Shown here piece after piece: positions 1 to 64,000 of a stretch of 64,000 bases of DNA. How positions within the stretch are numbered: the first letter of the stretch is position 1; the number at the start of each line of letters is the position of its first letter. The stretch spans positions 42,533,820-42,597,819 of the forward strand of contig NC_057712.1 of NCBI RefSeq assembly GCF_004010195.1. Reading direction: 5' to 3'. A program made the position numbers and the translations under genes. The DNA is from Chiloscyllium plagiosum. Its lineage: Eukaryota. Below the pieces are notes generated by a model. That model searched no databases. It was given only the letters and a program-made list of their open reading frames with translations, and had not been told where the DNA came from.

Positions 1-326
1 AGGATAAATAGACAAAGTCTTTTTCCTGGGTTCGGGGAGTCCAGAACTAGAGTGCATTGGTTTAGGGTGAGAGGGGAAAGATATAAAGGAGACTTAAGGG
101 GCAACGTTTTCACGCAGAGGGTGGTAACTGTATGGAATGAGCTGCCAGAAGATGTGGTGGAGGCTGGTACAATTGCAACATTTAAAAGGTATTTGGATGG
201 GTATATGAATAGAAAGGGTTTGGAGGGATATGGGCCGGGTGCTGGCAGTTTGAACTCGATTGGGTTGGGATATCTGGTCGGCACCGAAGGGTATGTTTCC
301 ATGCTGTAGATCTCTATGACTCTATA
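1..326 (+). mobile_element. CR1 LINE 3' end (truncated by window edge)
   Basis: ORF2 C-terminal peptide FTQRVVTVWNELP...FKRYLDGYM; 3' UTR ending in CTCTATGA-type repeats. Confidence 0.9.
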
Positions 327-469
327 AATATATTCTTTATCAGTACGGGAATCAAGATTATGGGGAAAAGGCAGGCAAGTCGACTTGAGGAATGTTGGAT
401 CAGCCAAGATCCTATTGAATGACACAGCAAGCTCGAGGAGATGAACAGCCTGTTCCAATTGCTTATCAT

Positions 470-640
470 ATCTCCCAAGGATCTATGTTGTCCTTCCTAT
501 TTCTCATTTATACCCTGCCCTTCACTAACAGTGTCATGCTAGTTTTTGCATGTACTCTAACAGCACTCTGCTTCATCACTCCTCATCCTTTGATTGCTCC
601 ACTGTCTCAAAATTAACAGACTGCTCATTTGACATTATCC
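470..640 (+). mobile_element. Degenerate L2-like RT fragment
   Basis: SQGSMLSFLFLIYTLP resembles the L2 PQGSILGPLLFLIYxLPL motif. Confidence 0.45.
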
Positions 641-1499
641 ATTCATGGGATGCAGACAGCAGTGCGGGCTCTAACTACTGTTGTCAGGTCGCCAAAGAGG
701 GCACTGCATGTCGTAAAATGAGGAGATGAGGCAGCTGTACTGTCAGACAAGTTCCTGACTTGTCTTGCCTTGGTTATGAAAATTTGGCCTTTGGCCCACT
801 CTCTCCACCTTGATTGCCCATCAATAGATCCAGCAATGTCTTCTGTTTGTGCCAAGGGTGCACTAGTCAAGGAAAATTCCTGACATCCAATCAATATTTG
901 TGCAATTAAAGTCCTCCAATCTCACTATGCTATATTTCCTTACCTCTCTGTAGTTTCCCTGCAGATTTGCTGCTCAATATCTCTCACAATTAGGGTACCT
1001 ATAGAATATTCCCAACTATTCCCTTCATTCCCTTTTCACTCATCAATTCCAACCGAAAGGATTCTGACTTTGTGTTTAAGGTCATCCTGTAAATTTAACA
1101 CTACAATGTCTTCACAAAGGAATACTGCCAGCCCACCTCCCATTTTTCCTTCCCCCACTTTTAGAATAGGTTATATCCCAAAATGTTAACCACTCAGCCC
1201 TCTCCACTTTTAAGTCATGCTTCTGTTATTGCCAGTATGTCACATGCCAACACTGCATTTTCTGTTTGCATTTTGATAAGGATCCAGAAATTTAATTTTT
1301 AGTACATTTCAATTTGACTTTTACTTTATCTCCCCAATAACTAATATTTATAATTCTGTTCTTTATCTTACTGGGGTGCAGTTCCCTTTGTGCTATCAGT
1401 CCTCTGGTACCATGCATTCCTTCATGCAATGTACATTTGCAAACTGCAGAAGTAACTGTGGGAAGACAGCTCAACTACCAGCTGCTAAATGACATTAAA

Positions 1500-3130
1500 C
1501 AGAACCATAGAATTGCTATGTAGCAGAAGGAGGCCATTCGACCCAATACATCAGCATAATTCAGTACACTCAATACTGTAGTGCCACACCCCTACCTTTT
1601 ACCCATAACCCTGCATCTCATTTCTATTTTTAAAAAATCATCTAAGGCCCTCCCTGAATGCCTCAACTGAACCTGCCTCCACCACACTTCCAGATAGAGT
1701 ATTCCAACACCTGATCAGTTGTGTGAAAAACTCTCTTTTCACTTTGCATTCTGCGTCTTGTGCAAAATACTAAATCTTTACCCTCTGGTTCTTGATCCTT
1801 TCATGAGGGGTAAAACTGCCTATACTACCCAGACTCCTCATGATTTTGCACAAGGCCTAAAACATTATATGTTTTGTTTTAGAACAGCTCTCTCTACCTG
1901 TCACCGTTAATGACTTATGCACATATACACCGATATCTCTCTAATCCAGCACACCCTTTAGCTCTCCATGTTCTTTGTACCAAAATGTATTACCTCACAA
2001 TTCTCCAGATTGAATCTCATCTGCTATTATCTGCCAACTCTACCAACTTGTCAATGTCTTTTTGAAGTTCTATACTTCTTCCAGAGCTTACAATTCTCCC
2101 AAGTTTTCTGTCATCCATTAATTTTGAAATTGTCTCCCGCACATCAAGATCTAGATTATTTGTAAGAATAAAAACAAGGGTCCCAATATTAACTCCTGGG
2201 GAATTCCAATATAAACCAGCCTTCAACCCCAAAAAACCATCACTCTCTATTTCCAATCAGTCAGATAATTTTGTGTCCTTATTGCTATTATGCCTTTTAT
2301 TTCATGATCTATCGTGTTGCTCACAATTCAGCATGTGGCACTACATCAAATGCCTTTGAAGGTCCATGTAAACTTCATCAACAGCTTTGCCTTCTCTCTT
2401 TATTCTTCAAAAACTCCAGCAAATTAGTTCGATATGTTTTTGCTTAAAAATTCCATACTGACATTTTTGAATTTACCCATATTTTTCTGTGTAACTATTA
2501 ATTCTATTACAAGTTATTGTTTCTAGATGTTTCTACACCACCAGAGTTAAATTGTCTGGCCTGTAATTGCTGGACTGAGCTTTACAACCTTTTTTGAAGA
2601 AGGGTGCAAGGTTTGCCATTGTCCTGTCTTCTAGCATTATCCCTAAATCTAGGCAAGAGCGAAATATTATTGCCAGTGCAATTTCCACTTTCACCTCCTT
2701 CAATACCCTTTGAAGCAACTCATCTGGCCCCAGTGCCTTATCAACTGACAGCACATTCAATGTTTTCTCCTGAGCAATTTTGAACTTTTCTTGTGACTGA
2801 GATTGCATTAGTCATGATAGCTAGGGAGCAAGTACAGGTGCAAAGTATTCACTTAACAATTCAGCCATGTTCTTGCTTTTATGTGTAAACCCATTTTTGA
2901 TCTCTGTTTGGTCCTACACTTCGTACTGGTGACGTGCTTACAGAAGACTTTAGGATTTCCCTTTATCTTAGCGACCAGTATTTTTTCATAATCTCTCTTT
3001 GCTTCTCACTGCCTTCTGAAGCTTTTATAATCAACCTGTTTCTTAACTGTACTTCTTTTTCTGAAACCTGTCGTAGGCAAACTATTTCTTGTTTAATGTA
3101 ATTTTTATCTCCATTGTCATCCAGGGATTT
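1500..3130 (-). mobile_element. Old, decayed CR1 LINE (RT to 3' end)
   Basis: Minus-strand ORF fragments with KALGPD, ANLAPFFKKG, NYRP and ISKLMDDRKLG motifs. Confidence 0.7.
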
Positions 3131-3410
3131 CTGGATTTGTTTATTCTACTTTGTGTTTTGAGAGAATATCCCTCAATTGCATCCAAACAAGTTCCTGATG
3201 GGAAGTAGCCAATTGTTTCGTGACAACCCTTGGTTACAGTCTACTCAACTGAGCTCTGTTCTGTTCTTGTGCCATTAAACAAATGGCAACCAACACAAAC
3301 TAGGAACTGGTGTAACAATGTAGGAATCTATTTATGAAGAAAGTTGTTTATTGACAGAAACTATATAATCTGAAAGATTATTTGCATGAATTACTGACCT
3401 GATTTAAGCA

Positions 3411-4057
3411 TAGGATAGTGAAGAAGGCATTTGGTATGCTTTCCTTTATTGGTCAGAGTATTGAGTACAGGAGTTGGGAGGACATGTTGCAGATGTACAG
3501 GTCATTGATTAGGTCACTGTTGGAATATTGTGTGCAATTCTGGCCTCCTTGCTATCGGAAAGATGTTGTGAAACTTGAAAGGGTTCAGAAAAGATTTACA
3601 AAGATGTTGCCAGGGTTGGAAGATTTGGGCTATTAGGAGAGGCTGACCCGGCTGGGGCTGTTTTCTCTGGAGCATCAGAGGCTGAGGGGTGACCTTATAG
3701 AGGTGTATAAAATTATGAGGGGCATGGATAGGATAAATAGACAAAATCTTTTCCCTGGGGTCGGGGAGTCCAGAACTAGATGGCATAGATTTAGGGTGAG
3801 AGGGGAAAGATATAAAAGAGACCTATGGGGCAACTTTTTCGCACGGAGGGTGGTACATGTATGGAATGAACTGCCAGATGAAATGGTGGAGGCTGGTACA
3901 ATTGCAACATTTAAAAAGCATTTGGATGGGTGTTTGGAGGGATATGGGCCGGGTGCTAGCAGGTGGGACTAGATTGGGTTGGGATATCTGGTCGGCATGG
4001 ATGAGTTGGACCGAAGGGTCTGTTTCCATGCTGTACGTCTCTATGACTATATGACTC
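3411..4057 (+). mobile_element. CR1 LINE 3' fragment (young family, similar to 1-326)
   Basis: LEYCVQFW...LERVQKRFTK, WNELP motifs, CTATGA tail. Confidence 0.92.
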
Positions 4058-5805
4058 ATTAAGGGTAATTTGATTTTGAAACAGCATAATTATATTTGAA
4101 TCTAACCTGCGACTTAGAACTAAAACATCTGAAAATTGTTAATGTGGATATCAAAACAAGAAACAAAGTGCTGGAAAGCACACAACTGGTGTACTGGCAT
4201 CTGAATCGAGAACGCCTTATAAGTGTAAACCTTTCTTCTGAACTCTGTTTTGAAGAATGACTCACACTGAAGCTGTTAACTTGTGCGCAAAGTCTCCAAA
4301 AATCAACTAACCTGTAGCGTATTTTCAGTATTTTCTGTTTTGGTGCTTCTGCAGTTTACAACAGAAAATCTTGAGGTTCATTCTTTCCCTTCCCAATCTT
4401 GTGACTAGAACATATTTACAGACCATATCATTTGCTAACTTTGTACAGACTGAGCCTGGGGCCCCAGCTGGCCCACATACTCAGGATTCACACTTTTATT
4501 TCAAATACAAATACTCATAAGCCTGACATTTTCATGGTGGGGATGGGCATCTTTGGTCAAAAGCAACATTGTGGAAAGTACTGGTACAGCTCTGGAGAAC
4601 TGGGTCAAATTGTTATAAATGGGCAAGGATATGTATCCTCTCGGGTTTATTTAGGAAGTATGAGGGTTGATCAAGTCAAGGTCCTTCTTGCCCACCTTGC
4701 AGTATCTGAAATATAGTATTCTGTAGCTTTCATGGTGTATCACTGAACAGATTCCAGAAAGGAAAATATCAATCCTAAAAAAAAAATCTACAATCACAGA
4801 AGCTTCGCCAGAATATTAGCAGTGAATTACGATGCAGCGATTGACAGTAAACCACTCTACCCATGCATAAGAAGACACATGAAACTTTTAAGAAAGGGAA
4901 AAAGACCTTTGGGAAGATTTACACAATTACATGATTCCTTATGGATTCAGACAAGATGAAATGAATGAAAATGGATAAATGTTTATGGCAAAATTGACGG
5001 TGTTATAGAAAGGGAAGGTTAGAAGATAAATGAAACTAGATCTTAAGAGGCTAAGATGCATAAAGGAAGTCCTCAAAGTGTGGAAAAATCTCAACTAGTT
5101 TCTAGTGTTACAGATTAAGTCAGAAGTAACCGGGCTATAAGAGAACCTCTTTTTCAGGATTCAGAGTTTTAAGTATTCTTTAGCTTGGACCTTGGAATTC
5201 AGACCAAACTTGTCAATAATACTAAATTTGTGCAAATTACTGATTTTGCATAAAACTGATGTATACTAACTGATCAAAGATGTCAATTCTCCAACCTCCT
5301 GAAAAGAATAGTTTATTGCCTGCAATCATTTTGCTTTTTTTCTCCTCAATAAGTGAGCTTTAATCACAAGGTTAACTTCAATTCAATCAAAATGTTTATT
5401 TCCAACAATAAATCTAAGAATTTATTACTGAAGTGCAAAGATCTTCATATACCAACTGATGTCACTGCACCTTTGTGCATGCACTGTTGCTATATAAACT
5501 GATTTCTCCGAAAGAAAATGTAAAGGTTTGGGGGGGGTGGGGTTCACAAAAAGTATTTAAAATTTAGCATCATTCTCCAATGTTTCAATTTCATAACACA
5601 AACTATTACGTAGGAGAGAGAAATTAAAATGCATTTGGAATCCTGAAAAACAGCACAAAATTCTTCTCAGAATTTCAAAGCAACAAACGTTTTGTCATAG
5701 CCCTTGCCAAGACAGGTAGCAAAACTCAAGGTCAATACAAAAGAGAGTTGATTGACCACTACCAGCACTTGTCTTTTAGACTGGGAGTACTTCACCGTAC
5801 TATAC

Positions 5806-5916
5806 CTCTGGAGATGGGATTCGGCGTTCAGGGGAGTCTGGTGACTTATAAGGAGTTGATGTTTTGCTGTTTGTCAACCATGGTTTATCATAATTGCGGA
5901 TTAAATGTTGGGATGT
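5806..5916 (-). CDS. DST: DST cassette exon (111 nt): TSQHLIRNYDKPWLTNSKTSTPYKSPDSPERRIPSPE
   Basis: cacag|ACA ... GAG|gtatag; 37 codons, phase 0/0; RNYxKPWLTNSK matches the recalled spectraplakin alternative exon. Confidence 0.9.
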
Positions 5917-6414
5917 CTGTGTGAAACAAGGATACATTGAAAATGAATGGAAATTAAGACAATAAAATAAAATGATCAGGAATAAACACAGTGTCATGGA
6001 GGAGGAAATGCAAATATGGAGGAGTAAAAGTTTAAAAATACAATGATGAAGATCCACTCTGTGACTCCCTTCAATTGAGGGGTCTAAATGTGAGTCAGGT
6101 TAGTAAGCAATCTGCGATATCTGGCATGCATTTAGCTTTCTTCGATTAGTGGGGTATTGCAAATGCACACTCGCTATTTTTTCACAATAAATTCCTAATA
6201 ACAAAACTGAAGTTGGATTCAAGCTTAATGGTCGCTATGGTAGTGTAATTAAGGTAACAAAATAGCAGCTTAAAAGTGAGATTGCTGTAACAATGCAATT
6301 AAGCAACACACAGAAGCCAACAGACTGAGTGCTACATTGGGTTAAAATAATTGGCTTGCCAAAATACATAGGTCACAGGAAACAACTGGAAGTGACTGTG
6401 CTGCTCAACATTAC

Positions 6415-6608
6415 CTTAGGAGGTGTACTTGTAGTTACTGGTGGAACTGAAATACTCTGACTGGCACTGGAGGTTGACCTGTTTGGCGAAGCGGCCCGTG
6501 ATGATGGCCGTGACCTACGACCCCGTGATCGGAAGGCAGCCACAGACTGACCGGTGGTTTCAGGAAGCATGAATTTTTCACGCAGTTCAACATTTGTTCT
6601 GCCCTTTG
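6415..6608 (-). CDS. DST: DST exon (194 nt): (A)[16 protein letters not shown]...[17 protein letters not shown]...TSTPPK
   Basis: ctgcag|CA ... AAG|gtaatg; phase 1/0; basic Ser-rich microtubule-binding tail. Confidence 0.95.
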
Positions 6609-7129
6609 CTGCAGAGAGGAATAAAACAATAGTTCAAATTCTAATCACTGGTGTTGACATGATCCAGCACCAAACTTGCAATAACAAGGTGAAGTGTGGA
6701 GAGAAAATAAAAGAGTACAGGAGGACTAAAAGGTGGTAACAGAACGATGAAACAACACTAAAATCTGAATTAATAGCCTATCCATACCAGCAACAGAACT
6801 TGCAACAGCAGCACTCAACATTTGGGCTTGTGTATGTATGGAGCATGACATGAATTAGCCCAGCAAAATTCAGAAAACTTAAATGGAAATAAAAAGAAAA
6901 GTTCTGATCTTATTAAATGTTTCAGTTCAGATTCACACTGTGAGCTACGCAAGAGTTTGAACTCCACTAACATCATGCAGTCAGTTTAAGAAAGCCCAGG
7001 GACCCATGTAAGCAAACCCAACTCCAAAAACTTGTGCAGAAGCTCAAAACAGCACATCACTTTCAGGCAGAACAGATATGTACATTCCACTTAGGAGGAT
7101 GCTAAATATCAGACAAGGTGACCACTTAC

Positions 7130-7144
7130 TTGCAGTGAGTATTA
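7130..7144 (-). CDS. DST: Candidate 15-nt DST microexon: (V)ILTA(T)
   Basis: Strong acceptor gacttttttcttttacccgcag|, consensus donor AA|gtaagt, length divisible by 3, open in the phase-1 frame; no recalled protein match. Confidence 0.55.
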
Positions 7145-7358
7145 CTGCGGGTAAAAGAAAAAAGTCATATAAGCAACTTCACATGCATTTCAAAATGGCC
7201 GATCATTCTGTATTTGGTTAAAAAAACTAAAAGCGCATTGGATTACAGTTCTCTTTATAAAAAAAACATGAAAAGCCTGCTGTCAGCTGCCATGTGGGTT
7301 AAGCCATACAGAATAGGAAAGCACACAGTGGAAAGAAAAGAGACAGAGGATTGCCAAC

Positions 7359-7427
7359 CTATAGGAGACTGACTGGTAATTGAAGAGTTTGATTCCGAAC
7401 GCAACATTTTACTCCCATGATGATGAA
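7359..7427 (-). CDS. DST: DST cassette exon (69 nt): (V)HHHGSKMLRSESNSSITSQSPI
   Basis: ttctag|TT ... ATAG|gttggc; symmetric phase 1/1; peptide matches the recalled DST alternative segment. Confidence 0.9.
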   Translation of the reverse strand, partial: FIIMGVKCCVRNQTLQLPVSLL

Positions 7428-7941
7428 CTAGAAAAAAAATGGATAAAGGGATTGCATCACATCAAAGGAAATGGAGAAGAAACCTTTAGTAGGAAACAGG
7501 AGCAAGCAAAGGATTGACAAAACAACACCCATGAGATCATTTAAGCTGCTTCTAACATACAAATAAGCTAACAACTGCAGAATACTCAAGATATTAAAAA
7601 ACCTCCATCTTTGCAGATACAGAATTTAAATTTTTGTCACGTTATTTACTTAAAAATCATTACATTCTCTACATTCCTTCTTACTCCCCTTCCAAACAAA
7701 ACACCAGTAAAGTTGGTGGTTCTTGGTGACAAGGTAACACTTGCAGCTTTGACTCAAGTGACGTGCTTTGAATCTGAATTCAGACCGAGGTATCAATTGG
7801 CTAATAAAAGTGGACATACGGGTGAGCTTAATCCATTCCACTTACACTTAGTTTTCAATAAAGAATCAGCAATCTGACTGATTATTTTTCCCCACCGTGG
7901 CTTATTATGGCTGAGGTCAATTCTAGTTCGTGAAGAACACG

Positions 7942-9240
7942 CAGTGCTGCCAACTCTCCAGGGTTGGTCTGCAATCTCCCAGAATTAAAGATTAATATCC
8001 AGTTCAATATTATGAGAAATATTCAAAGAAATATTATACAATCTTCAAGAGGAAGTGCATGATGTTTTCATTTTCTTTCAGCACTTCCATTTATTAGTTG
8101 TAAAAACATTGGAAACAGGTTGTTTAACTGATCAATGGTGCTCTGCTGGGATCAGTGCTGGGTCCACTTTTGTTTGTCATTTATATAAACAATTGGGATG
8201 AGAATATAGGAGGCATGCTGCATATGACAGCAAAATTAGTGGAATAGTCAACAGTATCTGAGATTATAAAGGGATCTTGAGCAATTGGACAAATGGGCTG
8301 AGGAGTAACAGATGAAGTTTAATTTGGATGAATGCGACGTATTGCATTTTGATATAACAAACATGGTCAGTCCTTATACAGTTATTGAGAGGGCCCTGGA
8401 TAGTGTGGTTAAACAAAGAGACCTATAGGTTCAGGTACATAGTTGTTTGAAAGTTCTGTCACAGGTAGACAGGATAGTTTGGCATGCTTGCCTTCCTTGC
8501 TCAGTTCATTGAGTACAGGAATTGGAACATCGTATTGAGGTTCAGGACGTTGGTGAGGTCAAGTTTAGAGTACTATGTATCGTTCTGATCTCCTTGCGAG
8601 AAGAAGGATATTATTAAATTGGATAGAATTCAAAAAAGATTTGCAAGGATGTCAGGATTGGAGAGCTTGAGTTATAAGAAGAAGCTGGATAGGCTAAGTG
8701 TTTTTTCAGTGGTGCATAGGAGGTTGAGGGGTAACTTTATAGAGGTTCATAAAGTCACAAGGGACATAGGTACGGTAATAGCCATCTTTTCCCTATGGTA
8801 GGGGGAGTCTTCCAAACCAGGGGATGGGAGGAGAGAGATTTATAAGTGACCTGAAAGGCAGCTTTTTCACACTGAGGAACTGCCAGAAAAAGTGGTAGAT
8901 GCAGGTACAATTACAATATTTAAAAAAACATTTGGACAGGCACACGGATAGGATAAGTTTAGAAGGATATGGGCCAAACGCAGGCAAGTGGGACTAGTTT
9001 AGTTTGGGAAACTTGGTTGAAATGGATGAATTGGACCAAAGGGGCTGTTTCCAAACTGTGTGACTCTATGACTCTAATAATGAATCTTTCAATCAGGTAG
9101 CTAAGAAGCTGTTACACTACACTTGAGCAGAAGAATGGGATAGATTCTGGCATGAACGGCAGGACAGAGGGGTAGGACAATTGCAGACAATTGATCATGT
9201 GGTGAGACCTTCAGAAATACATCCAAAGTGGGCAATAGTA
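7942..9240. mobile_element. Possible ancient non-autonomous hAT-like element split by a CR1 insertion
   Basis: Left end GCTGCCAACTCTCCAGG...AGAATTAAAGATTAAT and right end TCATGTGGTGAGACCTTCAGAAATACATCCAA...GGCAA resemble a recalled ancient vertebrate MITE with TAGGGTTGCCA ends; terminal inverted repeats (TIRs) are degenerate. Confidence 0.4.
8130..9075 (+). mobile_element. CR1 LINE 3' ~0.95 kb
   Basis: GSVLGP region, DRIQKRFARM, TGACTCTATGACTCT tail. Confidence 0.88.
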
Positions 9241-9443
9241 CATATCTCATTGATCCACTATTGATGCCTGTTCCAAGCTATATTTGTCCTGAGACTGCTC
9301 TTTTACTAAATAAATGGCTAAAAATTCCACTAACAAACAGGCAAACATACAAATGTCATGCGGTGTATTACGGCACATGACAAGAGCTCATGGTGTTGAA
9401 GTTGTGATTGACACAGCCAGTCAAAATACAGTTCACAACCTAC

Positions 9444-9561
9444 CTCTGCAGGGGTCATTTTTCACCAGAAACTCATCAAGTGCCATCCAGCCTCCTCCAA
9501 CACGAACCATGACAGTACTGCGCAGGATACGGACTAGCCGCAGCTGCTGCGAGTCACCAAA
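9444..9561 (-). CDS. DST: DST exon (118 nt), GAR domain: [39 protein letters not shown]
   Basis: ttgcag|TTT ... AG|gtaggt; VRVGGGW GAR signature; phase 0/1. Confidence 0.97.
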
Positions 9562-9949
9562 CTGCAAAAAGAGCAGCAAGAAACAGCTTAGCAGCTGATT
9601 AACTTTAACAGTGAGAAATCAAAAAAAGAATATTGCAATGAATTTCTCTTCCAATTCGTAATCATTGTTTTAAACAAGCATTTAATTTTTGCAGTTGCAA
9701 GCTTAATTTCCAATCAGTTTGCACAGCTAATTTGAAAGATAAAGAACAATTAGAAGGAAAAGCAGCAGCAGAGACATTTTTATACCCCAACAACTGTGCA
9801 ATTATTAAAATAAGCCACTGGAAAATAGATTGGGAAAGCCTCTCCAGGTCCAACTCATTTATACTTGGAAAGCCACAAAGCAGCAGTTACTGGCTTTTAG
9901 CACACAGCACAACAGGTAAAACACATCAGACATTTATGTTGTTCTGTAC

Positions 9950-9967
9950 CTGATTTCCCAGGAAGAA
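9950..9967 (-). CDS. DST: DST 18-nt microexon within GAR domain: FFLGNQ
   Basis: Long pyrimidine tract, branch-point-like GACTAAT, acttag|TTC TTC CTG GGA AAT CAG|gtacag; peptide identical to the known spectraplakin GAR insert. Confidence 0.92.
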
Positions 9968-11137
9968 CTAAGTCATGGAAGAGAATATGAAGAAAAAGAA
10001 AATTAGTCACATCAGCTTTGGTTTTGAAATATAACAGTGCTCTTAAATGACTGTATATTTATTTACAAAATTCAAAGTGGAATTTCCAATTTTTATACAA
10101 GACAACTAAGGCCAGTAAACAAACCTGCTAAGGAGTGTGTTGAGATTCTTGTATTGTAACAGGGTACAGATCTATTCATTTTTATTCTTTTGATAAGTTT
10201 GTTTTTGCTTGCTTTCTTCTTTTCTGAACTAATGATGTAACTTGGGCTACAATTAGATGTTAACAACTCTCCAGTCCCTCATTCAAGTGATCTATTTTGT
10301 GTGAAGCTGGAGAATAACTGTCATGTTTTTTAACACTGTGCTTTCAATATCATGCAAGGTATCGTCGTTGCATCTCATCCTCACTGGACATTCACACAGT
10401 ACACCCCCAGTGTAAGTCATCAGGAGCTGCAACCCCACATGATTTATCAACTTGCCTTCCTGACTCAGGAATGACAAAGCCAATTGCCTAGGGTGAGACT
10501 GTCTCAGCACAGACTTGAAATTGAACAGTCCCTCACTTCCATGGCATAGGGCCACACACATTGATACACTTTACCAAAGCCATCAATTTACTCAAATACT
10601 TTTCTAAAACAATCAACAGTGATTAATTTATTTGCCATTGCTACCCATTTGAAATTTTACAATACAGATCTGTCTTTTACATATGTTCCTCAACAACGAG
10701 GTACAGTCTGACAAAATCTTAGTTAACTTTGTTGGTATTGAGAAGCAATATTACATCAGACAGTCCAGGCTGCACCTACCTGCTAAATTGTTAAGTTAAA
10801 ATGTCTAGGGCTCATAAAATGATAGCACAAACACATCATAATTTTCAAAATCGGATAGCGACGGCTCACTCAAACACTATCCTCCAGTCAATAGCTGGAT
10901 GGAGGACTACTCGCTGTAGTTGTATTTATTCCTATTTGGAAGCCACATTTGGTGTTATTGCAGCAATCAAGGGTATTAATAGGCTCTAGCAATTACCTAT
11001 AGTCATTGCTCACACTGGCAATTGACATTTCTAGCTTATTGCACCTGTCTACTTGCCGGGAAATTTCTATGCAAATATGCATTAAAAACAGTTTAGGCAA
11101 AGTCCTTTTTACATCAATATATTGTGGGAAAAGTAGT

Positions 11138-11255
11138 AGAAAGTGTGGACTGCAAATGCTGGAGTTCATGAAGGGCTTATGCCCGAAACTTCGATTCTCC
11201 TACTCCTCAGATGCTGCCTGACCTGCTTTGCTTTTCCAGCACCACACACTCGACT
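11138..11255. mobile_element. Penelope-like terminal-repeat remnant with damaged hammerhead core
   Basis: ATGAAGGGCTTATGCCCGAAAC (stem GGGC/GCCC); same family as 26675-26971. Confidence 0.65.
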
Positions 11256-11589
11256 ATTGTGGGAAAAGTACCAAGCATACAAAGGGGTTGCAAGACTATT
11301 CTTTTTCAGATAGCCCCACTCACACAGCCCAACTGCGCAATCTGTACAATTGTACACTATGTGGATAAGATAATGATAGAAAATGACACATGCAATGTAG
11401 CTTGAATATTTATGAACATCTGTTAAAGTTTCAATATTTTTCCCTGAAATTGAGAGATTTTCAAATATGATTAGTGAAATAGTAATTAACATAGGAAAAA
11501 AAAACAAACAATGCATGTATGTTACATTAAAAAGAGACGTAAATATTGTGGATATTGAAAATCACTTGGAAGTTTTAACTCTGTTTCTA

Positions 11590-12230
11590 TTTACACAGAT
11601 CAGCATCAGGTTGAGAATCACTAATAAAGCATGTGGGATCATGGTATGTAACAGCATAGTGTACAAAAGCAAGGAACTTATTATAACCTGTATAAGGTGC
11701 AGGTTCCATCTCAACTAAAGTCTTGGTCCAGTTCTGGGCTCTAAACCTTAGAGATGTTGTGAAGGCAATAGGGAGAGAGCAGAAAAGATTTACGAGAATA
11801 GTTCTAGATATGCAGAACTTCAGCCACATAGCAAGAGTGGAGAAACTGGGATGGTTCTTTTTGGAGAAGAAAAGTTTGAAAGGAAGTTTGAAAAAAATTT
11901 AAATCATGAATAGCCCGGACAGGTGGGAACTATTGATGGAAGGAATGAAAATAAGAGGGCAGAGATTTTAGCCAAAGAAACAATGGTGATAATGAGGAAA
12001 ACAGTTTCACATAGCTAGTGGTTAAGATCTGGAATGCCATGCCTGACAGTCACGATTCAACCTGGCTCTACCACACTATCAAAGGAGAACTGGATCACAA
12101 TCTGAAAAGGAAAACATTTCAGGGTGACAGGAAAAAGGTAAGGAAATGGCATTAGGCAGGTTGTTTTTGTTCGATAGTTGTCATAGACATGATGGGCTGA
12201 CTGGTCTCGTCTGTGCTGTGACTATTCAAT
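11590..12230 (+). mobile_element. Old CR1 LINE 3' fragment
   Basis: Degenerate KAxGI...YKSKE, QFW and QKRFTR motifs, and CR1-type 3' UTR. Confidence 0.7.
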
Positions 12231-12719
12231 AAGTTGCAATTAAAAGCTCCTTCAACCCTAAAATGTTTGGAAAATTATAATTAGTTTTCGTTGAGGACAG
12301 GCAGACAAATCCTGTTTCTGACTGTACCAGATAAACACACAAAGACACAAACAGGATGAAGAAATAAAACTGAAGAAAATCTGCAACAAATTGAAATGCA
12401 GAAGCTTGGCATAGCTTTCAAAAGGTGTGTGGGCTTAGAAACAACTGGAAGCAGGAGTCAGCTATCCAGCCCTTTGAGCCTGTCCTGCCATTCAGTATGT
12501 TTTTGACTGATCTGCTGTGAAGTTACAGCAACTTACAGTAAACAATTTGCTTTAGCTTTATAAATTAGCACTGTACACTGGAAAATTTTCACAGCTGAAA
12601 TCAAGGGAGAATGGTAAAATAAACTAGCCTGGCCCTATTAATTTCATTTAAGGTTAAAGCTAAATAATTTTTAATTAGTTTAGAGGCTAAGATCTTTAGA
12701 GGCTAAATATCTTTTTGGG

Positions 12720-13083
12720 ATGATTATGGTATACAGGTGCTGCTGGCCAGACTTTCTGCCCATCCCTAATAACCCAGCAGGCAGTGAAGGGTTAACCACA
12801 TTGCTGGAGTCTGGAGTCACATGTAGGTCAGACCAGGTAAGGATGGCAGATTTCCCTTCCTAAAGGGCAATAGTGATCCAGGTGGGATTTAAAAAAAAAA
12901 GTCCATTTGACAACAGCGGTCAACTACTACAAATACATGATTATCACTGGTTAGTTTTTAATTCTAGATTTGTTTTTATTGAATTCAAGTTTCACCATCT
13001 GCTATGTTAGAATACAAACTCATGCCCCCAGAACATTAACATGGGATGCTAGGTTACTAGTTCAGTGACATTATCACTACACC
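12720..13083 (-). mobile_element. tRNA-derived SINE (family sharing its tail with the 17960-19400 LINE)
   Basis: Minus-strand head GGTGTAGTGATAATGTCACTG with B-box-like region; similar to 33250-33628. Confidence 0.65.
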
Positions 13084-14351
13084 TTTGAATTCAAAAAACA
13101 AAAGTTTGAATTCATTCAAAATGATTTACATTATTGACTTCACGGAATGAATTTACAAATGGATTTAATTAGAACAGAAAACTTTGTGTAAGATTGTAAG
13201 AAGAACTGAGGAATGGGAGCAGTGAAGAGGTGATGATTTGAGGTAACGATAAAGGGAATTTAGTAGTCAAGAAATGATATCTGACATTCACATCCATCTC
13301 TGTTAATGAATGCTGCAAAAAAGTTTACTTTCAAAGTAGAAAATAGGAAATTTTTAAGGAGATTGTTAACAAATCTATTAATAAAATCTCAGTACATCTC
13401 AAAGTTTTAAATTGTATAGGCAATGTCAAATGACCAGACTACTAAGATTCTATGCTACATCTTAAGGGAGGGTCACCTGAGTTGCTTGCAGTGCAGCTAA
13501 ACCAATTTCTGATCTTACAATCACTTGGCACATGTCAATTACAAGTACATAGCAACAGATGAGACATTTGTTTAATGGACTCTTTAATTGTCACCAATGT
13601 TAAGTTTTTGATAGGAACAACTGCTTTCCTTGACTCAATGGATTCACAGACTGCCATAACATTTTAAAGTCAAATTTTAAAAAATTGTAGTTACAGGAAC
13701 ACCCCACACAGAGATCATATAGCAACTGCCGATGAAAACTGTTCATTCCCTCAGTTATTTGAGCTAGAAATTATGTGGAAGATTGGAAACTGAGTAGGAA
13801 TAAAGGTCTTATATGCTAAGAGGTAGGATGTTTGTAAGATTAGCAATTGAAGTGGAATTATACAGAAATGCTAGAAATCTGAAATAGGATGAAACTGTTC
13901 AGATGCATCCATAACCTGACTTTTCTCCTTCCATGTTGATTACCTTACTATATATTACCCAAACGAGCATCTGGGCATGGGCAATCAATGCTGCCCCAGT
14001 TAACAAAGTCCGTATTTCATCAAATTTTTAAAAAAATTCTCAATTTTGAATCAATATGTTGCTTTAAATATACACAAATAGTGCATTTTTCATAATTGTC
14101 CTAAGTTTGTGAGCAGACATGTTAGATGGTGACTACCACAATGCTCCTAATACTCATCCAATTGCTGCCAGTCAGCTCAAAAGCTGACATGAGACCAAGG
14201 GTGAATATCTTGCCCCATCATAAACCTCAACACTGATCACCTGAGTCTCCAGAGGTTTCCACTGAATCAGAAGCTGGCATCTTCTGCATTCTAAAGTGTA
14301 TCATTCAAAGCTTATTCCTTGAGGGATTCAGCAGAGACAAGGAAGGTCTTT

Positions 14352-14373
14352 GGTGTGTGTGTGTATGTGTGTG
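14352..14373. repeat. (TG)n microsatellite
   Basis: ggtgtgtgtgtgtatgtgtgtg. Confidence 0.7.
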
Positions 14374-15561
14374 TTGAGTTAGGTGGGGGAGGGGGCTGTG
14401 AGTATCTCTCCAAGACCAACTCACTCCATTACCCGACTCACCACCTCTCACGCTACCTCGAGGAAGGTCCCTGCACAAAACTTTAATCAATAAAGAGAAA
14501 TAAGGCAGGAATGTCAGTAACCAGAGGACACAGGTAATTGGCAAAGGAATCAGGAAGGACGTGAACAGAGTTTGAGTTCAGGTGGTTTAGAATGCACTAC
14601 CTGAAAGAATGTTGGAAGCAGATTCAATAGGATCTGTCACAAGGGAATTGGACAGATACTTCAAAAAATAACATTTGCAAGGTTATGGGGTATAATAGGG
14701 GGAATGGAACTAACTGAAAGCTCCTTTGAAGAGCTGGCAGATATATTACAGGCCAAATGGCCTCCTCCACAACTGTTGTTTCTGCAGTCATCACTGCAGG
14801 GTTGTGAACTTCCTTACTTTATAATATTCTTCAACAGATTTTCCAAGTTCAATTTTACTTGTAAAGCTCTGTTGTATTGCTGCAAGTAGTTAATTATTTA
14901 ATGCCACAAGAAAAGGTGACTTGTCAATTTGAAAAGATTAATAAGTACAGGAGCCATTCTCTCCTACTCTGAAAGTATTAGTTCCTACTGGGATAACATT
15001 CCAAAGGTACCAGATCACCTTTGATATGGTATACCTGGCCATTTGCTTCTAACCACTGCACTATTTATAAAAGATGGTGGCATATAATCAATAAAAGCTG
15101 AAATCTTTCTTGACAAAATGTTGCAAGAATTAATATTACATATTTATAGGCAGAAATTCCAAGACGTCAGCAACATTTCATTGCTTTGATTTATACCCAC
15201 TGTTTCTTGAAATGTAGTTTCATAACCATCCAAATTTGTAGCAACTGGCACTTAGGTCAAATCTGTGTTTAGATTATTTCCAGATTAAAGCTGATTGCTA
15301 ACTGCTATCAGTTCATAAAGTCCAGGTTTAGTCATTCCTTCTACAACTTTGACATTCAAATGTGCTTGCCATATACAGTACAACTTAAGATTGGAATAAT
15401 GTTGTTTTAGTTGGAAGAATGTTGGTTATTTATTAACCGCAGTTAACTTCAGTCTCTACTTTAATCTTTAGCAACCCTAAAAGCCAAAGCTTATAGTTTC
15501 AAAGTCGCAGACATTATCACTTCGTCTCAGCCTGAGGCATAGTAAAGATTGCAGCACTCAC

Positions 15562-15636
15562 CCTGTACTTGTTCTCCCCAATCTGTTCCACCTGAAACCG
15601 CTTTGCACATTTACATTTTGCTACTTGCCGTGTCAC
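15562..15636 (-). CDS. DST: DST exon (75 nt), GAR domain start: [25 protein letters not shown]
   Basis: ttgtag|GTG ... AGG|gtgagt; CxC zinc ligands of the GAR domain. Confidence 0.96.
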
Positions 15637-15847
15637 CTACAATAAAGCACAAATGCGACAGTTATAGCAAATTGAGACTGAAAACATTTAATCACTTAAA
15701 TAATCACTGGCAGTAAAATCAAATCTATCATAAATTTAAACAAATATTATCCGATGGGTTCCTTTAAAAATCAGAAGTGGATTGACTGTCAGAAGTTCCT
15801 AAGTCCCAGAATTCAAAGCTTAGATTCAATGCATAATGATAGTTTAC

Positions 15848-16002
15848 CTCATCCTCAATTTTGTCTGCATCAGTAAGAGGCTTGTAAGCATCTTTGTTTG
15901 GATGAAGGGCTGCCACAAACTCGTAATAATCAATGTAGCCATCGCCATCTCGATCAAATATATCTGCCACTGCACTCATCTCCAGACGACTGGTGGGAAA
16001 CT
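15848..16002 (-). CDS. DST: DST exon (155 nt), EF-hand 2: (K)[28 protein letters not shown]...KIEDE
   Basis: ctgtag|AG ... GAG|gtaaac, phase 1/0. Confidence 0.97.
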
Positions 16003-16744
16003 CTACAGAACAATACAATATACACAGTCCTTTTAGTTGAATATTGTCACAATGTTCTTCTCCTGAGTTCAACCTGTCAACGTAACTAAATTACTATGTG
16101 CCAGCACAATAGATACTTTTCCATTAATTATTAACCTACTACCAGTTCAAGACTAGTAAAACCCAAGAATCTCAATGGTTAAGCACATACAGAGTTCAAT
16201 GGAGCTAGAAGGTTATGAAGTTCAATTCCCAAGCTGTGTTGAGCAGGCAGATCTCCCTCAAAGTGGCAGTGGTGCGGTAAGGATATGTCAGTATCTCTGG
16301 GCAAAGTAAAAGCAAATATACACAGGCACACTCACTTCCAAGTGTATCAGACAGCTGCTTCTAGATATTAAATATAATCATTTATGTGTTTTCTGTAAGT
16401 AAGCTATATGTGTGACTGTGTCGAGTGAAGGGAAATCAGGTTGGTTGTTAAATTTACCTTTCTGGAGAACAGCAACAAGTAGATTAGAAAAAGCAAAGCA
16501 AATTTTCATGCAAGTTTTACTCTGTAAAGATTATTGAGGTAATGATAAACTAGAATGCATCAAAACAGAGAGGGGATTAACATAAACATTCAAGGTATGA
16601 CAGAATAAGTGAATATGTTGGAAATATTCAGCTGATCAGCTAGCATCGATGGAGAGAAAGGACAAAACTATATTTCAACTGTATATACTTCATTAGAAAT
16701 AATTCCTATTCCATTTTGGTTATAGATTTTGAGTAGAGCATCAT

Positions 16745-17014
16745 GGCTTAGGGGTTCAATTCCATCCTTGGCTGATTGCGTGGAATTTTCATGTTCTCCC
16801 CATATCTGCATGGATTTCCTCCCGCAGTCCAAAGACATTCAAGTGGTTTGGCTATGCAAAACATTGCCCTGTAAAATCCAGCGACATGCAGTTTAGTGGG
16901 GTTAACCATGGGCTTACATGGGGTTTAGGGGTGGGTCTGAGTGGAATGCTGTTCAAAGGGTCAGTGAGGACTCAATGGGCCAAATGGCCTCTTTCAACAC
17001 TGTAGAGATTCTAT
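16745..17014 (+). mobile_element. Degenerate V-SINE (HE1-like)
   Basis: GGTTCAATTCC B-box, V-domain TTTCCTCCCGCAGTCCAAAGAC, CR1-like tail. Confidence 0.75.
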
Positions 17015-17371
17015 CTGCAGTTGTTTTGTTGATACATTCAACACTTCAGGAGTTATGGATAAAGTAAGCAAGAAAAAAAACTACTTCCATTGAATGACGA
17101 GGTTATTAACTAATGGCCACTGAGATTAGATCAGCAGCACAATTTGTTCTCTTCAGTCAAACGATTGCCACAGTTTGGAATATATTGCCAGCTTTGAAGA
17201 AAAATGGTATGGAATAGAACGAGAAAATGGAGATCGCTCTTTCTTCTGTTGCATAGGACACTTTAAATGTACTAGGGAAATAAATTTGTAATTGAACTGG
17301 AGTATGATTCTCAGTTCCTTGGGAAATATCCATCTTTCCATAGACATTATAACGGATTTGTAAACACTCAC

Positions 17372-17534
17372 TTGAAGAGAGGATTCCATCAATAAACTCT
17401 TGTCTTGTGATCTTCCCGTCCTGATCTTTGTCAATGCGCCTGAAGAAATCCATTACTCTGGACTTCTTGTGGTTCATCCATCGCATGTATCTCTTTCGCC
17501 AAACATCAAAATCAAAGTTGGCAAACTCTTTCAG
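17372..17534 (-). CDS. DST: DST exon (163 nt), EF-hand 1: [10 protein letters not shown]...[21 protein letters not shown]
   Basis: ttacag|CTG ... CAA|gtgagt, DxDxDG EF-hand loop, phase 0/1. Confidence 0.97.
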
Positions 17535-17959
17535 CTGTAAGGGAAGCATATCTTAAGCAAATTTTATCTTTGAAATAAAATCTCAGTGAGATCTTTTTGG
17601 ACAAGTTTCATGGAAATTCCACAAATTAGCACCTTTCCCTTCCTTCTTAAGAATAAAAATAAAATCCCATCAGCACAAATACCCTAGAAAGGCTTGAACA
17701 AGGAACAACTGGTTTGTGATACTATCAAAAATATAAACAAATTCTAGACGGAACAGGTTAACAGGTCATTTTAGAAATTCCTTAAATACTTAAGATCGAG
17801 AAGTATTTGAATTTATAATTTCACAATGAAGGAAACAGCTGGATTGCCAAATAAAGTAAGCAAGCTCAACAAAACATTTTAATTGCTCCCTTATATAAAC
17901 ATTAAAATGTTCCAGTTGCATGATTAGATAGTTTATACAAATAATTAAACCCAACTTTT

Positions 17960-19400
17960 GTTTTTAGTTCACTCGTGGAATGAGGGCATCGCTGGCTGGC
18001 CAGCATTTATTGCCTATCCCTAGTTGCTCTGGTGGTGAACTGCTTCTTGAACCGCTGCAGTCCACATGCTGTAGGTTGACCCACAATTCCTGTTTGGGAG
18101 GGAATTCCGGGATTTTGGCCCAGTGACATAGGAGGAAAGGTGATATATTTTACAAGACAGGACGACGAATGGCTTGGAGACGAATTTGTATGTGGTTTTC
18201 CCACATATCTGTTGCCCTTGTCCTTCTCGATGGAAGTGGTCATGGGTTTTGAAGGCGCTGTCTAATGATCTTTGGTGAATTTCTGCAGTACATCTTGGAG
18301 ATAGTCCACACTGCTGATACTGATCATCAGTGGTGGAGGGAGTGGATGTTTGCTGATGTGACTATCAAGCAGACTGCTCTGTCCTGCATCGTGTCAAGCT
18401 TCTTGATGGTTGTTGGAGCTGTACCCATCCAGGCAAGTGGGGAGTATTCTATCTCACTCCTGTTCCTGGTAGATAGTGGACAGAATCTTCAGGGATGGGG
18501 AAGTAGAGGAGGTTGTCAGCAGGTGACTTACTTGCCACAGTATTCCTCACCTCTGACCTGCTCTTGTAGCCACTATGTTTATGTGGTGACTCCAATTGAG
18601 TTTCTGTTCAATGGTAACCCCCAGGATGTTGATAGTGGGGGATTCAGTGATGACATCACCTTTGGATGTCAAGGGGCGGTGGTTAGATTGTCTCTTACTG
18701 GTGATGATCATTGCCTGGCATTTGTGAAGCGCAAATGTTACTTGCCATTTCTCAGCCCAAGCTTGGATACTGTCTAGATCTTGCTGAATTTGAATATGGA
18801 CTGCTTCAGTATCTGAGGAGTTGTGAATGGTGTTGAACATTGTGCAATCTTCAGAAAACATCCCCACTTCTGACCTTATAATCACTGATGAAGTAGCTGA
18901 AGATGGTTGGGCCGAGGACATGGTGATGAGGAACACCTGCAGAGATATCCTGGAACTGATAATGACTGACATCCAACAACCAAATCCAACTTCCTATTTG
19001 CCAGATATGACTCAAACCAATGGAAAGTTTGGCCCTGACACCCATTGATTCCAACTTTGCTAGGCTTCTTGACTCCACACTTGCTCAAATGCAGGCTTGA
19101 TGTCAAAGACTATCACTCTCACCTTCCCTCTGGAATTCAGCTCTTTTGTTCATGTTTGAACCAAGGCTGTAATGAGGTCAGGAGCTGAGTGGCCCTGGCA
19201 GAACCCAAACTGGGCATCACTGAGCAGATTGTTGCTAAGCAGGTGCTGCTTGATAGCACTGCTGATGGCACCTTCCTTCACGTCACTCACCAAGAATAGA
19301 CTGCCTGCAATAATTGGCTCGGTTAGACTTGGCCTGTTTTTCATGTACGGGACATACCTGGGCAATCTTCTACATTGTCAGGTAGATGCCAGTTTTAACA
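17960..19400 (-). mobile_element. CR1-superfamily LINE of a second lineage, RT to 3' end
   Basis: LLSDAQFGFxQGHSAPDLITALVQT, QQDLDSIQAWAEKWQVTF, ILGVTIEQKLNW. Confidence 0.85.
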
Positions 19401-19489
19401 GTTTAAATCTTGCAAGAGATCTGCACTTTTAAATTAGAAGAATAAAGTAATTGTTGAAAGTTAATATAAATATAAACAATGTTAATGTA

Positions 19490-19708
19490 TTAGCGATTTT
19501 TGAGAAGATTTGTAGCTCAGGTTGATGGTAAGTATCTAAGTTAGCTCGCTGAGCTGGAAGGTTTGTTTTCAGATATTTCGTCACCATGACTTGGTAACAT
19601 CATCAGCGTCTTCGCTTTAGGGGAGACTCTCACTGATGGTGTTACCTCGTCATGTGACAAAACATCTGAAAACAAACCTTCCAGCTCACTGAGCTAACTT
19701 ACATATTT
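19490..19708. mobile_element. Palindromic Penelope-type mini-element (family B) with hammerhead cores
   Basis: Inverted arms ~19537-19606 and ~19633-19701; minus-strand CTGATGA-T-GTTACCA-AGTCA-TGGTGAC-GAAA; one-sided tail shared with 57307-57477. Confidence 0.75.
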
Positions 19709-20137
19709 AATGCGAATGTACTTTGTACACAATGTTAGTTGAAGAACATTGCACATAATCTAGAAAAGCAATCCACATTCAGGATTTCTACAAGTCTCTT
19801 AAAAAAAATGAAGTGGCTCAGAAAGAAATGCTTATTTGGTAACTTCCACAAGTTTACTTTGTGGTTTATTTGATAAAATACAGAAAGGCCATCAGAAAAG
19901 GTCTCCGTAGGGCTCATTTGACAAAATCTACTGTTTATTACAACATGTAATCAGTTATTGAAGCAGCTAATTGCTTTTTTAACCACCATCTGAGAAATGA
20001 AGCAACATAAACAAACACTTTTTTACATTGTGACTGGTTAGGATTTGAAATGTACTGCCTGATAGGGTAGTGGATACAGATTCAATAGCAATCTTCAAAA
20101 GTGCACTGGATACTTTTGAAGCAAAAATGTTGCAGGG

Positions 20138-21684
20138 ACAAAGAACAAAGAAAACCTACAGCCCAGGAACAGGCCCTTCAGCCCTCCAAGTCTGAGCCGA
20201 TCCAAATGTACTGTTTAAACCTGTCGATCAATTCCTAAGCATTTGTATCCCTCTGCTCCCCACCTACTCATACATCTGTCAAGACACATCTTAAATTAAT
20301 CTACCATGCCTGCCTCTACCACCTCTGCTGGCGACGCATTACAAACACCCACCACCCTCTGTGTGAAGTATCTTGCCGCATGTATCCCTTTTAAACTTTC
20401 CACCTCTCACCTTGAAAGCATGACCTCTCGTTACTGAATCCTTCACCCTGGGAAAAAGCTTGTCTCTATCCATCCTGTCTATACCCTTCATGATTTTGTA
20501 AACCTCAATCAAGCCCCCCCTCAATCTCCTTTTTTCTAGTGAAAATAAATCTAACCTACTCAACCTCTCTTCATAGCTAGCACCTTCCATACCAGGCAAC
20601 ATCCTCATATACCTTCTCTGCAACCTCTCCAAAGTGTCCACACCCTTTTGGTAATGTGGCGACCAGAACTGTACACATTATTCTAAATGCAGCCGAACCA
20701 ACGTCTTGTACAATTTTAACATGACTTGCCCTTCAGGGTACAATGGACCTGCACTCCCAGATCTCTCTGCCCATCAACTTTTCCCAAGGCTCTTCCGTTC
20801 ATTGTATAATTCGCTCTAGAATTAGTCTTGCCTAAATGCATCACCTCACATTTGTCTGGATTGAAAGCCCTCTGCCACTTTCCCGCCCAACTCTCCAGTC
20901 TATCTATATCCTCCTGTATTCTCTGATAGTCCTTTATGCTTTCTGCTACTCCCCCAATCTTTGTGTCATCTGCAAACTTGCTGATCATACCAACAGTGCC
21001 CTCTTCTAGATCATTTATGTATATTACAAACAACACTGGCCCCAATACTGACCCCTGTGGAATATCACTGGTCAACCTTTCTCCATTTTGAGAAACTCCC
21101 TTCAACTACTACTCTCTGTCTCCTGTTGCTCAACCAGTCTATCCACCTAGCTAGAACATCGTGCACACCATGTGACTTCATTTTCTCCATTAGTCTACGA
21201 TGGGGAACCTTATCAAATGCCTTACTAAAGTCCATGTATATGACATCAACAGCCCTTCCTTCACCTATCAACTTGGTCACTTCCTCGAAGAACTCTATTA
21301 AGTTGGCAAGGCACGATCTCCCCCGCACAAAACCATGTTGTCTATCATTGATAAGCTCATTCTTTTCTAAATATAAATAGATCCTATCTCTCAGTACCCT
21401 CTCCAGCAACTTCCCCACCACCGACATCAGGATCAGTGGTCTGTAGTTACCCGGAATATCCCTACTAACCTTCTTGTACAGGTGGCCAACATGTGCAACC
21501 CTCCAGTCCTCCGACACCTCACCTGTACTTAAGGATGCTACAAAGATATCTGTCAAGGCCTCAGCTATTTCCTCTCTCGCCTCCCTCAGCAACCTGGGAT
21601 AGATCCCACCCGGTCCTGGGGATCTGTCCACCTTAATAACCTCTAGCATACCCAACACAACTTCTCTACTTATGCCAACTTGAC
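20138..21684 (-). mobile_element. CR1 LINE, 5'-truncated (RT to 3' end)
   Basis: SPGPGGIYPRLL, QHGFVRGRSCLANL, YMDFSKAFDKVPH, PQGSVLGP, FADDTK. Confidence 0.95.
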
Positions 21685-21961
21685 AAAATATGTGACAAAA
21701 GCAGAGATTAAAACTCACTAGAATGCTCTTCAGTGTAGATTTGAAGGGATGAATGGCCTTCCTCTGTGCTATTGTAATTTATGATTCTATAATGCCTCTT
21801 TCATTTTCAAAAGTCTGATTTTCATTGAAGTAGTTATCAGCAATTGTATTCCTTTGTCAAAATAAAATCCTCAGTTCAATTTTATTCCATTTGAGAGAAT
21901 ACAGGCTTAAGAGGAATTTACTGGTTGTCATTTCATTCATTACAAGTCTTAAAACATTTAC

Positions 21962-22122
21962 CTCTTCCAGTCTATCAAGTGCGTCATTGAGTTTCCGTCG
22001 TCTGTCCAGAGCCAACAACCAGACTTGCTGCCACTTACTGACGAGTAGGTTAGCACGTGGATTTTTAGTCTCAATGGTTTGTGTTGCAGGTGAATACAGA
22101 GCCCTTGCTGGCAGTCTTTTCC
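21962..22122 (-). CDS. DST: DST exon (161 nt): (R)[22 protein letters not shown]...[10 protein letters not shown]
   Basis: catag|GG ... GAG|gtaaat, phase 1/0. Confidence 0.95.
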
Positions 22123-23154
22123 CTATGATAGAGACCACACCAAAGACTGTTAATATAGTTGAACGGAGGGATAATTCAATTTGGATCTGGCTTGCTGCGT
22201 AAATATACAAATTTACTTCAGTTCTCCAACATAATCACAGACCCCCATCTCAGAAGATATCAAATTTATCAGACAGGAGTCAAACAAAATTAAACATCAA
22301 AAGAGTAGAGCAGCACCAAAACAAACACAACAATTCTACAAAATCACATCTGGCCAAATTGTAAGTTTCCTTTCAAAAGTAATTATTTTTTTAAAAATTT
22401 ACATGTGATAAAAATGATTGACTGTTGAAGCTCTGAATGGGGATAGAACAAACCAATATTGAACTAATATACTTCTGTAGGGAGCTTTTAACATGAAACA
22501 GAAAGAGTCTCTATTGAAAATAAATACAGTTTATATTAGACTTGAAACATTAACTCTAAGCTTCTGTCCAGAAGCTATCAGACTGGCTAAGTTTCTCCAG
22601 TCTGTTTTTATTCCAGGTCTCTAGCATTTGCAGTATTTTGCTATTGTATACAGTTCATTTGTGCATTTCATATAATTCTTAAAGCTATCTGGAATGTACA
22701 ATCCAAGTAATAATAAAGGCTTTATCAACAAAGGGTTCATCTATGCAACATTTGGTGCAACATGGCAGCGGAGTAACAGGGCTGCGCACAAGCACTTGCC
22801 CAGAGCAAATCTGGTCCCATCTGCTTTTCTTCTTTGTTTTACTTTTGCCTCTGCTCTTTTCTTTCACTCTATTTTCCTTCTCTTTTGGTATTCTTTTTCT
22901 TCTATTCTGTGGGGGGTTTGTTTGGCAGCATCAGTGTGGCAGCGAGGGTGGCTGCATGCCGAGTCGCGGACGTGGCTTCTCCTGGCAATATGAGACTACG
23001 GCAGTGAGGATGTTCAGGGTGGACCACAGAGGCACCAAAGCTCCTCCCGTGATCTGGGATGGCGATGCAGGCGGCCTCTTCAAGATGGCGCCAATCAAGG
23101 TGACATCTACAGCCGAAGCGGGACTCTTGGCCTGGCAGTGGAACCAAGGACACA

Positions 23155-26100
23155 GCAGAACACACTACAGCGTAGTGCAGGCCTTCAGCCCTCGATGTAG
23201 CACCAACTTGTGAAACCAGTTTGAAGTCCATCCAACCTACACTATTCCATTTTCATCCATAAGTTTATCCAATGAACATTTAAATGTCATTAAAATTGGC
23301 GAGTCTACAACTGTTGCAGGCACGGCATTCCAAACCATTACTACTCTGAGTAAAGAAACTACCTCTGACATCTGTCCTATATCTATCATCCCTCAATTTA
23401 AAGCTATGTCTCCTCGTGCTAGGCATCACCATCCGAGGAAACAAGCTCTCTCTGTTCACCTTATCTAATCATCTTGTATGTCTCGATTAAATCACCTCTC
23501 AACCTTCTTCTCTGTAACAAAAATAGCCTCAAGTCCCTCAGCCTTTCCTCATAAGACCTTCCCTCTATACCAGGCAACATCCTGGTAAATCTCCTCTGAA
23601 TCCTTTCCAATGCTTCGACATCCTTCCTATAATGTGGTGACCAGAATTTTATGCAATATTCCAAGTGAGGCCGCACCAGTTTTGTAACTGCAACATGGTT
23701 CCAAAACTCAATCCCTCTACCAATAAATGCTAATGCAGCATAGGCCTTCTTAACAACCCGACCAACCTGGATGGCAACTTTCAGGATCTATGTACACCTA
23801 TGTACCGAGTTCTCTCTGCTCACTACACTACCAAGAACCTTACCACTAGCCCAGTACTCTATTCCTGTTGCTCCATCCAAAGTGAATCACCTCACACTTT
23901 GCTGCATTAAACTCTATTTGCCACCTCTCAGCCCAGCTCTGCAGCTCAGCTATGTCCCTCTGTAACCTGCAACATCCTTCAGCATTATTCACAACTCCGC
24001 CGACTTTAGTGCCATCCGCAAATTTACTAACCCATCATTCTACATCCTCTTCCAAGACAAACAGCAGTGGTTCCAAAACAGATCCTTGCAGTACACCACG
24101 AGTAACTGAACTCCAGGATGAATATTTCCCATCAACCACCACCCTCTGTCTTCCTTCAACCAGCCAATTTCTGATCAAAAGCGCTAAATCACCCTCAATC
24201 CCATGCCTTCGTATTTCCTGCAATAGACTACTGTGGAGAACCTTATCAAATGTTTTACTGAAATCCATATACACCACATCAACCGCTTTACCCTCATCCA
24301 CCTGTTTATTCATCTTCTCAAAAAACTCAGTAAGGTTTGTGAGGCACAACCTAGCCTTCACAAAACCAAGTTTACTATCCCCAATCAAATTATTCCTTTC
24401 TAGAATATCATAAATCCTACCTCTTATAATCCTTTCCAATACTTTACCCATAACCGAAGTAAGGCTCACTGGTCTATAATTACCAGGATTGTCTCTACTC
24501 CCCTTCTTGAACAAGGGGACAACATTTGCTATCCTCCAGTCTTCTGGCACTATTCCTTTGGACAATTAAGACATACAGATCAAAGCCAGATGTTCTGCAA
24601 TCACCTCCCTACCTTCCGAGAGAATCCTAGGATAAATGCCATCCAGCCCAGGAGACTTCCCTATTTTCACACTTTACAGAATTGCTAACACCTCCTATGA
24701 ACCTCAATCCGGTCTAATAGCCTGTATCTCAGTATTCTTAACCTCCTATCTCCTTGGACTCCACGTACAACTTCCCACTACTGTCCCTGACTGGCCCTAA
24801 TCTTACTTTTATTCCTGAAATACCCGTAGAAAGCTTTAAGGTTTTCCCTGAATCTAACTGCCAAAGACTACTTTTGTCCCCTTTTGACTCTTCTTTGCTC
24901 TCTCTTTAGGTCCTTCCTAGCTAACTTGTAACTCTCAAGCACCCTAACTGAGCCTTTACGTCTCATCCTAACCTAAGCCGCCATCTTCCTGTTGACAAGA
25001 GCTTAACTTCTTTAGTGACCACAGCTCTCTTCTCAAACACTTCCTCCCTGCCTGACAGGTACATACTTATCAAGAACAATCAGTAGCTGTTCCTTGAATA
25101 AGCTCCACATTTCAATCGTGCCCATCCCATGCAACTTCCTTCCCCATCCTATGCATCCTAAATCTTGCCTAATTGCATCATAATTGCTTTTCCCCAGCTA
25201 TAACTCTTGCCCTTTGGCATATACCTATCCCTTTCCATCACTGAAGTAAATGTAGCCTAATTGTGGTCACGATCACCAAAGTGCTCACCTCCCTCCAAAT
25301 CTAACATTCGGCCTGGTTCATTACCCAAATCCAATAATGACCTCTTGTTGGACTACCTACATACTGTGTCAGGAAACCCTCCTGCACACATTGGACAAAA
25401 AATGACCCATCTAAAGTACTCAAAATATAGCATTTCCAGTCAATACTTGGAAAGTTAAAGTCCCCCATAACAACTACCCTGTTACTTTCATTCCTATCCA
25501 GAATCATCTTTGCGATCCTTTCCTCTCCATCTCTTGAACTATTCAGAGGCCTATAGAAAACTCCCAACAGGGTGACCTCTCCTTTCCTGTTTGTAACTTC
25601 AGCCCATACAACCTCAGTAGATGAGTCCTCATCAAACGTCTTTACTGCCACAGTAATACTGTCCTTGACTAAGAATGCCATCCCCCCACCCTTTTACCAC
25701 CTTCTTTGTTCTTACTGAAACATCTAAACCCCAGAACCTGCAACAAACATTCCTGTCCCTGTTCTATCAATGTCTCCAAAATGGTCACAACATCGAAGTC
25801 CCAGATACCAGCCCATGCTGCAGGTTCACCCGCCTTGTTATGGATGCTCCTGGCATTGAAGTAGACACGCTTCAAACCACCGTCTTGCCTGCTGGTACAC
25901 TCTTGCAACCGTGAAACCTTATTAATGACCTCACTACTCTCAACCTTCTGTACACCGGAGCTACAATTCAGGTTCCCATCCCCCTGCTGAATTAGTTTAA
26001 ATCTTCCTGAAGAGCATTACCAAATTTCTCCCCCAGGATATTGGGAGACCATTCCGTTTGTCGAGGTCCCACCTACCCTAGAATGAGCCCCAATTATCCA

Positions 26101-27340
26101 GGTATCCGAATCTCTCTCTCCTGCACCATCCCTGTAGCCACGTGTTCAACTCCTCTCTCTCCGTATTCCTCTCCTCATCAGCACGTGGCTCGGGTAACAA
26201 ACCAGAGATAACAACTCTGTTTGTCCTAGCTCTAAGCTTCCACCCTCGCTCCCTGAATTTCTGCCTTACATCCCCATCCCTTTTCCTACCTATGTCATTG
26301 ATGTCTATGTGGACCACGACTTGGGGCTGCTCCCCCTTCCCCTTAAGGACCTTGAAAACACGATCTGAGACATCACAAACCCTGGCACCTCGGAGGCAAT
26401 ACACCAACTGCGAGTCTCTCTCTCCCACAGAATCCCCTCTCTGTCCCCCTAACTACGGAGTTCCTAATGACTAATGCTTTGCTCCTCTCCCCCCTACCCT
26501 TCTGAACAACAGGGACAGACTCTGTGCCAGAGATCTGTACCCCATGGCTTATCCTGGAAGTCATCGCACTCAACAGTATCCAAAACGGTACACTTGTTAT
26601 TGAAGGGAACAACCACAGGTATCCCTGCACTGTCTGCCTGTTCCGTTTCCATCCCCTGACTATAACCAATCTACTCGGAGAAAGTGAGGACTACAGATGC
26701 TGGAGATCAGAGTTGAGAGTGTGGTGCTGGAAAAGCACAGCAGGTCAGGCAACATCTGAGGAGCAGGAGAATCGTCATTTTGGGATGATCAGGAATAAGG
26801 CTTGTGGGCCATTGGGCTGAGACATAAATGGAAGGGAGGTGAGAATGCAATAGGTAGATGAAAGTGGGGATGAAGGTGATAGGTTGGAGAGGAGGGTGGA
26901 GCAGATAGCTAAGAAAGGTGATGGACAGGTCAAGAGGGCTGTGCCGAGTTGGAGGCTGGGAATGGGATCAGTAACCCATCTACCTTTTTGCCTGTACCAG
27001 AGGTGTGACTACCTCCCTATAACTCCTTTCAATTACGCCCCAGCCTCCCGAATGATCCGAAGTTCATCCAGCTCCAGTTCTCAAACACAGTTTTCCAAGG
27101 AGCTGGATTTGGGTGCGCTTCCCGCAGATGAAGTTGGGGACACACAAGTGGTGACCCTTACCTCTCACATTCTACAGGAGGAGCATTCAACTGCCCTAAC
27201 ATCCATTCCTACTGTTCTGAATTCCCAAAGAGACTATTAAAAAAAAAACAGTAACCTTACCAATCCGGTACACAGAACCTTTTTTTTGATTAGGGGAGTA
27301 GGTTGGGTGGGAGACACTGCCTAAGTAGTGCTTCTGTGTA
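23155..27340 (-). mobile_element. Nearly full-length, inactivated CR1 LINE (ORF1 Zn-finger + SGNH esterase; ORF2 APE + RT)
   Basis: ORF1 start MDVRAVECSSCRM...ICGK near 27200; esterase QPQVVVHIDINDI at 26078-26428; APE YFNARSI and MGDFNFP; RT YMDFSKTFDKV; many frameshifts. Confidence 0.92.
26675..26971 (-). mobile_element. Penelope-like 3' fragment inserted into CR1 ORF1
   Basis: Interrupts the CR1; flanked by TAACCAATCTAC / TAACCCATCTAC direct repeats; reverse complement matches 11190-11255. Confidence 0.7.
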
Positions 27341-27344
27341 AAAC

Positions 27345-27962
27345 AAAACTTGCCTCTCACATCTTCATTACACTTATCCCTTTTTATATTGACATTTCTA
27401 CACTGGGAAAAAGACTCCAATTATCGATTCTAACTATACTTCTCATAATTTTATAAACTTCTGTCAGGTCGCCCCTCAACCTTCAAGTGAAAACAAACCA
27501 AGTTTGCCCAATCTCTCCTCATAGCTAATACCTCCCAAACAGGCAAAATCCTGGTAAACTGTTTCTGTACCGTCTTCAAAGTCTCCACATTCTTTTAGTA
27601 GTTTGGCAACCAGAACTGCACACAATATTCCAAATGTGGCCTCACTGCAGTGTTATATGGCTGCAACATGACTTACCGATTTTTATACCCTATACCCCGA
27701 CTGATAAAGACAAACATGCCAAATGCCTTCTTGACCACCTTATCCATTTATGTGGCCACTTTCAGGGAAATGTGGACCTGTATGCTTAGATCCTGATGAA
27801 AGTTGATGAGACTTCGGGGTTCTGCCATTTACTGTTTACTTCCCTCCTGCATTAGATCTCCCAAAATGTATCACATTTGTCCTGATTAAACTCCACCTGC
27901 CATTTCTGCACCCAAGTCTCCAACCTATCCATATCCTGCTGTAGTCTCTGGCAATCCTCCTC
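27345..27962 (-). mobile_element. CR1 LINE 3' fragment
   Basis: Reverse-complement CR1 ORF2 C-terminal motifs (HLEYCVQFW). Confidence 0.75.
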
Positions 27963-28087
27963 ATTGTCGAAGGAGCTTTGGTGAGTTGCTGCAGACAGTA
28001 CACACTATTGCCACAGTGTGCGCAATGGTGGAATAAGTGAACATTTAATATGAAGAAAGGTTGAACAGGTTAAGTCTATTCCATTGG

Positions 28088-28310
28088 AGGTCAGTTAGTT
28101 CAGTTGGTTGATTGGCAGGTTTGTAATGCAGAGAAATGCCAACAATATGGATTCAAATCTCACACTTGCTGAGGTTACCATATAGGACTCTTCTTTTCAC
28201 CCTAACCTTTTCCTGAGGTGTGATGACGCTTAGGTTAAACCACCATTAGTTGTCTCTTTCTAACGAAGGAGTAGCCCTATGGTCTATTAAGACTATGGTG
28301 GCTTCAACTT
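28088..28310 (+). mobile_element. tRNA-derived SINE inserted in a plus-strand CR1 3' fragment (~28050-28750)
   Basis: A-box TAGTTCAGTTGG, B-box GGATTCAAATCT, terminal TATGGTC...GACTATG hairpin. Confidence 0.6.
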
Positions 28311-29392
28311 ATTATATCCACTGAAGTTTAGGACAAGAAGTGATCTTGCTGAAACATAAGCAATCTTAAGGGGAATGGCCAAGCTATCAGGAGGATGCTT
28401 CCTTTGGAGGGTAAAGTAAAACCAAGAGTCATGGTTTACGGATACAAACGAATGTTGTATGGCAAGGAGGATTTTATTTTTTCTCTCAAAGAGATGTTAA
28501 GTGCATGGAATCCTTTTCTCCAAAAAATAGTAGAGGCTAGTCTTTAAGTTTATGTAAATCTGAGTTGGATAGATATTTGATAGTCAAGGGAATCAAGGAT
28601 TATGGGGTTCAGAAAGTAGAGTTGAATCAACAACCAGATTAACTGTGATCTTATTACTGCAAACCGTGAATCATTCTCGATGCTGAGAGCCTGCCTAAGA
28701 AAGAGCAATGTTGGAGCAGGCTTGAAGGGTCAAATAACCTACTTCTATTACTATGACAGAACAGGTATTAATCAAGTGGCAGTTTTATCCTGGATAACAA
28801 CACTCCTCCAGACAAGTACAGAATATTCCTTCACATTCCTGATTTGTAGATGGAGAAAGGACTTTCTGGCAACAGGGGATGAGTTACTCACTGCAGAATT
28901 CTCAGCTCTAACCAGCTGCTGTAGCCACAGTATTTATATGGCTGGTCCAGTTCAGTTTCTGGTCAAACCCCAGGATGTTGACGGTGGGAGATTCAGCAAT
29001 GGTAAAGTCATTGAACATCAAGGCACAGTGGTTGGATTCTTTTATCTTGGAACTGAGCATTGCCTGGCACCAATGTTACTTGCCGCTTGTCACCCAAGCC
29101 TGGATGTTGTCCAGATTTTGCTTCTTATGGACATGGATGGCTTCAATATCTGAGCAGTTATGACTGGTGCTGAGAATTGTGCAATTATCAGCCCCTTCTG
29201 ACCTTATGATGAAAGGAAGGTCATTGAGGAAATAATGATGATGCCAGGGCAGTTACTTTCGCCTTGAGTTCAACTTTTTTTGTCAATGATTGGAACAAGG
29301 CTGAAATGAGTTTAGCAGCAGAATGACCTTGGTGAAACCCAAATGCACATCAGTAAGCAGGCTATTGCAGAGAAAGAATTGTTTGATATCAA

Positions 29393-32300
29393 TAGACAGT
29401 AGGTGCAAGAGTAGGCCATTCTAGCCCTTCGAGCCAGAACCACCATTCATTATGATCATGGCTGATCATCCACAATCAATATCCTGTTCCTGCCTTATCC
29501 CCATAACCCTTGATCCACAATCTTTAAGAGCTCTATCCATCTCCTTCTTGAAAGTATCCAGAGACTTGGCCTCCACTACCTTCTGGGGCACAGCATTCCA
29601 TATATCCACCACTCTCTGGGTGAATAAGTTTCTTCTCAACTCTGTTCTAAATGGCCTACCCCTTATTTTTAAATTGTGTCCTCGGATTCTGGATCACCCA
29701 TCAATGGAAAGATGCTTCCTGCTCTAGAATGTCCAATCATTTAATAATCTTGTACATCTCAATCAGATCCCCTCTCATCCTTCAAAAAATCAAGTGTATA
29801 CAAGCCCAGTCGCTCCAATCTTTCAATGTATGATAGTCCCACCATTCTGTGAATTGACCTCGTGTACCTACGCTGCACTTCCTCAATAGCCAGAATGCCC
29901 TTCCGCAAACTTGGAGACCAAAACTGCACACAATACTCCAGCTGTGGTCTCACCAGGGCCCTGTACAACTGCAGAAGGACCTCTTTGATCCTGTACTCCA
30001 TTCCTCTTGTTATGAAGGCCAGCATGCCATTAGCTTTCTTCACTACCTGCTGTACCTGCATGCTTGCTTTCATTGACTGAAGTACAAGAACACCTAGATC
30101 TCGTTGTACTGCCCCTTTACCTAACTTGACTCCATTTAGATAGTAATCTGCCTTCCTGTTCTTACCACCAAAGTGGATAACCACACATTTATCTACATTA
30201 AACTGCATCTGTCATGCATCCATCCACTCACTTAGCTTATCCAAGTCACCCTGTATTCTCATAACATCCTCCTCACGTTTTATCCTGCCACCCAGCTTTG
30301 TGTTATCAGCAATTTTTCTAATATTACTTTTAATATCTTCTTCTAATTCGTTCATGTATATTGTAAACAGCTGCAGTCCCAGCACCGAACGTTGTGGTAC
30401 TCCACTGGTCACCACCTGCCATTCCAAAAGGGACCCGTTTATCACTAATCTTTGCTTCCTGTCAGCCAGCCAATTTTCAATCCAAGTCAGTATTTTGATC
30501 CCAATACCATATACCCTAATTTTGCTGACTAATCTCCTTTGTGGGACTTTATCAAACGCTTTCTGAAAGTCCAGGTGCACTACATCCACTGGCTCTCCCT
30601 TGTCCATCTTCATAGTTACATCCTCAAAAAATTACAGAGGATTAGTCAAGCATGATTTCCCCTTCGTAAATCCATGTTGACTCTAACCTATTCTGTTACT
30701 GTTATCCAAATGAGTCGTAATTTCATCTTTTATAGTTGACTCCAGCATCTTTCCCACCACTGACTTCAAGCTAATCTGTCTGTAATTCCCTGTTTCCCTC
30801 TCCCTCCTTTCTTGAAAAGTGGGACAACATTAGTCACCCTCCAATTTGTAGGAACTGATCCAGAATCGATAGAACATTGGAAAATGTACCAATGCGTCCA
30901 TGATTTCTAAAGCCACCTCCTTAAGTACCCTGGGATGCAGACCATCAGGTCCTGGGGACTTAGCTTTCAGACCTAACAATCTATCCAACACCATTTCCTG
31001 CCTAATATAAATTCTCTTCAGTTCATCCATTACCCTAGGTCCTTCAGTCACTATTACATTTGGGAGATTACGTGTGTCTTCCCCAGTCAAGACAGAACCA
31101 AAGTACCTATTCAACTCTTCTGCCATTTCCTTGCTCCCCAAAATAAATTCAGCCATTTCTGTCTTCAAGGACCCAAATGTAGTCTTAACCATTTTTTTTC
31201 TTTTCACATACCTAAAAAATTTTTAGTATCCTCCTTTATATTTTTGGCCAATTTACCTACGTATCTCACTTTTTCTCCGCATATTGCCTTTTAAGTTATC
31301 CTCTGTTGCTCTTTAAACGTTTCCCAGTCCTACAGCTTCCCGCTCATCTTTCCTATGTTATACTTCTTCTCTTTAATCTTTATACAGTCCTTAACTTCCC
31401 TCGTCAGCCACGGCCACTCCTGTCTCCCCTTATGATCTTTCTTCCTCTTTGGAATGAGCTGATCCTGCACCTTCTGCATTATATCCAGAAATACCTGCCA
31501 TTGTTGTTCCACTGCCATCCCTGCTAGGGTACTGAAACTTTGAACTGTGGCCAGGTTCTCCCTCATAGCTCCATAGTTCCCTTTGTTCAACTGCAATACT
31601 GACACTTCCGATTCTCCCTTCTCCCTCTCAAATTGCAAATTAAAACTTATCATATTATGGTCACTACCTCCTAATGGCTCCTTTACTTCGAGGTCCCTGA
31701 TCAAATCTGTCCTTTCAATAGCACAACAGATCCAGAACTGCCATCTCCTTGGTAAGCTCCAGTACAAGCTGTTCTAAGAATCCATCGCGGAGGCACTCCA
31801 CAAACTCCCTTTCTTCGAATCCAGTACCATCCTGATTCTCCCAGTCTACCTGCACGTTTAAATCCCCCATAACAACTATAGTAATACCTTTGCAACAGGC
31901 CAATTTCAACTCCTTATTCAACTTGCACCCTTGCACTTGCAGACTACTGTTTGGGGGCCTGTAGATAACTCCCATTAGGGTCTTTCTACCCTTAGAATTT
32001 TTCAGCTCTATCCATACTGACTCTACATCTCCTGATTCTATGTCCCCCCTCGCAAGGGACTGAACATCATTCCTCACCAACAGGACCACCCCACTCCCTC
32101 TGTCTGTCAGTCTGTCCTTTCGATAGCACATTTAGCCTTGAATATTCTTTTCCCAGGCCCTGTCCACTTGAAGCCATGTCTCAATTATCCCCACATCATC
32201 GTGCCAATTCCCAACTGAGCCTCAAGCTCATCCACCTGATTTCTTATGTTTAGTGCATTCATATATAATATTTTTAATTTGTTACTCCTCTCACCCTTCC

Positions 32301-32440
32301 TATCAATCCCTATTTCACTTGATCATACTGTATGATCCCTCCTTGGGTTTTCTGCTCCGTTGATTCTGTTGTCTTTCTTAATTTCTCTTATTCTCACTTT
32401 CCCTTTAACTTCCTTCTTAAATTTTCAGTTTGCCCCCTCT
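29393..32440 (-). mobile_element. CR1 LINE, complete but broken ORF2 (APE+RT) and 3' UTR
   Basis: GVIYRPPNS, MGDLN, SPGPDGLHPRVLKE, HLDFQKAFDKVP, LEYCVQFWSP. Confidence 0.94.
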
Positions 32441-33249
32441 TATAACTGATTATGACAGCTCCCATCACTATGCTAATGATCGAGAGTAGAAAGATGGAAT
32501 GGTAACTGGGCCGGATGGATTTGTCCTGCTTTTTGTGGACAGAGCATACCTGAGCAATTTTCCACATTGCTGGGGAGGTATGTTATAGCTATACTGGAAT
32601 AGCTTGGCTAGGGATACAATTGCCTTTGGAGCTGAGGTCATCAGTCCTACCACTAGAATGCTGACATGGTCCATAGACTTTGCTGCATCCAATGCCTTTA
32701 GCCATTCCTTGATGTCACATGGAGTGAATCTATTTGTCTGAAGATTGGCATCTGTGATGCTCAGAATTTCAGAAGGAGGCTGAGATGCATTTACACTTTG
32801 CACTCCTGGCTGTAGATAGTTGTAAATACTTCAGCCTTCTATGTTCATCATTGATGGTGATAATGCTTGGAATCTCCTCCTACACTTAGATTAATTACCT
32901 AATGCAAACATGACTAAGTGTAACAGGAAGACTGAAGAGAATGAGGTCAAATATGTCTTTCCCTCTTGTTGGTTGCTTATTACCTGTTGCATGCTCACTC
33001 TAGCAGTTATGTCCTTCAGGACTTGACCAGCTTGAAGTAGTGCTGTCAAGCCACTCTTGGTGATGGATATTGAAATTGCCCACTCAGATACATTTTGAGA
33101 CCTTTCTATCTCCAGTTTTTTTCCAAGTGGTGATCAATATGGAGGCACATCAATTTATAGGCTCAATGAAGGTGGTTGGGAGTAATAAGCAGGAGGTTTT
33201 CTTGCCCTGTTTGACCTGATGCTAACAGACATTTAGGGAAAAACTTACA

Positions 33250-33628
33250 GGTAGTGATAACATCACTGGACTAATAATCTAAAGGCCAAGGCCAAGGCTA
33301 AGGCTGTGGGGCAAGGATTCAATTCCCAATATGGCAGCTGGTGGAATTTATAAATCAGTTCACAAATCTGCAAAACCTAAAAGTAATGGTGACATGAAAG
33401 CATTAATATTGTGAAAGCGCATCTGGTTCCCTCATATCATTTGGGGAAGGGCACCTAACATCCTTACCTGGTCTCACCAGTGTGGGACAAACCCACAGTA
33501 ATGTGGCTGGCTCTCACGACCCTCTGAACTGGCCCAGCAAGTCACTCTATTCAAGGGTAATCAGCAATAGTCAACAAATGCTGGCCTTGTCAATGATACT
33601 CACATTCCATGATAGAATTAAAAAAAAG
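33250..33628 (+). mobile_element. tRNA-derived SINE with LINE-derived tail
   Basis: Head GTAGTGATAACATCACTGGACTA...GGATTCAATTCCC; tail CAAATGCTGGCC...CACATTCCATGA followed by poly(A). Confidence 0.7.
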
Positions 33629-34279
33629 TCATGGGGCCAAGCTCAGGATTCTCAAAGAAACTCCTTCCTGACTCTACACCACTGTGGTGGGACAGAAAAT
33701 ACCTAGGGATGGTGAAGGAAGATTCTGGGATTTCAGCTGTAAGATATAAGCTGGTAAACATCACTAAGTCAGGATGTCTGATTAGTCCATGGGACAACCC
33801 TCCCAATTTCAACACAGGACCCCAGGTAACAAAAAAGACTCTGCACAGCCAACTGATATGCCATGTGATTGATACTTCAGATGTCTCAGTCAATGCTGTG
33901 TGGTTTATCTGGCTTTACTCCTGTTTTTCTGTAGTTAGGAGTTGAATGGCTTTCCACCCCATTTCAATGGGCAATTATGTATCAATTTTATTGCTGTTTA
34001 ATCGACTCCAATGATGACCAAACAGGGAGATAAGTTTTCACAAAGCTACTGACAGATTGGAAGAACTGAGATAAAAATTCAAGTTTAATCTGGTCTCTGC
34101 CCCTTGTTTGAAGTTGCTGTATAATTTAAATGATTTCATTTGCCATCAACATCACTATTACATTGACAGTAAATTTCTGACCCATTATTCAAAGTTCATT
34201 TTACACTCAAGCTCAAAATGGAAGTCACTGAAAATGAACAGATGTTACAACATCAAAGATTATTTAGATCAACACTTAC

Positions 34280-34406
34280 TTGACCTTCCTTTATCAATGA
34301 CAGGAATTTGGGATGCAATCTGGGTTGGTTCCGCAGCTTTCCTCTTGTATGTTTTTGTTACTTTATCCACATCTGGCTGCTTTCTGGTCATTTCCTCCAT
34401 GAAAGA
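34280..34406 (-). CDS. DST: DST exon (127 nt): [23 protein letters not shown]...[11 protein letters not shown]
   Basis: cctag|TCT ... CAA|gtaagt, phase 0/1. Confidence 0.95.
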
Positions 34407-34544
34407 CTAGGGTTAAAATTTTTAAAATTAAAATGTGAGGGTATTATTAGCAAAAGAAGCTTGCTCCACTTCCCAATGTTCTTTCTTCTTATATAGAGGT
34501 AAAGTTATCTTTTTTTGTCTCTATTTCTAGGGATAGTTATCAAT

Positions 34545-35930
34545 TAATTTTCACTGCAGGTCAACAGGCAGCAAAAACTACCCTGAGTAAACCCTCTCAC
34601 ACCTTGCTTCTGGTAAGGACTCTATTCCATTCTCCTAACATTCCCATCTCTCGTGTTGTTTTCAGATGATTCAACCTTTTACACTAGCGCTTACAATATG
34701 TCTTTTGTTTTTCCTTCACCAAGGAATACCCATGTTTGACAGGACTCTCCACCATATCCATGCCATTTCACCCACCTCTGCTTTGATCCAATTCCCTCAC
34801 TCCTAAAACATGATAGGATTCTCCTTGTCCTCATTTGCCTTTGACATCATCCAACCACCAAAACTGATGTTGTCCTGTTCTCCCTTTACAGCAATCCAAA
34901 GTGGTCCTTTCCTCTGTAATGTCCTGATCCACTTCTCAACCAACTCAAAACCCCACTCACCTTTCTGACAGCATCTTTGCATGCAAGCATAGGAGATGTG
35001 ATATCAATATATTTACACTTTTCTTTCTCAATTGCCTAGACAGTGATTTATTTGAACTTTTTTAATTCATTCATTTTAGCATTCATTGCTCATCAATCTT
35101 TACTGCACTGTCAGAAATCACACAACACCAAGTTATAGTCCAACAGGTTTATTTAAAATCACAAGCTTTCAGAGCTTGGCCCCTTCGTCAGGAAAAGTCA
35201 GTGAAGGAGTAGCAGTCTGAAAGCTTGTGGTTTCAAATAAACCTGTTGGACTATAACCTGGTGTCGTGTGATTTCTGACTTTGTCCACCCCAGTCCAATA
35301 TCGGCACCTCCACATCATGATTCTACTTCACTGAACAGACAAAATGTAGACTGGGTGACCGCTTTGGGTCTTCAGTTGTAAGCATGAACCTGAGCTCCTC
35401 ATTGCTTGTCATTCCAATCCACCACCTTGCTCCCTCTCCTTCTGTCCTTAGCCTATCATGTTCCAACAGACCTCAAGGCAAGTTTGACGAACAGCTTCTC
35501 ATCTTATGACTCAATAATTTTAAGTTCAATAATTTTAGTTTATAACCTCTGCTTTGACTATGTTTTGTTCACACTTATTTCTTCATTCCTTAACTTGCAT
35601 TTGGTTTGCTGTCACTTTGTAACAAGCTATGCAACCATTCACTTATTATTTGGATACATTTTTATTCTTTACAATCACCTGTACCTCTGGCTTTTGCATC
35701 ATTTACATTTATATTTAATCTGCCACTCACTGCGTCACAAACATAATCTTTTCTTCTTACTCCTCTTGCACCTCTAAACCTATTACATTTTCATCTTTCT
35801 TCCATTCTGATGCAAGGTTACTGACTTGAAACTCTAACTCTATTTCTCTCCACTGATGCTGTCTAACTTGCTGAGGATTTTCAGCATTTTGCACTTTTAG
35901 TTCAGATTTCCAGCACTGGCAGTATTCTGT
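34545..35930 (+). mobile_element. Decayed Penelope-like element (RT C-terminus, GIY-YIG region, terminal repeat with hammerhead relic)
   Basis: Degenerate KDSIPFS (~34615) and RLGDRF (~35348) motifs; terminal CTGATGCAAGGTTACTGACTTGAAAC at 35807 followed by a typical pseudo-LTR (pLTR) tail. Confidence 0.65.
35110..35323. mobile_element. Palindromic Penelope-type mini-element (family C) with hammerhead core
   Basis: Inverted repeat 35110-35279; minus-strand CTGACGA-A-GGGGC-CAA-GCTCT-GAAAGCTT; flanking TACTGCACTG / TACTTCACTG; homologous to 61156-61373. Confidence 0.8.
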
Positions 35931-36406
35931 TTGGGAGTTTGCATGTAATGGGTTGCAAGCAGCTGTACTTCACAAGCTCATTCAAAAGGCTAGTCTTCAT
36001 ATATGAGCCTAACTGGTGATTTCTGTCAATCTACCTCATCACATGGAATATAGATCCATGAAATATTTTAAAACCAAATGTTGTTCTTATTAATTGCCCT
36101 GAAGTAACAAACACACCAACAAAATGATTATATGTAAGCACACGACTGATCTAATGCCTTTCAAATGCGAGAGATGCAGACATCATTATATCATGGAGGA
36201 CATTTTGAAGCTTTGATACTCCTGAACCACCCATGTCTCAGTTCCACTTTCCAGCAACTTTGAAAGAACTGTCTGGTGTAATAAATGAAGAAGAATGCAG
36301 TATTATATCACCAAGGTAAAACCTACATCAATTGTTAGCATCTTGCTAAGTGTATCTGGATATTATTAAGTGTACAAGCTCAGCTTCTAAATTCAATAGT
36401 GATTAC

Positions 36407-36595
36407 CTGGTGCTCGGCAATAAGCGTTTTGACTTCTTCGATCTCCTGTGGAAGTGATTCTTGGTCTCTCTGAGTCAGTATCGTCTCTGCCCACTGTAAC
36501 CAGCCCAACAGGCTCTCCAGTAACTCTTGATTAGCAATAACATCTGCGAGGGCTGCTTCAAGCCGCAGTTGATGCTGTTTAGCCCATGCAGTTAC
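36407..36595 (-). CDS. DST: DST exon (189 nt): [13 protein letters not shown]...[10 protein letters not shown]
   Basis: atcag|GTA ... CAG|gtaatc, 63 codons. Confidence 0.95.
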
Positions 36596-36832
36596 CTGAT
36601 ATTTTACAACAAAACAAAATTAGCAAGAAAAAAGTAATCGCTGAAGTTTGGAAAGATGTACTTTTCATTTTTGTTCTTTAACACTGCATTTTAACAATAT
36701 CAACATGTCAATTGGCTGATTGTAGAAATCTAATATATCATGCAGTTTAAGACTGAAAAGGGAAATTGCCATTTCGCATTATCAGCCCTGTCCTTCCACA
36801 AACCATGTATAAACTACCCACTGCAGCTATTA

Positions 36833-36967
36833 CAGAGGAACCTTGATTATCCAAAATGTTGATTATTCGAATTTCAGATTATCCGAACAAGATCGCAAAG
36901 TCCAGCATTCGATTATCCGAACAAAATGCTCCCTGCTTGTATCGTTCAGATAATTGAGGTTCCTATG
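36833..36967. mobile_element. pogo/Tigger-like MITE
   Basis: TA target duplication; TIR CAGAGGAACCTTGATTATC vs reverse complement CATAGGAACCTCAATTATC; repeated internal GATTATCCGAA motifs. Confidence 0.85.
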
Positions 36968-37791
36968 TACTGGTTAAGTTGTTAGGCACTCTCTCAGATC
37001 CCATAGAATTGGGAACTGTTTCCCTTCACAAAGTTGGATCATCTGCCTGTGTTACAGTTTACTGTTCATGGTGTTGATTAGTACAGCCTTAACTGCATAC
37101 CAGGAAGATAAAGATAATAAGTCTCCACTCTCTCAATTCACCATATGGAAAGCATCTTCTCTCAGCCAAGGAGCAGAACAAAATGACTTAGGAAAAAAAC
37201 TGTCAAGTCACTCCCACATCACCCCTTCACTACTCATATCAGCATTGGAAGGTGTCTGGAAGCAACTGCTTTTGGAACTCTCTCAACAATATATAGAGAT
37301 TGTGTGGGAAAGATCAAAGAAATGTGAAGGCTAGAAGTTGAAACACATATGTATCATTTTGCAGGATGAAATCTGAAGAGATAAAGGGTGGCCATTTTCC
37401 TTTTTAAGTTGTCTTAATTCTTGGGATTCATTTTGTTCAATTCCCCCAAATTACAAAAAGTAGCATTGTCACAATGTCGCAATAAACCTGGAAGAGTGAG
37501 ACTGGGATTGGGGGTCGCAGTAAAACAGGCAAGAAATCCACTGCTGAAATTCTAAACTCTTTTAAAGTACACGTACATTATGTGTACTTTATTATACATA
37601 ATTATATTCTTCTGTAATCCATACATATGTTATATGCACATGGAGCAAAGAAATAAATTGCAACTAATGAGTTAATATGGTGATTCACAGCCTGGTGACT
37701 CATAGTCTAGAACAGTCCATTTCTGTCACATTTGAAAATGATATAAACTGTACACAGCTGCTCGATTACATCCCTATTTCAAGTTAATCAC

Positions 37792-37935
37792 CTCTTCGAA
37801 TCTGGCTCGGATTATTGTGATCCAATGCTTGATGGTTGTGATAGAGTCTGGGTGGCAGATAGATAGGATAGCTTCTCCCATACCCACTGCTAAATTCAGC
37901 TCAATCATCTTTCCTTCCAGTTTCTTCGCAAACTC
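37792..37935 (-). CDS. DST: DST exon (144 nt): EFAKKLEG...[23 protein letters not shown]
   Basis: Atypical AAG acceptor (ttttggcaaaag|GAG), donor GAG|gtgatt, 48 codons. Confidence 0.93.
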
Positions 37936-38599
37936 CTTTTGCCAAAAAAAAAACAAGAATCAAATTAGTCATTGATGTCAGTTTAAAGAACCACTTTAAA
38001 ATCACCAGTTGCACTCATCAATAAAAATAACTTTGAAATCCAAGTTTAGCATGCTGTGGAAAAAAAATATAATAACTCTCCATAAAGAGAAGAATAAATT
38101 TAGTAACAAGATTCATGGTTTGTACCATTCCCTTCAGAAGACAGCAGCTACAGTTCAGCTGACATGCAGTCGTTCTAGCCATTTGGGCATCTGGGTTAAT
38201 ATGAATTGCTGCACTGCACCTTTGTTGCAATAACACAGTACACCAATCTATGTGTGGATCTCATGGGATAAATGGCCTGCTTTCACACTGTAGGGATTCT
38301 ATGGTGATGGTGGTCCGTGGGACACTATCTGTCAGGTATGGTTCCATGAGTATGACCATATCAGGTTGCTGCCTGACTAGTCTGTGAGACAGCTCTCCCA
38401 ATTTAGCATGAGCCCCCAAATGTTCCAAAGGAGAACATTGCAGGGTTGACAGAGCTGTGTCTGCCATTCTCTTTTCAGGTGTCTAGGTCAATGCCATGTG
38501 GTCTTTATGAAGCTCTTTGGGATGTCATGAAATTGTGAAGGGGGCTAAATAAATGCAAATGTTTCTTATATTTTACTGTTGGTCTTTATTGCTGGGCAC

Positions 38600-39095
38600 T
38601 TTCTAATCAACCTATCCAGATATGTTATTACAAGTGGGACATGAACTCATGTCTCCTTGTCCAGAGATAGAGACACTACCACTGCATCACAAGAGCCCTC
38701 TGTCAGTCTTTATTGCAGTTTTATATATTTTCTAATCAACCAGTTTAGAAATATTATTAAACACCTCTGGAGCTGGTGGGACTTGAACCTATGCCTTATT
38801 CTAACTCACACACTATCAACTCCAAATTCAGTGATTATTTATTCACCATATAAACATCTGTCCCTGTCAGTTTTCATATGTATTTATATTGGATTCAAAG
38901 TCCCACCACCTGGTGTGTTGGGATTTGAACCCAGACCCCCAGAACATTAGCTAAGTTTCTGGGTTAATAGTTTAGGGATAATACCACTAGGCCAACACTT
39001 CCCTTGTTTATCAGTCTTTATTCACTCTTCTTTTCTACCTGTGGGTCTTAATAACCCTCAGAATTAATTCTAGCAGAGGCGCAACGAGCCCTCTT
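38600..39095 (-). mobile_element. Cluster of short tRNA-derived SINE heads (two copies plus a nested SINE head)
   Basis: Minus strand GGCTCTTGTGATGCAGTGGTAGTGTC...GAGTTCATGTCCCAC; duplicated TTCTAATCAACC end; second head GGGTTCAAATCCC near 38920. Confidence 0.55.
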
Positions 39096-39156
39096 TTGTG
39101 TCTCAGGATTCTCTGATTCTGTGTTCAGTGCAAATCATAACTCACTATTAGTTAAT

Positions 39157-41105
39157 AGTCATAGAGTCAGAGACATACAGCACAGAAACAGATCTTTCGG
39201 TCCAATTTGTCCATGCCGACCAGATATCCTAACCTAATCTAGTCCCATTTGCAGCACTTGGCCCATATCCCTCTAAACCCTTCCTATTCATATACCCATC
39301 CAAATGCTTTTTAAATGTTGTAATTGTCCCAGCCTCCACCACTTCCTCTGGCAGCTCACTCCATACACACATCAATCTTTGCATGAAAAAGGTGCCCCTT
39401 AGGTCCCTTTAAAACTTTTCCCCTATCACCCTAAACCTATGCCCTCTAGTTCTGGACTACCCCCACCTAGGCAAAAGACGTTGTCTTTTTATCTTATTCA
39501 CGCCCCTCAAGATTTTATAAACCTCTGTAAGGTCACCCCTCAGCCTCCGATGCTCCAGGGAAAACAGCCCTAGCCTTTTCAACTTCTCCCTATGGCTCAA
39601 ATCCTCCAACTCTGGTAACATTCTTGTAAATCTTTTCTGAACCCTTTCAATTTCACAACATCCTTCCGATAGGAAGGAGACCAGAATTGCAATCAATATT
39701 CCAAAAGCAGCCTAACCAATGTCCTGTACAGCCGCAACATGACCTCCCAACTCCTGTACTCAATACTCTGACCAATAAAGGAAAGCATACCAAACGCCTT
39801 CTTCACTATCCTATCTACCTGCGACTCCACTTTCAAGGAGCTATGAACCTGCACTCCAAGGTTTCTTTCTTCAGCAACACTCCTTAGGACCTTACCATGA
39901 AGTGTATAAGTCCTGCTAAGATTTGCCTTTCCAAAATGCAGCACTTCACATTTATCTAAATTAAATCCCATTTGCCCTCCTTGGATCAAGATCTCATTGC
40001 ACTCTGAGGTAACCTTCTTTGCTGTCCACTACACCTCCAATTTTGGAGTCAACTTACTAACTATACTTCCTATGTTCATATCCAAATTATTTATATAAAT
40101 GATGGAAAACTGTGAACCTAGAACTGATCCTTGCAGTACACGACTAGTCACAGGCTCCAGTCTGAAAAGAAACCCTCCACCACCACCCTCTGTCTTCTAC
40201 CTTCAAGCTAGTCCTATATCTAAATGGCTAGTTCTCTCTGTATTCCATGCGATCTAACCTTGCTAACCTGTCAACCATGAGGAAGTTTGCTGAATGCCCG
40301 AATGAAGTCCAGATAGATCACACCCACCACTCTTCCCTCTTCAATCCTCTTTGCTACTTCTTCAAAAGACTCAGTCAAGTTTGTGAGACATGATTTCCCA
40401 CGCACAAAGCCATGTTGACTATCCCTAATCAGTCCTTGCCTTTCCAAATACATGTAAATCCTGAGCCTCAGGACTCCCTTCAGCAACTTGTCCACCACCG
40501 ATGTTAGGCTGACCGGTCTATAGTTCCCTAGCTTTTTCTTATCATCTTTCTTAAATAGTGGCACCGTGTTACCCAACCTCCAACCTTCCAGCATCTCACC
40601 TGTGACAATCGATGATGCAAATATCTCAGCAAGGGACCCAACAATCACTTTCCTAGCTTCCCAGAGTGTTCTGGTGTACACCTGATCAGGTCCTGGGATT
40701 TATCCACCTTCATGCATTTTAAGACATCCAGCACATCCTCCTCCATAATCTGGACATTTTCAAAATATCTTCCATGCCACTCACCACAGTAAACACTGAT
40801 ACAAAATACTCATTTAGTGTCTTCCACATCTCCTGTGGTTCCACACATAAGTTGCCTTGCTGATCTTTGAGGAACCTTATTCTCTCCCTAGTTACCCTTT
40901 TGTCCTTAATGTATTTATGGAATCCCTTTGGAATCTGCCTAATCCTATTTGCCAAAGCTATCTCGTGTCCCCTTTTTGTCCTCCTGATTTCCCTCTTAAG
41001 TATACTCCTACTGCCTTTATACTCTTCTAAGAATTCACTTGATCTCTGCTGAATATACTTGACATATGTTTCCTTATTTTTCTTGACCAAAATCTCAATT
41101 TGTCT
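39157..41105 (-). mobile_element. CR1 LINE, 5'-truncated
   Basis: NYRPVSLTS, QHGFVRGKSCLTNL, KCEVLHFG, ERVQKRFTRM; GACTCTAT tail. Confidence 0.95.
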
Positions 41106-42399
41106 TATGTGCAGGAGCACACTGTAATTCTCAAATGTTGTTGCACTACCTAATATGGTCTGATTCAGTGCATTTTCAAAAAAACAACTTAATTAACCAA
41201 TTTCTGCCAAATCAGACCAAAACTCATGAATGAGTGGATTAGCTTTAAAGTCACGTATTCTCAAATGAGTACAGTGAAATGTTTACATTTGCCGCATTAT
41301 AGCACCACCTTAATTATAAGACACAGATACTTAGATCAAATTCTTAGGAAACAAAAGAAAATAAGAAAAGTAAAAGCAACTTGCTGTAGGATTGTCTAAT
41401 TTGTGCACTTTATTTCAGCTATACAGGGCCTTGAGGAGACCACACTGGATTAGTTATGGTCGCAAATGGGCTATTTGGAAGGCTAGGGGGGGATATGGAG
41501 ATCAGCATAAATTTAATGGGTCGCAGGGAATCTGAGGGAGTCAGGAATAAAGTTGGAAGTTGAGGTTTAGGTATATTAGAAGCCTTTTGGGAGAATGAAG
41601 GGAGAAGCATGTCAAGCCCTTGGGGAGATCAGACGGAAATTAGAAGAGTCATGGAGGTTAAGGATGAGGTGATTTGACCGATATGGCCAATCACAGGCAC
41701 TGGGCAAAATGGCCGAATGAATCCAGTCCTTGACTCCTGATCCAAAAGTCCTTCATTTTGGTTTAGTGGGCAGGTTTCACCAAGGCTAACGTTAAATGTT
41801 AATTCATGAACACAAAAGGGGACAGTGGCCTTGGAGTGAATTCGTCACCCAACTCCTGCACTGCCTTCACCAAAACTGAAATGGGGAGAGTACAATTGGT
41901 TTCAGAGTTTGATCAAATTACATTCCATCCACCCAACATCCACCTGCTTTTTGGGTTAAACTGTCCCCTTGTTGTCTTAGTGAAATATTTCATGGATTCT
42001 TATATTACTAGAACCAAATGGGGACCTATAGCTTACTATGAAAACAATCATTTACATCCAACTTCCAACCATACAACAGTTCTTGAAAATAAACAAAACA
42101 CCGATCTAATCTGAACTGCATGTGTTCTCTCAAAACCTGACTTAGGACCTAACAGGATACAAAAATGCATCAACTCCTATTATTCGTTGCTCATTGTTAG
42201 GGATCCTCTTTGTCTAACATGCATTCAAGTATCATATAAAACAATTGCTCAACAATCCATGAACAAGAATTAAAAAATTGAATCATGCTTTGGTTTTTGT
42301 AAGTACTTAAATCCCAACCCCCCTTCATTTATCTTCCAGTACCTCATTTTGTTGGCCAGAACCATATGCTATTTCCTGACACAGAGTGGAGCCAAATCA

Positions 42400-42545
42400 T
42401 CTTCAGAATTGTTCTGAAGAAGTCACTGCATCAGAAACGTTAACTTGGTTTTCCCCTCCAGAGCTGCTGCCCATTCTGCTGCGTTTATCAGCAATTTCTG
42501 CTTTTGTTCCTGATTTCCAGCATCTGCAGTTCTTTCATTTTGCTT
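42400..42545 (+). mobile_element. Penelope-like terminal-repeat remnant with hammerhead relic
   Basis: GTT-CTGAAGA...GAAACGTT-AAC followed by a pLTR tail similar to 35830-35930. Confidence 0.6.
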
Positions 42546-43135
42546 CCCCCCAATTCATCTAGTGCTATTCAGTAAATATAGCTCAGAACAATATCCCTCA
42601 GACTTTGCTTCTCTGCCAATAGTCACGCTCTAAGTTCACAACGAAGGTACCAATGTCGAGGGGGTGGAGGTGAGACTGGTGTTCCAGAATAAGGCAGTAG
42701 AACAGAAAAGAAAAAAATGGGAACAGAAATTACGTCCGGGGAACATCCAATGACATCCTACCCATCAGTGAAAGATTGCTGCAAACCAGAGTTCAAGATG
42801 TCAACATGCTGTACCAATGAATCAATTGTTCCCAACCCAAGATGGAACAAGGTAGACCCACTGCCAATAAGATTTTCTAGACACGCCCTCGCAAACTCTC
42901 CAATATCTATTACCACCAACACCTTCCTCAAGTATTGCTCGGCAGGAACGATTTTCCCTGAAAACCTCATGATCGTTGAGCTACACACAGGTTTACTGGC
43001 AGCAGTAATTTAAATCATTTTTGTAACTTCATTTATTCCAAAGTTCTAAACACAGTGTGCTTAGATTTGTTATTCATGACCATTATGATTTATACAGCAT
43101 AAATTTGAAAAACCTATGTCCAACTTCTTTCCTAC

Positions 43136-43264
43136 CTTGTGCTGCTCTATAAGCACACGCAGGGCTTCATCGTCATCTGGAAGAACGCCATGGAAACGAA
43201 GAGTCTGTTCGGCTTCAGCCAGCCACTCCAGCAATACGTGCACTGCAGAGTGAAACTCTTCAGC
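43136..43264 (-). CDS. DST: DST exon (129 nt): [15 protein letters not shown]...LIEQHK
   Basis: acag|GCT ... AAG|gtagga, 43 codons. Confidence 0.96.
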
Positions 43265-43859
43265 CTGTAGGTACAACATATATCTGTCAGACCAGTCACA
43301 ACCTGGCAGCCAGAAGATAACATGGACCTTTAAGTTATTTCAATTTTGAACAAGAACAGGAGAGAAGAAAAATAAATGAGTTTCAAGAAAACTTGCTTCA
43401 AACTGAATGCTCTGAGTTGGTTGAAGGTTCAGGTGGTTAAATACACTGTGTAACTTGAAGAAAGAGATCTGAGGGTCACTCTGTGGATGATGTGAGCATT
43501 AGTTAGTCTCATGCAGTTTGGGTTTGACAGTTATCCTGGTGATCATTTTAGGTCATGGATAAAATAAAAATCATCCGAGACTGACGGGTTTTGTGCGTGC
43601 ATCCGGTATGAGATGAGTCTGCATCTAGTTTTGGGATGTGTGTCTTGGAGTTGGTGTAGGTTTATGGATCTGGATATGGGATATAAAAAGGGAAACCTAT
43701 GGAAGACTGTGGAGAAAGAGTAAGCCAGGTTAACTTAAATGGATAGCTCTTTCAGATAGAGCCAGAACAGGTACGATGGGTGAAATGACCTTCTTGTGTG
43801 TCATGAGATTCTAATTCAATTGCAGCCAATCTATGATCCTCAACTGAAATGTACAAGTA

Positions 43860-44050
43860 CCCACACACACACCCGCACATCCCACTCTCAGACACATTCC
43901 TATATCCACTTACTCCAGAAATATACACCTAGTCACATGCCCATCACAGAAAACTAGACAGCGCCACACCCCTTTCTCAGACATATATCCACACCCCCAG
44001 CCCCATACCCCTATATCTCACCTCCATCCACCTAGACACATCCACATTAG
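43860..44050. repeat. CA/C-rich low-complexity degenerate minisatellite
   Basis: Repeated CACACCC and CTCAGACAC-like units. Confidence 0.55.
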
Positions 44051-44199
44051 GTATCTGTACTCTATCTGGCTGACACACTAAGGGTCGAGTGATTCTGCAA
44101 TAGTGAAAGGACTACACTTTCAGGAGGGCAAAACAACATATATAAAATAGAAAGCTCCATTTTCCTTTTATTAGAGTTTATTAGACTTTGATCTTTTAC

Positions 44200-44394
44200 C
44201 TGATTCAGGGCTTGCTCTAGTCGGGCTTGTTTGGAAACAGAGAGGGCACAGACAGTTTCCCAGCGAGTACTGAGCTCTTGCATCTGCACCTTGACCCAGG
44301 AGGAATCATCGCGGCTGGCATCTACTAGTTCACGGGCAGAGCGTTTGAGGGCTTGGACACCGCTGGTCCGTTTACCCAACTCCTTCTGAAAGAC
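44200..44394 (-). CDS. DST: DST exon (195 nt): [17 protein letters not shown]...EQALNQ
   Basis: gtag|GTC ... CAG|gtaaaa, 65 codons. Confidence 0.96.
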
Positions 44395-46096
44395 CTACAC
44401 AGAAAACAATCCCATTACTATACACTCAGAGTTGTTCTTCATGACTGAACACCCTGTATAGGTCAACACAGTGCAATGAGACCAAGGATAATCACTGAAC
44501 ATGACTGGAAAAAAAATTACATACATAGTATATGAAAAACAGCAACACATCTAAGTGCCCCAATTCAACATGGTTATCACTGAAATGTAAATGAATGACA
44601 TAACAATTAGACCATAGAAATAGGTCGCTAAGCCAACAAATCCAAGCCACACACTGTGCTCCACATAAACTTCACAAATGTATCCTCCTATTCATTTTTC
44701 CTCATATATTTGCCTTAGTTCCCATAAAGGCAGCTATGCTATTCACCTTAACTCGCCCTTCAATGTCATACTTCGTATTGACTGCATTTGCCCGCTCCCT
44801 GCTTAAACTCCACAACAATGCTTCCTGGTTTTCAACACGGGAGAATAGGTTATTTGTTAGCACAATATATATAAAATACAAATTTGTATTGAGTGGAAAC
44901 AAAATTTTCAAGGATCTATAAACCATCATCATTTCAAAATTCCCACACATGTTATCAAATCTCCCACAGTCTCTGCTCTCTGTCTGTGTAGCCCACTCTA
45001 GTTCCTCAATCCTGGAAAATCACTGTATTGCTTGAATGTTTGTGTATCCCCAATTCTAATTGCTCCAGCACTGGTGGCCTTTTTGTTTAAAAAGACGATT
45101 GGGCGTTAAATTCAATTGACCTTCCCAAATCTCTGCATTTCATGTCATTAATTCTCTAAGAAACCTACCACGTTGACAAAGCTTTTGGTCACCTGTCCTA
45201 ATATATAGCTTAGTGACGATTGTTTTCCTAATCACTCATGTGAATGTGACTTTCAGCCTTAACTATGTTAAAGTAGCCATTTAAATGCACAGTTTTGTTG
45301 TAATGAAAGGGTTTGTCAAATTTTAAACTGGGAATTGGTTATTTAAGGTACTAGTATTAAAATCAAAATAGAAGATAGATAAGCTATCCACACTACAACC
45401 CTTCTAATCTGTGAATAAATTAACAGATGACCTCCTCCTGTCCTCTTCAACTGAGTAGTCCCTGAGTAAACAATCATGGTAATGCTGACAAGTGTTGCCT
45501 TATTTCAACAAAAACAATAGAGAGCTGTGTGGAGAGATTTTCCACATGATCCACCCTAAAGTTGGATGTAAGGGAGAAGTGGTGGGGAGGGTGAAGTAAG
45601 AAGGGAAATAGTGTCCTTATTCACAGATGCTTCTGCCATTCACAGTTTTGATCCTTTCAGCTGACATGATTACGATTTCAAGGTTGATTTTTAAAAATAC
45701 AAACATAGGGCTTACTGTCTTTTCTAAAAATACCATGTTTTACAAGATCTAAACTCAGATTTCATGCAAGTTCACTGATAAATTTGATCTATTTTGAAAT
45801 ATCTGAAAGAACCAGCTGGACTTTGAGCAGCAACCGAACTCTCAAGTTTGGCAGAGAGACATTTCTACAATGCAATCAACAAATTAACTTGTCGAATTAA
45901 GTATGATGAGTCACTCAAGGAGATCTGGATTCTGTAAGTTATTTTTGATAGATTAATTCAGACAGTTGCCAATGGAGGCTGTGAGGCTTGGTTGGAGGGT
46001 GGGGTAGGGGGAATGTGTGGTGGTGGAAGGTAAGTCGGAAAAAGAACGAGGGAGAGTAATTCTCACTGTTACACTGACGGAAACAGTTTCCAGTAC

Positions 46097-46256
46097 CTTG
46101 TGAGCATCAATCAGGTTCATCACCAGGTCGATGTCCCCATGGACTGGCTGATCTTCAGCCAGCATGGGTTCAATCTTGTACAGCCAATCAATCAGAGCTT
46201 GCAAGGCATCTGTAAATTGGCCTGAGAACAGCAGTGCTTCCTCCAATTTGTTCTGT
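46097..46256 (-). CDS. DST: DST exon (160 nt): [26 protein letters not shown]...LIDAHK
   Basis: tttcag|A ... AAG|gtactg, phase 2/0. Confidence 0.96.
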
Positions 46257-47117
46257 CTGAAATGGAAAGGCAGAACGTATACGGTAAGATTAGACAGTGA
46301 CAGACACAGCTGAATCTTCTTCAAACTTAAAACCACAAACAGGAAGCTTGGCTTGCTAGTTTGAAAAGCCACTCCGGTTACCTCCAGCACCACTTACAAC
46401 ATGCCTTCAAAAATATTTGCTAAAAAGTGTAAACAACCAGGACTGATGCAAGTTAAAAATATCATCAGGGCTTCCTGATGGGTCAGTGTCAGAAAGGACT
46501 TTGCCAAGCATAACACCAAACATCACAACCTAGGAGTGTCCAAAAATGTAGTTCCAGTTTGCACTGTGAGAATATCTGCCAGGCAGGAAGGTGAAATACC
46601 AGAATTAGTCACCTGACCTAAAGCTGAAAATAAAGTTTTCAACCCTGAAAATGTCTGAAGTGGCCCTTGTTGGAAAGTGAGCATTGATGGTGGGAAGGGA
46701 TCAAGGACAGGTCCCAGTGTTGTGGAAATACTCACATGAAGAACTTCTAGTTGGGAGCAGGGTGGTTCTTTTGAGTTGACAGAGCACAGTACTTCAGACA
46801 GCTTGTCCATTCTACACTGGAATGGTGAAATCAGCTGTAACATGCAATGGGGGCCAATCTCTTAATTGCCCATCTTTACAACACACCAAGATCATAAGCT
46901 CTATTTACTGTGTCCAGGAGTGGGAAAAACAGGGGAAAATTCAAAAGATGCAATATAGTGAAAAGAATCTTAACACTTTTATGAATGCAGGGATCAAGTT
47001 TGTAGTTGTTATATTCAATATTTACTTTCTGGATATGAAATTAGCTTGGAGAGTTTTCAAATCTATAACTGAGCAGTGTTTTTAAGCCAGCAATTATCTA
47101 TTCTATGAACCCCATGA

Positions 47118-48061
47118 TTTGGATGTGAACATAGGAGGTACAGTTAATATGTTTGCAGATGACACCAAAATTGGAAGTGTAGTGGACAGCAAAGAAGGTA
47201 CCTCAGAGTACAATGGGATCTTGATCAAATGGGCCAATGGACTGAGGAGTTGCAGACGGAGTTTAATTTAGATAAGTGAGGTGCTGCATTTTGGAAAAGC
47301 AAATCTTAGCAGGACCTATACACTTAATGGCAAGGAGTGTTGTTGAACAAAGAGATTTTGGGAATGCAGGTTCAGAGTTCCTTCAAAGTAGAATTGCAGG
47401 CAGTGAGGATAATGAAGAATGCATTTGGTATGCTTTCCTTTATTGGTCAGAGTATTGAGTATAGGAGTTGGGAGGTCATGTCGTGGCTGTACAGGACATT
47501 GACTAGGCCATTTTTGGAATATTGCATGAAATTCTGGTCTCCTTCCTATTGGAAGGATGTTGTGAAACTTGAAAGGGTTCAGAAAAGATTTACAAGCATA
47601 TTGCCAGGGTTGGAGGATTTGAGCTGTAGGGAAAGGTTGAGTAGGCTCGTGCTGTTTTCCCTGGAGAGTTAGAGGCTAAGAGGTGACCATATAGAGGTTT
47701 ATAAAATCTTGAGGGGCATGGATTAGATAAATAGAGAAAGTATTTTCCCTGCGGTGGGGAGTCCAGAACTAGAGGGCAGAGATTTAGGGTGAGAGTGGTA
47801 AGATATAAAACAGACCTAAGGGGCAACTTTTTCATGCAGACAGTGGTCCATGTATGGAATGATTTGCCAGAGAAAGTGATGGAGGCTGGTGCAATTACAG
47901 CATTTAAAAGCATCTGGATGGGTATATGAATAGGAAAGGTTCAGAGGGATATGGACCAAGTGCTGGCAAATAGGACTAGATTAGGTTAGGATATCTGGTC
48001 GGCATGGACGGTTTAGACCCAAGGGTCTGTTTCCGTGCTGTACGTCTCTCTGACTCTATGT
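47118..48061 (+). mobile_element. CR1 LINE 3' ~0.95 kb
   Basis: FADDTKIG, LEYCMKFWSP, WNDLP, TGACTCTATG tail. Confidence 0.93.
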
Positions 48062-49006
48062 ATCTGCAATATGGCATTTACCAAAGGACATCTAATTGGC
48101 TTGGTTAATAAGATTTTCTGCTCATAATAAGTAGACAGCTGGAACATATCACAACATTCAACATTAGTCTTAAGGTAGTTATTTCATATGAATCACTTCA
48201 TATTATCAGAAAAAATATACATTACAGGAATGAAAACTTTGCTGCTGTCATTTCGAGAATGTCAACTTCAATAGCAATAGGAAACAGCTTTAAGTACTTG
48301 GCATCAACATTATGGCTTTTAAACAGCAAGGCATCATTAATTGCAAGCATTTTATGAATGAGGTACTAATTCACGGCTTTTCAAAAATGAGCTCGGAGCA
48401 TGACACTGTGTAGTTCATTCTAGTGATCTTAACACGGAGCAATATGGGAACAATTGAATTAGAAGCTAAGGGGTGAGAGTTTTTTTTAATCATTGCCAGA
48501 TTGGACACATCAGCATGTTATTACCATACAAGTGAGTAGAAGTTACTTTCTCCATGCAGCAGGATCATACAAAATTTCTTTTTTTAAATTGTCGTCATTC
48601 AAGCTCAAATATTTTGGACATATATATGTGATACTTCACACTAACCATGGAAAAGTGTCCCGTTAACATATGACATGGCAGAAATTGAAGTATCAATTGC
48701 AGAGACCAGTATCCAGTACTAAGAGACCAATCACTATTAAGTCACCAGAGGCCACTTGGATCCCGGGACCAATTGTCCGGGATCATTTACATTTGCCTTC
48801 TTGTGACTAAACTATGATGTCATTTGACAGTTCCTCATTCATTCCACTATTACCCTGGAGAATAAGAAATCATAGAAATAACATGAACAAATTGGAACTC
48901 AAATCACTCATTCACTGGCCCTGTCATCAGTCAGTCTCTCAATTTCTTTGATATTTTTCCCTCTCCAAGACATCAATTTAATAGATTTGAACCCATGTTC
49001 TCTCCT

Positions 49007-50512
49007 TTACTTAATCAAATGGCAGTACTCACACTACGTATTCAGAGCTGACTGTATGTAAACCAATTAGAACAGGATAAATGCAGCACACCAAACATGC
49101 AGGTGACAACATTCCTTCCCATTCCCAACTTCATAATCTCCTCCCCTAATCCCCTACACCTCTTTGACAGCTCCATCCTAACTGGCACCATCATTCTGAT
49201 ACTAGCTGACAAATCTATGCCTGACTGCCTCTGATACAATGTCAGGAGTGGGTTGGATCTTTATTGAGTTAAATAGATTGGGAACATTATATATCTGTAA
49301 ACCTCCAAGCCAAGAAAAAACCGGCTCACACCACACAACCTTAGTGCACGAAAAAAGATGGAGAACAAAGAAAAGCAAGAAAGAAAGGTAAAGGACAAAT
49401 AAAAGGAAGGAATGAAATAAGTAAACAGAAATGAGTTTAAAGAGAAAAACAGAATGAAGGGGACATCCCAGCACCTTAGTGCAAAAGATAAGGCTGAAGC
49501 ATTTGAAATCACTTTAAGCCATAGGACTGAGAAAATGATCCCTCTCAGCTATCTCCGAGGTCCTAGCATCATGGGTGCCAGTCTTCAGCCAATTCAATTT
49601 ACTCCACATGATATCAAGAAATGATTGAAGGTGCCAGATACTACAAAGCTTATGGACCCTGACAAGATTCTTGCAAAAGGACGAAAGACTTTTGTCCCTA
49701 GCCAAGCTGTTCCAGAACAGTTACAACTCTGGCATCTACCTAGTAATGTGGGAAATTGCTACGGTCTTCCTGGCCCTCAACAAGTTGGACAAATCAAACC
49801 TGGCGAATTACTGTGCCATCACCACCATTTTCATGAGAGCAATCGGGGATGGACGATAAATGCTGGACTAGTCAGTGGCAGCCACATTTAGCGAACAAAT
49901 AATTTAAAAAAGTGCGAAGTGGAAGCCTGGCAGAAAAATACGTACAGGATAAGATTTGAAATTTTTTTAATAACTCGGTAAATCAAAAATCAACTGCCTT
50001 TATTTTGAACTCTCAGTGGACCATGTGATGTGCACTGACATATGGCTGAGTCTTGGAAAACTAAAACACAATGCAGCCCACATGGATACCCCAGTCAGGA
50101 CAAAAATCGAGGATGGCACTCAAGATTTCATTTAAACTGAGCCAGTTGCTCAAGCTTTATAGACTGGGTGGAAAAACTAAAAGGAAAGTGAGATTCATAG
50201 TAACTATCAATTTTATGGTTGGCATGGACTGGTTGGAGCGAAGGGTCTGTTTCCATTCAGTATGACTCTACTAAAACAAAGGTTTCCACTTTGAAAGTTT
50301 CATGGGGCCCCGCCATCCAGTCACATTAAATATTACCTAATCAAACGGCAGTACTCACACTACGTATTCAGAGCTGACTGTCTGAAAACCAATTAGAACA
50401 GAATAAATGCAGCACACCAAAGACAGAAACAAACCTGGTGAATTACTGTCCCATCACCACCACTTTCATGAGAGCAATCAGGGATGGACAATAAATGCTG
50501 GACTAGTCAGTG
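49007..50512 (+). repeat. Local duplication: 49007-49095 and ~49788-49877 recur, joined together, at 50333-50512
   Basis: Near-identical GGCAGTACTCACACTACGTATTCAGAGCTGACTGT and CATGAGAGCAATC...AAATGCTGGACTAGTCAGTG in both places. Confidence 0.85.
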
Positions 50513-51234
50513 AGCTTAGATGCAGAAAGTGGGGGTGGGGGGGGGCAATCCAAGGGCAGTTAACAATTTGCAGCAAAGTGGGCAAACATTCTTATTAACA
50601 GACCAAGTAGAATGCAGCCTGCTATCAGGGGCATCCTCCAGTAAGGCTAAATGCACCTTGAGATAGCACACCAATATTTCTACATAACTAACACACTCAT
50701 GTGGCAAATTCATACCTAAATTATTCCGACCAGTTATAGCAGACAGACAATTGTCCATGTCACAAATTGATACCGAACCTCTACATCTTTAACCATTATG
50801 TATATTAATGCCCATTCTTAAAGTTATTGCCTTAGTTTTATTAAAATATTCACCCAGCTCATTTTAGAGAGTAACTAACTGTGATAACTGTTTCTGGTGG
50901 AAATCTACTTTGCATAAAACAAAGTCAGCAATAGTGATAGGAGCAGTGATGGTAGGGATAGAGAAGAGAAAGGAGAGTCTGAGACAGTACCTCTGGCCGT
51001 TAGGCTGACAGTCTAAAATTAACAACTCCAGCTCTTTTTGAAATGCGTAGTGCCCCTGTGGTGAGAGGCTCTCAAGTCAATAAATGCTGTTTTTGGCAGA
51101 TTGTTTGTCCAGTCAGAAAGAGATAGATGAGATTTCAGCTGCACTCCATCATCCTGTAAACCCCTGGCCCCACCCACCAAAATCTTTAGTAACACAAAAA
51201 GTTAGTCAAACATGGAAGTTGAAACTTGGAGGAC

Positions 51235-51431
51235 GACAACAGGTGTGTTCCTCTGCCACCTCGTGCTATAGAAAACAGCTTTACAAAAATCATGCTGTAG
51301 ATGATCATTAATAGAAAATCGTTATACCCATTCAGTAGAACGTTTGCGTCATCCAAAAATTGTCCACAATTCATCAATTGTGTTATAGCCAATTCACGCT
51401 GACGAGATGTGCATTATAGCAGAACAACCTG
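51235..51431 (-). mobile_element. pogo/Tigger-like MITE fragment
   Basis: End CAGGTTGTTCTGCTATAATGC resembles the TIRs at 55005 and 56642. Confidence 0.5.
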
Positions 51432-51529
51432 CAGCTGACCCTTGATATCTGTGCCCTTCCCACAAACTCACCAACTCTATGGCCAGATGAAATGATCATC
51501 AATGTCCCAGCCAATTATATGGTTGCCGA

Positions 51530-51735
51530 ATCATAGAGATGTACAGCATGGAAACAGACTCTTCCATCCAACTAGTCCATGCTGATCAGATAGCCTAAAT
51601 TAACCTTGTCCCATGTGCCGCATTTGGCCCATGTCCCCCTAAGCCGTTCCTACTTATATACCCATCCAGATGCCTTTTAAATGTTGTAATTGTACTAGCC
51701 TCCACCACTTCCTCTGGCAGTTCATTTCATACATG
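51530..51735 (-). mobile_element. CR1 3' UTR fragment
   Basis: Reverse complement of the same 3' end seen at 130-326. Confidence 0.85.
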
Positions 51736-53387
51736 TGAGTGGGAACAAAGTGTTTCATCAGGATTCTCCAACCATTGTGGGGTAGGCTTGATGGACCTGC
51801 TGGCCAACTGCCATATATTGGTAGCGCTTGATTATTCTTCGATGTCAAGAAGTTGCACTTGAGGTTATGTTTAAACTTTAGCCATAGTTCCATAAGCTCA
51901 TTCCTAGGAGCATCCAGCAAAGTTTCCAACAATCTACTCTCTGCTGGCACAGAATAAAACAAAAAAAACCCCACAAAAAAACCCTGAAAATCATTTCCAT
52001 CAAAAACAATAACAGACATCAAGATATTCTCAAAGCTTTAATCTGATCGCTTGACTGGTCGACTGTTTCATTAAGAACGCCGTTTGAAATCTTTAGTCAT
52101 GATTTCAAGTAATAAAGATGTAAAGTGAATGTATTAGAAAAATTAAAGCTTTCTGCGTAATTCAGTTTATGAATTTCTTTGAAAACTATCAGCTAATCAT
52201 TAAAACTGCAGTATCATAGACTGCAAATACTGGGGCCAAATGAGGAAAATCGACTCAGAATTTAAAAGTAGCTGCAGAGAGGGAAATGGGATTTGTAAAA
52301 TTTTGAAGTCTTTGCATCTTTGTTACCAGATCTGAAGCACACCTGTGTAACTAAGCCAACTGGTTTTAACCTAAATGTAGCTCAATTACATTCGCAAAAT
52401 TTATTTTCCAGAGAAAACTCAAGATATATTGGTAATGTCTCTTCTAAATTAGTACTTTTATACAAATATGCGTGAGAGATAATACTCCAACAATTATCAC
52501 AATAGGACATCTTTGGTTAATTCTATTTATTGTCTTCCAATGCAAAATATTACAACCCTCCTTAATGGTCTAAACATTTTTGCCTCATTATGACAATCCC
52601 TACAGTGTTCATGATTAGATAATTCAATTTTCTTGTACTTCCACAATGGAGTTTCTTCCCAAAGGAGCCATAAACAGATAGTATGACAGACTGTCACATT
52701 GTACAAGGGCAACATGGATAGCTAGTTAAGCACCAGGGGGCTAACTAACGACCTTCCAAATGCACAGGAATAGACGGTCTACAAATCGGACAATGCTAAT
52801 CTTCCTAATAAATCATCAACAAAGATCTCAGACAAATCTATCATTCTGGCAAGCACATGTTGACTAGATCAAAGATTCAACTTGCAGGCACTGAAGTATT
52901 TTTATTCTGAAGGGGAGATTTCAAAGTCAGACCTGAACCTTGTGCTGAATTTAGATATTTGTGGTCGTAACTCACTGGGAAGTCTCATATGTTGTTAAGT
53001 CTTGAGACATGCAACAAAAAATGGTACATAAAGTCAGCGCTCGGAAATACAAGATTTTCTCAGCTTTGAAACTTCCAAAGAAAATTGTATTTTCATAGCA
53101 AATTACTGAAGCAAGAGAAGGAAGTCAAAATAAGCTGGAAAGTAAAGACATGGTTCAAAACTACAGTATTTGGCAACTCACATTTAAACTCTGTACTGAA
53201 CATCTGTGTGCCAACAATAACTGTTATCACATTCAAGCATTTGTTCAGGGTTTTCTCGGGGTAAATCATTCACACTGTCATTTACTCTTGTTTCGGAGAC
53301 AAACTAATGAACTACTTTTACAATGTTGCCAGATTCAAAAAGTACAACTTTCTTGCAGTTCAAAACTTTCTGTACTGACTTTGTTAC

Positions 53388-53557
53388 CTTTCCACTGACT
53401 TTCCGCACACCGTGTCCCACTTGTCCCTAAGCTCACTCAACATGTCATCGAGCTTTTGGTGGTCATCAGCCAGAGTTGTCTTCTCTTTTAAAGAACGACC
53501 GGTTCTTACTGTAGTGTCGTACACTGAATGCTTTGCTCCTAGCGCTTTCTGGAACTC
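53388..53557 (-). CDS. DST: DST exon (170 nt): [16 protein letters not shown]...[10 protein letters not shown](R)
   Basis: acag|GAG ... AG|gtaaca, phase 0/2. Confidence 0.95.
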
Positions 53558-53774
53558 CTGTGTTTGGTAACAGATAAATCGATAAAAGGCTTTATTAAAT
53601 GGATAAACATTGCAAGGCAGCCAATTTACTTGAATTGTTCTTTGTAGCTACAATCATAAAGAATAAAGGACAATTAACGATAATCTGAGTTAGGAGTCCA
53701 AAAGTATCTGAGATAGGTAATACATTCTGAAATTTCTCCCTAGAAAATCAAAACAATAATATTAACCAATTTTA

Positions 53775-54330
53775 GAGAGCTTTTGAAGCGTGGAAAGAGG
53801 CCCTTCAGCCCATCATATCATCAAACATCCATATATTATGCACCCGTTTTTCAGCACTCCCACTGGCTTGTAACCTTGTATACTATGCCATTTCAAGTGT
53901 TCATTTAAACAGGTCTTAATTGTCTTGAGGGTTCCCATCTCTACCACCCATTTAGGCAGTGAGTTTCAAATATCCATTACACCTTGGTGAAAGTTTTCTT
54001 TCCCACAAATCCCATCTAAACTTCCTACTCCTTACCTTAAAACAGTCTCCTGGTTACAGACACCTCGACTAGGTGGAAAATCTTCTCCCTATCTACCCTG
54101 TCAATGCCCCTTTAAAGTTTGTACACTGTAATCATGTAAGCTTCTCAAGTTTTCTCTGCTCTGAAGAAGATAACCCGAGCCTATCTAGTCTCTCTTGATA
54201 GCTGAATCGCTTTAGCCCTGGTAATATCCTATTGAATCACCTCTGCACCCTCTCTAGTGTAATCGCATCCTTCTCACAGTGTAGTGACCAGAATTGCACA
54301 CTATTGTGGGTGTGCTTTAACTCACATTAC
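53775..54330 (-). mobile_element. Old CR1 3' fragment
   Basis: Reverse-complement VQFWS...LERVQR motifs. Confidence 0.7.
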
Positions 54331-54713
54331 ACACAGCTTCAGTGGGATTAGTGGGATCTGGATGCCATATATTCTGACTATAGAGTAGCCCATTGGTTGT
54401 TGGCAGCATCTTGAAGATGTGAAAAGTACATTATGAATGTAAGTTCTTTTTATTTGAGCTTAGGAGAAACACTTGTACTTACATAGTTCTATCACAACCT
54501 CAACACACCTTAAACTCTTTACAGTCAATGTAGTATTCTTAAACTGTAGTCACTGGTTTAATGTGGGAAATGCAGCAGCCAATTTGCTGACAAGCTCCCA
54601 AAAATCATCTATTTTTAGGTGTTGCTTAGTGTTTAGCGAGTTTAACATCTCGTGTGAGTGAGTGAGAGAAAGATACTTTTGACCCTCTAATAAATAATTG
54701 AGATATATGTTAC

Positions 54714-54833
54714 CTTGTGGTTGGAAAGCTGCATTTTCACTTTGTCTGGATCATTAGCAATTTCAAGGTCAGAATCCAGGTTTTTTTCTGAATCTTCCAA
54801 CCATTCCATCAATTTCTTCCATGCCTCTTGGAA
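54714..54833 (-). CDS. DST: DST exon (120 nt): [17 protein letters not shown]...KMQLSNHK
   Basis: aatag|TTC ... AAG|gtaaca, 40 codons. Confidence 0.94.
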
Positions 54834-55004
54834 CTATTGTCAATTGATAGAAAAAAATCAATATTGTTTTAAAATAACATTCTATTTTACTTGAAAGGCT
54901 CCTGTAGCATCCAGGAGCTTACAATATTTTGTGGAAGATGAGAAAGAACAATTAGAACAAATATTAAAATGACTTCAATGACCAAAACGAACAATTTAAA
55001 ACTA

Positions 55005-56642
55005 TAGGCAGTTCTCCTATAATGCTCATTGATTAAATGAGATTTGTGAATTGCCGACTTTTTTTATAAAGCGGACTCTCGTTCGCTGCGACACGATTCG
55101 TGTTACCAGCACTAAGTGTTGGCATGTGCGCTTTGTCATGAAGAGTTTCGTGAAAGGCATTGTGAAATGTTTGTGCCAGTGGACTTGGAAAAGCACCATG
55201 AAAATGTGTCTACAGCCTAAGGACAAGAAGCTGGGAGCAATCTGTTAATTTAAAAACTTATAGAGTCGAGGGAAGAGTGAAATTTCATTGGAATTGATTA
55301 TCAGTAAAAGGACTGTGCTGAGGAACAGTTTGAAACTTGGCTTGTTGTTTAAGAGCTTTTTTTCTCTGCCGTTTAAAAAATATGTTAAAGAATATCTGCA
55401 GACTCATATGAATCTGTTTCAGTGACCAATCACTATGGTAACCAATTACAATAACATACCAGTACAGGGGCTTGGACATGGTTGATCAGCTGCTCAGGAT
55501 GGTCATTGTCAGGAAGCTCTGCACATAGTGGGTGAAGGAGGGAAAGGTGGGTGGCATACTGTTACTTTTGGTGCATGAGTGGAAATGTCCTGAGCGGGTG
55601 AGTTGGCTATGTAGAAAAGATTCAGGGTTAGTCAGGGTCAGATCTTAGTGAGGATTATAGTGGGGAAGAACTTACAGGAAATTGTGGATACAGCAGCAGA
55701 CGTAGAGTGAGTGTGAGATAGCAAGGAGAAGATGGTGGCACTTTCACTGGCAGAGTGGAGAAGGTCATTAATCTTTTTCCTACATTCTGATCATTCAAAT
55801 GGTTGAGACTGCACTGGTCTGGATGATAAGCCTAGTCCAAACCAGATTTGCTTGGTTCCAGTAGAACAGCATTCTCTGTTGGCCTGGGAGACAAAGATGT
55901 CCTACCTCTGCATCACCCCATCCCCATGAGTACCAACTCCATGTCACTGCCCACAAAGACAGGCACCAATGTTCCATTGTCTGCCATATCCAGGGCCAAT
56001 GTGAGGAAACATGCAGGGCAACTCCAGACTCTCAGCTCTTGTCTGGGTGCACAATATCTTTTTCAAGATGGTGCTGCACCATGGATGTTGGTTAATTCTG
56101 GAATATCTAGGAAGTGGTGAGTTGTTTTGGAAGTGGCACATGCTACAAAGGTGAGAGAGGAACAGCAGAGGGTGGTGTAGCTAATAAATCAGGCAGATTT
56201 TATAAAATAAGGTGATAGAAGTCCCCAAGCATCATGATGTGAATCCCTCTGAGAAACTTGACAACTGACAATTAGCGAAAGAAATTAAGATTCAGCCCTT
56301 GATTTATCAAGGCAGATTTCATTTTAAGATCTGACTTGTGCAGTGTTACCACTGGATGGGATCAGAAGACTGGTTATAATGTAGTGCAGCCAGCATGTAT
56401 AGATGCCAACTGAGTAATCAGTTGAAGATTCTGATGAATTGCACTATACAGTACCATATCACAGGTCAAAATTTACCCAGATTGTGCTATTGTTTGTGTT
56501 AGGCTAACTACTATTTTTGTTTCAACTTTTACATGTATTTTTGGTGGTTCGCCCCAACCCTGTTTTCCTCATAAGCCCCACGATTTTCTATAACATGGCA
56601 TCACATGGGAACACAACTATGACGTTATAGGAAAACTACCTG
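55005..56642. mobile_element. Candidate ~1.64 kb non-autonomous pogo/Tigger-like DNA transposon
   Basis: Left TAGGCAGTTCTCCTATAATGC (after TA) vs right reverse complement CAGGTAGTTTTCCTATAACGT: 16/21 identical, all mismatches C/T. Confidence 0.55.
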
Positions 56643-57306
56643 TTATCATAAAATTATAATCTGTAAGAGAAAATATTCCTGTTATCTCACTTTGAATTTA
56701 CTGTTTCCTCTCCAGTTTATTTAATTTACTTCCGTGTAATGCTGAAAGGTTGATGAACAAGTCAAAGTGAAAGGTTAAGGGCTCCAGGAAGTCAAACCTG
56801 AATGTTCAAGCATTCAGGAGGTCAGTTTGAAATTCAGAATTAGGAACACTGTCTCAAATTGCTATTGAGAACAGCCTGATTAATTCATCCCATGACCTCA
56901 TCCATTTGTCTGTGTGCCTCAACTTTGCTTGCTGCTGTTCTCTTTGATCTCCCCAAAGGATTCAGATAGCATCAACGGTAAAGGTTGTGTGTGAACTCAG
57001 ATCCCGCTTCTAAACAGCAATTTGGCTTCTATCTTTAAATTTCTTTCACCATCTTGATCCAAATAGGAAGTTAGAACTTGTGCATACTTGAATTTTCCAT
57101 TAAGCAGCAAAGATATTTCATGCACTTTAATCTTTGGCAATTGTGAGTGCATCCACAATCATAAGTATAAGACAGTCAGTCATAATTCCAATAGGGAATT
57201 CAGAATAAATGTTTCTACCCAGACAGCAATGAGAAGGTGGGACCTACTATTACACAGAAGGTTTAAAGGGTGAACAGCAATGGCACATTTAAGGGAAAGC
57301 TATGTA

Positions 57307-57477
57307 CGTTCTGGATGTAAGCTTGCTCACTGAGCTGGAAGGTTTGTTTTCAGACGGTTCTTCACCATACTTGGTAACATCATCAATGAGCCTCCGGTGA
57401 AAACGAACCTGCCAGCTCAGTGAACAAACTTACATCCAGAACCTCAACCCGAACTACAAATCTTCTCAAAACTCGTT
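57307..57477. mobile_element. Palindromic Penelope-type mini-element (family B) inserted in an old CR1 3' fragment
   Basis: Inverted repeat 57308-57442; tail is the reverse complement of 19491-19525; flanking AGCTATGTA / AGCTATATA. Confidence 0.75.
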
Positions 57478-57843
57478 AGCTATATAAGTGTATGAAAGAG
57501 AAAATAGTAAACGGTGATAGGGTTAGGTAATGAAAGGTGGGACAAAGCTGATGAGAAATATTGGGTGGAATAGTTTTTTTTCTCTGATGTGAAGTCTATG
57601 TAGTAACAGAGGCAGGAGAGAGAAAGAAGATCTCTTGAGCACTTCAGAAGTACATTAGTGTTATATGATCAAAGTGACAGCAGTTAGTAATAAAGAATAT
57701 AAACGCTAGACTTGTTAAACATTTTAGGAGATCACACCTCTAGAAACTTTGACTTAATTATTATCCACTTGACAAAGATACAGAAACAAGTTTTACACAT
57801 AATTTTAGCCTGTTCCAATACAACTGTCTGTAAGTTCCTTTAC

Positions 57844-58050
57844 CTGTTTAGCACGTTTCCTTGCATCATCTAGTCCTCTTCCCCTATCAACAGAACGCTG
57901 CACAACCTTCTCCCATCGAGCTTGAACACTGATCAGTAAATTTTTAATGAGTACCACATCCTGCTTCTGACTGAAGTACTTCAGGTGGGTCCCAGTTTTA
58001 TCCAGTTCAATTATTTTTTCACGGTGTGAGTTGACTTCATTGGCAAAAAC
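57844..58050 (-). CDS. DST: DST exon (207 nt): [12 protein letters not shown]...DDARKRAKQ
   Basis: ttcag|GTT ... CAG|gtaaag, 69 codons; only a 111-bp intron separates it from the previous exon. Confidence 0.95.
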
Positions 58051-58161
58051 CTGAAAATGGAGAAATATGATCGCAAAATGTGTTTGTTCAATGCAGCAAA
58101 GATCAGTTTTTTTTCTCAAAGAAAATTTGACATTTCTTGAACTTCATCTCAGCTCATTTAC

Positions 58162-58317
58162 CTTGTGTTCATCAATTTGGAACAAAATCGTGTCCAAAAT
58201 AAGACTCGGCGGAGAAGCTAATGTCAAAGTTTGCTCTGCTTGGGTCAACCAATTGATGAAATCTTGAAGTGAATTGTGAAACTCTGTGGCTAGGTTGAGG
58301 GCCTCCTCCAGTTTAAC
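58162..58317 (-). CDS. DST: DST exon (156 nt): [24 protein letters not shown]...FQIDEHK
   Basis: gcag|GTT ... AAG|gtaaat, 52 codons. Confidence 0.95.
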
Positions 58318-59035
58318 CTGCACATAATGAGATAGTGGTCAATTGATCAACCTTCATAATTGCTAAATGTCCATTGAAAGCACTCATTATTCTTTCCTCA
58401 AATTACAACACGAACTACACTTCAGAAATTTGCCTATGAGACATCTTGGAATTTATCAAGGTTACAAAATATGCTTGTTCGTTCTTTCTCTTTACTTTGT
58501 ATTTAAAGTGAAGAGTATCAGGAGCGAGGAGTGGAACATTTTCCACTTATCAGGTACTCTCAATTTAGGTACAGCACTGTTTAATGCAGGTAAAGCTCCT
58601 TCTACTCTGCTCCAACAACATATCTCAATCTATTCCTCAGAAATGTCCATGCTCTCTATACTTCATCACACTTTTCCATTTCCCACAGCGAAGCAATTTC
58701 TGTGATTCCCCTACCTGAGATCACCTATTTAACGGCAAGTTTTCATACTACCACCTCTGAAACATCTTCTTGTCTACAATGACCCAAGCATATTATTCAG
58801 TATTCAAATTCCATTTTCAATTTCATGTTTCCTTATAAATGAAAAATTGCCTCAATGCTTTGGGCTGCTTTACATTATTAAAGATGTTATATTAATGCAA
58901 TTGTTGTTTTAATTGAACTTGAAAATTATTCAGCAAAACAAGGGATAAGAAACTGCTTTAATGTATTAAAAACTGAGAAAACAATTTGAAACATTTTTAC
59001 ACCATTTCACATTAGTAAAATACACACTGTTGTAC

Positions 59036-59197
59036 CTTTCGTTCATTTAGTTTTACTTCAACCGATTCCCATCTTTCCTTTAGGTTGTTGATGCCTTGCT
59101 CCACGTTACTGTCATCAACACCCTTATAGCTCAGCTGCCCCTTATTTATCAGGTCCTTGTAGATCTCCTCTTTGCTTTCAAATGCAGCACAGAGTTC
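59036..59197 (-). CDS. DST: DST exon (162 nt): ELCAAFESKEE...ERWESVEVKLNERK
   Basis: ctag|GAA ... AAG|gtacaa, 54 codons. Confidence 0.92.
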
Positions 59198-59295
59198 CTA
59201 GATGAACATATATATTACCTTGTTAATTGTGAGTGTTCACACATATACACATGTTTACACATTTACCATTGAGAACAAGTTGGAATACTTCATTT

Positions 59296-59585
59296 AGACA
59301 AAAGGAAATAGGTGCAGGAGTAGGCCATTCTGCCCTTCGAGCCTGCACCACCATTCAATATGATCATGGCTGATCATCCTTAATCAGTATCCTGTTCCTG
59401 CTTTATCTCCAAAACCCTTGATTCCACAATCCTTGAGAGCTCTATCCAACTCCTTCTTAAATGAATCCAGAGACTGGGCCTCCACTGCCCACTGGGGCAG
59501 AGCATTCCACACAGCCACCACTCTCTGGGTGAAGAAGTTTCTCCTCATCTCTGTCCTAAATGGTCTACCCCGTATTTTTAAGCTG
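59296..59585 (-). mobile_element. CR1 3' fragment (same family as 29393)
   Basis: Near-identical to 29395-29680. Confidence 0.85.
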
Positions 59586-59666
59586 AGATGTCCTAGTCCT
59601 AGTTATAACTTATCTATGTTATTTTTAAGCTGAGATGTCCTAGTCCTAGTTATAACTTATCTATGT
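59573..59666 (+). repeat. Perfect 47-bp tandem duplication
   Basis: TATTTTTAAGCTGAGATGTCCTAGTCCTAGTTATAACTTATCTATGT x2. Confidence 0.92.
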
Positions 59667-60369
59667 TCACTTCTGACCTTGAACAAAAAAGGCACATATT
59701 CACCGTATTGCATAGCCTTGGACTTTATTCCTTTGGGTTTAGAAGGAGGCGGGGTAACCTTTTTTAAAAATGTTCACAGGATGAAGGAATTTCTGGCTAG
59801 ACAGCGTGTATTGCATAACTCCGACTGCCCTGGAAAATGTAGCTATGAGCTGAACCTTGCTGCATTTCATATGGTGCGGGAACATCCACAGCACCGTTAG
59901 GAAAAGAATTTCAGGATATTGACCCAGTGACCATGTTGGAACAGCGATATATTTTCCAGTCATGATTGTATATGACTTGAAGGAAAACTTGCATGTGATG
60001 ATGTTCCCATGTATCTCCTGCCCTTGACCTTCAAGGTGAGGTGTTCAAAATGACAGATGGGTAGTCAGAATGAAATAGAATCAGGCTATGGAGGACTGAA
60101 ATCAGAAAAAAAAATTCTCATAAATGAGGAATGAAATCTGGAAGTGTTCCTCAGAGAGGATGTGAATTATGGCGAGGGAGGGGATGGGAGGTGGTGGTTG
60201 TGTCGTTGGACTTTTCAAAGCTAAAACTGGTAGATTGGTTGGGTATGAGTAGGAAAGGATATGGATCACTGATGGGCAAATAGGTTATGATCTGAGTGGT
60301 CTAACTGGCTCATAGAATGGTCTCCATTTTTTCCAAATTCAATGACCTGTGTTTTTATCTAATCAGAGT

Positions 60370-60790
60370 GATGCCAGCATTTATTGCTATGTGTTTGGAG
60401 TCACATGTAAACCAGATCAAATAAAATTGACAGATTTTCTTCCTTAAAAGGATATCAGCTAACTTGATGGTTTTTTAAAATAACAATTGACGGTGGTTAT
60501 GTAGTTTCTATTAGGTTAGCTTTTTCTTTCAGAGTTTTATAGATTTGACTTTCATCAAATTGATGTTGAAAACTCATCTGGTTCACTAATGTCCTTTAGG
60601 GAACTAAATTTGCCATCTCACTTGGCCTGCCTAAATGTGATACCTGACCAACAGAAATATGGTTGATCCTTAATTACCCTGTTAAACAGTAAAGTAATTC
60701 ACTCAATTCAAGGGCAATCAGTGATGGGCAACAAATTCTGGCTTTGCCAGCGATGCCCACATTCCCTGACAGAGTAAAGAATAAATAAAA
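60370..60790. mobile_element. Two head-to-head fragments of the 33250-type SINE
   Basis: Minus piece GGAGTCACATGTA...CAGATTTTCTTCC; plus piece CATCTGGTTCACTAATGTCCTTTAGG...GCGATGCCCACATTCC. Confidence 0.6.
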
Positions 60791-61155
60791 TGTGGTAGTT
60801 AATTTAACCAGAGCAAATTCCCACAAATATCAATGAAAAAATGTTGAAAAATCATCTTTAATGACACTTTTGAATGGTACATATCGACAACTAGGAAACC
60901 GCTTCCTTCTTTTCATCGCATATGTCATGAAATCCTTCACATGGTTTCACTTTCTGTGCAAAAGATGGCACCTTCACTGGTTCAGTAATTAGAGTTAGAT
61001 TGATGGCCTAGATTTACATGCTCAAGGCTCAGAAATCGGGCTTAAACCATGATTTTCTGATTCAGGTTACAATTGTGTTACAATTGACAACAGTATTTTT
61101 TTTGCCTCCTTACAATGGAAGAAAATAGGTATAATATGCATTCATATAAATAAAT

Positions 61156-61373
61156 GTTAAAAATCACACAACACCAAGTTATAGTCCAACAGGTTTAATT
61201 GGAAGCACACTGGCTTTCGGAGCGTCGCTCCTTCATCAGGTGCCAACTACCTGATGAAGGAGCGGAGCTCCGAAAGCTAGTGTGCTTCCAATTAAACCTG
61301 TTAAACAGTAACCTGGTGTTGTGTGATTTTTAACTTTGTGCACCCCAGTCCAACACCGGCATCTTCAAATCAT
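61156..61373. mobile_element. Palindromic Penelope-type mini-element (family C) with two back-to-back hammerhead cores
   Basis: ~85-bp arms 61156-61334; ~38-nt one-sided tail; 13-nt direct repeat TCATATAAATAAA at 61142-61154 and 61370-61382. Confidence 0.85.
61248..61282 (+). ncRNA. Minimal type I hammerhead ribozyme motif
   Basis: UAC-CUGAUGA-A-GGAGC-GGA-GCUCC-GAA-AGCU-A-GUG: intact core, 5-bp stem II, palindromic AGCU in place of stem III, stem I UAC/GUG. Confidence 0.7.
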
Positions 61374-61530
61374 ATAAATAAAAGTTTTAGTTTCTATAAT
61401 AACGAGAAATGCAAGCTTTCCAATCTTCAAGAGAATTTTTCAAGTTATACAAACGGAACTTGAAAGATGGGGTCCCACTGAAGCCAGTGTTAGGTACTTT
61501 GCCCTCTTTTAGAAGCATCATTCAACACAA

Positions 61531-61890
61531 GTCACAGTGGCTCAGTGATTAGCACTGCTGCCTCTCAGTGCCAGGGACCGGGTTTGATTCCAGCCTTGAG
61601 CATCAGTCTGTACGGAGTTTGCACATTCTCCCCACGTCTGCGTGGGTTTCCTCTGGGTGCTCCGGTTTCCTTCCACAGTCCAAAGATGTGCAAGCCAGGT
61701 TAATTGGCCATGCTAGATTGCCCATAGTACTCAAGGATGTATAGGTGAGGGGCATTAGTCAGGGGAAAATGTAGAACAATACAAAGTTGGGGAATGAGTC
61801 TGTGTGGGATATTCTTTGGCGGGTCAGTGTGGACTTGTTGGGTTAAATGGCTTGTTTCCACACTGTATGGATTCAATTATTGATTCTATG
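61531..61890 (+). mobile_element. V-SINE, HE1-like shark SINE, full length
   Basis: A-box TGGCTCAGTGAT, B-box GGTTTGATTCC, V-domain GTCTGCGTGGGTTTCCTCTGGGTGCTCCGGTTTCCTTCCACAGTCCAAAGATGTG, CR1-like tail, AAGTCA direct repeat. Confidence 0.9.
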
Positions 61891-62113
61891 AAGTCAATAA
61901 GATGCTAGAACATGACTGGGATTCACAATTCAGTCAAAGATGTTCACCAGAACAATGAGCCCACAATTCAAATAAAGCAATATTTTCAGCACAAGAGCCT
62001 TTTGTCGTCATTAAGTAATGCAACTTTGTTCCTGTTCATTATATAGACACACAAAATTCTTCCAGTTCTGTAACTAAACCATCTGAACAGTTTTGTTACT
62101 GAACAATACGTAC

Positions 62114-62242
62114 CAGATGAACGTTAAGCTGCTCCCTGGCAGTTTCTGGCAAGCCTCCAACAGGTTTTGATGCCGACAGCTGACGGTCAATGTCTACCAG
62201 CCAGCGCTGCATATTTTCAATCTCGCTCTGGAAACCTTGAGC
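62114..62242 (-). CDS. DST: DST exon (129 nt): [15 protein letters not shown]...[15 protein letters not shown]
   Basis: atag|GCT ... CTG|gtacgt, 43 codons, GGLPETA spectrin motif. Confidence 0.95.
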
Positions 62243-63296
62243 CTATATAATATAAAGAAACTACATTAATCTTCAGCTGACTAGGATATAAGAAACAGAA
62301 ATCATCCCACCCCCGCAACCTAAATGATAACTGCAGTTTCTCTGAAAGCAATTTAGTTAAGATCTTGTCCAAGCTGTGATGCTGGGGGCAGCCAAGGCGA
62401 GCAAAGGCAACTTTTATTCAAAGGTAATGCAACTCTGAGTAGTGTCAAAGAAAGGGACAGTCTGATAGCTCATCTTTACTCATGGATTATAGTCAGTTCA
62501 CCCAGGAAGGCCATTAGACCAAGGGAGAAAAAACTTGACTCACAGGAATGTGAGGAAGAACCTTTTTTTTTGAAACACAGTGAACGGTAATGACCTGTAA
62601 CATGCTGCCCATGAGGACAGTGGAAACAACTAACATTTTCAAAAAGGAATTTGAATGGGCACTTGAGAAAAATAAACATACAGAGCTGCAGTAATTGAGT
62701 GAGGAGTGGAACTGATTGGACTGTTCCGAGGGGAGACAGCAGTGACTCAACGGTCGAACAGTCTCCATTTATGGCGCAAAGCGAATAGCAGTGCGAGAGG
62801 AAAGGAACTAGGTCAGAACCATATTTCCAGTGGTTGGTGAGAAGCAGCTGAATTGATGTTCATCCCTAAGCTATCAGGGACATCTTTTATTATGGGGAAC
62901 TAAAGGGGAGAAGAAAAAGAAAGTTCCTGGGTTGAAAAAAGGATTTGACATCAAGACATTCAACGTCTGTCCTCTTTAGATATTTAAATATTTTTCAGCT
63001 ACCATTTCCTGATTGATTCCAATAGTAATATAATCAGGAACAGAATCTCTCTCCCTCTCTCTTAGTTGGTGATAGTAAACCAGCCCAAAACTAAAAGTTA
63101 TGAATTAATTTTGATTTGTATCACTGGTTCTGAAGTATCCTGAATCTTACCCTCATACATTACTATTGCTCTCCATCATGTTCACCTGAGAGGTTGGATT
63201 CCTAAAGCCCCAGTGAAGATTTTTGCAATTGCAGTTTGTAGTACCTTTCAGTCTGGGCTCAAGCCAGCTTGTGACGAATTCGTGACCCTGCCTTAC

Positions 63297-63494
63297 CTGG
63301 ATGAGAGAGGATTGCAGTTGCTGTTGCCGTTGCTCGGTTTGTTCCAGGACATTGTTCCAGCGCTGGTTCAGGATTTCTAGCTTGCTCTGCAGGCTGCTGG
63401 CTTCTTCCCCATCACTCGATTCGAGCAGATCATTTCCAGCTTTGTTCACAGTTTCCACAGTGGACTTGTGCGCGAGGACATCATTCTGTAGAAC
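63297..63494 (-). CDS. DST: DST exon (198 nt), spectrin repeat: [20 protein letters not shown]...QLQSSLIQ
   Basis: Acceptor ctttag|GTT, donor CAG|gtaagg, 66 codons, phase 0/0. Confidence 0.95.
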
Positions 63495-64000
63495 CTAAAG
63501 TATAAAAGGCATTTGTAGCAGATTTAAGTCACGACTCTGGCAGTCCAATGAGATGTGAATCACAGAAGTCAATAATAGTATTAGACTTGGTTCTGAATTG
63601 GCGACTTCAAAACAGGGCACTGGAGAAATGATAATATTGGGCTCAGTAACAGGGCAGAAAGCAGCCTCAGCATTTCAATCACAATCCAGCAACTCCAGTC
63701 AGATGTATTTATGACCACTGGACTCCAGAGCTTGAGCTCTTGGATGACCACATAGTTGGTAGCCAGTGAATGCTAAGGCACACATTAAAAATGTTTTTTG
63801 AAAACAAATTCTACTATTAGAAAGGAATGGTGAAAAGTAATGAGAAAAAAAAAGTGACCAACAGTTAATTAGCTGGGGGTAGTCACACCACAAATGTTGG
63901 TGAGAAGCTGCTTCAGCTTTGTACAATGCAAATTAAATCTTAAACCTTAATGGACTCCAAATTGAGCCAGAATAACAAATTCTTTCAGGGAGTGCCTCTT

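Follow-up and report, generated by a model that had tools for sequence, protein, structure and literature searches.

Neural microexons form a size class of 3–27 nt. In the targets of SRRM3/4 described in the available parts of Bonnal et al. (10.1101/2024.09.17.613571), a UGC lies between the branch point and the AG in 74–79%, and the pyrimidine tract and the branch point are found far from the AG, in a weak 3′ context. Section 10 of the same source, as excerpted, indicates that the SRRM4 response does not strictly need the UGC. In zebrafish, deletions of single microexons mostly had little effect, according to the abstract of PMC12626420.

Microtubule binding by the spectraplakins is carried mainly by the GAR and GSR modules, as stated in the excerpted part of a review (PMC8012552). 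In the mouse, two cassettes, alpha and beta, are spliced within the C-tail region of Dst/Macf1, and in the passages available from that work all of the variants bundle microtubules and bind EB1/EB3, with no difference among them in either property (Poliakova et al., PMC4171495). Inside the GAR domain itself lies an 18-nt microexon encoding FFLGNQ, which supplementary file 12 of PMC12626420 lists for macf1a/Macf1. Here, we examine a 64,000-nt stretch of the genome of the shark Chiloscyllium plagiosum (referred to as the window), which holds the 3′ part of DST and in which a 15-nt microexon had been proposed to follow the GAR domain.

A probable 15-nt exon in the intron after the GAR domain

The exons of the window were mapped with the help of dystonin proteins from Callorhinchus and other sources, and the 21 DST exons from position 62242 onward, when spliced together, give 2,952 nt that are free of stop codons. 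All coordinates below are window positions on the minus strand. The last GAR-domain exon (9561–9444) ends with the residues DPCR, its end being the point up to which the chains of the solved MACF1 GAR structures (5x57_A and 5ve9_C) can be matched, while the constitutive exon at 6608–6415 was placed by mapping and frame as the start of the basic GSR-repeat tail. Between the two is a 69-nt cassette exon of phase 1/1 (7427–7359; VHHHGSK...) that is present or absent across models, and which probably corresponds to the exon that Poliakova et al. (2014) call alpha, a naming drawn from the text excerpts of PMC4171495. The FFLGNQ microexon was mapped to 9967–9950 and served as an internal positive control; it is skipped in 10 of 96 junction-spanning chondrichthyan models and has no TGC within its upstream 40 nt. 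The large DST introns (e.g., 32131–29469, 26452–23283, 21778–20342 and 41192–39460) hold several decayed ORF fragments that resemble reverse transcriptase and endonuclease, which we take to be LINE-type.

The 15-nt candidate occupies 7144–7130, within the 750-nt intron between the 69-nt cassette and the constitutive exon, and a check of the sequence found every element attributed to it in the preliminary description in its place. In the direction of DST transcription, these elements are a TGCATG at 7187–7182 (−42 relative to the exon and 172 nt 3′ of the 69-nt cassette), a TGC at 7175–7173 (−31 to −29), a pyrimidine tract at 7164–7148 that abuts the CAG of the 3′ splice site (7164–7145), the exon, and a GTAAGT at the 5′ splice site (7129–7124). 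Two candidate branch-point adenosines, placed by eye at −26 and −21, fall within 7175–7165 together with the TGC; the AG-free zone of the acceptor is 30 nt, and a second TGCATG lies at 6979–6974, approximately 150 nt 3′ of the exon. At 15 nt, the exon falls in the 3–30 nt size range, is flanked by AG and GT, and preserves the frame. Translation of the spliced DST exons with the candidate included bore out its phase (1/1), its lack of stop codons in the DST frame and the peptide change originally given. The frame is kept both with and without the 69-nt cassette, for a net gain of five residues: the junction Ala is replaced by Val-Ile-Leu-Thr-Ala-Thr, which creates SPI-VILTAT-KGRTN when the 69-nt cassette is included and DPCR-VILTAT-KGRTN when it is not.

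The strength of the splice sites was scored with matrices trained on the DST sites of the window itself (22 acceptors and 22 donors). The microexon acceptor, at 10.1 bits, exceeds all 22 leave-one-out scores of the true DST acceptors, and 15 of its 16 positions from −20 to −5 are pyrimidines, compared with 8–14 in the true acceptors. The donor matches the U1 consensus at 8 of 9 positions, where 21 true donors match at 5–8. With 8.2 bits added for the donor, the combined score of 18.3 bits is the highest of any AG-(3 to 30 nt)-GT unit in the 54,539 intronic bases of the window, the next reaching 17.1 bits. Chance was modeled with 40 third-order Markov replicates of the window introns, which held on average 1.15 sites with a combined score at least that of the microexon, 0.47 such sites with a length divisible by three, and 0.10 sites of such length at which both scores were at least those of the microexon. 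By its splice signals alone, the microexon is within chance expectation, and because motifs of this strength are reached by chance in the window introns, its status as an exon needs support from other species. The second-best unit (53647–53630), an 18-nt in-frame look-alike that lies in an intron of the spectrin repeats and is flanked by good splice sites, was found in 0 of 82 matched chondrichthyan models and is probably a pseudo-exon.

Distribution of the insert among vertebrates

Chondrichthyan proteins were gathered through a full-length protein search (the best 120 of 2,874 matches) and from clusters with up to 15 members listed each, which gave 99 proteins from 22 species, 96 of them spanning the junction. 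Among the models listed, the insert is present in 18 of the 96 spanning DST models, from seven of the 22 species. The peptide reads VILTAT in five models of Hemiscyllium ocellatum (e.g., XP_060708162.1), eight of Rhinoraja longicauda (e.g., XP_078255159.1) and one each of Chiloscyllium punctatum (isoform X2, XP_072414563.1), Stegostoma tigrinum (P0227), Scyliorhinus canicula (XP_038656559.1) and Mobula birostris (XP_072106803.1), and VIPTAT in Callorhinchus milii (P0210). Sharks and batoids therefore share one peptide, from which the holocephalan Callorhinchus departs by a single substitution. The insert follows the 69-nt cassette in 16 of the 18 models and DPCR directly in the other two, so that both of the upstream junctions proposed for it are represented in chondrichthyan models. 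Models with and without the insert occur side by side in H. ocellatum, C. punctatum, S. canicula, R. longicauda, M. birostris and C. milii. Isoform models from the NCBI eukaryotic pipeline are usually based on aligned transcripts, and those that bear the insert presumably rest on spliced transcripts.

The exon had been called unannotated, which is wrong for these seven species, whose NCBI dystonin models already contain the peptide; the term holds for the three C. plagiosum models listed (X4, X5 and X6, with 15 of 23 cluster members listed), none of which has the insert. The insert is likewise missing from the listed models of 15 of the 22 species, C. plagiosum included, these lists being partial and not a proof of absence. 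The coding sequence of the window matches C. plagiosum at 859 of 859 residues, C. punctatum at 858 and H. ocellatum at 855, and C. plagiosum itself probably splices the microexon as well. Failure of the AG/GT or the frame to persist in related sharks had been named, together with a lack of junction reads, as grounds for abandoning the exon, and shark models were found to carry the same peptide in frame; conservation of the AG and GT across chondrichthyans would follow from these proteins, as opposed to orthologous chondrichthyan DNA. As a control, 13 other exon junctions, all upstream, showed no inserted peptides in chondrichthyan models. Proteins of up to 2,000 residues (188 proteins, 101 of them spanning the junction, and 26 further hits) did not contain the insert. 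In one UniRef model of Callorhinchus (P0107), DPCR is followed by a 17-residue insert that is unique among the models and resembles intron read-through.

Outside the chondrichthyans, 424 spectraplakin-type proteins were fetched, including many isoform models from zebrafish, medaka, tilapia, fugu and stickleback, some DST proteins of mammals, birds, reptiles and amphibians, and MACF1 and invertebrate homologues. The insert was found in 0 of the 279 that span the junction, with no coelacanth, lungfish or gar sequence recognized among them. The earlier impression that the peptide is foreign to human DST agrees with its absence from all of the mammalian and other bony-vertebrate DST and MACF1 proteins in this set. 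Since none of these proteins was recognized as coming from coelacanth, lungfish or gar, a gain in chondrichthyans and a loss in bony vertebrates both fit this distribution.

A metagenome scan gave 30 loci, of which two are vertebrate DST-like (L012 and L017, the latter stopping 25 nt into the intron), and a scan with the shark exon returned 602 pattern hits with 0 confirmed. The first intron bases after the 69-nt cassette (GTTGGCAA) are identical in the shark and both of these loci. The proposed check of orthologous introns was run on one locus, the bird-like L012, whose intron of ∼770 nt has no comparable exon, its best unit scoring 11.6 bits vs. 18.3 in the shark. An alignment of the two introns produced short matches near the microexon, but with a gap of 11 nt and without an AG/GT pair, and was judged to be chance. 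In the zebrafish microexon supplements, no dst row was found (12 of 13 files of PMC12626420 and 12 files of PMC12626424), nor was a description of the microexon found in the literature searched, which contained few subscription papers. PMC11285346 and PMC4174434 deal with DST events at other exons, and the RBFOX-target Macf1 microexon of PMC13067610 lies upstream of the EF hands, as read by eye from the primers.

Because the same peptide occurs in seven chondrichthyan species and in 0 of 279 other proteins, the microexon is very likely genuine, with the automated gene models of these species pointing to a real cassette exon conserved across cartilaginous fishes. The same protein comparisons suggest that it is likely both lineage-restricted and optional.

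Predicted effect, regulation and alternative explanations

As the solved MACF1 GAR chains match only up to DPCR, the insert lies just outside the GAR fold, in keeping with its original placement immediately after the domain. It comes before KGRTNxELREKF, a conserved motif, and before the basic tail, and in the predicted structure it sits at the start of a low-confidence region (residues 81–126, pLDDT < 50). Two structure predictions were of low confidence overall, with mean pLDDT of 59.0 and 49.4, and are uninformative on the effect of the insert. We hold with considerable confidence that this is a conserved optional cassette microexon of chondrichthyan DST, which would lengthen the GAR-to-tail linker by five residues and likely fine-tune microtubule binding in some tissues. 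In the mechanism we propose, the strong splice sites would allow the 15 nt to be optionally included in the DST frame, inclusion would extend the linker that joins the GAR domain to the basic C-terminal tail, and the resulting small change in spacing, or a hydrophobic contact, may modulate microtubule binding without switching it. A modulating rather than a switching effect is likeliest given that the mouse variants all bundle microtubules and bind EB1/EB3 in the passages available (PMC4171495). The microexon borders the GAR domain, where missense changes of MACF1 cause lissencephaly, according to the excerpted review (PMC8012552). It thereby offers a natural variant of the GAR-to-tail linker that is amenable to testing.

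The two TGCATG sites, which we take to be RBFOX-type motifs, flank the microexon, but they are near background, with two GCATG sites in the 750-nt host intron against 0.97 per kb of intron. The bird-like L012 intron, which lacks the microexon, also has two GCATG sites, and of the 21 read-through ORFs that were fetched by querying with the cassette, 17 have GCATG-compatible peptides; because of these two observations, the sites may serve the upstream 69-nt cassette. In our judgement, inclusion of the microexon is probably regulated by tissue, with nerve or muscle as the likeliest sites. Participation of an RBFOX-type factor in its splicing is plausible, at somewhat less than an even chance, and would weigh more than control by SRRM3/4.

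The latter alternative, a canonical SRRM3/4-driven neural microexon whose inclusion in neurons is triggered by a UGC close to the 3′ splice site, had been suggested by the preliminary description. The size of 15 nt, the frame, the strong donor and the cytoskeletal host gene all suit it, and according to the available text of 10.1101/2024.09.17.613571 an SRRM4 response does not strictly depend on a UGC. The FFLGNQ microexon is present in 18 of 18 insert models, a weak point in its favor, as it is also present in 68 of 78 models without the insert. The layout around the acceptor, however, is a poor match: the single TGC within 40 nt of the microexon is, at −31, 5′ of both by-eye branch points, so that the stretch from the likely branch point to the AG holds no UGC, and the tract abuts the AG of what is the strongest 3′ splice site in the gene, with its 30-nt AG-free zone, whereas the targets described in the same excerpts combine a weak 3′ context with a tract set at a distance. 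Of the proposed signature, the strong 5′ splice site stands, and with the UGC 5′ of the likely branch points we grade the signature as weak. Because the arrangement of the UGC and the pyrimidine tract does not fit the described targets, SRRM3/4 control is not favored, and we consider it possible but rather doubtful.

An exon that is real and conserved could also be near-neutral, i.e., a tolerated cassette included at low levels, whose sequence is constrained as an RNA element, for instance one that regulates the 69-nt exon. The 15 species with no insert in their listed models would be expected of such an exon, and the recurrence of GCATG in the bird-like intron without the exon and among the read-through ORFs is consistent with a regulatory role for the intron, as is the similarity of the C-tail variants in the assays excerpted from PMC4171495 with a lack of effect. 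This explanation accounts poorly for an in-frame peptide that has changed once across sharks, batoids and the chimaera and that is used in two exon contexts, and we think it unlikely. It is far less probable still that the exon is a pseudo-exon that arose by chance, or an artefact of annotation carried from genome to genome. About 0.5–1 sites of such strength arise per window by chance, but the insert is found in the separately annotated genomes of seven species, with Callorhinchus having its own residue, and the other look-alikes in the window never occur in models. A conserved, optional microexon of chondrichthyan DST therefore remains our preferred reading.

Comparison with optional exons of other spectraplakin tails

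The intron that follows the GAR domain also hosts optional sequence in other lineages. Among the 279 non-chondrichthyan proteins, 72 (e.g., P0311, P0253 and P0270), all of those with a name being teleost DST, lengthen the 69-nt cassette by 14–17 residues (GWQ...), apparently by using a 5′ splice site downstream of the equivalent of the 7359 donor, and an extension of this type is in no chondrichthyan model. At the position paralogous to the microexon (window 7358–6609), an 11-residue cassette (VTVTPGYFCCR-like) is found in P0085 (Acipenser), P0480 and P0481, which fall in the MACF1 clade with support of 100/99 in a 17-row tree; this cassette occurs with or without the upstream one. In two invertebrate-like spectraplakins (P0512 and P0514), DPCR and KGRTN are likewise separated by additional peptides, some of which may be read-through artefacts; these suggest that optional exons occur in this intron outside the vertebrates as well. 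A 12-nt neural microexon of zebrafish macf1a (DreEX0044250) is listed with no human orthologue (supplementary file 6 of PMC12626424).

These observations invite the speculation, to which we assign a low probability, that the post-GAR intron is an ancient tuning slot filled differently in each lineage: by the 15-nt microexon in chondrichthyan DST, by a longer cassette in teleost DST and by the 11-residue cassette in ray-finned MACF1. The microexon and the MACF1 cassette might then share a pre-duplication exon that was lost from bony-vertebrate DST, and could set a neuron- or muscle-specific microtubule affinity. A common origin of these two exons is hinted at by position and phase, and we likewise regard it as improbable. 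The microexon is kept in holocephalans, sharks and batoids and unseen in bony vertebrates, and microexon catalogues have been built on human, mouse and zebrafish. The practical gain is small, being an addition to the C. plagiosum gene model if the exon is truly missing there, and the microexon adds one more case of lineage-specific splicing in spectraplakin tails.

Compared with the mouse Dst/Macf1 C-tail cassettes alpha and beta, the shark microexon, 214 nt 3′ of the probable exon alpha, would be a third and much shorter cassette that is undescribed in the available passages of PMC4171495 and is in no bony-vertebrate protein examined. The NCBI chondrichthyan dystonin models (e.g., XP_072414563.1, XP_060708162.1 and XP_038656559.1) have the same insert at the same position, in automated form and without description. 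The microexon resembles the SRRM3/4 neural microexons, as presented in the excerpts of 10.1101/2024.09.17.613571, in its small size, preserved frame, strong 5′ site and cytoskeletal target, and is unlike them in having no UGC between the branch point and the AG, no distant tract and no counterpart in bony vertebrates. Both the shark microexon and the 18-nt FFLGNQ microexon are in frame and belong to the same gene family; FFLGNQ, one exon upstream, is of phase 0, inside the GAR fold and common to cartilaginous and bony vertebrates, whereas the shark microexon is of phase 1, outside the fold and found in chondrichthyans only.

Follow-up and report, generated by a model that had tools for sequence, protein, structure and literature searches.

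The 64-kb stretch of DNA analysed here (the window) is mostly intragenic. Spectrin-repeat, EF-hand and GAS2 exons are predicted on its minus strand, and the four repeat units described below thus all lie in spectraplakin introns. Unit A1 (61156-61373), the main subject of this report, occupies the intron between two predicted minus-strand dystonin exons, 62114-62242 upstream and 59028-59197 downstream. One window exon matches dystonin-named proteins at 81-88% (one hagfish and one frog match are named MACF1), which bears out the original placement of A1 within a dystonin intron of a minus-strand host gene. A tRNA-like, SINE-type repeat lies at about 61537-61800, 150 nt to the right of A1, and we take it to resemble the shark HE1/V-SINE type. 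Many LINE RT and 3'-end fragments, presumably CR1/L2-like, are also found in the introns (1-331, 3410-4062, 8143-9076, 20309-21778, 23537-24565, 39152-40599 and 47114-48060), and two neighbouring 90-nt stretches, 50333-50421 and 50422-50512, repeat at 92-94% sequences that lie apart from each other further upstream (49007-49095 and 49788-49877, respectively).

Palindromic units in the window

Unit A1 is a ~220-base hairpin in which two short copies of one end of a very abundant repeat, the end that bears the ribozyme, are joined head to head. The direct repeat, inverted arms and one-sided tail noted originally are all present. A 13-bp plus-strand target-site duplication flanks the unit at an AT-rich site (61142-61154 on the left, 61370-61382 on the right), the first 4 nt of the right copy being common with the tail end (microhomology), and the AT content of the 30 nt preceding A1 is 83% versus 60% across the window. 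The arms called by program (61153-61241 and 61249-61337) are 89 nt each and 90% complementary; checked by eye, they extend from 61156 to 61242 and from 61244 to 61334, with outer ends at 61156 and 61334. The inverted arm (minus strand, 61156-61242) has no tail; it starts 3 nt upstream of hammerhead C3 and extends to +84. The direct arm (plus strand, 61244-61334) begins 7 nt upstream of C3 and is followed on the same strand by a tail of 39 nt (61335-61373; 35 nt without the overlap with the duplication), and a single junction base, 61243, joins the two truncated arms. A short spacer had been described, and 7 nt do separate the program-called arms, but the family sequence upstream of the core shows this apparent spacer to be mostly unequal 5' truncation: 7 nt upstream of the core are kept on the right arm and 3 on the left, plus the junction base. 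The direct arm also contains a private 4-base cluster (61303-61308), which creates a near-palindrome locally. Four private right-arm changes (61298-61308) account for 4 of the 9 differences between the arms, and the near-palindrome at 61298-61308 is likely to have arisen from one template-switch event.

Both predicted hammerheads were recovered. The plus-strand copy (61248-61282) has an intact core, a 5-bp stem II, a bulge, the palindromic tetramer AGCT and no stem III, the composition of a minimal type I hammerhead, with a predicted cut after A61279. The host-sense copy on the minus strand (61242-61208) carries a U16.1-to-C change at 61212 that destroys both its cut triplet and its dimer palindrome. 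The two cores are 11 nt apart and mutually complementary. Each arm further contains a poly(A) hexamer, ATTAAA, located at 61291-61296 on the plus strand and, in host sense, at 61194-61199 on the minus strand; the hexamer reads AATAAA in unit A2, in metagenome contig L002 (see below) and in many members of family A. In the direct arm a plus-strand GU-rich stretch at 61313-61333 is placed like a downstream poly(A) element and may serve as one. A GU-rich stretch after a hexamer is the layout of a canonical poly(A) signal.

The long double-stranded RNA hairpin that had been anticipated for A1 is strongly predicted, with the whole unit folding at -141.6 kcal/mol (z = -21.7) and none of 200 shuffles reaching that stability. 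Whichever strand is transcribed, the antisense arm precedes the ribozyme. Neither stem I nor stem II is predicted to pair in the full unit (probability 0), where imposing the ribozyme fold would cost 55 and 44 kcal/mol, such that the expectation of a ribozyme on whichever strand is transcribed stands in the letters only and fails in the predicted fold. In a lone arm, stem II forms with a predicted probability of 0.8-1.0. The hexamer is likewise predicted to be fully paired within the palindrome and to have 4 of its 6 bases free in a lone arm. A1 is predicted, on these folds, to be a silent hairpin in host pre-mRNA with ribozyme and poly(A) signal both buried.

Four units in two families had been proposed for the window, and a profile search returned the same set: A1 at 61156, A2 at 35110, B1 at 57308 and B2 at 19491. 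Only these 8 arms exceed the reversed-window control and no lone arm was found; all 8 sit in palindromes (19491-61373) within this mostly intragenic window, yet lone stubs are common in the family. Unit A2 (35110-35318, plus strand) represents another subfamily of family A, with a different centre, an intact host-sense core and a decayed antisense core. Unit B1 (57308-57477, plus strand) has a ~10-bp duplication with 2 mismatches, and its tailed arm, which is without the core, begins exactly at the predicted hammerhead cut, on the first base after it (57398). This start looks as if copied from cleaved RNA, a single case among the eight arms. Unit B2 (19491-19704) has its tail on the minus strand and an intact host-sense core; its stem II opens with an ATG (29 nt to the cut, 108 nt to the tail end). 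A clear target duplication was found for neither A2 nor B2, and the AT content of the flanks of the four units is 83, 63, 60 and 90% versus 60% for the window. Every unit has a one-sided tail, the tail direction differs within family B, and the centres differ among all four. The tail-less arms of A1 and A2 stop at the same base, and both arms of each A unit belong to one subfamily. No AATAAA follows the hammerhead in family B, which nonetheless makes stubs.

Cores combined with stem II and a palindromic tetramer occur three times in the window (61251 on the plus strand, 35191 and 19606 on the minus strand) and in none of 30 simulated windows; by itself, the loose core pattern is not above chance (14 matches against a mean of 8.6, reached by 7 of 100 shuffles). 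Rfam gave no match at the gathering threshold over the whole window, and none to a hammerhead family on 61230-61380 with E allowed up to 10. The damage to the host-sense core claimed for A1 is real, but it does not extend to a general preference, with host-sense cores damaged in A1 and B1 and intact in A2 and B2. We rejected selective loss of host-sense cores on this basis (2 of 4 intact, a small set).

Relationship to Penelope-like elements

Short, ORF-less units with long inverted repeats and high copy number also describe a MITE moved by a DNA transposase. The inverted repeat of A1, however, stops short of the right end at the 39-nt tail, the duplications are long and unequal among the units (13 bp in A1, about 10 bp in B1, none found in A2 or B2), arms also occur singly, and the centre is not common to the units. 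We regard a MITE as largely refuted, with a residual probability close to nil.

The same features are those of an insertion unit of an EN+ Penelope-like element (PLE). As described in the accessible text of PMC8557442 and PMC3846280, such a unit joins a 5'-truncated copy to an adjacent inverted, head-to-head copy, with a 30-40 bp tail at one end, a variable duplication and a hammerhead in the pLTR. A1 has the hammerhead block, the inverted truncated copy and a one-sided tail of 30-40 bp, and the duplication at AT-rich DNA is variable (13 bp in A1, about 10 bp in B1). It departs from the described units in that both copies are cut to 87-130 nt without an ORF and truncated 3-7 nt before the core; the accessible portions of the same two papers make no mention of a poly(A) site inside the block. 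The PLE origin proposed for A1 is supported, as are its minimal type I hammerhead and its inverted end with tail, and we consider it very probable that A1 is a PLE insertion unit formed of an inverted truncated pLTR plus tail.

The hammerhead of A1 resembles the metazoan PLE minimal hammerheads in the accessible text of PMC4209133, which have no stem III, a palindromic tetramer, a bulge after A9 and a G10.1-C11.1 pair. That text describes mostly solo motifs from truncated PLEs and, in Schistosoma, opposite-strand pairs 100-700 bp apart, whereas only 11 nt separate the A1 cores, which are complementary to each other; the part of it available to us does not name sharks. As far as can be judged from the same source, minimal hammerheads in PLE ends, their solo copies and opposite-strand pairs are already in print. 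Non-LTR retrozymes (bioRxiv 10.64898/2026.07.22.740005, in the accessible portion) offer a second comparison, being ORF-less and pLTR-derived with a type I hammerhead like A1, and they have been found in one cartilaginous fish, with many monomers. They are head-to-tail tandems, however, whereas A1 is head to head with tail and duplication, and the accessible text of that preprint makes no mention of palindromes, head-to-head units or polyadenylation. The units here do not fit that definition, 4 of 4 being head to head rather than head-to-tail tandems.

Searching the window with 120 PLE-type proteins (tblastn) returned no PLE ORF; the matches were of a chimeric protein to LINE fragments, plus one weak match. 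No autonomous element of family A was seen, and the link to an enzyme is an indirect one, through DNA from elsewhere. A scan of metagenome contigs for the hammerhead gave two loci, both identical to A1 over 34 nt (L001 968-1001 and L002 1332-1365), and in both the hammerhead lies near a coding fragment, the distance being about 600 nt for an RT fragment and 750 nt for a GIY-YIG-like one. The RT fragment is near one locus and an endonuclease-like fragment with a Cys-rich linker near the other, and they are 66% and 52% identical to a Scyliorhinus torazame (catshark) protein that belongs to the RT plus GIY-YIG group and has a Cys-rich linker joining RT and EN. This Zn-finger-like motif between RT and EN is present in L002 and in 105 of 120 relatives, which are not known to include family A's own protein. 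The accessible text of PMC8557442 gives such a linker for Neptune and Nematis. L001 and L002 are short, rearranged contigs of other origin, with the RT on the opposite strand in L001. The L002 fragment had no Pfam match, and GIY-YIG appeared only as a weak match on a relative (E 0.009). The two contigs have in common a 677-nt segment (99.6%; L001 374-1050, L002 738-1414) of composite PLE structure, which ends in the hammerhead and includes 109 nt from the RT-EN linker region in inverted orientation.

The closest biochemical comparison is anole (Anolis carolinensis) Poseidon PAc, which cleaves and extends both strands of AT-rich DNA and starts inside its RNA at two sites bounding the tail, needing RNA beyond them and no ribozyme cleavage (PMC11167929). 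The units here likewise have two template ends that bound the tail, about 85-125 nt after the core. Family B is close to PAc in detail, the ATG of B2 lying in stem II with 29 + 108 nt against 26 + 111-118 in PMC11167929. Family A differs from PAc in having no open frame through the hammerhead, in having a poly(A) module there, and in that its linked proteins have a Neptune-type Cys linker. Inverted arms, stubs and polyadenylation are not treated in PMC11167929.

Family A in public DNA and RNA

We assessed family A in three public DNA runs, mapping contigs on the arm plus tail. Between 32,161 and 40,450 contigs matched per run, in line with the great abundance foreseen for the class, and the summed depth on the arm was 1.3 to 4 million versus 5 to 10 on unique flank of the same run. 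This suggests some 10^5 family A arms, a rough figure in that summed depth does not equal copy number. By this rough estimate, obtained by a different method, family A appears far more abundant than the 4,000-9,000 given for coelacanth and Xenopus in the accessible text of PMC4209133. Family patterns had no match in viral and prokaryote collections, and scans for PLE proteins there yielded no confirmed locus.

Contig depth across the A1 centre was 0.9%, 0.5% and 0.2% of core depth in the three DNA runs, values that may under-count palindrome centres as assembly-graph contigs break at repeats. At 61243, 81%, 77% and 72% of contig depth shows another letter, and the best listed joints from 61241-61242 carry differing inserted letters, none above depth 319 among the joints listed. 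In each DNA run, 218-236 contigs have mixed, unrelated sequence before 61249 with only the nearest 11-18 letters common, indicating that lone stubs starting just before the core exist. In the two relatives examined, no contig covered the unique right flank of A1, and no empty site was seen. Other joints in the DNA contigs go back from 61372 to 61309 and from 61357 to 61309, a hint of short partial tandems of the arm end. Family A copies often run on with GACT past the tail (61373), creating an ATG at the tail end that is a possible ORF start; L002 has an ATG at +135, at its contig end.

These counts bear on the original proposal of a non-autonomous palindromic class, in which the whole 220-nt hairpin would be transcribed and re-inserted as a unit. 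Such a class would account for the fixed outer ends common to A1 and A2 and for the palindromic state of all four window units, and PLE-derived non-autonomous elements have been described (bioRxiv 10.64898/2026.07.22.740005, accessible text). The centres, however, are private to each unit, with less than 1% of contig depth crossing that of A1; lone stubs are common; and tail direction varies within family B. In addition, anole Poseidon needs about 55 nt of RNA beyond its priming site (PMC11167929), which are absent in a stub, and the hairpin is predicted to hide any RNA signal. We conclude that movement as a palindromic unit is improbable. The A1 palindrome was, with good likelihood, made anew, its mirror half built in this one insertion.

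The RNA data come from one poly(A) single-cell run of one sample, ~2% of it read, with the same species label as the best DNA run. A total of 2,285 family A reads matched, of which 1,055 terminate in a run of A residues that has no genomic template and begins 13-15 nt past A(A/T)TAAA. These reads leave the reference at 61302 (792 reads) or 61282 (263 reads) and continue with family sequence and then the A-run, with agreement of the A-run ends at 0.92 and 0.88, respectively; DNA contigs at 61302 and 61282 continue with element sequence, not with an A-run. The family A polyadenylation position is thereby placed at 61309-61311 (plus strand), +59 to +61 from C3, 13-15 nt past the hexamer at 61291-61296 and just before the GU-rich stretch. 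This is a family-level site, and no RNA data set was listed as containing the unique flank of A1. The sense excess in RNA is 5-9 fold up to the poly(A) site and 1.1-1.3 fold beyond it, and RNA reads also cover the tail on both strands. No pile-up of RNA reads was listed at the hammerhead cut, where the 30-nt 3' product would be too short to map.

Loop II variant frequencies in RNA track the genomic mix, indicating that many copies contribute RNA. Upstream loose ends agree at 0.72-0.75 in RNA versus 0.42-0.44 in DNA, and the tailed RNAs therefore derive from copies that extend beyond the typical stub on the upstream side. Read length by itself accounts for the 22-nt median by which the RNA reads overhang upstream. 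The RNA consensus before 61249 stops at 25 letters though 30 are printable, which may reflect a read-length limit or an RNA 5' end. At six arm positions the RNA shows 16-19% A>G and 17-19% T>C versus about 1% in DNA. C>T and G>A rise equally (19-25%), so that all four kinds of transition are raised alike, a pattern that points to divergent expressed copies more than to A-to-I editing. Use of the hairpin by ADAR or Dicer, as originally suggested, is at most putative.

A possible alternative source of the tailed reads is host transcripts in which stubs serve as cryptic poly(A) sites, a process that would play no part in the element cycle. Hundreds of thousands of copies (a rough estimate) would provide ample opportunity, and there is one RNA run only, whose reads reach a short way upstream. 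However, the tailed reads carry element-like sequence on their upstream side, with far less variation than DNA shows there, and the distant copy in metagenome contig L002 has kept both hexamer (AATAAA at +48) and GU-rich stretch. We therefore view this explanation as unlikely.

Origin of the palindrome and its implications

Both genomic 3' ends lie downstream of the poly(A) end of the family A RNA, by 25 and about 62 nt, which means that priming at the tail of this RNA cannot have produced the inserts. Taken together with the private centre, the fixed outer ends at +84 and about +123, the duplication with its 4-nt overlap and family polyadenylation at +59 to +61, this makes A1, with its two head-to-head repeat ends, probably a dead-on-arrival insertion of a Neptune-type Penelope-like retrotransposon. 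By analogy with anole Poseidon, the PLE protein would nick both strands of AT-rich DNA and start reverse transcription within the RNA, at two sites separated by about 35-40 nt. A start at about +123 would give the tailed arm and a start at +84 the tail-less inverted arm; both cDNAs would stop a few bases upstream of the core and be joined, leaving the 13-bp duplication.

An alternative with the same PLE origin makes the inverted arm by self-priming or fold-back on one template. Here the downstream pLTR of a read-through RNA would be copied, with 5' ends clustering where the RT drops off near the ribozyme. Fold-back has been proposed for rotifer Penelope (PMC3846280); the arms of one unit have common subfamily markers, and the tail is covered by RNA reads on both strands. 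Finding one subfamily per A unit fits fold-back copying as well as it fits two priming events. Against fold-back, no palindrome is present at the A1 junction other than the arms, the tail-less arm stops at one fixed base in both A1 and A2, and the arms end upstream of stem II, which the RT had already passed. We judge fold-back somewhat unlikely, and proceed with two internal starts as the preferred reading.

Transcription of PLEs is described as beginning in the upstream pLTR (PMC6765202, accessible text). The position of the poly(A) site suggests that the unit mRNA would then be terminally redundant, starting just upstream of one hammerhead block and ending inside the next. If transcription does start in the upstream pLTR, an mRNA whose poly(A) end lies upstream of both starts would contain the priming sites only in its 5' block, and copying from there would yield only about 90-130 nt, like unjumped strong-stop DNA. 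Retroviral R-U5 strong-stop DNA is made from a terminally redundant RNA, with a poly(A) signal followed by a GU-rich stretch, on which the RT starts near the 5' end. The likeness is one of analogy: priming here would be by nicked target DNA rather than a tRNA, and the short product would be inserted. Long copies might be made by read-through, by a template jump or through circles as proposed in the accessible text of PMC4209133. Priming in the 5' block as the source of the stubs is a tentative proposal, to which we assign somewhat less than even chances; stub formation in family B, where AATAAA is missing after the hammerhead, speaks against it, and fold-back priming would fit as well. Still more speculatively, PLEs of this type may copy in a retrovirus-like order, with the mRNA polyadenylated in the hammerhead block and the RT starting in the 5' block; full copies and pLTRs would then arise via a jump or circles, stubs and mini-palindromes would be integrated strong-stop products, and self-hidden poly(A) palindromes would be tolerated in introns while host-sense lone stubs are purged, the 4 units in this gene all being palindromic.

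As an object, A1 is ordinary for its class. What is new is the poly(A) site within the hammerhead block and its position relative to the priming sites. We found no poly(A) site or strong-stop model for PLEs in the literature as accessible to us, including PMC3846280, PMC2377424, PMC11167929 and bioRxiv 10.64898/2026.07.22.740005, with subscription papers, Repbase/Dfam and supplements outside the scope of this search. A poly(A) end inside the hammerhead block would explain the commonness of short, dead stubs in family A, and internal starts combined with that poly(A) position provide one testable reason for stubs, tails and inverted arms alike. The poly(A) position also supports the view that a second type of PLE initiates internally in vivo. 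Stubs and palindromes are in this sense a readout of PLE mobility, which the literature accessible to us still calls undefined. Finally, the poly(A) signal of this very large repeat family works, and it may affect the host introns in which copies reside, although the hairpin form may cancel such effects.
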